This document shows positions 1-64,000 of a DNA stretch of 64,000 bases, one piece after another (the stretch's first letter is position 1; each line of letters starts with the position of its first letter). The stretch comes from Parasitella parasitica NRRL 2501 (lineage: Eukaryota > Fungi > Mucoromycota). The position numbers and the translations under genes were made by a program. A model generated the notes under the pieces. That model saw nothing but the letters and a program-made list of their open reading frames with translations. It was not told where the DNA came from and searched no databases. The stretch is taken from positions 117,065-181,064 of the forward strand of contig MU619284.1 in assembly GCA_025201805.1 (NCBI GenBank), written 5' to 3'.

Positions 1-16
1 TCTTTCATTGATTTAG

Positions 17-1205
17 AAATTGCAAAAGCTCTTGATAGCGTTGGAGTTGATTACCTTGAATTGACTTCCCCTGCTGCTTCTGAGCAATCCCGTAACGATT
101 GCACAGTCATTTCTAACCTCGGTTTAAAGGCCAAAATCCTGACTCATGTCCGCTGTCATATGGACGATGCCAAGTTGGCCATTGACACCGGTGTGGATGG
201 CCTTGATGTCGTTATTGGCACGTCTAGCTTCCTCCGCGAGTTCTCTCATGGTAAAGATATGGATTACATCACCAAGCAAGCTATTGAGGTAATTACGTAT
301 ATCAAGAGTAAGGGTCTTGAAGTTCGTTTCTCCACTGAGGATTCTTTCCGTTCCGATCTTGTTGATTTGTTGAGCATCTACAAAGCTGTTGACAAGATCG
401 GCGTGAATCGTGTTGGTATCGCTGATACTGTTGGTTGTGCAAACCCTCGCCAAGTCTACGAACTCGTCAAGACCTTAAGAAGCGTTGTTAGCTGTGATAT
501 TGAATGCCATTTCCACAATGACACTGGTTGTGCTATTGCTAATGCCTATGCCGGTAAGCTCCAGATCATAGATTTATTCGTAGTATGTGTGGTATTTACA
601 GAGCATTGTGTTACATAGCGTTGGAAGCTGGTGCTACACATATTGATACTTCAGTTCTCGGTATTGGTGAGCGTAACGGTATTACACCTTTAGGTGGTCT
701 TTTGGCTAGAATGTATACAGCTGATAAGGAGTATGTCAAGACCAAGTATGATCTTACCAAGATCCGTGAGGTCGAGAACATGGTTGCCAAAGCTGTTGAA
801 GTTACAGTTCCTTTTAATAACTATATTACTGGCTACTGTGCTTTCACTCACAAGGCTGGCATTCACGCTAAAGCCATTTTGAACAACCCTTCAACTTATG
901 AAATCTTGGACCCTACTGATTTCGGTATGACTCGTTATGTTAGTATCGGTCATCGTTTGACTGGTTGGAATGCTGTCAAGAATCGTGTTGAACAACTTGA
1001 TCTGGATTTAACTGATGACGATGCCAAGGTAGTTACAGCTAAGATCAAGGAATTAGCAGATGTCAGACCCCTTTCCCTGGACGATGTCGATATCTTGCTG
1101 CGTTCATACCATCATGCCAAGGCTGATGGTGCTCACAAAGACCTCTTGGACATGATTGGGAAGCCCGAACACATTACCTCAATTGGATCTGAAGCAACCG
1201 CATAA
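17..1205 (+). CDS. LYS20: Homocitrate synthase (5' end lies upstream of the window)
   Basis: Motifs [57 protein letters not shown]. Intron 554-618 (GTAAGC...CATAG) joins [13 protein letters not shown]. Exon begins after the AG at 15-16. Confidence 0.95.
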
Positions 1206-1585
1206 GCCGACCCACAAATTAGCACGCCTTTTACTCCATAAGAACAGCAACGACATTATAAATATTCTACTCCCATTCCTTTTTTTTTTTTTTTCTTTTT
1301 GGATAATCTCTATTTATTTATTTTGTAAAACTATTTCTTTACCGCCATATTCACACATTCTACTTCCATTACATGTATAAAACAAACCCAAGAAATAAAA
1401 AAGAAATATACGATCAAGATCTATTATTAATTAATTATATAACCCAATAGATCTTTCCATCTGATCGATTTACTACATTTGGAAATAACACAGTTTGTGA
1501 AGTATAAAGGTCTAGATTAATGATGTTATTCAGAAATATCAGGAAGTGATGTATACTAGTGCCACACTGAATAAATACGTTTCAG

Positions 1586-2153
1586 TTAATTTAAATTCAT
1601 ACAAACAGGTTTACCAGAGTATGGACAACAGGGATTAGCAGGGTCTAGTTAAACAATAATTTTTAGTTTTTTCATGCAAATTCATAAAAAAAAAGCCTTA
1701 CTTTGGAATTCGCAGCTTGATTTGCATTCTTTAGGACAAGGCCTAAAGATGACTCTAGGACAAGGACGATCTAAACATGATGTTCTTTTATCATTGTTGT
1801 CTTCTTTGTTAGAAACTACGTTTCTTTTCGTCTCAGATTCAAATCTCTTGTGATGCGGTGGCCAATTCTTGGGCTTCTCGTTGGGGCAATGAGGCGGATG
1901 TGTCTTTGGGCATGGCAAATCAGGGTAGATACAGGTATTTCGGCATCTTTTTGGGCTGCATAATGTTAGCTTATTAGCCTCATGATATTTACTGCGTCCC
2001 TTATTCTTACCAAGGAACAATAGACATGATACAAATTTCTTGATCAGGTTCTACGATGAGGGAATCGTTGCTCGCAGGCAAAGAATCCACGTTTGTAGCG
2101 AGGGCAAAAACAGATACTAGCAAAGTAGCGGCAATAAAAAAGATGGATTTCAT
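1586..2153 (-). CDS. Secreted cysteine-rich protein/peptide precursor (about 151 aa, 3 exons)
   Basis: Exons 2153-2011, 1955-1702, 1644-1586 with GT-AG introns and CTAAC/CTAAA branch sites. Signal peptide MKSIFFIAATLLVSVFALA, two Cys-rich modules (6 and 8 Cys), three KR sites in the linker. Confidence 0.8.
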
Positions 2154-2646
2154 TTTGCAATAAATGAAAATGTATTGGAAAAAATGGTCAGGAATGAGTT
2201 ATCAGTGTATATTTATATAAGGCAAATTCCAAATCTTTGGCTGTCAGAATTCTATGCTCGTGATATAACATGGTACATCGGCAATACTCTTACTCTATAT
2301 TCACTTTTACATGCATATAATAAATAATTATGCGCCAAATGTAAAGTACAGTTCTTAATCTAATTTTATTTACTCCTTGCGCAATATTCCTTTCATAAAG
2401 CCATTTTTTATGTGTAAAATTCGGTAGTGTACATTATTATTGTCAATTGACATGTACGTATGTATATAATTCAAATTACATGTGTCTCATGGCATGATCG
2501 ATCATGCAATTTACGGCGTATGTGGGCAAAAATACCCATAAATTAAATTTCAAACAATGTGTCTAATATATGCATTGGTTGATATTTAATACGTATAGTT
2601 TTTATTATCAAATATTATGTATATATAAACCAAGAATTTAGTAAAT

Positions 2647-4289
2647 CTACAAGAAATTGAGACCAAAACCAAATTGAATTTTGGGTTGAGGGAGATCTGT
2701 AGATTTATATTTTAAAGGTATGCAGTAATTTAGTTCAATTTTAGCAATGCTATGATGAAATATCAGACCGAAACCGGCAGAAGTACGGGGCGTTTCGCTA
2801 AGAGCCTTGATAGTGTCACCAATGCTGACACCTTTGGTGCTAGAAACAATGCTACCAGCATTTATAAATCCATGGGCTTTAACAGGCAAATGGGTAAAGC
2901 CAGGGATAGAGGCAATCAAACTAGCACCAGCAGCCCAATAACCTTCACCACCAACAGGCTCTTCTATATATGCATAAATCATTTGTGATCAGTATACGTA
3001 AATAGTTCCAACTAGCATAAACATCTTACCGCTCTCCCTAATACCACCCATCTTGAAACCTCTGACAGACAATGGACCGCCCACGTAAAAACGATCAGAC
3101 ATCTTTGGTCCACTGCTGGCCTTGCTATTTTCCAAAATAGTGGAAAATATACCTGCTCTAAAACTAGTGCTAAGGACAAACGTGGCATTATCTTTACCCT
3201 TGCAGTCAATAAGAGGCTGGTGATAGGATGCGTTCAATTCATGCTTCAAGAAGTTGCTATCACCACGGCCGCCCAACCCAGCCAATTCTTGGAAAACGCC
3301 AAAATAATGACCCTTGGTAGGAAGCACAGTGTTATCACGTTGATCGCGCACAAAAGAGTGATATACAGAGGTCTTTTCGTTTGCACCTGACTGACTACGT
3401 ACACTATGCAAAACTCGCAATCAGAATGCAATCCTTTCTTCAGCACACAAACATTTAACAGCACTTTACCCTTGAGAGGCAGCTGACAAAGCGGTGACAT
3501 CTCTATGTGTCACCGCATAGGCAACTTCGTGCTCACCATACTGGGTCCATCCCCTGAGGCGAACGCCAGTTGCCTTTGCACTTTCCTTGTATGCATAAAT
3601 TTGAGAATGGTCTCTAATGGAACCATTTACAAAAACACCGATTCTAGTATTGGCATTTCCGCGGAAAGGCGTCTCGAAGGCACCCTATGTGATAAAATAC
3701 GCTTAACTATACGTCTAATTTGCAGCGACCTAGTTAGATAGTCTACTTACCTCCACTGCAGCCTTTGTACGATTACCAAATGCAAAATTAGCAGAGACTG
3801 ATTCAGCTCCACCGAAAATGTTGCGCAAGCCAACCCCACCGTTCTAAATAATCTGCATTTTTAGTCGTACTAGACAGATCAGAGAGTATTGCCATTTCTT
3901 ACCAATTCAGCTTGGTTGTTTCCAATATTCAACTTGGTCTCGAACAAACCCTTATCTTTTTCCTTCAAGTGGAGTGTGACATCAACAGTGTCAGCAATAT
4001 CATGATTCGTGTCGAGATAGATCTTGATTTCATCGAAAATGTCGTGCTTTTGTAATTGAGCAGCAATGTCTTGGACTCTTTTAAGGATTTCTTCAGTGGT
4101 GTTGGCGGTGAACACATTTGAAGTGACGCTATTCAAGAAGGAATTGCGTGTAGCATTTGTGCCCAAGATGCGCAGAGCATTGACACGGAGAGGTGACTCT
4201 GCTGCGACGTGCTGTCTCTATGGGTTTAGTCGAGTTTCTATTACATGTCAAAATTGATTACATACAGGAATGGGTGTTTCTGTGGACAT
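2647..4289 (-). CDS. SAM50: Mitochondrial outer-membrane beta-barrel assembly protein Sam50/Tob55 (Omp85 family), multi-exon
   Basis: POTRA-like N-terminus, LRNIFGGAE, DRFYVGGPLSVRGF, GGEGYW, C-terminal beta-signal QFGFGLNFL. Confidence 0.92.
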
Positions 4290-4429
4290 CTGTTTTATGC
4301 AAATGAATAAATAAAAAGAAAAAACTGTGTGGGGAAGCAACACATTTTAAGTGTTTAAAATGAACGAGGTCACATCAAAAACAGCAGGTTATTATGATTT
4401 CGATGTCCCCCCTGCCAACTCCAACGTTG

Positions 4430-6308
<1,879 letters not shown>

Positions 6309-6323
6309 TACCGTTTCTATTAT

Positions 6324-6363
6324 NNNNNNNNNNNNNNNNNNNNNNNNNNNNNNNNNNNNNNNN
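6324..6363. other. Assembly gap (N run)
   Basis: Run of N next to a poly-A tract. Confidence 1.
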
Positions 6364-6700
6364 AAAAAAAAAAGAAAAAATAATATAACATTCATAAGGA
6401 GTGAATTAGCTGTTTTGCTTTTATTACTGCTGTGACTAATGTGTCTCGGTGTAGTACAGTACAATAAAACTCACTTTGATGTGTGATAATACAAATGATA
6501 CTGAAACTAAACATCTACTCTACTGGAATGTGATATATAGTAGGATTTGGAACAGTAGACTGATTCACACTTGTATTGATTGCGTTCATCATGCCATTCA
6601 ACCTGCTAGTATGGCCATGTCTTCCACATGAGCGGCATTGTTGTATTCATTGAATACAATGGGTTACCATTATTTTACATCCGCCATCATGATAACCGTC

Positions 6701-6851
6701 GTCATAGCAACCGTCCCTGGATCAAATCTATTGTTATAACCTTGTTTGAGAACAAGTCTCAGATGTGATCTGGCAATCGCTGTCATAGTAACCGTTCCTG
6801 GATCGGATCCAATATTGTAGACTTGTTTGACAACTAAATGTCAAATATGAT
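6701..6851. repeat. Degenerate direct repeat, 81-bp period, 2 copies
   Basis: gtcatagcaaccgtccctggatc at 6701 vs gtcatagtaaccgttcctggatc at 6782; similarity continues through cttgtttga.aac. Confidence 0.8.
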
Positions 6852-8910
6852 GTGATTTTATTCATAAATCGATTCAGGTAAAGTTAGTCAAACTAAAAAC
6901 ACAACTTCCTTTCAATTATTCGTTGAAGCCCTTAGTTTTGTATTTGTTAAATTCATAATATCCATTAACTTTCCCTTTTTTATCATATACAACCGTCTGC
7001 TATACCCTTTTCAAAACTTAGCATAATAGGCATAAAATATTTACCAAAATGCCTAGTGGTTCAAGATGTCTAACTTTTGCATCTATGATTAACTTCGTGA
7101 CCTAAACAAACTCTTAACTTGGTATCTATTATTTAAGCATTGTTTTCTTGCTTTTAATGCCCAATGACCGTAAAATACAGGATCCCATCATTTTAAATAA
7201 TTTGTAATGCGATGTGATAATCACGTACTAATTATCAGTTTACACGCTATAGCGTCTTAACTGCCCTTCAGACGGGCTATTATATCTGCTTGACTGGTAG
7301 GAAGTGTGAATGTAAGATACGTATTAGATCCTACCTAAAGATTCACTGAATTGGTACTCTTTAAACTTTCAAGAATGTTGCGTATGTCAAGCCGCTTTAG
7401 ATGATTTGGTTGGCTGCCTTTTACATCGTTATTACGGCCTCATCCTTAGCATATTTTATACTTTTTTTATATCAGCTGTATGACAAGAAATTCCACACAT
7501 CCTGTATTACTAAAAAAATGTATCATGAATATGGAGACAAGAATAAAAAGAACGACCAACATTTAGGCAAAGGAGACAAATTTGATCGGATTAATTTTAT
7601 ATACAGAATATACCTCTTCTTTTGTCTCCAATGTTATGCAGCAAATATTTAAGTTTGGTAAACAATTATTTATTGTATTATCATTAAATGTTGAAATTTA
7701 TAACACAAATGAGCTTATGTGATCCAATTAGTATTCCATCAGTGGCAACAGAATTTTTTCTTTTGGTATGATTGACCGTCGCCTGATGTGTTTAAAATCA
7801 AATCTGCTCCTAGAAAATCCGATACATGTTTATTTTTTGGATCATCTATTGAAAATGTGCAGAAATTGAAACCTACTAAGGCGAAGCACACGCACTCCGT
7901 CTCAAATTTAGCTTGTAAATTTGACAGAAATAAATCAGTGTTGTCAATCGCCAGAAACAGTTAGATCTGTTAGTCAATTTAGTTAGTGTGTTCAAAACAA
8001 AATGCAATTTGTTTGATGCAAATTGAGCACTGATAAAGATAATGTCATAACATACAGCTGTTTTTGTGGCGATTGTTTATAGACATACTGGTGAGTTGTA
8101 ATATTTACATGTACAGTGTATGCATGCAGCACAATAATTGTGTTAATTTCCTCTTATGGTCGCAACATTTACCTGTACAATAAAATGAAATATATGGTCA
8201 TTGCGTCTAACTTCTATTTTTGATATATTTTTCAGTAACAAGAATACAAATCGTCGCGTGATTGATTTTTGATCAAATTATAAAAAAAAACCAATACATC
8301 TACCAAAATGCTGAATTGATGAATAGTAAAGTGTATGCAAAAGAAAGAAAAAGGGAATGACAATGCCTGGATTGTATTTGCATGCTAAAATAATCATCCT
8401 TGTTGTTTTTGCAATGGAAAAAAAAAAAGCAAAAAGGTCTAGATTTCTTCAAGGAGGATAAAAATAAATGATCAGGTGAAAATCTAGGTTCTTTTTTTCA
8501 GATCGAAATGGTCTTTTTTATTCTATTTATTTGTTCACTACACTTGGTAAATCAATGTCGTTTCGTTTCTTCAATGTAATATACGATCAAGTAGTTATTA
8601 CTTAATTGATTTAATCAATCAACATTGAAACATTAAGATAGACTCTTCTCCTTCCATCATCAAAAGGATTAGGAATAGATTACCGGGCTTTTTATTTACT
8701 TCCTATATACCCGTGCAGGTTTCGTACAACGTACACCCCTTTATCTCTCTTTTCGATCCCGGGTTGCCTTTAAATTTACAAGAGACACTACCTTTTTTCC
8801 TCTCTTCTTTTCAGTTTTTCTTTCTTCCTCTTTTATGTTATTTTAACAAACAAAAATAACATAACACTAACTAAATTTATTCGTTTTGACACTTCAATCT
8901 AAATTGGCAG

Positions 8911-9651
8911 TTAACGGGCCTCTATCCGACTTGGATAGACGTAGTAAACGTAGAAAAGTATCAACATACAAGCCAGCAATGACACACACGCCTCCTCTAC
9001 CGTCTCCACCAGATTTAAAAATACAAGATTATGAAGAATTGAGTAGTAAATATATAATAGAGCACTCTTCTCAACAGCAGCAGAATAAAAAAACAACAAT
9101 ACCGCTTTCTCCACCATTACAGCCATCAATTGCATCTCCTCCTTGTCTCGAATTGCCATCATCATCCCCAGCATTACCCTTAATAAGCGACTTGTCGCAA
9201 TTTCATGCATTAGATATCGTACATGACCCAAGTTACTGTATGTTTAGGATCCAATTAGACAAACAGAATACTGGTAATCAGAAAAGGAACATATATCAAG
9301 TGGATGGCATACTAACATAAATAATCAGCTGCATTATGCTATTTGCCAACTAGATGTAAAAATATCATCGAATTCTATCATATTGTAAATATTTCCATTC
9401 TGTACAAAAAATAAAAAATTAACTACAAAGCCATACTTACTTTATTTCTATTATAGGAAATACCAGTTGCATATCGACATCAAGGTCTAGGCGACCTTTT
9501 ATTGTACCGAGCATTCCAATGGGCAGAGAAGTCGCAACTTCTAGTGATACCGACATGTCCCTTTGTTCGTAAATATTTAGAAACACGTTTTCCCGACCAA
9601 AAGAGTGGAGATTGGTCATGTATTGTCTTGAGCGAAAGAAAGTCTTCATAG
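8911..9651 (+). CDS. NATD1/YjdJ-like GNAT acetyltransferase (Acetyltransf_CG) with Pro/Ser-rich N-terminal extension; 5' end uncertain
   Basis: Spliced: ...LDIVHDPSYCMFRIQLDKQNT/AALCYLPTRCKNIIEFYHI/EIPVAYRHQGLGDLLLYRAFQWAEKSQLLVIPTCPFVRKYL. The R-x-Q-G-L-G acetyl-CoA motif and IPTCPFV are typical of the family. First in-frame ATG is 8979, but there is an acceptor-like CAG at 8908-8910. Confidence 0.82.
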
Positions 9652-12576
9652 CAACGTTTATTCACAAATGCATCCGCCTTACAGCATTTTAGTCCTTTAC
9701 ATCTTTATCCAACTGTCTTCCAATAATGCAAATTGCTCCTATTATAACCCTCCTCTTTTTTTCTTTCTTTTTTTTTTCTTGTTTTTTCTCAGTCTCACGC
9801 ACGCACTCTCTTATAATCCAACTCGTTCAAAACTCATCTTATTCTCCTCATATCCTTGTACTTTTTTAAACCATATTGTAGCAACACAAAACATATTGCA
9901 ATAAATTATTCTCATTTATTTTTATTCCGGTTTTTATTGTTATCTTTTGTGTGATAAATGCATTTAAATTACAATTAACAAATATTATATAAATCGTTTC
10001 TTTAAACATTTGTTATACATTTTGAACACAAAGAATACGAGATTGGTAAATCAGATTTTTTGGAAGAACATTTACTCATGCTCTGTTTGATTCCCATGAT
10101 CAAACCAAGTAAACGATGAATAATCTATTGTTGGATGGTACAACGAAGGACAATAATCATATGCCTACGTATAATTTTTTTTTGTTCATTTTGCTGTTTC
10201 ATCTAAAGAATCCTGCGAAAAAAGCAATTGACTTACGCTCTTGAAACATAATGCGATCCATGTTTCATTTATATAATAAGTTTGTCCCACTCTTGAATAT
10301 TTATATAAGGATAAACCTCATCAGCTCATACTCTAGCATGTCGAGAGATCATTCAAATAGCGTTTGACGAGTTCACACGCAGTGGGTAAAAAGAATGTGC
10401 GAGTGTTCTCGTCAATTCTACCGATTATCTGAGTACATACGATATAGGTTCAACTAGTAGTAAGCCAGTACCTTTCTCTTTTTTAAAAAGGCACATTTTC
10501 CCGATGTGAGCATGATGATGCCCAATCTTACGTTCGCACATATGCTAAATACCCTGAGATTCAAAAAAAATAAGTGTCTTCTCCCTTCAGGAACGACATG
10601 TGTTTACCCTGCACCTAGCAAATGCGCCCTAAAAAAGTGCTACTGTAACATTTGATAGGATTCGGGGCAACAATATTTTGACGTTGTAAGAGTTATAGCA
10701 GCTTGATTCAACGTAAGAGAGTAGACATAACAATCTATGCCCTTTCTTTTAGTCTGTTCTTTTCTCTATCTCGCCCTCTCTATCCTATTCTTTTCTTGCC
10801 AGACTATCATCAAACAAACACGCAATGGTAATATGAATTTCTGATTTTAGTTTGCCTGTTTGTTTGCTTGCTGAACCCTAGCACATATTGAGCCGAGTCA
10901 AAATTAAACTTTTATGCTTTTCTGTATTAATCTGGTTAATTATCTTGTCTAATGATATTTATGACGATTCCTGATATTCGTCATACATATAAGATTTACA
11001 TAAACACAACATATTTATTTCAATATCCATATATTGAATATCAGAGTTGGAGCGTTAAAGGACAAACATCTCAAAACGAAGTCATTTAAATGCTGTATCT
11101 AGCACACATAGAACAGGGCCTCATCCTCTAAACAAGCATCAAATTGTCCAAAACTAGCACAAACACATTCGTGGCCCCTCTTTAATCGCTCCCCTGATTT
11201 TTAGAAGTACATCTTTTGGAAACCCTATATATACCGCTTTTTTTGGCTCGGTCTAACATGTACCTGAGGTTAAGTTGCCCTAGCCTTATTCGGTAAAATG
11301 TCTGAAACTAATTTACTCAGCCTTTGCCCGCTTTTTGCATCTTCTAGGGAATGCTAGGGAACGACATACATGTTGCTACTGATATCAGGTTCACTGTCAA
11401 GGGTTAATTGAAGATAATCATATATCTAGCTTCAGCACATAACTGTCACTCTGTATAAAACATTGCCAACTGTAACATAGAATCAAAGAAGGAAGATTCC
11501 ATCAACCAATGGATTATTATAACACTTGAGCTCGTCTGTCAATTTTCAAATTGAGGTTAGCACGAGTATAACGAATTTTTTTGTTATCCAAGCAATATAT
11601 ACACATGTATATAATGGTCATGCTGCTTTACCAGCATTGACATCCCAGAGAATGGTTCCAAAATCCAAGTTGAAATGCAAATTTGACAGGGAGAAAAATG
11701 AAGCTGCGCTTTAGACAAGCTACGACTGTTGTTATGCATTATCTTAGCCAAGAATGCGGGTAATAACTCAAAATTGGATGCAGCGCTGATTTATATCATA
11801 GAAAAGACTCTATATATAAGGAGACCTCAGGGTTTGGCGAGGAATGACACCTCCAAGAATTTGATGTTTTGTGGCCTTGAGAAACAATCCAAGCAATGAT
11901 GTACTTCTTCTCCAGGTGTTCTCCAAGCCTGTTGACAACAATGTTTAGTTTTGATGAGTAACATGATAGCTAAGGAGATCGTTGATCATGTATATGTATA
12001 TATATAAGAAGAAGATCAAGGTTAGTGCAAATATCTATTGGTTGCCTAAAGTCATCTAAAGAACCAGGTAGTTCAGAGTTCCTGCTACTTTCAGTACTGC
12101 TCAGGGATTCTGTGTGGAGAAACTTATTTTCGATCTACATGGCATTGCAAGCATCTTAATTTATTGTAAGATAAATTCAAAAGAGCAGCTTCACTCCAAA
12201 CCTCCAACTATGCGGCAGCAATCAGTATAAATAAGCATCTTAATAGCAGTGCCATGCTGATTCTCTGAGTATATCATGCAAATTGTTGATTAATGATTAT
12301 CAAAAGCCAATCAGAACTTATTAAAATCAGGGACAGTGTGTAGCTTCAAACGCTTTTGTCTCCTTTTTCTCTTGCACAAATGTTAAAGATTTGGTGGTTG
12401 ATGCTGGAAGCACAGAATACAAACTAGTGACCCCTCTTTGCAACCCCCCTTTCATTTTTGTAAATTATATGCACTGTAACACAAGTTTGTCTCTTTAAAA
12501 GGAATACAACATTACTTTCTCGTTCCTTTTTGTATAATTACTTTCTTTCTTCTTTTTTTTTTTTTTTTTTTTTTTT

Positions 12577-12586
12577 NNNNNNNNNN
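12577..12586. other. Assembly gap (N run)
   Basis: Run of N after a poly-T tract. Confidence 1.
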
Positions 12587-12614
12587 TGGTACTGAATTAC
12601 GACAAAAAAAAACA

Positions 12615-15441
12615 ATGGGAGACAATGTCACCGCTTTTGCAGCAAATCGCAAGAGATCGAGCTCTGTATCGGCAACGAGACAGCACAATAGCAAAGAAAC
12701 CCTCGCTCGCAAGCATTCTGAGCGGCACCAAGTTATGAAAGTCCAAAATTATGTTATTTATAGAAAAACTATCGGTGCAGGATCAATGGGAAAAGTCAAG
12801 TTGGCTGAATGCCTCACAGACGTTCATAAACAAAAGGTAATTCATTTGGAGATGCTCTTTCATTTGCTCTCACTAAGCCTTGTTTGCGCCATGTATAGTA
12901 TGCAGTAAAAATTATGCCTAAAGTAGATTTGGCATCCATTCCAACATCAGCCAAAACCCAAGATCCAAAAGATACACCTGAAGAACGTGAGCAACGAACA
13001 ATTCGAGAAATGGCAATTATGCGTCTGTTGAGACATCCCAACATCTGCCAATTGAAAGAATACATAACCGAGGGTGACAAGTACTACATGTTTCTCGAAT
13101 ACGTAGATGGTGGTCAGTTGCTAGACTATATTATCAAAAACGGCAAACTAAGAGAGAAACAAGCTAGAAAGTTTGCACGGCAAATTGTAAGCGCATTGGA
13201 CTATTGCCATCGAAATTCTATCGTACATCGAGATTTGAAGATTGAAAATATTCTTATAACTCAATCCGAGCAACTCAAAATCATTGACTTTGGTCTATCC
13301 AACGTATATTCACCCACACAGCAACTCAACACATTCTGTGGATCGCTGTACTTTGCAGCACCAGAGCTCTTACGAGCAAGGCAGTATACAGGCCCTGAAG
13401 TGGACGTTTGGAGCTTTGGTGTGGTTTTATATGTTTTAGTGTGCGGTAGGGTTCCGTTTGATGACACCAATTTACCTGCACTCCATGAGAAAATCAAGGC
13501 TGGCATTGTAGAAGATTATCCTGACCATCTCGGAAAAGGTATGTGCATGAAAAAGGAGGCAAGAGAAGTTCAGCTGATATGGCTAATATATAGATTGCTT
13601 GGATTTGCTTTCCAAGATTTTCGTCGTTGATCCAAGCCGTCGTATAACATTGTCTGCCATTCAATCACATCCGTGGATGAACAAAGGCTTTGAAGAACCT
13701 ATTCGCAACTATTTACCTCACAGACAAACATTAGAACATATAGACATGGACATTGTAAATGGAATGGATGGGTTTGGGCTAGGAAGTCCTCAGGAGATTG
13801 CTGAAAGACTACAAAAGATTATTTCATCCTCTGCATACCAAACAGCTGCATTAAAAATTGACCAAAACTTTCAAAAAAAGGCGAGCGACGATCAGTCTTT
13901 GGCTAATAAACCGCGTTGGAGAAGGACATTGTCAACTCGCAAAAAGGTGGTTATGGAAGACGATTTTCAGTCGCTACCTGCCATGTATGACCCGTTCGTA
14001 TCTATTTATTACCTTGTGAAAGAAAGACGAGAATCTGACCAAAGAAAGAAACAATTGCTCGAAGCAGAACCAAATACACTTGCCCTCAGCAGGTCAACGA
14101 GTACTTTGGTTGTCAGCAGGCTATCTGCAAAAACCGCTGGGAGTGATATCACTTCTTCTCCCGACGGATCATCGCCACCTCTATCAGGTGTAACTCCATC
14201 TCTTACCAGAAGAAGAACGTTTGATACGTCTAAAAAGTTGCCTGATTTACCATCTCTCAATCGACTAGCCGCTCAAAAACAACAGGAGGAACCAGGCACG
14301 CCACTCCCGTCAGTGTCGAGCAGAAGTGAAAAAAGGAAATCAGCAACTACACTCATCAGAAAAAAGAGTTTACAAGCAGCAAGGAAATTTGGTATCAAGT
14401 TAACGGGCACCATGCATCAAGATTTGTCGTCTCGTGCATCAGATGACAACGGATCAGTAACACCAAATATTTCCAAAAAACATTCTAATACTAGTCTAGT
14501 AAACTCGCCATCCTCGTCGTCAACCACCACTACATCAAAGACCGCCATTACTGCTGCAACCGATCAGGCAGCGGCAACAGCAGCCAAAAGACCGAGTTTT
14601 TCCACCAGCGTAACAAGCATCCCCTCATCTCCTAGGAAATCTAATTGGTTGAAACTTGAATTAAATAATAGCACAAATAAGCAGCAAATCCAGCAGAAGC
14701 GCCAATCTGCCAATTCTGCTTATAACAGACCATCTTGGAAAAAACTGTCGATTACCCGAAAGAACAATCGTCATTCTATGGATCACTCAACAGGCAATTT
14801 ACCAACGAAAGACGATCCAATGCTAGATAAATCTGCGACGCTTATCAAGAAATCTAGTTCAGCCACCTCAACGAACAACCAACAGAATGGTAATGGTACG
14901 TATCCATAAAAAACATTTCATTCTGTAATGAAGCTTTAATATACTTTATTGATATTATCTAGACCCTGCTTCGCAGCTACCGCCAACCATAATCTTACAG
15001 TGTAGTAAATCCGAACTTATTCAATCATCCAAAAAGAAATCCAATGCCAACAATCCCAAAAGCTTATTCCATTTCAATCGGGGCCACTTGATTCGTATCA
15101 CACCTACACAAATGATGACAGACTTGACTTACATCCTTGAGCAGCTGGACATCGAAATTCTAGGCAAGGAACAGTTTCAGTTTATTTGTCGTTGTACATA
15201 CCGTATTTGGTCCAAATATTTGCAAGAAGGAGGCCATGATAAAATTTCCATTCATGCAGGCAATAGTAATAATCACCATGGTGATTTAAAGTTTGTAGTC
15301 ATGATTTATGAAGCTAGATGGGCAGGTGGAAAGATAGGTATCAAACTTAAAGACATGGATGATGGTAATCTCTACACAAAACAGGTGCTCCAAAATATAT
15401 ATCATGCCATTTTAAGTGGGATTAACAGCTTGACAATTTAA
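12615..15441 (+). CDS. KIN1: KIN1/KIN2-like (MARK/PAR-1) Ser/Thr kinase with C-terminal KA1-like region, 4 exons
   Basis: [55 protein letters not shown], and [13 protein letters not shown], as in fungal Kin1. Confidence 0.9.
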
Positions 15442-15683
15442 TGGCTTGCTTCACCAACTTGTTACCATGTCATTATGCTTTGTATTATTGTAGTACCTCT
15501 TTCTATCATCTTTTGTTTGCATACTTATTTTGTATCATTTAATGACATATCATTCATAATAAATATATATTTCATGGTATATCCTTGTTATAAATACATG
15601 TGAACTACTACTATCTGTTGATTACTTTTGTTTAGGATACAGATCAAATCTTAGCGGTAATGCATTATACTCTGTATAATACA

Positions 15684-16550
15684 TCATAAAGCGAGCATGA
15701 GTAGAAATGCGTAGTAGAATGGAATGACTTTATTTAGACATGGCAAAGAGACATGAGTGATGCCATTGAATGGCTGATCTTTATCCCAGTACAAAGTGGT
15801 GATATCATATGACATGTGGTTCATGAAATCGATGTTAAATTCTAATGAATGTTCTTCCATCAAAACTACTATGAAGAACATTCTATCCTTCATACGTATC
15901 TGCGCTCCTGGTCTTCTGGTAACTTGGAAACTCTGATCCATCAACCTCCTAGGGATTGGTTCAAGGCGTACCCAATTTTCCCTCATCCTAGATCATGGTC
16001 TTATTGCTGCGACACTGTCAAATAACTATAAATACCTTCAAATTGTACACTAGTTTAAATTCCCATTCAATCTTGGAATAGCAAAATAAATATATTCAGT
16101 TCTAATTGTATTTTTCTGGCTATATTTTGTTATTCTAAACAGGTTCGACGCAGAATTTATCGCTTTACATAAAACATTTAATACGCATACCTGGTATATA
16201 CCTGCCACCACACTATCTTGAGATATCTAACAATGAAGATATGAAATGGAAACATGCTGCTAAGATTGAATGTATGGCTACTTCGAAATAAAGAAGCAAT
16301 ATGCTTTGTCAATGGAGAAGCGAGATGAGTACTTTATAAGTAATTAAAAATGGTGGTATTAACCAATAAGTGAAATACCGTAGTACAATGTGGTTCTAAA
16401 CACTATTTTTACGTAGCTTTAAATTTGAATAGAAAAATACCAGCTATGAAAGTATTCATGTTTTCTTCTGCTAGAAGAGTTGTAATTTTTTTTATGTCTA
16501 TAGTATGTAACCAAAAGTAACATGGAAAATGTACTAATATTAGAAGACAT
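15684..16550 (-). CDS. Hypothetical multi-exon protein or pseudogene
   Basis: 100-aa terminal ORF preceded by several GT..AG-bounded open segments starting from ATG 16550. The frame could not be resolved cleanly through 16030-16130, and no family was recognised. Confidence 0.3.
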
Positions 16551-16865
16551 CGTTTTAAAAAAAACTACAACAAAAATAGCGGTAACTAATACTTGATGTT
16601 TTGTGCGTTAATGAGTAGATGTACTAAAGTTGATAATCATTGAAAAAAAGTCAACATTTAGTTTAGTAGCTAGAGTATGCACAAGGATATTCCAAAAAGT
16701 TGACTGATTTTAATGATTTTCATGGTAAAGGGTTTAAAAGCTGGATATATTAATGCCATTGTGATTTCAATATCAACTCGGTATATGATGGTGTATGTGG
16801 TATAAATATATAATATCTACATATCTACGTATCTATATTTGTGAATCATCTCGTGGTTTTTATTA

Positions 16866-18969
16866 TCACCAACCCAGAATCTTCCACCAGCCCATGCCCA
16901 CAGTAAAATAGACGCAAAGATAAAATATAGCAATTTGGCCACCAACCAGGAACCATTTTGTGCGAGAAACGTAGCCTGGAGCATAATACATGGCCAAACT
17001 ACCGGTTGAAAAATTTGTCTGTAGAGATATCCATATTTGTTAGTCATGAAATACATACGCAACTATAGCGACTTACCATGCAGCCTCCAAGAGCACCAAA
17101 ATAAGCCAGCAAACAAGTCAATGTCATAGGATTAGCGCCTAATGAATGCCCAGCATCCAAAAAGGTAGCTACAAATGCGACTGTGTGGGCACTCAGGGAA
17201 GAGAACATGAATGTTGTAAGAAAGTAAGCGATTGCCAAGGCAGGAACAGGAGGTAAATTGAGACGGGTGATGGCGAGGGATATTTTGAGTCCTATGTAGT
17301 TTGAGGCTCCTGCTTCAGAGAGTTGGCTGGCAATCGTAACAAAACCACCCAGCCAAAACAATGTTTCCCACTATATATGGATTCATTATTTCAAATACTT
17401 TTCACTTGATAATATTAGAGTGAAGACTTACGGCATTGGTGTTGTTTGCTACGTCCTTCCAACGGATAGTGCCCATGTGTAGTAACGCTACAATACCGAT
17501 TAAAGCAACCAAGGTGGAATCTATTTTAGTATAGCCGGAGGTTACCCACATCACAAGGCAAACAAAGAGAACCAGGCACAGTTGCTATATATATATAAAA
17601 AATCAATATAGGGTCTAGATTCCTTTTCTTTTCCTGCATACCAGTTCCTTGCTTGACATGGATCCCATGGCATGTAATTCTTTTGAAGCATGTTGAACAA
17701 TGTCGTCTCCATCCGCCTTCAACTGTTGGCCCTCTTCGGCCTGAGTAGACGATTCCTTTGATTTAAAGATACCACATGACCAAGCTAAAAGGAGGGGTAA
17801 AACAGCAGCGCACACCAATGCAGGAACAGAGCTTCCCGTAACCCAGGTCATGAAATTAAACTGCAAATCAGGGTACAGCGAGTTTGCTTTTGCTAAAACA
17901 ATGGGATTTGGAGCCATTCCTTTTTGAAATTATTTAATGATGTTTGCATTGAAATAATTCGTATCAACATACCTGTCAAATACATGGAAGCGGACAGCAA
18001 GTTGGAGTGAGCTCCAATAAGCATCAAAAATGCACCAATCTTGGGGTTCTGAGATGGCGTTGACCCTAAAGTGGTAGCGATGGAATGCACCACGGGTAAT
18101 ACGATGCCACCGCCTCGAGCTGTGTTGCTTGGAACAAAAGGGGCCAGTAGTAATTCTATAAAATGTGGGGTGAGAATTCTGTTTGTACGCTCATATCAGA
18201 AACGCAGAAATAGCTAGTACCTGAAAGCAAAATAGCATATGCTAAACCTATGACATGTTTGCCAAATGAGCGGATCATTAATAGCGAAATTCTTTTCCCC
18301 AGCTGTGTCACTTCGACAGCTTTTCCCAGATGAAAAGCAGCAAAAATCAGCCAAACAACAGAGCTAGAGAAACCTTCCAAGGAATGATGAAATGCTTCCT
18401 GACCACCATCACAATCAAATGGGACTTCAGTGATGGGATTTACTTCTCCACAGAGCCGGCATTCTGTGCTCAAACCCGTAACATGATCTTCACATTGGAA
18501 CGAATGTGTTGTCGATAGTAAAGCCAGAGCAGTCAATACGAGCACTGATATGTCAACTGATGTGGTTATTAGCGCAAATATACAGCTAAACTTTGTATTA
18601 GGCATCAAATAAAAAACCAATTCGAACAGCACACTACACATACCTAGTGAACACAGCTAAAAGCCTAATAGCTGTCAATGTTAATTCCTCAGTAGGACTT
18701 ACACCAAACCAAATGGCTGATCCCAAGGCGAGCGAAGGTAAAAGACTAAAGAGTTTGGAGGATGTGAATCTGCGAAGCGTTAAGCTAATTGCGCCTGTAA
18801 TTTGCAATGCATTGTGAGTTATGGACTTGTTTATACACATGTTTACATATGTACCTTGTTTATTTGTTGATTCCAACTCCAATGTTGTGTTAAGGCTATC
18901 AACAGGTAACAACGAAGTTCTTTCGTTTGGAACTTCAGTGTTGATAGAAATTTGCTGGATTTTTCTCAT
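16866..18969 (-). CDS. DASS family (SLC13/CitT/DiT-type) di/tricarboxylate transporter, multi-exon
   Basis: GFSSSVVWLIF, PFVPSNTARGGGIVLPVV, SASMYLTGMAPN, FSSLSAH, and C-terminal YYAPGYVSRTKWF...GMGWWKILGW*, as in CitT/plastid DiT1. Confidence 0.9.
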
Positions 18970-19479
18970 TTTCGGCACGAGAGAAAAAGGAAAAGAGTGA
19001 GAGAGAGATGAAGACTACCAGTAATTGGAAAAGATGTGCTTATATACAAAAAAAAATCAGCAAATTCTTCCTTTTTTAGTCTTTCTGTTTTAAATAGTAG
19101 GCCTGGTTAAGTGATCAATACTGCAGCTGATTTTGGCTTTCTTATGATGTAAATTAGGGTTGTAACTGCATACATAAAGCGGAACACACAGCCGGTTAAT
19201 CTATTGCCTGGATTCTGCAGTATTCTCTCCCCCCCCCCCCTTGGTTGATACAAAGAATGATTAAAGGAACACCACATGTCGAGAGAAAAAAAAGTACTTC
19301 GTTGTGCTACTTGACAGATGACTTTTTCCCTAAAAAACTTGACACACTCGCCATAATTAGATAACTGTATAGTGGAGGTGCTAATTTTCTCATGTGTTTA
19401 TACGAATCACATTTTTCTCTCTTGAACGAGGTGTTAAATGACTCATTTTATTAATGACCCTGCATTTTTTGAGTTAATT

Positions 19480-20466
19480 TTAATCATATAGTGCTTCTTT
19501 TGCGTGAATAATATACACCATCGCCTGATTATATCGCACATCAATACCTCTCTCTCTGCCCTTCTTGCAAATATATCCATTTAAATAGTCGATTTCAGTC
19601 AGATTCTTCAGTCGAATGTCCTGGAGAGTTGAGCAAACATTCTCCCCGGCTTCTTGATTGATTGCCAACACCATGTCCATGAGGGAGTCAACCGTTTCTC
19701 CAGGTAAATCATCCCTGAGTACATCATGCGCTTCTTGACAAATTGCTTTCATCATCGCAATGCCCCCAGGGTTACCGTTTTTGATATTTCCAATGTTCTT
19801 GTACATCAGCACAGATGCCACAGCGTTGATGCAAGCGTTCACAATCAACTTTTTATACATTTTCACAAGCACTTGTGGCCAAGGCAATCGCGCTGCATTC
19901 AGTTCTGAAATTGCAGTGATTTCTGCTAAAAGTGCTGGCCGCTGCTGCTGCTGCTGCTGTGATGTATTGTCTACTGGGAATCGCCCAATGCGTATAGCAT
20001 CCGGATCAGCATAGCCAGAGTGATGTGTGATATCATAAGGCCCCTTGCGCTCAACTGCATGACGGTTTACACCAACAAAGATGGCAGGTGGGGCAGTGTT
20101 TGGCCACAAGTTTTCCAGCAATTCCTCCGCAACACCCATTCCATTTTGAAGCAGCAAAATGGTGCTATTTGCAGATAGTCTAGAGGCCACAGGAGTCAAC
20201 GCTTTTAAGGTATGATGACCCTTTGTAGCCACTACAAGAGATTGGATGGGCGTTTGGTCTGTTGTATCGCCTACAACGCTCGCTTCAAAACCGGAAATAA
20301 CGTTGGTTTGGCCTCGAGAACGATATGTAATGCTGTTTCGACGGCTGTTGAAGTCGTTTAGATGGCTTTGGGAGCGAAGCAAGAGCGTAACTGGAATTTT
20401 GTTCGACTTCAAGACGGACGCGATGTGGCATCCGATAGCCCCTGTACCTATAATATGGATACTCAT
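19480..20466 (-). CDS. PAN5: 2-dehydropantoate (ketopantoate) reductase, ApbA/PanE family, intronless
   Basis: IHIIGTGAIG Rossmann motif, LLLQNGMG, KKLIVNACIN, STLQDI...TEIDYLNG; ATG at 20466. Confidence 0.9.
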   Translation of the reverse strand: MSIHIIGTGAIGCHIASVLKSNKIPVTLLLRSQSHLNDFNSRRNSITYRSRGQTNVISGFEASVVGDTTDQTPIQSLVVATKGHHTLKALTPVASRLSANSTILLLQNGMGVAEELLENLWPNTAPPAIFVGVNRHAVERKGPYDITHHSGYADPDAIRIGRFPVDNTSQQQQQQRPALLAEITAISELNAARLPWPQVLVKMYKKLIVNACINAVASVLMYKNIGNIKNGNPGGIAMMKAICQEAHDVLRDDLPGETVDSLMDMVLAINQEAGENVCSTLQDIRLKNLTEIDYLNGYICKKGRERGIDVRYNQAMVYIIHAKEALYD

Positions 20467-21180
20467 GCTTTTGTTTGCTAGTAGCTGAAGAAGAGAATTT
20501 TTGTTTTTATAATTTGTATTTGCCAATCCGACTTCTCGGTGTAGCATCAATCGAGATGATCAATAAATGTGCTGGCAACAGGATATTCCCTGATCCGAAA
20601 GATCAGAGATGTCGATCCTTAGTTTGCACATCCAGTCCCTAATGTATAATTTGTAGAAAATAAAAATGCCCAAATTCTCAAAATTGATGTCATGAACTTT
20701 GTTATTTAACAAAGAACTCATCATAGAAGCCACGAATAAAAAACAAGTAGTACAAGGGATCTATTATAGTTTGCATGTAAGGCTGAGACAGCCATAGCTT
20801 TCAAGCCTATCATTCGCTTTGATTTGCACTTTTGTAGTCTAGTTAAAATAGAGAATCATAGCCTCACTGCTTGGAGATGAAACTCTACAAAGATGAGCCA
20901 ATTTGAACACTGTTCAGACAATATATATAGCACCTGCTATAAAGTAGACAAAAGAGCCAAGACTTGACGAATCCTTTTAAGGTGATCGCATAAAATTTCC
21001 AAGCCCAAAACCATTAGTGCAGAAACAGAGGAAACAAAAAAAAGTATTCCAATGTGGTACACCCATTTGTTGCTAAAAATATACAATTTACGTAACAATA
21101 ATAAATAGGAATAGCACTGCCAAGATATATTTTGCTATTTCTTTCTCTCTTTAATTTTTTTTTTTTTCACACTATAAAAA

Positions 21181-22198
21181 ATGTCAGCCCCACCTTACCA
21201 TCACCATGGTGATTATGACACATCTTCACCTCCACCCTTACCACACCATATTGAAACACACCGAGACTCCACGGATCGCTATCCTATGAATGATATTCCT
21301 GTCAATTCGCCTTCACCCTATCCAGCGTACGATCAACAACATAACGGCTCGTTGGCAGCTATGCAAACTCCACCTCCACATCGCCATAGCGATCAATCGG
21401 ACATGAAGTTTATGGATCATTACGACTCTGACGATGATTTGGAAAAGATTATACCTCGTGAAAAAAAGAAGAGATCTTGCATGGACAAGCTCTGCTGTGG
21501 TTGTTGTACTTGTTGTCCTAAATGGGCCCGTTGGTGTAGTTGCATAATTTTGATCATCATTGTCATTCTTGCCATCATTATTGGCGTGTTTGCTGCGTTG
21601 TTCAAGGTGCCAGATGTTCAATTCACTGGGCTTAAACAGGACCCTGTTTATGCATATGCTAACAATGTGCTCAGTATGACTTTTGATGTTGGCATCAGCG
21701 TAGATAATCAGAATTTCGAAAGTATTACATTCGAGACTATCAAGGCAGACGTAAGTGGAATGGCTGAATGCGTAACGGGGGGCTTGTGCTAAGTATCTGA
21801 ATGCAGGCTTATTATCCTTCGCCTTATAATGTGTATATTGGCGGCGGTAACATCACGGATACACATATCGCTTCATATGCCATGACAAACATTACCTTCC
21901 CCTTTGCAGTCAAAGTAAATTCATCGGATCCAGGACAACAAGGTGTATTAATGGATTTGGTTACCCGATGCGGTCTTGATGGAAGCGCACCACGAAACAT
22001 TAATTTTGATTATTACATCTATCCTACTGTTCGTGTTGCTGGTATTGCTATCACACCTAAGATTTCTAAATCGATGTCGCTTGCATGCCCGGTATGTATT
22101 ATTAATATAACTCCTTGTTTTTATTGATTCCATTAACAACTTTTTGCAAATAGACTGCTGAATTGAGCCAGTTGTTAGGCGGTGTATTCACAAAATGA
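21181..22198 (+). CDS. Single-pass membrane protein with LEA_2-like domain, 3 exons
   Basis: Disordered N-terminus, Cys string (CCGCCTCC), hydrophobic TM helix, then P-x-V...ISVDNQNFESITFETIKA/AYYP...IGGG...TNITFPF, a LEA_2-like pattern. Confidence 0.7.
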
Positions 22199-22937
22199 TC
22201 AAGCCCTCACAAATAAACCATGTATATCAGTGTAACAATATTTAGTTGTTTTATTCGAATCAGTAAACATGTCTGTAATATGGCATAATTCTAAGCTTGA
22301 TTATGGTGGGGTGGCTTTTTGAAATGTAACCCACTAGGCCTTGTATGAAATAGTATCTTTTAACCTTTTTTTTTTTTTTTTGGCCGAGATCACATTATGC
22401 AGCATCAGAATAGGCCCTATCCTGAGGCCTCTGTCGACACAAATGTGGTCGTTTAATGATAAACAAAAAAAAATAGGAAGCACTAGGCTAAATGATTTCC
22501 CATATTGCAATAATGTCAGGAATAACAATTTTCTGGCTTATTAAAATAAGCTCTAAATTACAATACCTGTGTACCAGAGCTGATCCAAGTAGGGAGGAAG
22601 ATGAGAGATAATAGATGGAGAGCATGTGATATATACATCGTCTTTACATACCTAGATCTGGTTGTTGTTTGTATAGTCGTTCCTACCAAAGCTAACTCAT
22701 CAGACCATTTCCGTTGTCTGCTTTGGTAATTCGGCATATATCTTACTTGAGTAAAGCATGATCGTCGTTTGGGAACAATTATTTGTCCGTTTCGAACAAG
22801 CATAATCGGTTTCTTGAATTGCACGATGAGCACGTCATTATATTCAGGATAATCATAACTTGAATTTGATGCGTTTTTCATACGTATAATTTTAAAATGT
22901 AGAGAAATGAACAGACTATTTATTTCTTTACATGCAA

Positions 22938-23462
22938 CTAATACTTATTCTTTAATGCGATTTCACGCAATCCGTTGAGCCAGTCTTGGTGGCCGTTCAA
23001 CATGGGATTAGGGTTAGCCTTTGCCAGATCAGCAGCGGGCTTACCAATTTGAGATTCTTGAGTCAAGATACGTACCCGACCACCATCAAGGTCCTCTAAC
23101 AGCCAAGCATGCAAAACATCCAACTTTTCATCAGGAGAGCCATCTTGCTTGGCAGTCCAAGATAGCCGAGCAGCTTGACCCTTTATCGGAGCAACAAATT
23201 ATGTCACCTTTGCACTTAAAGGAGGGAAGCCGAATGTGCTAAAGCTAAAGTCGAGGTCAGCAGCGAGCTCTGGCCCTCCGCCTTGAGGGAATGTAATATC
23301 CGATGCATCCTTGTAGTATTTGGTCCAGTGTGTAGTGTTGGCTAAAAATGGCCAGACATCGTTGACAGAGAGACCCTTCACAATGATTTCATTAGAGACA
23401 AAATTGTCAGTTAAGCCAGGTGTGTATTTCTCGGGCCAGTGAATTGCGGATTGATTTGCCAT
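22938..23462 (-). pseudogene. SRPBCC (polyketide cyclase/dehydrase-like) protein with a single in-frame TAA
   Basis: The two ORFs share one frame: ...FSTFGFPPLSAKVT*FVAPIKGQAARLSW...DVLHAWLLEDLDGGRVRILTQESQIG...PNPMLNGHQDWL. Stop at 23199-23201; no intron. Confidence 0.8.
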
Positions 23463-24081
23463 TATGCAGTTTAAATGATTAAAGATGTAAAATAAAAGAA
23501 AGCCAAGGTTTAATGTTCATTATATATACACGTTTTTTATGCCATTATTAATCAATTTAGTTTCACTGATCTTGTTTCGGAATACAGTGAGATCATGTAC
23601 TCACTGTATCTGCATAACGACTCAAAAAGATTAAATAACCATATCCAATCAGAAAATAGAATACCCATTGGCTGATATGGTTTTTGAGTTACTGAAAATG
23701 GATAAACTTCCTGAGAGGAAAAGATTAAACTAAATTTGGGTATACACCTTTGATAAGTGTCACAGACTCGTTAAGTTTCGAAGAAACCCTCCCAGAGAAA
23801 GACAAGTGCAATTGGATTGGGGTTTTATGATATTTTAATAGACGTTTAAAAACAAACTCATCATATGTCATTCAAAGAGCTTTTTGGGAGATCTCTTTCT
23901 GCGCTAGCCTAGAACATGGTGTTCTTATATATAAGACTAAATCCTATTAGTCATCTTTGTTACCGAGTGTTTCATGAAGGTTTTTCAAGGCGCTGCTAAT
24001 GATCTCCTACTCCAAGTACATTAGTGCTATACCTAGAAAACGTGTTAAAAAGCATTGCCATGATCTGATCGAGCTTCTCCA

Positions 24082-24410
24082 TTATGGTGAGCAAAAGCGA
24101 AATATTATCAGTTGCTTTCTAATGAAGTTAAACTCGCTTATCTTCATCATTCTGTATTGGCAATTATATTTAAGATCTATTTTAAATGCTGTTGCTACAT
24201 GATTTAATATATATATTTTAATGATAATATGGTAGCTTCTACGAATATACTCATCTTTTTTAACGACTTCTGGGTTGGCAACCCTTTGTAATATGAGCTT
24301 ATTGATACAAGTTTGCATTTTTTTACCCAGTTTTATTAAATCAGACTCATAACTCTATTGGTAATGGATTTTCTTTTTCTTGACTTCAACAAAACAAAGC
24401 ATGAAAGTAA
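24082..24410 (-). pseudogene. Degenerate PD-(D/E)xK/REase-like repetitive gene fragment
   Basis: Reads LCFVEVKKK...*SYESDLIKLGKKMQTCINKLI...FKIDLKYNCQYRM, an E-x-K plus D-x-x-KL-x3-M pattern seen in Crinkler/REase-type multicopy genes; contains stops. Confidence 0.45.
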
Positions 24411-24499
24411 TTAATGAATAGGGTTAAAAAAAAAAACGTAATCAGGCATCGTTAACTGACTCGAAGAAAATTATAGAGGAGAAAGTAGTAAATCTTAAA

Positions 24500-24860
24500 A
24501 ATAAAAAATGGATACAAATTAAAGTCTACTCATGCATTCTTGCCACTCGTATTTTGCTCCAGTTAGCCGTGAAGTCCAGCAATGTAATAAAAATGGCCGC
24601 AACAACTCAATGATTTGGTTGGCTTCATCTTCTTGTCTATTTAGATATTTGTTGAAAATTTGAGGAATAATACCGCACAAAGGTATCCAAGATGACACAG
24701 CAAAAATGGTCAAAGGCGGTTCGACTTCAGAGTGTTTTCTCGAATTCATAAAGCAGATCATTGCAAGTCTGGATAGAAGTAATGCAGCCACTCATTACTT
24801 CATAATGAACAATGTTCGTAAAAATATCGCTGAATTGATAAAATAAATATGTTAGATGTG
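24500..24860 (+). mobile_element. Degenerate Tc1/mariner (IS630-like DDE) transposase fragment
   Basis: GGSTSECFLEFIKQIIASLDRSNAATHYFIMNNVR resembles the G-T-T...F..F....LD....Y.VMDNA segment; multiple stops. Confidence 0.55.
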
Positions 24861-25079
24861 AAACAAGGCATTATGTTCACTTTTTGCCAGGATAAAGTCC
24901 ATTTTAAAAAAACCCTATTAAAGAGTGCTTCTCTAAATTATATTTCCATATTTAGAGAAAAAGAGTAGCTGCTTTTGTTTTATTTATATAGTGAAAATAC
25001 AAAGAGAATGTATTGTGAAATAAGCTATCTTTAAAACTGAGGTAGCATTCAAAAAAAGTTACTATGATTCTGGGTGCAA

Positions 25080-25420
25080 GTGTATCCGTTAACTTTGGAT
25101 CAAAAACCTTTAAATGGATTCAGGAACGGAAAACAAAATTGAAGATAAACATATTTATGTCCTTAGAATTTCTTAAATTTCTATACAGATGAATTTTTAT
25201 GAATGGGTGTATTATCCTGATGACAGATCGTTTCCTTATCTCTGGCATTCTCTTAAACCGTCAATTGATCTGGCGTCTTCTAGTGTAGAAGGCCTTGCCG
25301 GACAAGTACCAAGCAGTATCCAGTTGCACAGCCAAACAGCTAGTCAAACCTGTGTCATCTTTTTCATAATATTGGAATGCTTCGAAAGTGTGTGTCTTTG
25401 CGTAGATTTTAGGCGCCTGA
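25080..25420 (-). mobile_element. Degenerate Tc1/mariner transposase fragment
   Basis: QDNTPIHK followed downstream by FPFLNPFKGF*SKV, matching the DNAPIH and SPFLNPIEEFWSKVK motifs. Confidence 0.6.
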
Positions 25421-27429
25421 TTTTTTTTTTTATTTTTGGTCTACGCGAACTTTAGTGTGTTATTGTCAGAAAAAAGATAAAAACTGTAAGAAAACAATAT
25501 TTAGCGATTTTGAGCACAAAAAAAAAGTAATTCCAAGTAATGCATTAGACTATAAGGCACCTTTTTATTGCACATTTGCATAGTTTAGAGTAAGTTATTG
25601 TACTTTTTAAGTTGACATCTGATGAAGACAGCGGCTTTTTTTTACTTTTTTCGGAAAAGCATTTTTCAAAATCGGAGCGTGAGATCGTCAGGCCAAGTAC
25701 AGACATGCAAGTGCTACCATTGGAAAGCCAAGAAGCACATCATTTAAATAATCTAAGTTATAACTATTTTAATTTTGAATTGGATAACCTATGGCTTTTC
25801 AAGCTAATGCTTTCTTGAAAAAACACCATCTTTCTTTGATAGCGGAGATTAAACGCTTCCAAAATTAGGAAGGAAAAATTCTTTCAGAAACTTTATTTGG
25901 ACAATTAGAAAACAAAATTACTTCTTTGAGGCAAAATATCATCTTCTGATACTATGCATACCACTGGTGGCAATCTATGATAATATCTGTATTTTTGGGC
26001 GCTCTACACGATGGTATCATTTCATAATTCCCCTATGCTTATGAAAGGAATTCTGCTGAGAAAACCTCAAAAACAGATCAAGAGGGAAAAGTCAATATTT
26101 TGCTTAATCAGAGCGCATTTCCAGTCTTTCAGATTAAGGAATGGTCTTTTACGATCATTTTCTTCTAATATATGCTGTAGTAAAAAGTTGCAATTTTAGG
26201 GTCAAAACCGATGATAATGCATAATCGATGATTTTAGATGGGTGGATACAAGGAAAAAATCGAAAAAATCGGTGATTTTGCATCGAAAAAAAAAATCATG
26301 CCCAAATTGCACCAAAATCATATATAATATAGTCTTTTCCCAATGGATACTATTCCTGGTGTTTTCAGGGCACTTTTAATAAAAAAATAAAGTATAGAAT
26401 CCGAATTAGACCGTTAAAAAAAATGTTGATTATGAAATCAGCCAAAAAAATGTTTTAAGCTGTAAAAAATATCTATCTAGAGATGATAGTTTAGTTCAAA
26501 AACCTATATGCAGTTCTTTGGACTTGTTTAAATATTTGACCTTGTTCAGATGTCAATCTTCAGCATGTAAAAAGTCTTGTTCTCGATGCTGCACATATTA
26601 CCCTTCGATCTCTGATTCCCACAAATGTATCTACTTTACAATCACATGCAGAATTTACCTCAAAAGTTTTGTCAAGCACTGCTATTTACCAGCAAATAGG
26701 ACTTACTGATAAAGATCTGGCAAACATTAGATAAAATCTAGGCACCTCGAATGCATGCTTTTCAATGAGAAGCTATGGTAAATACCAGATCGTCCCAACT
26801 AATGGCGCAAGTGGTAATTTTAATAAGCTATGAAGCAAGATTTGCTGTAAAAATGACTCGCTGACTTGTAACTTGTTGCAAAAAACGACTCAAACTGGAT
26901 GCTTCATATGATGAACTAATGAGAGTTTACTAGTTTATATTTGATGCAAAAAACAAAAACAACCCTTGTTTTCAGTGTAGGTCGATGGGGTGAAGCAAAG
27001 ATGCAAGTAATTGCGGTGATATTTATTTTGTAATGATGAATTAAGCAAGTTTCAAGCTGTTTTCAAAGGAGTTTTGCCAAGAATAAAAGACAAAAGGCTA
27101 CCAAAAAAAGAGCATGACCTAACGGATCTATATACTTTTAGTCAAGGCAGTATATGCTTTTCCGCAAGAATGATAGGCAAACACTCAAAACAAGGTGACG
27201 TATTCCTACGTTTCAAAAGCAATCTTTTGCACACTTTAGTCCGAAGATTTTCGAAACAACGTTTGTGAGTTCCCCTTGACACACTTTTTTCTTTTTTCTC
27301 TTCTACATTTATTACTTATACCTTGTCTTTTTCTCTACACATAATAAGGTAAGAGCTAGATGAGACACTATACACATTTGGCAAAGAAAGCGGATATGCT
27401 GACTATTTCTTCACTTTATAGAATTTAAA

Positions 27430-29785
27430 ATGGTTGGTTATCACTTGGCATCGAAAGTTGGCGTTTATGTGCACAATATATTAACATGCAAGATAGGCTG
27501 GAGCACTTGAAAACGCACAAAGAGACATGCGCAAGATTAGAGACCATGAACGCGAGTCAGATTTCGGTTCCGTCTTCTCCGTATCTGGTCCTGGTAAGAT
27601 AGCGCCTAAGCATGTCATGTGTATACACATATTCATCATTTGAAATCCATTCTAGTCGTTATAGCAGAAAACATGCGTGGTTCTGCCATGTACGAGTTGG
27701 TATGTTGAGGCTGATGCAATGCATCATATATCATTAAAAGTCAAATAATTTACATGAACGACATAAAGGTCCGTGTTGGTCACAATGAACTTGTTGGTGA
27801 AGTTATCCGTATCGACGGTGACAAGACAACTATCCAAGTCTACGAAGAAACTGGTAACTGGATCTCTCTTTTTTTTTATTTTTTATCAAAGTGTTTCAGA
27901 TATTAACCCTTAATTGTTTAGGTGGTTTAACTGTTGGTGATCCCGTCTTGAGATCTGGCAAGCCTTTGTCCGTTGAGCTTGGTCCTGGTAAATGAACAAA
28001 ACCCGTATCTGTACGCGTTTGATGTGTTTCTTACTGACGATTGCACATGAACCATTTAGGTCTTATGTCCAACATCTATGACGGTATTCAGCGACCGCTC
28101 AAGGTAAATAGAAAAATAGTGCAGACACAAACAAATAAATAACACAACATACCTCACAGGCTATTCAAGAGACTTCCCAAAGTATCTATATTCCCCGTGG
28201 TATCTCCACTCCTGCTTTGGACATATGCTTCAGCTGGAGCTTTGAGCCTACCAACTTCAAGGTACGATATGCAGAGAAAGGACGAGGGAATTGGATCTAA
28301 CAGTCTGCAATAGGTTGGTGATCATATTACCGGTGGCGATATTTACGGTAAAGTCTATGAAAATTCTCTTGTCGTTAATCACAGCATCATGTTGGCTCCT
28401 GGAAGCCGTGGCACTATCACCCACATTGCACCCAAGGGCAACTACACTCTGGACGATGTTGTTCTTGAAACTGAATTCGATGGTGTTACTACCAAGCACA
28501 CGATGAAGCAACTCTGGCCTGTTCGTAACCCTCGTCCTGTCGCTGAAAAGTTATCTGCCAACCATCCTTTATTGACCGGTCAGCGTGTCTTGGATTCCCT
28601 CTTCCCTTGCGTTCAAGGTGGTACTACTGCTATTCCCGGTGCTTTTGGTTGCGGCAAAACTGTCATCTCTCAGTCTCTTTCAAAGTACTCCAACTCTGAT
28701 ATTATCATCTACGTTGGTTGTAAGTATTAGCATGCAATCGTTTGTCATTATTTACTGATCTGAGCCATGTAGGCGGTGAGCGTGGTAATGAGATGGCTGA
28801 AGTATTGATGGATTTCCCTGAACTCTCCATCGACATCGATGGCCGCAAGGAATCCATCATGAAGCGTACAACCTTAGTTGCCAATACTTCCAACATGCCA
28901 GTAGCTGCTCGTGAAGCTTCCATCTACACTGGTATTACCCTTTCTGAATATTTCCGTGATATGGGTAAAAACGTTGCCATGATGGCCGATTCGACATCTC
29001 GCTGGGCCGAAGCTCTTCGTGAAATTTCAGGTCGTCTTGCTGAAATGCCTGCCGATTCAGGTTATCCTGCTTACCTCGGTGCTCGTCTCGCGTCTTTCTA
29101 CGAACGTGCGGGCAAAGCTACTTGCCTTGGTAACCCTAGTCGTGATGGTTCCGTTACTGTTGTCGGTGCCGTCTCTCCTCCCGGTGGTGATTTCTCTGAC
29201 CCTGTCACAGCTTCCACTTTGAGTATTGTTCAGGTTTTCTGGGGTCTCGATAAGAAACTCGCTCAGCGCAAGCATTTCCCTTCGGTGAACTGGAACTTGT
29301 CCTACTCCAAATACATGAAGGTTCTTGAGCCTTACTATGAAAAGAACGATCCTGAATACATCCAGCTCCGTGACAAGTGTAAGGAGATTCTTCAAATGGA
29401 AGAGAATCTCTCTGAAATTGTGCAGCTTGTTGGTAAGTCTGGCTTGAATGAAAGTGACAAGATCACTCTGGAAGTTGCTCAAATTATCAAGGATGATTTC
29501 CTTCAACAAAACGGTTACAGTGACTATGATCGTTACTGTCCCTTCTTCAAGACCACATGGATGTTGCGTAACATGATTGGCTTCTATGAAAAGGCTACAC
29601 ATGCTGTTGAGTCATCAAACAACCAAATCACTTGGGCCAAGATCCGTGAATCAATGGGTGACATCCTTTACAAGTTAGCTTCCATGAAGTTTGAGAACCC
29701 TGCTGATGGTGAAGACGTCCTTGTTGAAAAGTATAGTGCTCTTTACAAGGAAATTGAAGCTAAATTCAATGATCTCGAAGCTTAA
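27430..29785 (+). CDS. VMA1: V-type H+-ATPase catalytic subunit A (no intein), multi-exon
   Basis: FSVSGP, SVELGPG, P-loop [56 protein letters not shown]. The first coding exon is ATG only; probable 5'UTR intron 27349-27421. Confidence 0.97.
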
Positions 29786-30721
29786 TATGTTCTTTTATCA
29801 ACTTTTGTTCCTTATATTCTCTCACTCTTTTTTTTTTTGATCTCCATAATAAAAATAAAATACATGCATTTTCTTTTTATTGCACATGTTCTTAGTAAGC
29901 AATTTTCAGTTAGCAAGATCCTCTTTTGTTTTCCAGATACAATCGCAAAGAGAGTTCTGGCGTCCCCAATTTCGTCTATTTTTCTGCATACCGCGTTAAG
30001 GGCTGCTTACTTTACTTGCCTAACAGAAGGGCGAACGCGTAATATAATTTTGGGAATTTCAGACAGTTGGAAGATTTGAATCGAGACAAGGCTACAACGC
30101 ATGGCATTCATGTTTTCCAAATTTATTCATCTTGCAGCTCTAATATGATCATCTGGATTTAATTGGCTAGTTTGGCATTTGGAATCAAAGAGCTGTCAGA
30201 TCAAAAAAATTGTTGCTAGCGATCAAGAGAGCGATACATGATTAACAAAGTCATATTTTTCATTCTCAAATGCTTGCTTCCAATACCTGCAGTGCAAATC
30301 TAGTTTTGAAACAAAAGGTTTATTCCACATTTTGTACAAACATGACATATAAATAACTCTGTTTAAGGGTTTTAAGGAGTGTATGTTATGGAGTATGGCT
30401 CGAAGACATAAGTAATGAAATGCTTTCATGAAAGCTAATCAATATTCCACTTTAAACGGCACCATTCCCAACTGAATTCATGTGATCTGATCGAGTTATT
30501 TTACTACTTTTGCTATTTCATACCCCTCCCCCCCCCCCCTCGCAAGTGGTTCGATATTGTTGTTGGACAGAGAAGGCAATAGGGATGTTACCAATAAGGT
30601 CTTCTTTCAACTGCCTAGTCACGTGTAGCGGTATACTTGCACACTATGGCTACGGCCGTTCCCTTTTAATTTCTTTTCCCCATTTTCTCTCTTATTTCAA
30701 GCATTTGGAGAGATAGTAAAT

Positions 30722-32012
30722 ATGGCTTCTGCCGCAAATATTCTTCAACGACAATTTAAAGGTAATAATATCAATGTCTGTCTTCGAAACAAAGTGGTTA
30801 ACAAGAAATCTCAGAGCTATCACGAAATCCTGTCCCAGGATTTGCTGTTGATTTAAAAGAGGACAACATCTTTGAGTGGTAAGGTTTATTCAAAATACAT
30901 GGAATTGTTCTAACATAAAAGTGGGAAAGGGAGGTCGCACTTATTGGCTCACCAAAAACAATATACGAGGGCGGCTATTTCAAGGTAAAACAGCATATTA
31001 TAAACAGGAAGAAAAACGAGCAAAACATAGTAAACAACGTAGGCTACAATGGCTTTTCCTGTTGACTATCCATTCAATCCGCCCACATTTCGATTCAACA
31101 ATACGTTTTATCACCCTAATGGTAAGTAATTGACATTTCTACTCCTCAGCTATTCGCTGTGTCCCCCTTCCCCTTTTTTGCTCCTTGTTGTTCTTATGGA
31201 TCTCTCTTAGTTTACCCTGATGGGAGACTTTGTATTTCTATCCTTCATCCTCCTGGAGAAGATCCAGTCAGTGGCGAGAAAGCAGAGGTATGTTGCTACA
31301 GCTAATTATCGCTACAAGTTTTGTAACGTTTTTTGTTATTCAGGAACGCTGGAATCCAACACAGGTAAATTAGAAAAGGCCATTAAATTATTAGGTGTTG
31401 ATCAGATATTTTGTTTGTATTTGAAATCATTAGTCTGTGGAAAGTAGGTTTGACAAATTCATGCAAAAAAAATTGATAAAAAAAAAAAAAATTAACCTGT
31501 TACAAAATATTAGGTGTACTAGTTTCTATCATTTCGCTACTTGCAGATCCCAATTGCTCAAGTCCTGCAAATGTAGATGCTGGTGTAAGTTATTTAACTA
31601 GAATTCCCCCTTTTTTTGACAGTTTGTATAGGTTGCCTACAGAAAGAACCGCGAAGCATTTGAGGCTATAGTGAAAAGTAAGTCAATAAATCAAGAACAA
31701 ACAAAATGACATCTCTTCTTACTTTTTGTGGCCCCTTATTCCGCCCCCCCCCACCTCTTCATTAGAACAAGTCGAAGACTCAAAGAAAGATATTCCCAAT
31801 GGATTTAGAATGCCTACATCAGAACAAGATTTTATGCCAGAGCCTCCATCAGAGATGGAGGAAGATGACAACTTGTAAGTTTAGGCTTTTGCCTTTTGAT
31901 ATTGGTATTAACTGGTCTGTGCGTCATGTCATTTAGTTGGTATGAGTCTGGCGATGACAGTGATTTTGGCGTGGACGATTATGAAGATGAAGATGAAGAC
32001 GAGGATGATTAA
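30722..32012 (+). CDS. CDC34: Ubiquitin-conjugating enzyme E2, Cdc34/UBE2R type, about 12 exons
   Basis: FYHPN/VYPDGRLCISILHPPGEDPVSGEKAE/ERWNPTQ/SVES acidic-loop insert, SPANVDA, acidic C-terminal tail. Confidence 0.88.
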
Positions 32013-32253
32013 TTTTATACTCTATAATAAAGATATTAGAATCAAAGCTTACACCTTTTTTCACTTTTTTTTACACTATTGCATTATAACGAGCTTTTCT
32101 GCCGTGAATACCCCCTATTCATTTTGCTGTCTGTCTGCCTACCTATCTGAGGAGGATATTATTTCAAACTCCAGTGTCTTCTGGAGGTATATCAAGAGAA
32201 ACCAGGTTCGATCATAATCTATTCTCTTTCTTTCACACTTGTTTATTACTCAA

Positions 32254-33285
32254 ATGACAGAAAAAAAACTAAACATACCGTTCTATTTTGGCGGCTTGGC
32301 TTCCTGTTCAGCTGCCATCATAGTTCACCCTCTAGATCTGACAAAGGTTCGACTGCAGAATTCCAAAGGAAATCAGAATATCGGCATGTTGGGCACTGTC
32401 AAGAATATCATACGAACAGAAGGCCCATTAAAGCTCTATGCTGGACTATCGGCTTCAATATTAAGACAGGCAACCTATTCAACAGCTCGGTTAGGCGGTT
32501 ATGAAAAGTTAAAGCAGCTATTGCTGCAGAGAGAGAAAAGTAAGCTACAATAATGTGGATTGTGCCTTTCGTTAGTCTTACCAAGCAGTGTTATAGATCC
32601 AACTACTCTTCAATTGCTCATGTGTTCTACTGCTGCCGGAATTGCTGGAGGGATATGTGGTAATCCTGGCGATGTCATTAACGTTCGTATGCAAAACGAT
32701 GGTCAGCTTCCAGCTCATCTTAAAAGAAACTATATGCATGCCTTGGACGGCTTACTAAGAATGGCCAAAGAAGAGGGAATTGCTTCGCTCTTTCGTGGCG
32801 TGGGACCCAACATCAACAGAGCCATTCTAATGACATCCTCGCAATGTGTTTCTTATGATCGTTTCAAAGGATTTTTTAATCAATACTTGAACGAAGGCAT
32901 TGGGCTACATTTGTTATCTAGCATACTTGCAGTAATATCCTTGTTTGTTTGTTTATACATTGTGCAATGCATGTTGATAGCATATTTTTTATGATTTTAG
33001 GGTCTAGTTGCGACGACAGCATGTTCCCCCGTTGATGTGATAAAAACTCGCATGATGTCTGCTACAGGTGCAGAAGGCAAGCTATCTGCTATAGGCGTTA
33101 CTTTGGCCATGTATCGATCTGAAGGGTTACTATCATTTTTTAAAGGTTGGACACCGTCTTTTATGAGAACTGGTCCCCAAACTATCTTTACGTTCATCTT
33201 TTTAGAGCAGTTTAAAAAATGGCATGCAATATGGCACCAAAATAAAGATGCAAATAACCATTTGATAGCAGCTGTCAAGCTTTAA
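32254..33285 (+). CDS. DIC1: Mitochondrial dicarboxylate carrier (SLC25A10-like), 3 exons
   Basis: PFYFGGLAS, HPLDLTKVRLQ, LRQATYSTAR, NPGDVINVRMQND, SPVDVIKTRMM, FKGWTPSFMR. Confidence 0.9.
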
Positions 33286-34090
33286 CAGTATTGGCAGTTC
33301 TATTAGTATCTATAATGAATACAATTTTGTTCATTTGCACTACGGATAAAACTTCACTAGCATATGGTAACACTGCCGATCATTGGACATTGAACTCAAA
33401 CCTCGCATATACTCGTAAGATATACGTCCTTGTACGTAAGCAGAAACAAACCATGTCAAGTGGGCACATTTGATAGGTTAATTATTGTAGACAGAACTTT
33501 CTGCCATTTGCTGATGTTGTATCACGCAAGCAAATTTGAGTATGTCCATCGCATCCATAAAAAATTCAAACAGGGGATGAATTGTACAGAAGCATTAATA
33601 TCCGTAACTAAACGGTGACAAGTAGGATCATATAATATGTGTTATCATTTTCTACAAATTGCTACTGATTACAAATCTGACAAAATCCAGTCTGACAGGG
33701 ATATCTGCTCGTCATATAAGCTCAATTGTTAATATAAATTCTCAATGAAAAACCCACATCAAAGGATTATCGTACTTCTTATCGCTGCATAGTCTTGAAG
33801 GTCTCCCTAATGTTCTGAATCTTCATTGAAAAGTTTGCATACATGTTGTTGTTTGTTGCAAGAACATGTCTATTTTGTGTAAAATGTTGTCAAATGCTAT
33901 TACGTGAGTGAATCCACATATCAACTATCAAATAATACCATTGCTATACTCTGTTTTACCTTTTGATACACACAACATGCTATGTATATGTGACCGTTGT
34001 GAAAGTGGTTTCTTGGTCATCATAAAAGGGAAACTAAGCAAGGTCCGAATACTTTTTTTCTTTTTACGTTTCTAATACAAGGAAAAACAG

Positions 34091-37000
34091 ATGTCTACAG
34101 AGGCAACAGCTAGTGTATTGAAAGCTCTTTCAAGTTTGTATGGCACTACCAATCGACAAGCAAACAGAGAAGCAAACAGATGGCTAGAAGCATTTCAAAA
34201 AAAGGTTGCTGTCTGCATATACGTTTTGAAGCTCTCCAGAAATACTAAACTTTGTGAATAAAGCCTGAAGCTTGGGCAGTAGCAAATTCCCTGATGAAAT
34301 TACCAGAGATAGAGAATAACGTTGGGGCCCGTCTATTTGCCGCGCAAACTCTCAAGCAAAAGGTAATGTTGTTATTTTGCCATGTTTGCATTAAAACGCC
34401 AACAATCCTTGTCTCTTGCAGATTACCTATGATTTGCGGGACTTAAGGACTGAAGCACGGGTCGAGTTACGCGATTCTCTCCTTGAGCTGCTATGGCAAT
34501 CCTCGAATGGCCCTAAAGCCGTCATGATCCAACTGTGTTTAGCTGTTGCAGATTTAGCGATTCAACTTTTACAATGGAAAACGGTAATCCCTGATCTCAT
34601 TGACAAGTTTGGCAAATCGGATCACGGCTCAGTTTGTTTATTGGAAATCCTCAAGGTCCTGCCTGAAGAAATGAATGGAAACACAAGATTGCCTTTGACG
34701 GTATGTTGCATAGCAATATATAATGCTAGCATGTATTCATCTCTATATACTTAGGACCACGAGTATAAATCAAGGGGAGAAGAACTGATTGATAGCAATG
34801 CGAAACGAGTCCTTGATTTGCTGACCACGTACATGCAATCAAGCGGAAACAATACGGAATTGCAGGAAAGAGTCCTCAAATGCTTGTCAAGTTGGATTCG
34901 CACTGGTGAAATGGATATCGAATTGATCAGCACAAGCCCGTTGTTGGAACTTTCATTCAAAAGTTTGGAATCGCCCGAGCTATTTGATGTTGCGGTCGAT
35001 GTAGTATCTGAAATCATTTACGAAACAAGAGATGTGAACGATTGTCGACCCGTCATAGAACAAATATATCCCTCTTTTGCGACTCTTTTACAAAAGCTGG
35101 TTGTAGCAATCGAGGAAGAGGATGAAGACGCTGTTAGAGGCTATGGCCGTATATTTGTGGAGGCAGGTGAAGCTTACATCACTTTGATTGGGAGCCATCC
35201 CGAAGCGTTTGGGGTATTGGTGGATGGCATCATGAAGGTCTCTGCTTACAGTGAGGTGGAAATCGTATCTATTACATTCAAATTTTGGTACGAGTTGACA
35301 AACCTATTAGAGACAGAGACATTTAAGGCATCAATTCCACAATTTTTGCCTTATTATGATGCATTAGTCGATATTATGATTGGCCATTTGCATTATCCTA
35401 CAAATTTCGACTCTTTGACAGCAGAGGAAAACGACAATTTCCGTGATTTTAGACACGACATGGGCGATACACTTAAAGATTGTTGCCGTATCCTAACTCC
35501 TCAGCGTTGTTTGGTCAAGCCCATGAATCTATTAGCGATACTATTGAACGACCCCTCGGCTACTTGGCAGCAGATTGAAGCTCCAATCTTTTCATTGCGA
35601 GTGATGGGATCTGAAGTACCCAGAGACGAAAACGAGGTGATGCCTCATATTATGGAATTTCTATCCAAGTTACCGGACCATCCAAAAATTCGCTATGCAG
35701 CAACATTGGTCATCTCTCGCTATTCTTTCTGGACGGAAAGCCACCCACAATTTATTGAATATCAACTTAATTTCATCTCTAATGGCATGCAAAATGCAGA
35801 GGTTGCTGCCGCAAGCGCATTAGCATTGAAGCATCTTTGCAAAGATTGTAATAAGGTATACATGTTTGTGACACTAACGTTAGTTTGAAACTGATCACCC
35901 TGGATTAGCATTTGGTGAATTATCTTGTGCAACTGCAATCATTTTACGTTCAAGTTACAAAATCACTTCCATTTAGAGATATCTTGGAGGTAACAGAGGC
36001 AGTATCTCACGTCATTTCCGTCACTACTCCAGCAGAAATACAAAAGGCACTGCAAGACTTTTGCCTACCAGTGGCTCAAGACTTACATGGCATCATATCC
36101 AGAGGGAAGGACAATGTGACAAACGATGACTGTGTTAAAATGGGGGATATCTTGGAGCAAATCAGTGTATTTTTCGACGTGATTAGACCAGATATCCCTG
36201 TTGGCCAGCTTCATCCATGCATTGCGTTTATTACTGAACTATGGCCCGTCTTGGATGCTACATTGGCTAACTTTGGGCAAGTTGTTACTGTATCTGAGCC
36301 TCTTTGCAAGTGCTTCAACAGTTTCATTGTCTCCTATGGACCACATTTTATCCCCTTATTGCCTCAGCTCATCGAGCGTATTGTCAATGCGTTCGCGATT
36401 ACCGGGTTAAGTGGATATCTTTGGGTTTCGTTGAGATTAATCAGAGGATATTCCAGTGATGGCGAAGGTCCATGTTTCGATTTCGTACAACGTCTGAGTC
36501 AAGCCATGTTTATAAAAATGCAAGGACAACCGATTAATGATATTCCTGATGGTAAGGAGAGTGGGTTCTAGACCCTGGCTTAGGCCATGGTCCTAAAAAA
36601 AAAAAAAGATATGGTCTTTTTAAAAAAAAAAGTTGTTTTCGAATAGTGATTGAGGAGTACTTTCGTCTGATAACGGCATTTTTGGAAAATGCTCCCGTTT
36701 CACTTTTACAAGATCCATTATTAGAAACAATTTTTCAAGCCGGCATTGCAGGATTGTCTATTACAGAGCAACATGCTCTTGGCGCAATTCTAGCTTTTTA
36801 TCGAAAGCTCTTGGATTTGTCAGACAAATCAGCCACTATAGTTACACTTTACAAGCAATTTGGAGGAAATTTAACAGCCGTATTACTGAATGGATCAATC
36901 GACTTTTACAATCAAGACTCTATCCCAGATGTAGCAGCATTATTCAAACGTTTAGCAGAAATTTTACCGCAAGAGTCTTCTGCCTGGATGATGACAGTTA

Positions 37001-37219
37001 TAAATGCCATTCCTGAAGAATACATATCAATGGAGATCAAGGCTGATTTTATAGCCAATTGGACAAGGTAAGAAGGGTTGTCATATAACGTAAATAGCTC
37101 TTATTATTTACACAATTTATAGTGCTATTAACGAGCAACATTGGATCAAAGTGAGAAGAATCTTTTCGGACTTTGTCGCTACCTACCGCAGAAGAAATGC
37201 AAACAAAGTGAGAAGTTAA
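34091..37219 (+). CDS. MTR10: Importin-beta family karyopherin Mtr10/transportin-SR, multi-exon
   Basis: WLEAFQK/PEAW, LFAAQTLKQK/ITYDL, QLCLAVADLAIQ, ITFKFWYEL, FRDFRHDMGDTLKDCC, EAPIFSLR. Confidence 0.9.
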
Positions 37220-37393
37220 TTGATCTCCTTTCGAAATGAAAAATATGTAATGTATGATAATAATAAAACTTGGCTTTTCCTTTTTTTTTTCTTTTTTCTT
37301 TGTATTTCATTCATTTTTTTTTATATTTTTTCCTTCCTTTTTTTTCGCTTTTGAATTATATAGAGTCAAATGTTGAAAAAAGGAGACGAAATT

Positions 37394-39028
37394 ATGTACA
37401 ATCAGCAACAACCCCAGCAAAAGAAGAGTCAACGGATGATATTGATTATCGTCATTTTATTATTGTGCTCAGGTACATATGTTCAATATGTCACATCTAG
37501 AAACGAAAAAATATTTTCTTTTGAACCGGTCATTCCGTCGCTCATGGAAATCAGTGATATATCTGATGCTATATTACCAAATCCACTTGAAAACAGTATA
37601 CCACAAGCCTGCCAAGGCGCAAATTTCCAATGGCTGTAAGTAATGCGATTGTATTTTATACCGTTACTTGTGCAACTAACACAAAGTTTAGAGCTTCTGA
37701 CAGAGCTTATTGGGATGGTTGGGTGTCAAAGTCGTTTTTTCTGAAAAAAGATGGTCGATTCACTAGAAAGAATGTCCAGATTGGCCAAGATGAATCAATT
37801 TGTGTAGCAGTATTGGTAAAATAAGGTATTAATTGATCTCCTTGCAATAATTAAAACTTTATTTTTACTAGTTGGGTCCTATCCCTGCTGTGTCGACGAT
37901 TAAGCACATGGCACACTACGGCCCAGCTGATTCCATCACAATGTTGGCAAAAAGTGAATCAACGGGTGCAGTAATACCTATAGTATTGCAGCAACACGAT
38001 AAACAGAGCAATGCTTATTTTGCCTCCGTCAAATTTACCCAACATGGCGTCTGGATATTGGATACTTCAGTAGAATATCGTTCTTATTTTTGGGAGCAGC
38101 CTGCAACTCACCAATATAGACCTAATCGATTTTTATCACGCAATAGTTTGACTGTATATAAAAAGCCCAGCGAAAAAAGTGGAATCGAGGATTCATCTGT
38201 TGTTTGTAACTTTATTGAGCCATTTACGCTCAAAGACAGTGTTTGGATCGAAAAAGGATACACCCAGGAATTGCAAAATCTCAAGTTCGAAGTTGGGAAC
38301 TACATATTTAACCCGAGTTGTCAGTTTGATATTGATGAAACTTGTTTTCAGTCAAAATTGACTATCCATATGTGGGGCGATCATCATCTGAAAAGGTATT
38401 TGAGATGTATTATTACGCTTGGTGGTAGGAAAAATATCTCACAATGGAAGAAAAAAATAGAAATCTGCAGCATTTAATAGGAGATCGGCCGGCAACAGAC
38501 ATGTGTAACATTGAACAACGAGTATACGACCTGGATTCTCCCATTGTACATGACATGGCAGATATTCACTTTGGTGAAATAGACACAAATATCGTGGACA
38601 ACCATTCACACTGGAAATTAGACATACAAGGCACCTCCCGTAGATTACCGAAAGCTGATGTTGTCATACTTGGTGTTGGCAATCTGGATGTAGAGAACAT
38701 GAGACAGCATCCAAACGATTTTGCAAAAGCATTCATGTCTTTATTGAATTATGCAGTTCAAAATGTGTACCCAAATCAGCGAATTATTGTGAAAACAACA
38801 CAATATTTTAATGGTCATTCGAAAGGCTTAAACTACGGTAAAAGTGAGGCTTATGCAAACATTATTAGATCAGCAGTAGCAAGCTTATCAGAACAAGATA
38901 AGCAGAGAGTCATTTTATGGGATACACATCAACTTGGATACAAAAAAAATCAATGTGAAAATTCTTTGGTCTCACACAGCCAAGTTGTTGATATGGAAAA
39001 TGCTATGCTTTCTCATTTATTCATGTAA
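37394..39028 (+). CDS. Type II membrane protein with Ig-like and SGNH/PC-esterase (NXPE-like) domains, catalytic motif degenerate
   Basis: N-terminal TM anchor (MILIIVILLLCSG), beta-rich middle region, IHMWGDHHLKR (block I), DVVILGVGNLD (block III), ILWDT. Alternative start at 37370. Confidence 0.55.
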
Positions 39029-39631
39029 AATTATTAATAAACCTTGTATCTATTTATTTCAGTGTTCTGATCATAATATTTACCCAATCGATACTTTTAA
39101 TGTTATTATAGTCGTCTATGTATCTATGAACTCTGCTTGATAGAGCACCTTTTATATTTTTTTTCTGCACACAGCTAATGTAATGCAAAGACATCCGCAG
39201 GCAAGGTGAACAAGACTTACAATTAGAAAATGTCAGCCAAAAAAAGTAACTTTTTTACGAACAAACTCTTTATTTTCCTTCAAAAAATAAAACGGTAGCT
39301 TTAGCTTTGAATACTCTTTAAACTTTTCAAAATATACATTGAAGTTAAAATTATGCGATAGGTTGGAACTTGAATAGGTTTCCTCTCCCTGGCAACCAAC
39401 AAATGTATAGTTATGGCAACGACACGTCAAAAGCATATACAGATCCGTTGCAAATGCATGAGTAAGCATTACTTCATATTGCAACAACAAACAAAAACAT
39501 TAGTATACCTGCCTTTTTGATTTATTAACCTTCTCGTCCAAGAATGGAAATCTTGTCGGGTCATGTTTGAGTAGCTCGATGGGAAAAAAGAAAAGAAAAG
39601 CGTTGTTCTTGCGTTTTTTTTTTATAACAGT

Positions 39632-40355
39632 ATGATTCGTTTTTTTCTTATAGTGAATAGATCGTGTAAAACACGTTTCTCAAGATATTATCATGACACA
39701 GTTACTCAAGATAAAGTAGCATTTGAGTTAGATGTTGCTAGACAGTGCATAACGCGAAAACAAAATCAAGTACAGTTAAGAATACTAGCAAACAGCTACA
39801 AATTTACAATTTTTTTTCTTTGCATAGACTCTGTTTTTTTCTTTTCATCAAGATAAAATAGGTAGATAAAAGAGTTGCGATCTATTATTTATGAAATATT
39901 CTAATCGCTCGTTAGTATATCGTGTTTATGCCTCGCTGTATTTTATCATTGGGTGTGATCTAGAAGATGTAAGGGTAGAGCTCTTTTCGTTCATGTTTGA
40001 CCAATTATCGTAGAATGAATTTTCCATGCTGGAATTGATTCAAAATTGCGTCGGTAAGTTTATATTATATTATTCTATGAATGTACAATTAAAGCATCTC
40101 GGTCGAAAGAGTGCTTGGACCAATATTTTGAAAAAGTGGCAAGTTTCAAATATCGCAGTGTGAGCAGCACGTCTTGTTTCTAAAAACAAATTGTGCGTGG
40201 AATAGACGGAACTTGATCTTGTGTTCAGCCTCGAAAAAGTGCACATGATCGTAGACGAAATGATTGTTCAAGGACTCATTTTGGAGACCAATCAAGAAAG
40301 GATCTTGGCTTCGATATATGCTCTTGCCAATCAGAAAACAAAGCCGGCTACCTGA
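39632..40355 (+). CDS. Adaptor protein complex small (sigma) subunit, most like AP-4 sigma, 6 exons
   Basis: MIRFFLIVNRSCKTRFSRYY...VYRVYASLYFIIG...NEFSMLELIQNCV/ECLDQYFEKV/TELDLVFSLEKVHMIVDEMIVQGLILETNQERILA. Confidence 0.85.
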
Positions 40356-40552
40356 AGCAGTGTTTTACAAAGCAAGATTGGGTTAAATTCCATTTTATGA
40401 TTCCGTCTATCTATCTTGCGTTTCCTTGTGTATCACACCAATTTTTTTTTTTTTTTTGAAATATATAAAAAGAGTTGCGCGAGATGCAAAAATACCTGTC
40501 CACCTTACTCTTCTTCTATCTCTTCATTTAACTCTTTTAATTTTCTTTTTGA

Positions 40553-43018
40553 ATGATTGAAAAGCCATCCATTTCAGAGAATCAAACGAATTCAAGTCAA
40601 TATCGCAATGAATCTCATAAAATTGAGGAATTCGAAATATCAAGTGCACTTTCTTATCAGTCAGAGAATCTCAATCATGATTTAGAGAACAACATTCAAG
40701 AGGGCACTCATCGTGGGCTGGATGCTAGACATATTCAAATGATCTCGCTAGGTGGTGCAATTGGGTACGAGTGTTTGCATACATTTACAAGGTTTTTTTT
40801 TACTTAGCTTATGTTAATTGTTAGTACTGGTCTTTTCCTTAACTCTGGTGGTAACATCGCCGAGGTACAACGTCTTGCTTTCTTTTCAATATCTCTGTAG
40901 TACTCATTTAAATTGTTAATTTGATAGGCTGGTCCTGCTGGTGCTCTTATTGCTTATTGTGTTGGTAAGTCGTTGTTACACTTGAATCAGGAAATTGCGG
41001 CCATCTAATTTAATTGCAACTCACCTATTACTTTATCCACTCTCCAGTGGGCTTTATGGTAAAAGAGGAATTCCACACATGTAATCAAGATTGGAAAAAA
41101 AAAAGTCTAACCTTATCTTGATAAACTAGGTCTATTGTATCATGACATGTCTGGGCGAGATGGCTACATTTATGCCTGGTAAGACATTTGAAGATTGATC
41201 TATTGGCCAAAAGCTGTTGTATTTACATATCCATAGTATCTGGCTCATTCAATCATTATGCCACTCGTTTTGTTGAGCCTTCACTTGGGTTTGCCTTGGG
41301 CTGGAATTACTGGTAAGTTTTATTACAACCTGACGAAAAGTACCACATTACTAATTTGTTATTATGCATGCTGCAGGTTTTCTGTAAGTTACTGATTAAT
41401 ATTACTAATACTGTAAATACTTACTCTCTGTCCTAATTTGCTCTGGCTATTTTACCAATAGTGGGTAAGTTGGATCATACTTAATTTCTTGTTTTGAAGT
41501 GTTGATTAAATAATTTTGAAGTCTGTTACAATTGCTACTGAGCTTGCAGCGGCAGCTACAATCATCAAATTTTGGAAAGAAGTCTTGCCGGACGCTGCTT
41601 GGTCTACCATATTCTTGGTTATTATCGTTGCCGTCAACTTTTTGAGTGTCAGAATATACGGTGAACTTGAATATTGGTTTGCCATGATCAAGATTGTTAT
41701 TGTTATCGTCTTTATCATTGTGGCTATTCTTGTCACTGCCGGCGCTGTTGGTAGTGGAACCATCGGCTTCTCGTACGAGTAATCTAAATATAAACAAATG
41801 CAATTTAATAACGTTCTATTCTATAGATATTGGAATTCTCCAGGCGCATTCAATAATGGTGCGGTCGGCACTGTGAGTGTGCTTTTGTCAGCTGGCTTCT
41901 CTTTTCAGGGTACTGAAGTTGGTAAGTCAGCTCATCGCCCAGGAATACACATGTGATCACAATTTCTCACAAATAATGTTACAGTTGGTATCACCGCTGG
42001 TGAAGCAAAGAACCCTACAAAGACTGTACCTCGCGCTATCCGTAACACCTTCTGGCGTATCATCATCTTTTATATCTGCACCATTTTATTAATAGGAATG
42101 TGTATCCCTTACGACAATCCTGATTTACAAAACCCTGATGGTGGACCTGGCACCGCTTCATTCACGTTGGTCTTCAAACTGGCTGGAATTGAAGCTGGAG
42201 CTCATGTTATTAATGCCATTGTCCTCACCAGTGTTTTATCTGCCTGTAATTCCTCAATGTATACTACTTCTCGTACTCTTATGGGCCTTGCTCGTGACAA
42301 GAACGCTCCTGCCTTCCTTGGTCGTGTTAACAAATACGGCTCTCCCTTCTGGTAAGTTTTTCTCACGCATTTTTTCACACGGAATCTTACTCCTATGTAG
42401 GGCTGTTCTCTTTTCGTCAATCGTTGGCTTTGCTTGTGTCTTTGTTTCCATCTACAGGTAATGTCACCAGCGATTCTGTGTAACATTCGCTAATCCGCAA
42501 ATATCTAGTGCCGAGCAAGCTTTCGTGTGGTTCCTGAGCATCACTGCTGTCTCCGGGTTCATTTCCTGGGCCGGCATTGCTGGAGTCCACATTCGTTTCC
42601 GTCGTGCCTATCTTCGCCAAGGTAGAAGCATCGCTGATCTACCCTATAAAGCTATGGCTTACCCTTACAGTGGTTTGTTTGCCACTATCCTCTGTATTTT
42701 GATTGTTCTTGGACAAGGTTATGGTGCTTTCACCCCTCAGTTTGATGCTGTCACTTTCTGCACAAATTATATTGGTATTGTTCCTTTTTTCCTCTGTTAC
42801 TTTGGCCATAAGTTATATACCAGAGGCAAGGTTATTCCTTTGGAAGAAGTTGGTACGTAATTGGGCATTGTTGCTATATACATATAATTAACGGTCTCAT
42901 GTCGTCTCTTTTATTAGATTTCGAAACTGGCCGCGTTACTCGATTTGATATCGAAAAGGATAACGAAGTAGAATCTGAGGTCCCTCGTTGGAAGCGTGTT
43001 CTTGGATGGATCATCTAA
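40553..43018 (+). CDS. Amino acid permease (APC superfamily, YAT family), many exons including micro-exons
   Basis: [75 protein letters not shown]. Confidence 0.93.
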
Positions 43019-44639
43019 ATAACGCTGCCACATCTTACAACGTAATCGATCCCTTGTAATTTTTTCTTAGATATTTTTCACACATAAATAACCATTCTTA
43101 CTCTACGTGAAATACCCTATTATTTTGTATTCTAATAATATATGTGATGTATGATCATAATTTACAATAAATCCAGCTTTTCAATCGACCTATGTATCTG
43201 TGAGGACAATAATAGGGAATAGTTCCGATGAAACTACAAAACAAGCTCGAGTCTACTTTCGTTGATGATATGCTGAAACAAGATTTTGCTGATTTAACAT
43301 CATATGGTCCTATAGCAAGTATCAAATGTCATTAAGTACCCTTATTGTAGTCTCCAAGTAAGTTGTACAGCGCGTTTCTGCACATCTACTAGTATTAAAT
43401 AAGCCTTGGAGAAGCCTAAATTCAACAAGCTAGGGCCAATTTTATCTTTTAATACTAAACTTGGTTGTTTGCGTAGTTATTGAATCTGTGAAATCTCTTT
43501 GTTATTTCAGTTCTCTGCTAGACGCGTAAGTTTATTTTTTCTTATGTTTTTTGGCAGAGGTCTGATGTATTTTTACGAATTTCAAAGCAATAGATCTATC
43601 AGAAAAACTTGGTAAAAATAAATCAGGTAAAGATCCGTTTATTATATTCAAAATAGAGGGTTCATATACTTTCTACGAACTGAGGGAAGAGATGTAAGAA
43701 TAAAAGTTTCAGTGATGGGATCCGGGAGATATCATCCCGAACGTCATGTTATTATTTTCAGCTTCACATTGATAATATGTTACTTTGTGATCTGATGCTT
43801 TACTCTTTGATATGAGTTTATATTATATTGACATCCAATTTTTAAGAATTGATACATCAGCAAGAAAGAATATTTGTGATGATCTGTAACCAGACTATAC
43901 ATAAGCAGTAGACAAACTGCTCATCAAGAATCAAGTTAATTCTCAAGTCATGTAAATAAACTTACAACGCAGTTAAATGAACTGAAGGCTTTCGCTTTAT
44001 TAGTATAGCCAATTCAGGTTCAATTTCATTTAAACTGACATCCCAAGACCTAAATGTTCATGGCTTCCTTTTTACTGAAGAATAATAAAGGCACCCTACG
44101 TTCTCCATGGTTCCATTTATTGTAGTCTCTTGATACATTTATTGATTATAAAGTAATAGTACTTTTTCTAAATTACTCTCATGCACATTAGTGAATTTAT
44201 CTGTCGTTTATCTCCCATTACACAGTATTTATCTGATACTTGCCATCACTATTATCTTTAATCTATACACAACGTGAGCTGTGCGAGGCAGCATTTACAC
44301 TGGGTACAATTACAGATAGTGATCCTGTGTACAATTAGTAACACCAAACTCTTGTCTCTCACTAGTATCAGCCAGTGAAAATCAGAGAAAACACTAAAAT
44401 AAAATACTTTGTAAGATGTTGCTTTATTTAATGTTTGGATGAGGATCCTCTCATGGCTATGAATAATCTATTGCTATTTATACTGTATATGGAATCTAAA
44501 GATGAAGAAATATACTATGTATGAGTGACGAATAATTCTGACAGAAAGATTGAATGTAGGTGTTGATGAAGATAAAAGTTGGCACAACTGCGACATTAAT
44601 TGGTGTATCATGTAATGAAATGGCACCTATTATATAGCA

Positions 44640-44830
44640 CCACAATTACATTAAAATAAAATCCAGATGGATCATGGCTGATCCATCCAAGAAAGAAATA
44701 CATGAAAAGCACAAGTAAACATTAACAAGTGTTGGTAGAGGCTTGCACTCCTGATCAAAGTACAATCTCCTACAACCCTGGCACATGCTAATGTTGAACA
44801 ACGCTACTCATAATTACAAATAAACAAATT
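44640..44830 (+). mobile_element. Possible highly decayed Ty3/gypsy pol remnant
   Basis: Frameshifted PDG/IMADPSKKEI (RT C-terminal G-I-x-x-D-P-x-K-like) and ANVEQRYS (RNase H AERNYS-like); no YxDD motif seen. Confidence 0.22.
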
Positions 44831-46576
44831 CTAAACATGTATAAACAATGCAATTGTTAAAACAATTGCAATAATTCTAGATGCCAGAAATGGCTTGTTT
44901 ATTACACAATAAGGAAAGCTCAGTCGCATTAGAAATAATCAGGATCCTCAAATATGACAATCCTGCCCAAAACCATAGTATCAATTTCAATACCAACATA
45001 TCGAAATCTCAACTACAATACAAGTGAGAGAATGTCAACAAAAGTCATTCTTCAAATAAGCTGTAAAATAAGCATTCTCACTGTAGCGAGGCAATTTTAC
45101 AAGTAGTATAAATACAAGCTCTCTTAAAGATCATGTATCTTTTCTTCAGTTTTCTTTTAATCGAAAATAAAGGTGGAAAGACTATAATTGTATTTCTCTG
45201 GCTTTATTTTTTTTATTTTTTTTATTTTCACATAAAATTGATCCCAATTTTATTGCATATCATAGAAATAAAAAATTTATGCTCTACTTGTTCATAGGCA
45301 AGATCTTAAGTATCTAAATATACTTTCAGATAACTGAAATGTATATTAAAGTTTATATCATGAAATTGACATTAAAGTTGTACAATTAAGCGGTTTCGAT
45401 ACGAATGTACAAATCCTAATCTACGACACAGCCCAAGCATTCTCCCTGCAATGGAAATCCGGAACTATCACAATTATGAAACTACAAAATTATAGCCACG
45501 TAAACATAGAGCCATAAAATATTTGTCGAACAGGTTTTATTAGAACAAAAAATATCGACGTTTAAAAAACAGAGAAAGAATGGTTTTGTTCACTCTGGCT
45601 ACGATAAAGAGCAACATAAAGCCTGTTTTAGGCTTCATAAAAACAAGCATGATCATCGCTATCTGAGCATGGCTTGATTTTTACTGGGCGATGCCTCTAT
45701 CAAAACTTACCTGCAAAAACAATTTCATGTTCTTGGTTGTCGGAGTTGTAAATAAAACACGTGATGTAATGTGTGATTGAATGAAAATCAATCAATGCAC
45801 ATGCATTAACATCTTGATATATTATTTAGCACTGAAGTCGTAGAGCTCGATTTTAGGATGAAATAAAAACAATACTGAAATTTAATTTAGTGTGTTGTAG
45901 TGTACATTGAAAGTGATACTAGACTAAAATTATGGAGGTTATTATTATGAATTGTATCGATTTTGCAATAAAAGCAGGAGAGATGATTACATGAAACCCT
46001 ACTTTAAATTAATATATTAGATTAATTTTATAGGTATGATTTGCGATATGCTATTTTTGATTAAGGTGGAAACATCTGGAGCAAGTAACATGAACTTTTC
46101 TATAATAATATAAAGCTTGATTCACAACCCACAAAAAAATTTTACTTCAACCTCAAAATTCCCAAATCCGGTTTCAGTTTCTGATTAGCTTTTATGAAAG
46201 AATTATTTCGTTAGTTGAAGGCAATTTTGAAATGTTTAAAGGTTAGGATATATACAAAATTGTTTATTTGTTGGTTTTCGCGTTGTTTCAGCATTTACCA
46301 TATAATGTGTATATACAAAGCTTACACAGTAATATGAACATATACTTGTAACGATTGATGTTGTGCCAAATTAGAAATGCAAAGGTTAGGTTGCAATGAA
46401 CACGCTCAGATGATCGTTAAACCGTCTGGCCAAGGCAATGCGCTATGCAGTGCCTGTGAGTTTATTAAAAAGATGCATACAAATATCCTTATTTAGAACT
46501 ATTGTTGGAGAAATAGGGATGTATTTTTACCAAGGGTTTCTGCACTTTACTTTCGCGACTCTAAACGAAAATAGCG

Positions 46577-46584
46577 TATAAAAA
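46577..46584 (+). promoter_or_regulatory. TATA-like box upstream of the HSP20 gene
   Basis: TATAAAAA about 130 bp before ATG 46713. Confidence 0.45.
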
Positions 46585-46712
46585 GGACATCATTTACAAT
46601 ATGCCTGTTTCTTTTTATTACATTATCAATAAGTAAACTCTTCTGTAATCTTACTCTTCCCTCCCCCACCCTTCACTCCCCACTTTGATTATTCATCATC
46701 GTTACATTAAAC

Positions 46713-48080
46713 ATGTCCTATTCAAAGAACGAGAGATTCAATGACCTTGTAGAACGTCGCGTTGACAAGCTTTTTGGCGAATTCTTTACTGATTGTCCTA
46801 TAGGTCGCAAATCAGTCTCTGGTTGTCCTGCCATTGGCAATGGTAGCAAGTCGCCTGATTTATCTTCCAATTACGCCACTCGTTTTTTCACGGAATGTCC
46901 TTATGGTAAAAAGGCTACTACAGAATGTCCCTATGGCAAAGGAATCCTTGAAAAGACCAATAAAAATACGGATAGTCATTTTCATGACCTTGGTCATGCG
47001 CATAGTGGTATTGGCAAAACTCCTGAGTATGCTACCGAATTCTTTACTGAATGCCCTTATGGTCGACGTGTTGCCGATCAGTGTCCCTACGGCCACGAAA
47101 TTCTTGAAAAGGCTCACAAGAAGGTTCTAAATGCTCACCATGGGCATGGACACGGACACGGACACGGCCATGCTAGCCTTAGTGGCTATGCTGAGGAGTT
47201 CTTTATTGAATGCCCTTATGGAAAAAAGGCTGCCAGTCAATGTCCTTATGGTCAAGAAATCCTCAATAAAACTCACCAAAAGACTATGAAAGCACACCAC
47301 CATCATTATGGTAAACATGGTCATCCTGACTATTTAGAAGAATTCTTTACTGAATGCCCCTATGGTAAGAAGGCTGCTAATCAATGCTCTTACGGACATG
47401 AAATCCTTGAAAGGGCACGCAAATCTCCCAAGTCTCCCAAATCCCGTAATAGCAGCAGCGAACGCCCTGATTATGTAGATGAATTTTTCCTTGAGTGCCC
47501 CTATGGTAAAAAGGCCGCAGAAGAATGTCCCTACGGTCATGATCTTCTTGAGAAGGCTGGCGTCGAGGTGCCTCCATTGAAGAAGCACGATGAAGACTCT
47601 GTAAAGTGTCCTTTTGCTGATTTGGCATCTCCTGGAGAGAAATGCCCGGTCTCTGGTGCTGCTAATAATGCTTCTGCAACTACGGCTGGGAAATGCCCAG
47701 TTGGTGGCGTCCTACCTCAAAGCGAGAAATGTCCTATCAGCCCTAATTACAAAAAACCTTTCATCCCAGTTGTTGATTCTTACGAGACTGATGATGATTT
47801 CAAATTCTTTGTCGAACTTCCTGGTGTTAGCAAAGGTGATGTTAAGCTTGATATCAAGGACAAGATGTTGATCTTGTCTGGACAAGTAAGAACCGTAGCT
47901 GAAGAAATTAAGGGGAATGTTTGCTTTGCTGAGAGAACATTGGGCACTTTCTCTCGCTCTATTCTTCTTCATGACAATGTTTGTGTAGATAAAATTCAGG
48001 CCAAGTTGGAGAACGGTGTACTTTCGATTACCGTTCCCAAGAACGCTCCTTCTATCAAGAAATCCATCACTATCAACTAA
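46713..48080 (+). CDS. Small heat-shock protein (HSP20/alpha-crystallin domain) with long Cys-Pro/His-rich repeat N-terminus, intronless
   Basis: C-terminal alpha-crystallin domain: FIPVVDSYETDDDFKFFVELPGV...ERTLGTFSRSI...AKLENGVLSITVPK and I-x-I tail (ITIN). N-terminal FFxECPYG repeats. Confidence 0.92.
   Translation: MSYSKNERFNDLVERRVDKLFGEFFTDCPIGRKSVSGCPAIGNGSKSPDLSSNYATRFFTECPYGKKATTECPYGKGILEKTNKNTDSHFHDLGHAHSGIGKTPEYATEFFTECPYGRRVADQCPYGHEILEKAHKKVLNAHHGHGHGHGHGHASLSGYAEEFFIECPYGKKAASQCPYGQEILNKTHQKTMKAHHHHYGKHGHPDYLEEFFTECPYGKKAANQCSYGHEILERARKSPKSPKSRNSSSERPDYVDEFFLECPYGKKAAEECPYGHDLLEKAGVEVPPLKKHDEDSVKCPFADLASPGEKCPVSGAANNASATTAGKCPVGGVLPQSEKCPISPNYKKPFIPVVDSYETDDDFKFFVELPGVSKGDVKLDIKDKMLILSGQVRTVAEEIKGNVCFAERTLGTFSRSILLHDNVCVDKIQAKLENGVLSITVPKNAPSIKKSITIN
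46779..47555 (+). repeat. Six coding repeats FFxECPYG(K/R)(K/R)xxxxCPYGxxILEK
   Basis: FF codons start at 46782, 46884, 47040, 47199, 47343 and 47484 (spacings 102, 156, 159, 144, 141 nt); the first copy is degenerate. Confidence 0.95.
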
Positions 48081-48921
48081 GCCATCACTGACGCTTTGTA
48101 GTAGTTATCCGTATAAATATTATATATTTAATAATAAACTTTGGAAATACATACAAATATTACTATGACATACTTTCGTAAGAATTTAAGGCAAGGTTGC
48201 CTTTATTTGAAATGCTTGATGATGTTTAGTTGCTGTGTATGTTTTAATACCTCAAATATGAACATCACATCCTACAGACCAATTATATTGAACAAAATCG
48301 GTAGGTTCTTGGAAAAACAATGCGACTTGAGCTGAATTAAGCGCTGAGTAAGCTTAATTCTCATCATGTAGGCAAAACTCTATGCGACATTAGCAAGGGC
48401 ACTCGTTGTTTTATAATATGGAAATATCCTTGATTTACGAATGGAGAATTGATTTTAACAAGCACTACTTCATTCGTCGTAAAAATTCAATTAGATCTAT
48501 TCGACATGTATGAAGTCTTTTGGCATAGCACTGCCAAATGCGAGAAGTGACCGAGGATCCGTTTGTGTACCCTCCCCTCAAGCATAGTTGCAGTGTAATT
48601 AGCATTTATAATGGTTTTTATGACCAAAATAATTCTCACTCTTAAAATTACCCCACAAACAAAAAATGTTCAAGAATTGCTCAAACATGACAAATTAATA
48701 TGAATTAATGTAAATATAGTAAACCAAGAGCATTTCTTGCAATGATGACAGTTTTGGAGATGAAATGTCTACGGATTCTGCTATACAACGTCATTAAAAA
48801 AAAAAGGCAAACCGAATGCTCTATGCCACGTGATAGCGCTTTTCGATACTATATAAACTTTACTTAATTGCTTTCTTTTTCTTCTTCTATTCATTAAGCA
48901 CAATACAGCAATATAGTAGAA

Positions 48922-50218
48922 ATGTCTGTCGTCGATACAACCAAGATTTTCAAGCAAGATATCTTTAAAGGCAAAGTTTTATTATGCTCTGGTGGCGGTA
49001 GCGGTATTTGTCGTGGTATGACTGAAGCCATGGTAAAGCATGGAGCTACTGCTGTCATTTTCTCTAGAAGGTAAGTCCGCATCAACCCAATGCGCCTACA
49101 TGAATGCTGACTGTTGCGTCAAGCAAGGATAAGCTGGAAAAGGCTGCCAAGGAGATGAGTGCCAAAACGGGAGGCCAAGTAGTGTATGTTTTTGCGGATA
49201 TCAGTAAACATATGCCTTACCATTTGAATTAGGGCTGTTGCGGGCGATGTTCGTAACCCTGCAGACGTCGAGAATGCTGTCAAGGTTACTGTCGAGAAGT
49301 TTGGACGCATCGATTTCTTGATCAACGGTGCTGCTGGTAACTTTTTAGCAGCTTTCGATCATTTATCATACAATGCCTTCCGCACTGTCATTGAAATTGA
49401 TTTACTTGGTACCTTTAATCTTACAAAAGCCGCCTCTCAATACCTCAAGAAATCAAAGGGTGCCATCATTAATGTTTCTGCTACTTTGCATTACACTGGC
49501 ACACCTTTCCAGCAACATGCTGGTGCTGCTAAAGCTGCTATTGATGTTGGTGTCATATAATGAATGTGTTTGTGCGTCAGCTAATAAGAATTTATTTAGG
49601 CTTTGACCAAGCATTGGGCTGTCGAATTAGGTCCCTTTGGAGTCCGTAAGTTGAATGTAATTTTGCGTAAAATAGTATGTTAATTTTTTGCTCATAGGTG
49701 TCAATGGTAAAGAATATAAACTCGAATATGAGAAAATATAACGTATCAAACTAACCGCCCACCGCCCACTCTTTTTCTTCTTCTTTTAGGAATTGCTCCT
49801 GGACCCATTGTAAGTATGCTTTGGTGCATTCGATTGGAAGCAACGATAGTTTACCTCATTAAATATAGGCTGCCACTGTTGGTATGGAGAAATTAGGCCC
49901 CGCTTTTGATTTGACAGCTGTTCCTATGCAGGTAAGACAAAGCACCAGTAGACCAAGACGATATTCACGGCTAATGTTGTTTATTAGCGTATGGGTGAGG
50001 TTCAAGATATCGCTCACTCTACCATTTTCCTCTTTTCTGAAGGAGCTACATATATTTCTGGTGTTGTTCTCGTTGTTGACGGTAAGCTTGAAGTTTTGTG
50101 CCTATTCATTCAAATGTATCTTATATATTCTCCTATAATAGGTGGTGCATGGCTAAACCCAGCTTATCCTGCTTATCCCAATGTCGTCCTCGAACCTCCA
50201 CAGTTCAACAAGCTCTGA
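48922..50218 (+). CDS. SPS19: Peroxisomal 2,4-dienoyl-CoA reductase (SDR), multi-exon
   Basis: CSGGGSGIC, INGAAGNFL, EIDLLGTFN, HAGAAKAAID, GIAPGPI; PTS1-like C-terminus NKL*. Confidence 0.9.
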
Positions 50219-50426
50219 GCTATCTTATGTTGCATGCTTTTTTGATTTCATTTATTTATACTGAATTTCATTATTTTTATGACAATTAAAACACTTGCTA
50301 ATTACGCAACGATTTTAACCATATAGATAAAAAGTGATACTTTATTTACCCAATGAGGAATGATTTCGATATAATAATAATGTATGCAAGAGATTCAGGA
50401 ATGAAGTGAAAAAAAAAGGATAGCTA

Positions 50427-53400
50427 CTAAACGCCTTCTTTGACATGACCAAGCCATTGATAATAACTCATGGCAGAATAAGATGTATTTTTTTGACAGT
50501 GGGAGTCTGTAGCAAAATGCTGGCGGCCTTCGAGTAGGTGTGTCATAAACCAATATCGTAACATGGGCTCTCCATCTTCTCGTACAACATATAAAGATGG
50601 ATAGAAATTGCAGTGTCGTAAATCTGTACGAAGGTTTTTGATGATTCGACGCACTCTTTCTGAGAATGGATTGCTCAAGACTGGTAAAGATGGTACCTGT
50701 CCTGATTTTACTTGACTCACTTGTTGTACATTAAGTAAATCAGAGCATAACTGAGGGATTGCTTCTTTGCCGATCCAGATCAGAATACGTTGCCCGTTTT
50801 CTACAAGGTAACAGCCATGACGCTCTAGTTTTTCGCTAGACAGATTGACTGAGGGCGGCATTATACATCTCTCGTCTGAATCAAACGTTCCAGCCTATTT
50901 TAAGAGAGTCATTAATATACCCAAGAATATTAGCTGCATATAATTACGTTAATAGGCATATTATGGAGAGAATAGAGTCTAGGATAAACATATCTTGACC
51001 ATAAACTAGTGGGTAAGGTTCGCAGTAAAATGCCTGATTGAGTGGCAATGTTTGTAGGTACTATGCCTGTATCATTGAATGCTTCCTATAAAAACTTTTT
51101 ACATGAGAGTGTTTCCTACACAATCGAAATGATGCACTTACGCTCTTTAGTAAAGCCAACACCATGACTGGCAGTAAGCTGAGTGATCGACATACGTTGA
51201 GTTGAGCACTTTTAGAAGAGGCGACGCCAATGACCTCCTTGCTATATGCGTTACATATGGCCATTGTCTTATGTACTAGATACTCTTTACCATCTCTGAT
51301 TTTCAATGTCACAGCCTTATCCAAAGCTATATGTTGTGAACATGGTCGAGTTAGCAAAGTGAAGAAACTCATTATTATTAGTAAGAAATATACCTTGGTA
51401 GGCCATTGCCCTTACTGTGCTTTGTTGATCGACAGCATAAAACAGTTGTGTGATCTTTCTTGTAACAGGCAAACAAGTTGTCATGACACGAATGAGTCTC
51501 TCTCCGGCGCTCGACGTATACAACATACAAGTTTGAATATATGCTAAATCACCTTGAAGCTCCCTCTCGATGCAGAGATCGATGCAGTAACTCGCATCTC
51601 GCGGAACATTGGGCAAAACTAATATGTCTGGCAACTGAAATGAAAAGTTACCGTGGTACAATTTACATGCTAATCCAGGAGAGCATTTGGTTCGCAGGAT
51701 AGCTTCTAGACCCACTTCTTCCTTGACCAGCTTTTTGATCTCAAGCTTTAATTTTTCCCTATCGCCCATGTTGTTTGCATTGAATCCAGGATAATAGTGT
51801 GTTTGTCCTCCAGTGAACCTCGGTATGACATCTAGAAGTCGGTTCAGTCATTTACACATACACACATAAACAAAACTTACTCAGAGTTGCCACATCTATA
51901 TTCTGGCTACCAAAGACAAACAAATCAGCACAGACATGTGACCTAGTGCATTCCTCTGCAAATGATCTATAAAATTCACTCGTGGGCTCCAAGAGCAAGT
52001 TCTCGCCTGCTGCTGTAGTATTTTGTTTTTGAATGACAGTGGATGATAATGCACCAGCACCGATATCTGGCAAGCTAGCTTGAAAACAAATAATTTTGCC
52101 ACCTGTTGGAGACTTGATTATGTGTGTTAGGACTCCTGTACATAACCCATTCACAGAGACACCTACTAGTAGTTGTCGAGCTGCTTTCAGTGCAGAACCC
52201 AAGCAATTATTGTTTGTTGCAAACGATTCATTTGTAAACATCACCTTAAGTCTTTCGAGTAAATCCATAACAACTGATTTAGCTTCGTTTAGATTAACCA
52301 CCAACTCGGCGTGAGCACGAGGCAGATAAATGTCGTCAATGTCAGACATCATGAGCAACTCAGGCTCCTTGTTTCCGAGCCCATAAAAACCGATAGCATT
52401 GCTGACAGTGATGAATCCTATGCGAGCTCTACCGTCGTTATTTGGAATACGGTCAATGGATGCCATCAATGCTTCAGCAATCACAGGGATCATACCCGTA
52501 TGGATGGCTTGCTTTGTAGTATCAATAACAAATACGTACACAGGGGGCTGTGGTGGTCTTGACATGAACTCAGAGGAAGCCACATAGTCTACACAACCAT
52601 AATTTAGTTCAGGTGTGCTCCAACGATCTGCTTTTTGTCGAGTGATATGGTCCCAATCGTAAGCAGGAGGAACTATGCGTTTGTTTCGGCTATCAGTGCA
52701 TATGTTGCAAAAGGGCGTTTACCACATGTGCTTACCATTATTGTCATCATATTCACAGATATTACATTGCCATTTTAGGCCGCCTTCGATAAACTGGATG
52801 AATGGATTAATGAAGGATTTGCAGCGTGTACAACGGGTAATAGTCCCATGTGAGATGACGGGGATTTGATTATGGTTTTGCCCGTGAGGCTGTACTCTTG
52901 AATATGGCTCCAGCAGTATCGACAATGGCAGCCTTGATTTTTTCAGAAGGCTATTGCTGTATGGTATGGCGTTTAAAGTACATCGTTGATACGTGGGCGC
53001 ACATTGAGCATCATCTGACATGGTAACAGACGCCTACATGGTGTGAAATAAAGTTAATATTTCAAGATAAGCATAACACACATTCACATTACACTAGCTG
53101 GAATTCTGGGCACAGGTAATGGTAATTCGAAATCAGAAATCATAGGGGCACTTCCCAACAGAGGAACATCGAATCCTTTGTTGATAGTTACAGGTGATGT
53201 GAGTGACATCTTAGAAAGATGCTCCAGCGCTTTATCATGATTCATGCTAGGAGAAGATTGATACTGTTGCCTATTACTGTTGGATTGTTGCATTGGCTGT
53301 ATATTTTCATTGATTGGGTACAGCCGTCTTGATTTTTTTGTTGAGTTGTCATGGTAACCAGTCTGCTGTGGGTATAGAAGAGCTATGTATATATGTCTAA

Positions 53401-53451
53401 AGTTTAGCACAAAAGATAACGCCCTAGCTACGTTAATAATACTCTACCCAT
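50427..53451 (-). CDS. SEC24: COPII coat subunit Sec24-like, multi-exon
   Basis: RCTLNAIP...SRLPL, zinc finger CTRC...WQCNIC, PVYVFVID trunk domain, GERLIRVMT, gelsolin-like domain GCYLVENGQ, SYYQWL. Confidence 0.9.
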
Positions 53452-53625
53452 ATGGATTTATTGTGTAAAGATACAGAAAAAATGAATATTATCGAGAGAA
53501 TGCTTTATATACATTACATTTCAAAGAATTTCAATTCATACTAGCAATAACAACAACAATAACAACATATTTTGACAACACTCTATGCTAATAGCAATTT
53601 TAGAAAACAAATATGGTTTCATTTT

Positions 53626-54758
53626 TTATTCGGTAGCCATCAGCAGCTTGATCTTTGCAATAGCAGCACCAGGCTGAAGACCCTTTGGACATGTCTTTGA
53701 GCAATTCATAATTGTATGGCAACGGTATAACGCCATCTTGTTTTGAAGCTTCTCTCTACGCTCAGGGCCAAACTGATCACGAGAATCGATCATCCAACGA
53801 TACGATTGCATCAATACAGCAGGACCAAGGTACTCTTCTTGATTCCACCAGTAAGATGGGCATGAAGTTGAGCAACAGGCACACAAAATACACTCATACA
53901 ATCCATCAAGCTTCTTTCTGTCCTCTATCGACTGCAAATTTTCTTTTCCATTTGTGGGGGGATTCTTTTGCTTTAGATACGGCTCGATGCTCTTGTATTG
54001 CTTGTAAAAATGACTTAAATCGGGCACCAAATCCTTGACAATGTTCACTAAAAACAGGCAAGAGAAGCGTCAATCAACCAATCTCAAGTCCTTGCTTATT
54101 CATAACCCTCCAACACATAAGCAAAGAGCAGCATTACAACATACTCTCTCTCCCGATCCGGTCCGACCCTTGTGTTCCCATATGCCATTACTTACTGTGG
54201 GGTAGAGGATAGATCTTAAGAGACTTGCTTACGTCCTTGTTGATTTTGGAAATACAGGCTAACGTATTACCGCCTTCAATGTTCATAGCGCATGAGCCGC
54301 AGATGCCTTCGCGGCAAGAACGACGGAAAGTCAAGGTGGAATCCTGTTCGTTTTTGATCTTGATAAGTGCATCTAAAACCATAGGTCCACAAGCATTCAA
54401 GTCGACTTTATATTTTTTGAGAACTGGCTTTTCTGTAGGCTTATCAGGATTCTGCAGTTGTGATTAGAATGCGCACAGCAGCTCCCTTTTTTTTTGCATG
54501 CGTCTAATGCATTACTTACCCAGCGATAAATCTCGAAGGTCTTGAAATTGGGTTCTTTTTTGACAAAGTCTGTAGCAGCAGGTTCGGCAGCAGATGCCAT
54601 ATATGATACAGTGTTTGTCTGCAGATTGCGAACAAGGGGCTATTCCACTGTGAGAGACTGTAGTTTATAAAATTACATTTCTCATAACTTACATTCAGTG
54701 CGCCAACATAGCGTTGAGGACGAATTGCAATTGCTTTAGCGGTTAAATATAACGACAT
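53626..54758 (-). CDS. SDH2: Succinate dehydrogenase iron-sulfur subunit, 4 exons
   Basis: [37 protein letters not shown]; basic mitochondrial presequence. Confidence 0.97.
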
Positions 54759-54947
54759 TCTATGCAAAAAGGAAAAAGAGTGGGGGGCGATTAAGAAAAC
54801 AGGTAAACAGGAAGAAAAACGAAAAACAAAACAAACAAACATGTCTTGTACAGAAAAGCTAACCCGGAAATCAATATTAGCGTGACAGCAACCAGCAGAA
54901 GCTTTATTTCAAATGTGTAATGCAAATTGCAATCTTTCGGCTAAAGG

Positions 54948-55382
54948 TTATTTACTCAACAAGTAACCGCGAATAACATCGCTAAGAATAGCAAAATTGA
55001 CAGGCTTTGATATATAGGTAGAGAACCCACACTCCAAGCATTTGGCGGCAACATCGCTCATAACGTTGGCAGACAGGGCAACGATGGGCTTGGGCTTTTC
55101 GTCTGCTGCGAGATGCTGCTTTTCCCATTCCCGGATTTCACGTGTAGTTTCATAGCCATCTGAAATTTGGTCAAGTTACACGATTACACAAAAGATTAGA
55201 TATAACTTACCTTTAACGGGCATAAATAGGTCGCATAGAATCAGGCAATAGTAGTCTTTGGGATGTTTATGGAACAATTCAATGCACTCCCCGCCATGAA
55301 CCGCTACATCTACACTAAGTCCAACTCGCAACAAATACCGGGTCAGTACCTTTTGGTTCACCAGATTATCTATTTAGAAGCA

Positions 55383-55420
<38 letters not shown>

Positions 55421-58400
55421 TGTGCGTGAGTGAGTGAGTGAAAAAGCTGTAATTATCGAGCAGTTATTACCTTCGACCAACAAGATACGGAATCCTTTGC
55501 CTCCGACATCGGCAGCCATGCGTCGAAATATTTCCTTTTGCGTAGCAGCTCTTCTGTAAGGCGTGTCGGGAGTCGACACTACACTACTGTTAGGACCATA
55601 GGTACCGTCTGAACGGATGCTATTCTTTATCTCTTGCTGCCGTACACCAAAATACCACCTTAGCTTGGTTCTTTTGAGCGGCTTGAAGACAAATCCACAG
55701 GTGTTTGGAATCACTTGATCTTCGCGTCCTTTTGCACCCTCTGTGATCAACGAGCGTTGCATAGGTGTTGTTACTACCAACACGTTGGCATTCTGCTGCT
55801 GCAGTGATCCACAGATTGCTCGTGTCAAGGACAGGATCTGCTGCTCTGAGGGTAGATTGATCATGATGTAATCGTAGGCAGGTGTGTGAGGATCTATAAG
55901 CAGTTCAGTAGCTTCAATTTGGTTTGTTAATGTTTTGACTTGGTAGTAGCCGGCGTTTGGGTTGGCGATGGAGGTGCATTCATTGTTCACAATACTGCCC
56001 AGTATCGATTTGACGTGCTTCTCCATGGATTCACGAGAATGCTCCCACTGAGATACGATCAAAGCTCTTAGCGGTGACAAATTAGTAGGAGTACGAGGCG
56101 GTAAAACCACAGGCGATGTAGAAAGACTACCAGGTCTTGTGCCGATGGTGGGGATACGAGGCTCACAGGGTTTGAGCTTGTCTGTAGCCGCGTTGTCTGC
56201 GGCAATTAGAGACAAAGTGGGACCCTTCTCAAACGCACAGCTTTCCACGAGCGTCGATGATGGGCCGGAAGAGGTGGGCAAGGTAGAAAGCATCATTTTA
56301 TTACCAAGATTCGTTGCTACAGTCGCTGCTGCTGCAACAGCTGCAGCGGCGGCAGCAGTGGAAGTCATATTACTGTTGCGCACAGGTGGTGGTTTCAGTT
56401 GCATGGAAGCTGCTTTTGTCATCAAGACATCTTGCAAGATATCAGCAGGCGACGAAGAGGATTCATGAGTGGTTTGGCTATGCTTCTCTAAAGATGCCGT
56501 GACAGAGGGTATACTAGAATGCTGTTGCCGATCTTGCGAGATGTTGTTTTTATTTACAAACGGCAATGGCGAAAGATGCTTGTCGTCGGTGGATGATTCT
56601 ATAATAGCTTGAGCTGTATTATTATTTTCGTATCCATTGGAGCGAAAGAAAGGATCACTAGCGCTATCGTTTTGAGGTGTTTGAGGTAAAGGCTTGGTGT
56701 GCGATGTGGGGATACCAAATTTGACAGTAAAGAAAAAGGTGGACCCCTTGCCCTTTTCACTGCGACACTTCATGACACCGCCGTGAAGCTCAATCAGCTG
56801 GCGAGAAATGACGAGTCCAAGACCACTACCCCCGTGTTTTCTCGTACTCGAACTATCCACTTGAGAAAATGGCTTAAACATGACAGATTCTTCCATAGCG
56901 TCAAATCCAGCACCAGTATCAACCACCTCGAAAAGCAGAGTCAATTCAGACTCGTCTGTATCGCATTTTTGCACTGTGCATTTAGTGAACACTTCTCCTT
57001 CGGCTGTGAATTTGATAGCATTGCCAATGAGGTTCAGCATGACTTGTCTAAGACGAACACGATCGCCAACTACCACATCAGGCACATTGTCATCAACCCA
57101 GAAGCTCAACTCGAGGTCCTTTTGAATGGCCAACGTAGATAGCAGCTCGTTGGCATCTTCAATCATAGTGACCAAACTGAACGGCTCCCATTCTAATTTC
57201 ATCATGCCTGCTTCCACTTTGCTCAGATCTAGAATGTCGTTAATGACCACCAAAAGAGATTCAGCCGATTGCTGGATGGTGTGCACGTAATCCATCTGTT
57301 CTGCTGTTAGCTCAGTGTCGAGCAAAAAGTTGAGCATGCCAGTAATGCCAATCAATGGCGTACGGATTTCATGCGACATATTTGACAGAAACCGAGTTTT
57401 GCTTTCTGTCGACCGCTGCGCCGCATCATGCGCTTCCTTGAGCTTCTTTTCGAGCAGCTTGTGGTCGTTAATATCGGTACAGGTGCCAAACCATCGGACA
57501 TCGCCGGTTTCGAGTTCATCGACTGAGACGCATTTCACCAGGAACCATCTATATTCGTCGTGCGCACTTAGGAGACGTATCTCACTCTGCCACGAAATGC
57601 CAGCCTTGTTGGGCAAGGCAGGTAAATCAGGAAGCTGAAGCTTAGCACGATCTTCAGGGTGCACACAAGACATGAAGCCCAGACCCATTGTTTGCTCAAA
57701 AGATTTGCCAGCATAATTGCTCCATTTTCCATTGGCATAAGTCAGACCAGCACCAGGCGAGAATGTGAACACAATCTGAGGAATAGCCTCAGCAAGTAGG
57801 CGGTACTTTCTCTCGTTGCTCTCAATCTCGACTTGGCGCAAGTTTGTTTCTTTTGCAACATGCTGGTCGTGGACGTCTGTGCAGGTACCAAACCAGTGCA
57901 TGATTCGACCCTTCAGGTCTCTCAGCGGCACAATCCTCCATAGAAAGCATCGGTAGACACCATCAAACCTTTTTAGCCGGTATTCGCCAGCAAACCCATT
58001 TCCCTGCCCATAAGCCAGCTCCCAAGCTTTCTTGCACTCGGGCTGATCGTCAGGGTGCATGTGAGATAGCCATTTTGGGCCCAAATGATCCTTTAAAGTC
58101 TTGCCGGTATACTGAAGCATTCGATTATTAACCCAGGTTACCTGTCCAGATGATGTAGAGCATGTGCTAAATTTTGGACGTTAAATAAAGAAAATGAAAG
58201 GAAAGGAAAGAAACAAAATATAACACTTACAAGACATGGATAGGTATACCATCGATGATCAAACGCAATAGGCTGGATTTAGGTGCCACCAGGAACCGAT
58301 CTACACCACTACTGCGCTGATGATTATTTGCATTAGAAGTTTGGTGGTAGTGAAACCCATCATCATCGTACTGCCTTCGACTTCCAACACTGGGTTTCCG

Positions 58401-60905
58401 CTTATATTTCGATTTTCTTTTTATCTTCTTTCTAGGTCTATAGTACACAGACCGTTGATTAGCATGAGGAGCAGGCGCCAGTGTCGCATTGTCGCTGACA
58501 GCCGTAGACATGACCTGAGATATATCGACTATTGAGTCGAAATCGTGTTGATGTATACCGCTTTCATCCGTCTCTGTCGTCTTTGCAAGTATGTCATCGT
58601 CATCTTCATCTTCATCCTCGCTGTCCAAAAATGAGTCGTTTTTAACCTTGGTCTTTTGATGCATTAGGCATTTTTTATCGCTGCACATGTTGTGGGGTGG
58701 GATGGAGGCAGAGATAGGTAAACCGGTAGTCGGAGAGACAGCGCCCCAGCCCTCCATAACAGCAACAGAAGATGGAGATAGCGACTTGAATGATCGGCTA
58801 CTAGTGGATAGTCGTCTTTCCTTGGAGCATTCCGACACTGGAGTCGCTATGGACGTTTGAGATGATTGATTTAAATGTTGATTTAAAGGTATCATTATGT
58901 CATGGTGGACGTTACTGTCGTCATTTTCATGTGTAGCATCTGCAGGAGCCGGGAATGTAGAGTCATATGAATACGGTGAAGATACATCTGCTGTAATTTG
59001 CTGAGGTTGAATGGGAGTGCATGTTGTACTTGTGTTGCCAAATGGCTCGGTCACTGTGTCCAAAGAACTTCGAGTAAAGTTCGACATGGAGCCCAAGTGA
59101 TCCGGTCGTTTCTCATTCATAAGAGCAGTAGGCGTGCTTGTTGCTGAGTCAGCCGTTTGCTGCTGTCTTTTGTAAAAATCGTCATAACTTAGCCCATTGT
59201 TCGAGTCTGAATCGTCATCGTAGTAGTCCAGTCGCTGCTTCTGTTGTGATCTGGCTGATCTCCGTCTATGGTTTTTGGGTCTATTACTTTCACTGTATGC
59301 CGACTTGTTGCTGCGTCGATTGTCATAGAACTGGCCTTGCTTCTTATGCTGAGCATTCTCGTTTGCATTTGTGAAGCTGGCAGCAATAAATGGCGATAGA
59401 GATGCAATGCTAGATAGCAGGACTGGCGGATAGGGTACGATGGGAGCCAAGAAAGATAAAATAGCAATTGGGGTAGGGTGGCTTTGCTGATTTCGAGTAT
59501 TAGTGTTGGATGCAGTAGTGTGGTTATTATAGATTGTATTTAATAAATTTGTAGATGTGCTTGTTTGAGTGGTATTAGTGTTGGTCAAGTCAATTACGTC
59601 AGAGGGATGGAATAAAGGTACATGTATGATTGAATGCACGTTCGATATAGGAGGAGGAAATGGGATCGAAACATTGTCGTAAGACTCGGGCGAAACGGGG
59701 TTGAATGCTTCATCGTCAATGTCAGGAGGCGATTGGAAAAAAGGATTGATTTCTGTGTCCATGATCGCAGGTGAAGGGGCAGGAGACTGTGACCATGGCG
59801 ACGGCTGCTGCTGCTCATATTCATCAAAATCTTGCAAAAAGGTTGTAGTTACATTAGCAGAGGGTGTATTTGAGCTGCTGGATAGCTCATTATGACTGCT
59901 GGAGTCGTGTTTGCAGCTGCCGTTATCGCCGTTATTTTCGATATTAGAGCCATCCACCAGAATCTCTGAAGACTCGTCTTTGGAGAAGCACGGCGTCGTA
60001 ATGATAGGAAGGTTCCAGTTTGATTTCATACGAGATTTGTCCCCATCCATCAACACTCTTTTGAATATTTCTAACCCTAAATCCTCGCTCCCAAACTGTC
60101 TTCCAGACGACTTTCTTCTATATTCTCGTGATAGAACAACAGGTGCATTCCGTTTCAAGATTCGAGATACGCTGGGATTGTTGATTAGTGGCTCTGGTTC
60201 TGATTCAAATGGTTGCAAACGGTCAAAACACCAAGGTACATGTCTTGGACAAGTTTCATGTACGCTGTGACTGTGCAGAAAGTAATCAAACTGTGTTTCA
60301 TCCTCTCTGGTATCGTCAGTGCCTGAATACAGATCTTCGTTGCTATTATTGTTGGCACTATCGACATGGTCTGACTCTTGGCTTATTGAGCCTGTCTTGT
60401 TGTACACTGCTTTTAGCCCCCAAGGCCCAGTAAAGGGGTCGTTTGGATCTTGAGGAACACTAAGAGCGATTCTAGTAGCATGAAATGATGTGCCTACATA
60501 CATTTCGATATGGGTTGAGCAAACGTTTGTTTTTGACATGGTATGTACTCACCAGAAAAAATCTTTACTAATGAGGCCCACCAAGCATGGATATCAATCT
60601 CACTAGTCAGCTTGAGCGATGTGTGATATAGATTGGGCGCATCAAATGAGATTACTTTATAATTGAGGGATGTTGGCTTAACAGCATTTTGGGGTAGCGA
60701 TAACTGCTTTCTCTGCTCTTGCTGCAATTGATGTCGCTTTTGTAGCTGTTTTTGCCCAGAGTATAATTGAGCATGGTATTGTGAAGTTGCTGAAGACGAT
60801 GTATCACTATCGTTTTTTTGCAGATACACACAGAATTTAGATGTTTAGTGTGTAACACTTTCGACTTGTTATTTACATTTAGATTTTTCAATGTTACCTA
60901 TTCAT
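54948..60905 (-). CDS. Hybrid sensor histidine kinase (long N-terminus, 2 PAS/PAC, HisKA, HATPase, pseudo-receiver, receiver)
   Basis: HPDD/HPED PAS motifs with WFGTCTD, FLSNMSHEIRTPL, NLIGNAIKFT, DTGAG, GGSGLGL, receiver LILCDLFMP and SKP. Start MNS/DTSS after splicing. Confidence 0.92.
55385..55440. repeat. (TG)n/(TGAG)n microsatellite in a histidine kinase intron
   Basis: About 17 TG units followed by GAGT repeats. Confidence 0.95.
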
Positions 60906-62675
60906 TTCTTCAAACTTTGGCTGTGTGTTTTCGTCAACAATATCACAATTTTACTAATAGCTAAAATACATAAAAGGAGAGAGAGAGAATGGGATGGGAA
61001 GCAAAAAATCAATAGACTAAATTTTTGTGTTGGAGCTTGAAAAAAAATGTTTAAAATGAATGAAATGAAGCTAAACCCAAATGACGTACATGATTTCAAT
61101 GACGAATATCAAAACAAATTGTTCATTCTAATAGCATACAGCGATTTGCAGGATTTCTGAAATCAACCAATCAATCGATGCAAGTGCATGCAAAGACCTT
61201 GGATTGTGATCGTTCAGGCAGAATTTGATCAAAGACGTTGCTCTCCTGTTTTTTTTTTTTTCTTTTTTTTCATCACCGACAGCCCAAAATAATCCAGCTG
61301 CTTCTCAACAACACATTTTGAGAAATGCTTTGACCAGTTTGCATGTAAGGTGATATCGCCTTTGGTTTCTAGCTTACTTTGATTGGCTACAAGGCGCTTT
61401 GTTTGCTAAGCATGAATCTAACCGAAATTGATGTTGGTCAGGCTTTGGCAAACATTAAATGTTAAATGATTACAAAAAGTAAACAACTCTTTGAATCTTT
61501 CCTTGCATTCCTTTTTTCATTTGAAAATAAACAATGCAAAGAGTTTTGCAGTAACTAATTGAAACCAGCACATTGCTTACTTGGAGGCAAGCATCAGATA
61601 GACTGTATTCTAGGAAAAAAATGAGCCGAGTTTAAGCTACAGTAAAAAAAACAATTACGGCCATTTGCATCATTACTTTTGCTTTTTGTACCACGAGTCT
61701 TCGCATCATATTGATCCGCTAAACTATCAGCTTGAGAAGGGGTGTGAATCAACTTGGTTTACATGGGATTCAACGTGTGTTGGAATGTTTACAATCTTTT
61801 GCTCCTCCATTATGCTTCATGATTCATCAGACTCCCTCGGCAAAATTTTCAAACTTTGCTTCAATATACATTGTAGACCTTCTGAGACCCTGTCTAGCTC
61901 TTTTTAACTAATGTGAAGGACATTCCATTTCAACTATACATCCTGTCATTGTAAAAGAAATGGTTATCGTCAATACCAAATTCTGTGAAAATTTTGGGGT
62001 CATCCCAATTTTCGCATGTGCCTTAAAACTTTTGACTTTTTGGGCTTTCATCACTAAAACGATCTAAAAATGCACAACAAAATGTGAGAGACAAATGACG
62101 CTATGAAAAAAAGTTATCAAAATATTAATCTTTATTTTTTTTTTTTTTTTGTTAAATAATTATTGTTCAACCATTGCATATGCATTTTTAATTTAGCCAA
62201 TTTATAAAGAGCAAAACAATTCTGCATGTGCATATTTTTTTTTTCCAGAAAACATGTCCTAGATCATTTAACTGAAACTCTTTTTCAAATTTCATTCTAA
62301 AGCTGCCACTTTATATATATTCGAAAAGATGTTTAGTCTACTATGTATCTTCTTGCTCTTTTAGCTCGTTAGTTTCATTGGTGTCATCATAAGCTTCTTC
62401 GTGGATTCCTTCAATAGTTTCTTTGTGTGTTTTTTGATTTTTAGCAAGTTGTTCATCAGCAAATGCTATCTCATCTTAAACATGATCAGAAAAGAACTTA
62501 AAAAAAAAAACCTAGTGTAACATTCAAATGATCGAAAGCTTCATACCAAACATCCAAATTTGCTTTTTCACGCGCCTTGCCCATAAAATCACACTCTTGT
62601 CATTTCTATTTACTTTTAAAGGACGGTTTAAAATTGACAGAAATAGAGACAATAGTACCGGTATAAATATTTTTT

Positions 62676-64000
62676 ATGGCTTCCTCCGCTAAAGATCACA
62701 TTGGCACCTTTAAGGGCCCGAAGCCATTTCAACAAAGCAAAAAACTATGGTCTACTGTCATTTCTGGTGGATCCAACATCAACTCGAGTGTTATGTCGGT
62801 CTCGCCAACCATCCAGCCAAACGGTGAACATGAACCCCTCACCTCCAGCGCTGCAAGTACACCTCCTGTCGATCACTTCTCGCACAAAGTTGCTCGACCT
62901 TTTTTGACAGGCACAGTGGCTCACTCTCTCATCATCGACATTACTGAAGTCTTTGACAGACAGAAGGAGTTCATTGTTGCTCTGACCCTTTATTGCGACG
63001 CTAACACCCACTTATGGGCTGTATCGGAGCACATGCGTAGAGACAATAACCGAGTTTATGCTGAAATTTCGGTTTCTCCCAGCATGTATCAACAAATTCT
63101 TGTGAACCCTGCTCTCCAACTGGAAAATTTTGATGAGCCTTTGATGGCTTATCCCACTCTTTCGCCTTCCGCCAACATTGTGAAGCTGTCATTGTCCAGG
63201 CTGCCTCCTCAATATGGTCGACAAGATGGTGGAAATCAACAACTCCGAGCTGATATGCACCATAACCTTGATCGGTTTGGACAACTGATCGACTGTGGTT
63301 ACGTTACCGGTGGTAGTGGCATCTACGCCGGTGGGGGGTATGCTGTCTTAGCTGTGGATGCCAACAAGCACGAGACTCTTCAGCACTCTTTGAACTGGGC
63401 TTACCACCCCATCGATTTCTCTTCCGGCGAAATGCTGACTGAACGGGATCATATCCTCTCCCTTGCAACATGGGCTGCCATGCCTCCTTACTGCAAGTAG
63501 TGCCATTCTATGGACCATTCTTTGATCCAATGCGCTACCCGCAAACAGAAAATCAAATGTGATCTCTGCGGTGTTGCTGGTCACTTCAAACGCTCCTGCC
63601 CTCGTCGCAATGAGGATCCTGAGAACTCTACCAAGAAGCGTAAGGTCTCCTCAGAGCAGCAGAAGCAGATGAACTCTAATTCCACATCTGCCATTACTCC
63701 CAAGACTAAGTCTAAGTCTACTGCCGCTGCTAAGAATGCGGCTGATATTGCTCAGATTGCCGATACTGCCCAGGCTGTTGCTGCTGCCAAGGCTGCTGCT
63801 GCTGCCAAGGATGCTGCTGATGCCAAGGCTGCGGCTGATGCCAAAGCTGCTGATGAGGCAAATCCTCAAACCGAGGTTAATGATTCCAACGCAGTTCCTG
63901 CTCAGACTGCTGGTGCACCTCTTCTTGCGACCGGTGACAACCGATCTTCTCCATTCAATCCACACCGTACTCGATCTACCACTGTGAACTCTCCTCCTGT
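62676..64000 (+). mobile_element. Non-LTR (LINE-like) retrotransposon ORF1/gag-like with two zinc knuckles, one in-frame stop, truncated by window end
   Basis: ...LDRFGQLIDCG...YAGGGYAVL...ATWAAMPPYCK*CHSMDHSLIQC...CDLCGVAGHFKRSC (2x CX2CX4HX4C); intronless and GC-richer than its flanks. Confidence 0.75.
63770..63860 (+). repeat. Low-complexity coding repeat (gctgctgatgccaag-like; AAAKAAADAK)
   Basis: Repeated gctgc(t/g)gatgccaa units inside the ORF1 frame. Confidence 0.8.

Follow-up and report, generated by a model that had tools for sequence, protein, structure and literature searches.

We found that a gene within the 64,000-nucleotide stretch of Parasitella parasitica NRRL 2501 DNA analysed here (the window, to which all coordinates refer) encodes a small heat shock protein (sHSP) with an N-terminal arm (residues 1-345; 46713..47747, + strand) that holds 23 His and 16 Cys, 15 of the latter in Cys-Pro. 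The family is a lineage-specific, uncharacterised sHSP of Mucoraceae. As the best explanation, put forward tentatively and with confidence somewhat short of even, the sequence would describe an oligomeric sHSP whose arm binds or buffers heme at autonomous thiolate sites that resemble heme regulatory motifs (HRMs); that the ligand is heme, that the protein oligomerises and that it may switch are all inferred. The wider proposal, in which no earlier chaperone has an HRM array fused directly to it and this one is specific to Mucoraceae, has its holdase gated by heme or oxidation and links heme and iron to proteostasis, is possible but rather doubtful.

The gene, its transcripts and its alpha-crystallin domain

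The complete coding sequence (46713..48080, + strand; ATG start, stop codon included) specifies 455 aa (~50.3 kDa) and is the sole long ORF there. It is intronless, since the ORF is colinear with all orthologues and the contig of public run X1 shows no joints. The preliminary description had given an intronless 455-aa ORF with PF00011 at the C terminus and a long Cys-Pro arm, and this is the architecture that we found. Neighbouring genes encode an amino-acid permease, an SDR, Sec24 and an SdhB-like protein; gene order is syntenic, but no functional link was found among these neighbours of the sHSP gene.

A 1319-nt contig of run X1, which we guess to be RNA and whose contigs fall only on genes (the sHSP gene and the downstream SDR gene), covers 46679..47995 (+) at 100% identity and leaves both flanks uncovered. 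Transcript-length contigs from two other species contain the ORF in full, preceded by about 60 nt of leader, and transcript-like contigs from three species span arm and domain. The preliminary description had allowed for a transcript that starts downstream and yields the domain only, but the transcript-like contigs begin upstream of the ATG. Internal Met codons occur only at residues 192 and 385; hence, no domain-only product can begin just before the domain. The full-length product looks real.

Upstream of the gene, a TATA-like box TATAAAAAGG (46577..46586, +) lies 136 nt 5' of the ATG and is kept in the Mucor and Parasitella promoters. A short way upstream of it is a block TTTCGCGACTCTAAA (46551..46565, +) that is conserved in an alignment of five orthologous promoters and matches none of the scanned motifs. 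The upstream 800 bp hold no canonical HSE (nGAAnnTTCn dimer or trimer) in any of the five orthologous promoters, where Mucor elements may differ from the canonical one scanned, HSF regulation is not family-defining, and the M. ambiguus promoter was only partly scanned (about half of its proximal 450 nt is N). Likewise, no Yap1, zinc-, copper- or iron-responsive, or Hap1 motif is common to the five promoters.

The alpha-crystallin domain (PF00011, HSP20; residues 356-454, 47778..48074, +) scores 67.3 bits against a cut-off of 20.8 (E 1.4e-18). Twenty solved sHSPs match it at E <= 0.01, the best being 3w1z, 5ds2, 1gme, 2h50 and 7bzw; closest of all is S. pombe Hsp16 (3w1z, E 5.9e-14). AF2 places seven strands over residues 353-443 at pLDDT of about 78-86, giving a predicted beta-sandwich. 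The protein has a C-terminal I-T-I, read from the sequence (residues 452-454, 48066..48074, +), for which orthologues have ITI, ITV, INI or IVI. The I-x-I/V motif ties sHSP dimers into oligomers, and this domain with its I-x-I should form dimers and larger oligomers.

Fungal and plant sHSPs (S. pombe Hsp16, yeast Hsp26, wheat Hsp16.9 and chloroplast Hsp21) share the PF00011 domain, the I-x-I motif and the predicted beta-sandwich. However, their arms have about 40-90 residues, whereas the arm here has 345, is repetitive, is rich in Cys and His, and contains units that are conserved beyond their own crystallin domain. The N-terminal region of an sHSP is normally short, variable and weakly conserved; the arm of chloroplast Hsp21 is redox-sensitive and Met-rich. 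The other two sHSPs of the same genome have 187 and 197 aa and zero Cys, in keeping with the earlier statement that ordinary sHSPs are small and Cys-poor. When we searched for long proteins related to the crystallin domain but bearing other arms, solely this Mucoraceae family came back.

The Cys-Pro arm and its evolution

The whole protein has 18 Cys and 24 His, and the arm is three times the size of the crystallin domain. Cys-Pro occurs in the arm at residues 28, 38, 62, 72, 114, 124, 167, 177, 215, 262, 272, 299, 311, 328 and 340, and the sole arm Cys without Pro is C225, which is followed by Ser; both the count of 15 and this exception agree with the preliminary description, as do the motifs KCPF, KCPV, KCPV and KCPI that it had named. 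K, G, E, S and A abound in the arm, which also has 16 Phe and 17 Tyr.

Most of these motifs fall in six paired units, all with exact C-x9-C spacing and with the consensus xYxxEFFTECPYGKKAAxxCPYGxExLEKA, so that in the unit motif Glu precedes the Cys (-1) and Tyr-Gly occupies +2/+3. All on the + strand, these are unit 1 (residues 19-51, 46767..46865, FFTDCPIGRKSVSGCPAIG), whose C-x9-C is divergent, unit 2 (residues 53-85, 46869..46967, FFTECPYGKKATTECPYG), unit 3 (residues 105-137, 47025..47123, FFTECPYGRRVADQCPYGH), unit 4 (residues 158-190, 47184..47282, FFIECPYGKKAASQCPYGQ), unit 5 (residues 206-238, 47328..47426, FFTECPYGKKAANQCSYGH) and unit 6 (residues 253-285, 47469..47567, FFLECPYGKKAAEECPYGH). 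Unit 5 is the sole Cys-Ser copy, at a position that is Cys-Pro in orthologues, and conservation is highest in unit 6. The arm tail (residues 290-345, 47580..47747, +) adds four HRM-form motifs in a region of predicted disorder, arranged as two C-x11-C pairs (KCPF-x11-KCPV and KCPV-x11-KCPI), and these four are nearly invariant in orthologues.

Three His-rich linkers lie between the units, also on the + strand: the weakly conserved HFHDLGHAH (residues 89-97, 46977..47003), HHGHGHGHGHGH (residues 142-153, 47136..47171), with a GGACAC microsatellite inside, and HHHHYGKHGH (residues 195-204, 47295..47324). At dN 0.23-0.39 they are the fastest-changing part of the arm. The number of His per arm is 21-32 in most of the Mucor/Parasitella group, 18 in Benjaminiella and 7-13 in Thamnidium, Pilaira and Helicostylum. 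As conservation within the arm is lowest in the linkers, which are also sparse in one clade, they are accessory, with the Cys-Pro units as the core. The linkers that the preliminary description had named are present, and their accessory standing is the one adjustment that we make to it.

Orthologues occur only in Mucoraceae (Mucor, Parasitella, Benjaminiella, Thamnidium, Pilaira and Helicostylum). Each has 4-7 units, and nearly every arm Cys is in Cys-Pro (18 of 18 in two orthologues), giving 15-19 motifs per chain across the family. The Cys are invariant or nearly so while adjacent helix residues vary; loss of the Cys-Pro motifs among orthologues, which the preliminary description had named as grounds against its reading, was not what we found. 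The binomial P for 15 of 16 Cys being followed by Pro is 2e-16 (arm Pro 7.5%), a value that overstates independence since the units share ancestry, and we take conservation in 14 orthologues (208 motifs) as the stronger evidence.

Unit dN is 0.074-0.083, compared with 0.11-0.13 for the crystallin domain. Hence, the units are under purifying selection and more tightly constrained than the domain, which points to a specific added function of the arm, and the arm looks selected and transcribed. Unit number shifts by single units, from 4 to 7, and there are eight Cys pairs here and nine in three orthologues; both counts imply that each unit functions by itself and not as part of a fixed Cys4 set. 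Third codon positions of the units are 36-55% identical, so near saturation that, with TRF finding no such period, we rejected a DNA-level tandem repeat as the source of the protein repeat; judging from the codons, the units are old duplications.

We found no described counterpart of the arm. A phmmer search of the arm against 1.84 billion representatives gave six clusters, all of this Mucoraceae family, an arm-profile search added one fragment only, and the P. parasitica genome has no paralogues of the arm, which is single copy. The unit profile matched nothing among all PDB sequences at E <= 10, an ESM Atlas search with the arm gave no feature match (its structural rows, at TM 0.21-0.30, are meaningless), and we found no paper linking HRMs or heme to an sHSP or naming the orthologue accessions. 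The preliminary description had called the architecture undescribed; no credible Pfam family, PDB match or paper emerged for the arm, nor did any characterised match to the whole.

Pfam assignments of the arm to the Taeniidae antigen PF05596, CBM_19, a CCCH finger and others had weak or repeat-summed scores and were rejected. PF05596, the profile of the cestode 8-kDa antigen B helical lipoproteins, reaches 38.9 bits against a cut-off of 31.9 as a sum over repeats, with one 30-residue stretch (208-237) aligned, and we judged it a probably spurious match to the EFFxxxPxGKK segment. The CCCH finger PF25261 (C-x7-8-C-x5-C-x3-H) scores 23.9 bits against a cut-off of 27; unlike it, the units have two Cys ten positions apart without a third Cys or a conserved His. 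We also rejected a metallothionein-like cluster protein, as Cys make up 4.6% of an aromatic-rich arm that has no CxC, CC or CxxC.

Candidate ligands of the arm

CP-type HRMs are built on the Cys of Cys-Pro, often with a distal His (PMC8808069; PMC6356037). The heme lyase of the same genome carries KCPVNH, ACPVDH and KCPVDH, and these motifs, with the two papers, uphold the earlier claim that K-C-P-hydrophobic is a real HRM form. Of the 208 motifs of the 14 orthologues, 90% have Y, V, I or F at position +2 and 67% have K, R or H at +4. Since Cys-Pro followed by a hydrophobic residue, with K, R or H at +4, is the form of CP-type HRMs, this favours heme.

The predicted structure of the arm may favour heme as well: AF2 models the arm as low-confidence or disordered, each Cys falling at a break between short helices, with pLDDT of 30-64 and about 30 at the tail motifs (from a shallow alignment of 16 sequences). 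HRMs typically lie in exposed, flexible regions. The poor model may also reflect the shallow alignment, as 16-20 sequences exist, rather than disorder.

Some features weaken the heme reading. The nonapeptides round the Cys are mostly neutral or negative (net charge 0 in 138/208, negative in 43/208 and positive in 27/208), whereas peptide studies linked higher heme affinity to positive net charge (PMC6356037). In addition, the unit ECPYG differs from the classical K/R-C-P-V/I-D-H.

Known HRM arrays (yeast Hap1 HRM1-6, Bach1, ALAS, HO-2 and heme lyases) likewise have multiple Cys-Pro-hydrophobic motifs, often with nearby His, and theirs lie in a flexible region, as those of the arm may. The tail K-C-P-V/I/F shares the first four residues of the K-C-P-V-D-H of Hap1 and heme lyases, without the D-H, and the Cys-Pro pairing recalls the HO-2 pair. 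However, HRM proteins have no sequence homology to the arm, where most motifs are E-C-P-Y-G in a conserved 33-residue unit, and the known arrays are on transcription factors and enzymes, whereas here the putative heme sites are on a chaperone domain. Hap1 or Bach1 has 6-7 HRMs per chain; to our knowledge, the 15-19 Cys-Pro per chain of this family would be the largest HRM-type array known.

In place of the usual short N-terminal region, the protein has a 345-residue arm, probably unfolded for the most part, that presents eight autonomous Cys-Pro pairs (six C-x9-C and two C-x11-C). If heme is the ligand, each Cys-Pro would be an HRM-type thiolate site for reversible binding of ferric heme, which the adjacent Tyr or Phe and a nearby His or Lys may assist. 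The oligomer would then display very many sites and could act as a buffer or sensor of labile heme. The chaperone activity of the arm may be tuned by its heme load or, as in the HO-2 HRM pair, by oxidation of the Cys pairs. The array is borne on a protein that is expected to form large oligomers; if its sites bind heme, the Mucor group would have a cytosolic heme buffer or sensor of a new type, and this group includes opportunistic pathogens for whose growth in hosts iron and heme supply matters. If the sites bind metal or switch redox state instead, sHSP regulation of this sort would be new all the same.

Also against the heme reading, the exact C-x9-C spacing, the invariant Gly and the Phe-Phe suggest a small folded or metal-stabilised element over a simple linear motif. 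Binding of metal by the arm (Zn, Cu(I), Ni or Cd), which would act as a buffer, as a metallochaperone or as a zinc-stabilised or zinc-switched chaperone like Hsp33, is rather unlikely in our estimate. In this reading the metal ions would be coordinated by Cys pairs together with His, either of the linkers or at the CPYGH positions. It would account for the many Cys and His of the arm, HHGHGHGHGHGH among them, as the His-rich runs fit metal binding no less well than heme, and the strict C-x9-C with invariant Gly after Cys-Pro-Tyr resembles turn-forming knuckles. The similarity to the CCCH finger PF25261 (E 4.8e-5), weak and below the cut-off, points the same way, and so does the occurrence of CPYG in tristetraprolin, within its second CCCH finger. 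Metal tails rich in His and Cys are known from other chaperones, such as H. pylori HspA and SlyD.

Conservation speaks against metal. The His at +4/+11 from the second Cys lacks conservation, many units having K, Q, R or G instead, no unit contains a conserved tetrad, and a unit number that varies by one with a pair number that can be odd breaks a fixed Cys4 scheme. Moreover, the His linkers evolve fastest and are nearly lost in one clade, no solved zinc-binding fold matched at E 10, AlphaFold gave no confident Cys cluster, and the Cys density and the aromatics are unlike those of metallothioneins. Hsp33, the DnaJ Cys-rich domain and H. pylori HspA likewise combine a chaperone with a Cys/His-rich segment that possibly senses redox state or metal. 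However, these are unrelated chaperone families, and their CxxC/CxC tetrads bind one zinc in a defined fold, whereas in this arm 9-11 residues separate the Cys, Pro comes after each, and there is no conserved tetrad.

Readings without a ligand

A ligand-free thiol/disulfide switch or thiol sink is unlikely. In it the Cys, each set directly ahead of a helix that Pro initiates, would be reactive thiolates, and oxidants would turn the pairs into disulfides or mixed disulfides, reshape the arm and activate or protect the chaperone under oxidative stress, as in Hsp33 or the Met-rich arm of Hsp21. This reading is compatible with heme or metal binding, with which it may coexist. Every Cys is in a pair of fixed spacing (C-x9-C or C-x11-C), and AlphaFold sets each arm Cys at a break between short helices, at a helix start. 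The low-pKa Cys of glutaredoxin (CPYC) and peroxiredoxin (FVCPTE) are at helix starts. The HO-2 HRM pair is itself a thiol/disulfide switch, according to work cited in PMC8808069. Nevertheless, a plain disulfide switch needs no Pro after each Cys, and the Yap1-type element is absent from the five orthologous promoters.

The unit also resembles the Cox17 C-x9-C helix locally (ECPYGKKATTEC versus ACPETKKSRDAC), in that a Lys-rich nine-residue stretch is opened by Cys-Pro and closed by a second Cys. The resemblance is non-significant (hhalign probability 5.8%), in this genome the COX17 profile picks out the two true Cox17 genes alone and misses the arm, and we rejected membership in the Cox17/twin-Cx9C group. 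In Cox17/CHCH proteins two Cx9C helices form a hairpin, whereas each unit here has one Cx9C, and an sHSP of ~50 kDa has no evident reason to be in the intermembrane space.

Very unlikely is an arm with no special ligand. It would serve as a spacer or bind substrates, being hydrophilic and helical under some conditions in the manner of LEA proteins, dehydrins or the N-terminal region of an ordinary sHSP, with Cys-Pro kept for structure, such as helix capping; alternatively, only a partial ORF would be made. The K, G, E, S and A content and the short, low-confidence predicted helices fit this account, the conserved Phe-Phe pairs are reminiscent of the aromatic N-terminal regions that ordinary sHSPs have, and the M. 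circinelloides 1006PhL annotation is a 122-aa protein with the domain only. In contrast, the Cys are kept while the adjoining helix residues vary, unit dN is below crystallin dN, the transcript-like contigs hold the entire ORF, and the arm ORF is open in every species, M. circinelloides included. The gene is mis-annotated in at least one reference genome, that of M. circinelloides 1006PhL.

Architecture of the sHSP and its Cys-Pro arm

We found a single long ORF on the forward strand at 46713-48080, which encodes a 455-aa small heat-shock protein (sHSP). As the preliminary description had held, the protein has a C-terminal alpha-crystallin domain (Pfam HSP20, residues 356-454, E 1.4e-18, 67 bits), and it ends in S-I-T-I-N, which includes the I-x-I motif by which sHSP dimers are joined into oligomers. 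By residue count, the whole protein has 18 Cys and 24 His, and the first 345 residues (the arm) have 16 Cys, 15 of them in Cys-Pro; the lone exception, C225, is followed by Ser. The arm comprises six units with exact C-x9-C spacing (consensus xYxxEFFTECPYGKKAAxxCPYGxExLEKA), four K-C-P-F/V/V/I motifs that form two C-x11-C pairs, and three His-rich linkers (residues 89-97, 142-153 and 195-204). Hence, the array first described, with its 15 Cys-Pro, one Cys-Ser copy, six paired units, four KCP motifs and His linkers, was right in every detail. The (His-Gly)n linker is encoded by a GGACAC microsatellite (47148-47167), and its length varies among orthologues, as replication slippage would predict.

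The contrast drawn with ordinary sHSPs, small and Cys-poor, also holds in this genome: its only two other sHSP genes encode proteins of 187 and 197 aa, both Cys-free, and the arm occurs once. No solved structure matched the unit profile, even at E 10, and an Atlas search with the arm returned nothing usable. The AlphaFold model is good for the domain (pLDDT about 80) and poor for the arm (30-64), in which each unit is drawn as three short helices with a break at each Cys-Pro, and linkers and KCP tail are disordered.

Several likenesses were rejected. The Pfam match of the arm to Taeniidae antigen passed the cut-off only by summing over repeats and was regarded as spurious, and a CCCH-finger match scored below its cut-off, the units having neither a third Cys nor a conserved His. 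The arm stretch Cys-Pro-x2-Lys-Lys-x4-Cys resembles the first Cx9C helix of Cox17, but the hhalign probability was 5.8% and the COX17 profile misses the arm. A metallothionein-like cluster was excluded by the arm's Cys density (4.6%) and many aromatics.

Distribution of the family and selection on the arm

Relatives numbered 15 in a word-indexed search, and exhaustive phmmer against 1.84 billion representatives yielded six clusters; in both cases every hit was this same protein and came from Mucoraceae (several Mucor species, Parasitella, Benjaminiella, Thamnidium, Pilaira and Helicostylum). Searching with an arm profile added only a 956-bp contig labeled Rhizopus arrhizus (KAG1069253.1); since this fragment clusters at 90% or higher identity with proteins of M. 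circinelloides and M. atramentarius, the Rhizopus assembly is probably contaminated with Mucor here, and the contig would not represent an orthologue in Rhizopus. On whether the arm is always fused to HSP20 (PF00011), every complete member found has the crystallin domain. Cys-Pro is conserved as well, accounting for nearly every arm Cys in every species (18/18 in two). We also observed an arm relative with six units in a Logan contig from SRR25833172 (L006:381-1293). An apparent intron lies ahead of its KCPISPNYKK, and tblastn detected no alpha-crystallin domain further downstream; the copy may lack the domain or be decayed.

Codon comparisons with four orthologues, for which synonymous sites are saturated, gave dN of 0.074-0.083 for the Cys-Pro units, 0.11-0.13 for the domain and 0.23-0.39 for the linkers in three Mucor/Parasitella comparisons. 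Thamnidium, which is more distant, gave the same order (0.33, 0.40 and 0.66, respectively). Units within the gene share 58-67% protein identity and only 36-55% of third codon positions, and Tandem Repeats Finder detected no repeat of about 48 codons; hence, the repeat is old and maintained by selection on the protein. Database names of the family are generic throughout, and our literature search found no paper tying heme regulatory motifs (HRMs) or heme to an sHSP or naming the orthologues, in keeping with the initial view that the architecture is undescribed. The protein is an sHSP family member whose N-terminal module is new, specific to the lineage and under strong selection.

Candidate ligands of the Cys-Pro motifs

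Within the arm, conservation peaks at the Cys and the next Pro, at +2, where 90% of 208 motifs have a hydrophobic or aromatic Y, V, I or F, at the Gly in +3 and at the Phe-Phe preceding the first Cys. CP-type HRMs have this same Cys-Pro-hydrophobic/aromatic form, and they lie in exposed segments and bind ferric heme reversibly, with the Cys thiolate as ligand and in many cases a distal His as well (PMC6356037, PMC8808069). The four tail motifs match the classical HRM in K-C-P-V/I/F and lack its D-H. The two heme lyase genes of the same genome (L016:1000-1800, forward strand, and L017, reverse strand; contigs C7 and C150 of G000) encode N-terminal Cys-Pro arrays, one with KCPVNH, ACPVDH, KCPVDH and SCPVDP and the other with four SCPMP motifs and GCPMH. 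Our leading reading, though short of an even chance, is that the sHSP would form oligomers and bind or buffer heme, each motif or pair taking one by HRM-type thiolate ligation. Against heme, the nonapeptides around the Cys (208 motifs) are mostly neutral and Glu precedes most of the Cys; in peptide work, positive charge is favored (PMC6356037).

The invariant Cys spacing also speaks against heme and is suggestive of a small element that is folded or held by metal. Unit number among orthologues ranges from 4 to 7 in single-unit steps; since units are gained and lost one by one and odd pair numbers are possible, each unit must work alone, which fits one ligand per motif or pair and is contrary to zinc sites built of a fixed Cys4 set. 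Of all parts of the arm, the His runs are conserved least, and in one clade they are sparse, so that, of the claim for His linkers, their presence at three places stands and they are accessory rather than core. Metal binding by the arm is the foremost rival, less likely than heme. The HRM pair of HO-2 doubles as a thiol/disulfide switch, according to work cited in PMC8808069, so strict pairing may add redox control; that the arm is a redox switch with no ligand is somewhat less likely than metal binding, and an arm that neither takes a ligand nor switches is improbable.

Transcript-like contigs, promoter and locus

A 1319-nt contig in one public run matches 46679-47995 exactly and starts 34 nt before the ATG; this run leaves the flanks empty and has a second contig on the gene that follows. 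We guess that the run is RNA, its coverage pattern being that of a transcriptome. Contigs of 1443 and 1451 nt from two other species each span the orthologous ORF from end to end and include a leader of some 60 nt, and one opens with a sequencing-adapter remnant abutting the leader, as at a molecule end. Hence, these transcript-like contigs start before the ATG, and a downstream start giving only the domain was not seen. Since the only internal Met codons are residues 192 and 385, a domain-only product cannot start just upstream of the domain. The M. circinelloides 1006PhL annotation gives a 122-aa domain only, from a Met absent in P. parasitica; the full 497-codon ORF is open and in frame there, with seven Cys-Pro units. 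This locus is present in two identical copies, KE123917 (L009:1-6369) and KE123999 (L010:1-3583), one at a scaffold end, which reflects either duplication or assembly redundancy.

Five orthologous promoters have a TCGCGAC block and, at -136, a TATA box in common, and they share none of the canonical heat-shock, Yap1, zinc, copper, iron or Hap1 elements. At 46440-46590, several blocks are conserved across this genome, Parasitella and Mucor, among them TGCAGTGCCTGTGA, GATGCATACAA and, immediately 5' of the TATA box, TTTCGCGACTCTAAA; these match none of the motifs scanned, and the canonical HSE is absent. The neighboring genes suggest no pathway: an amino-acid permease (42525-42860, +), a short-chain dehydrogenase (SDR; 48900-50300, +), Sec24 (50427-52583, -) and an SdhB-like Fe-S protein (53626-54048, -). 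In Parasitella and M. circinelloides, sHSP, SDR, Sec24 and SdhB-like follow in the same, syntenic order.
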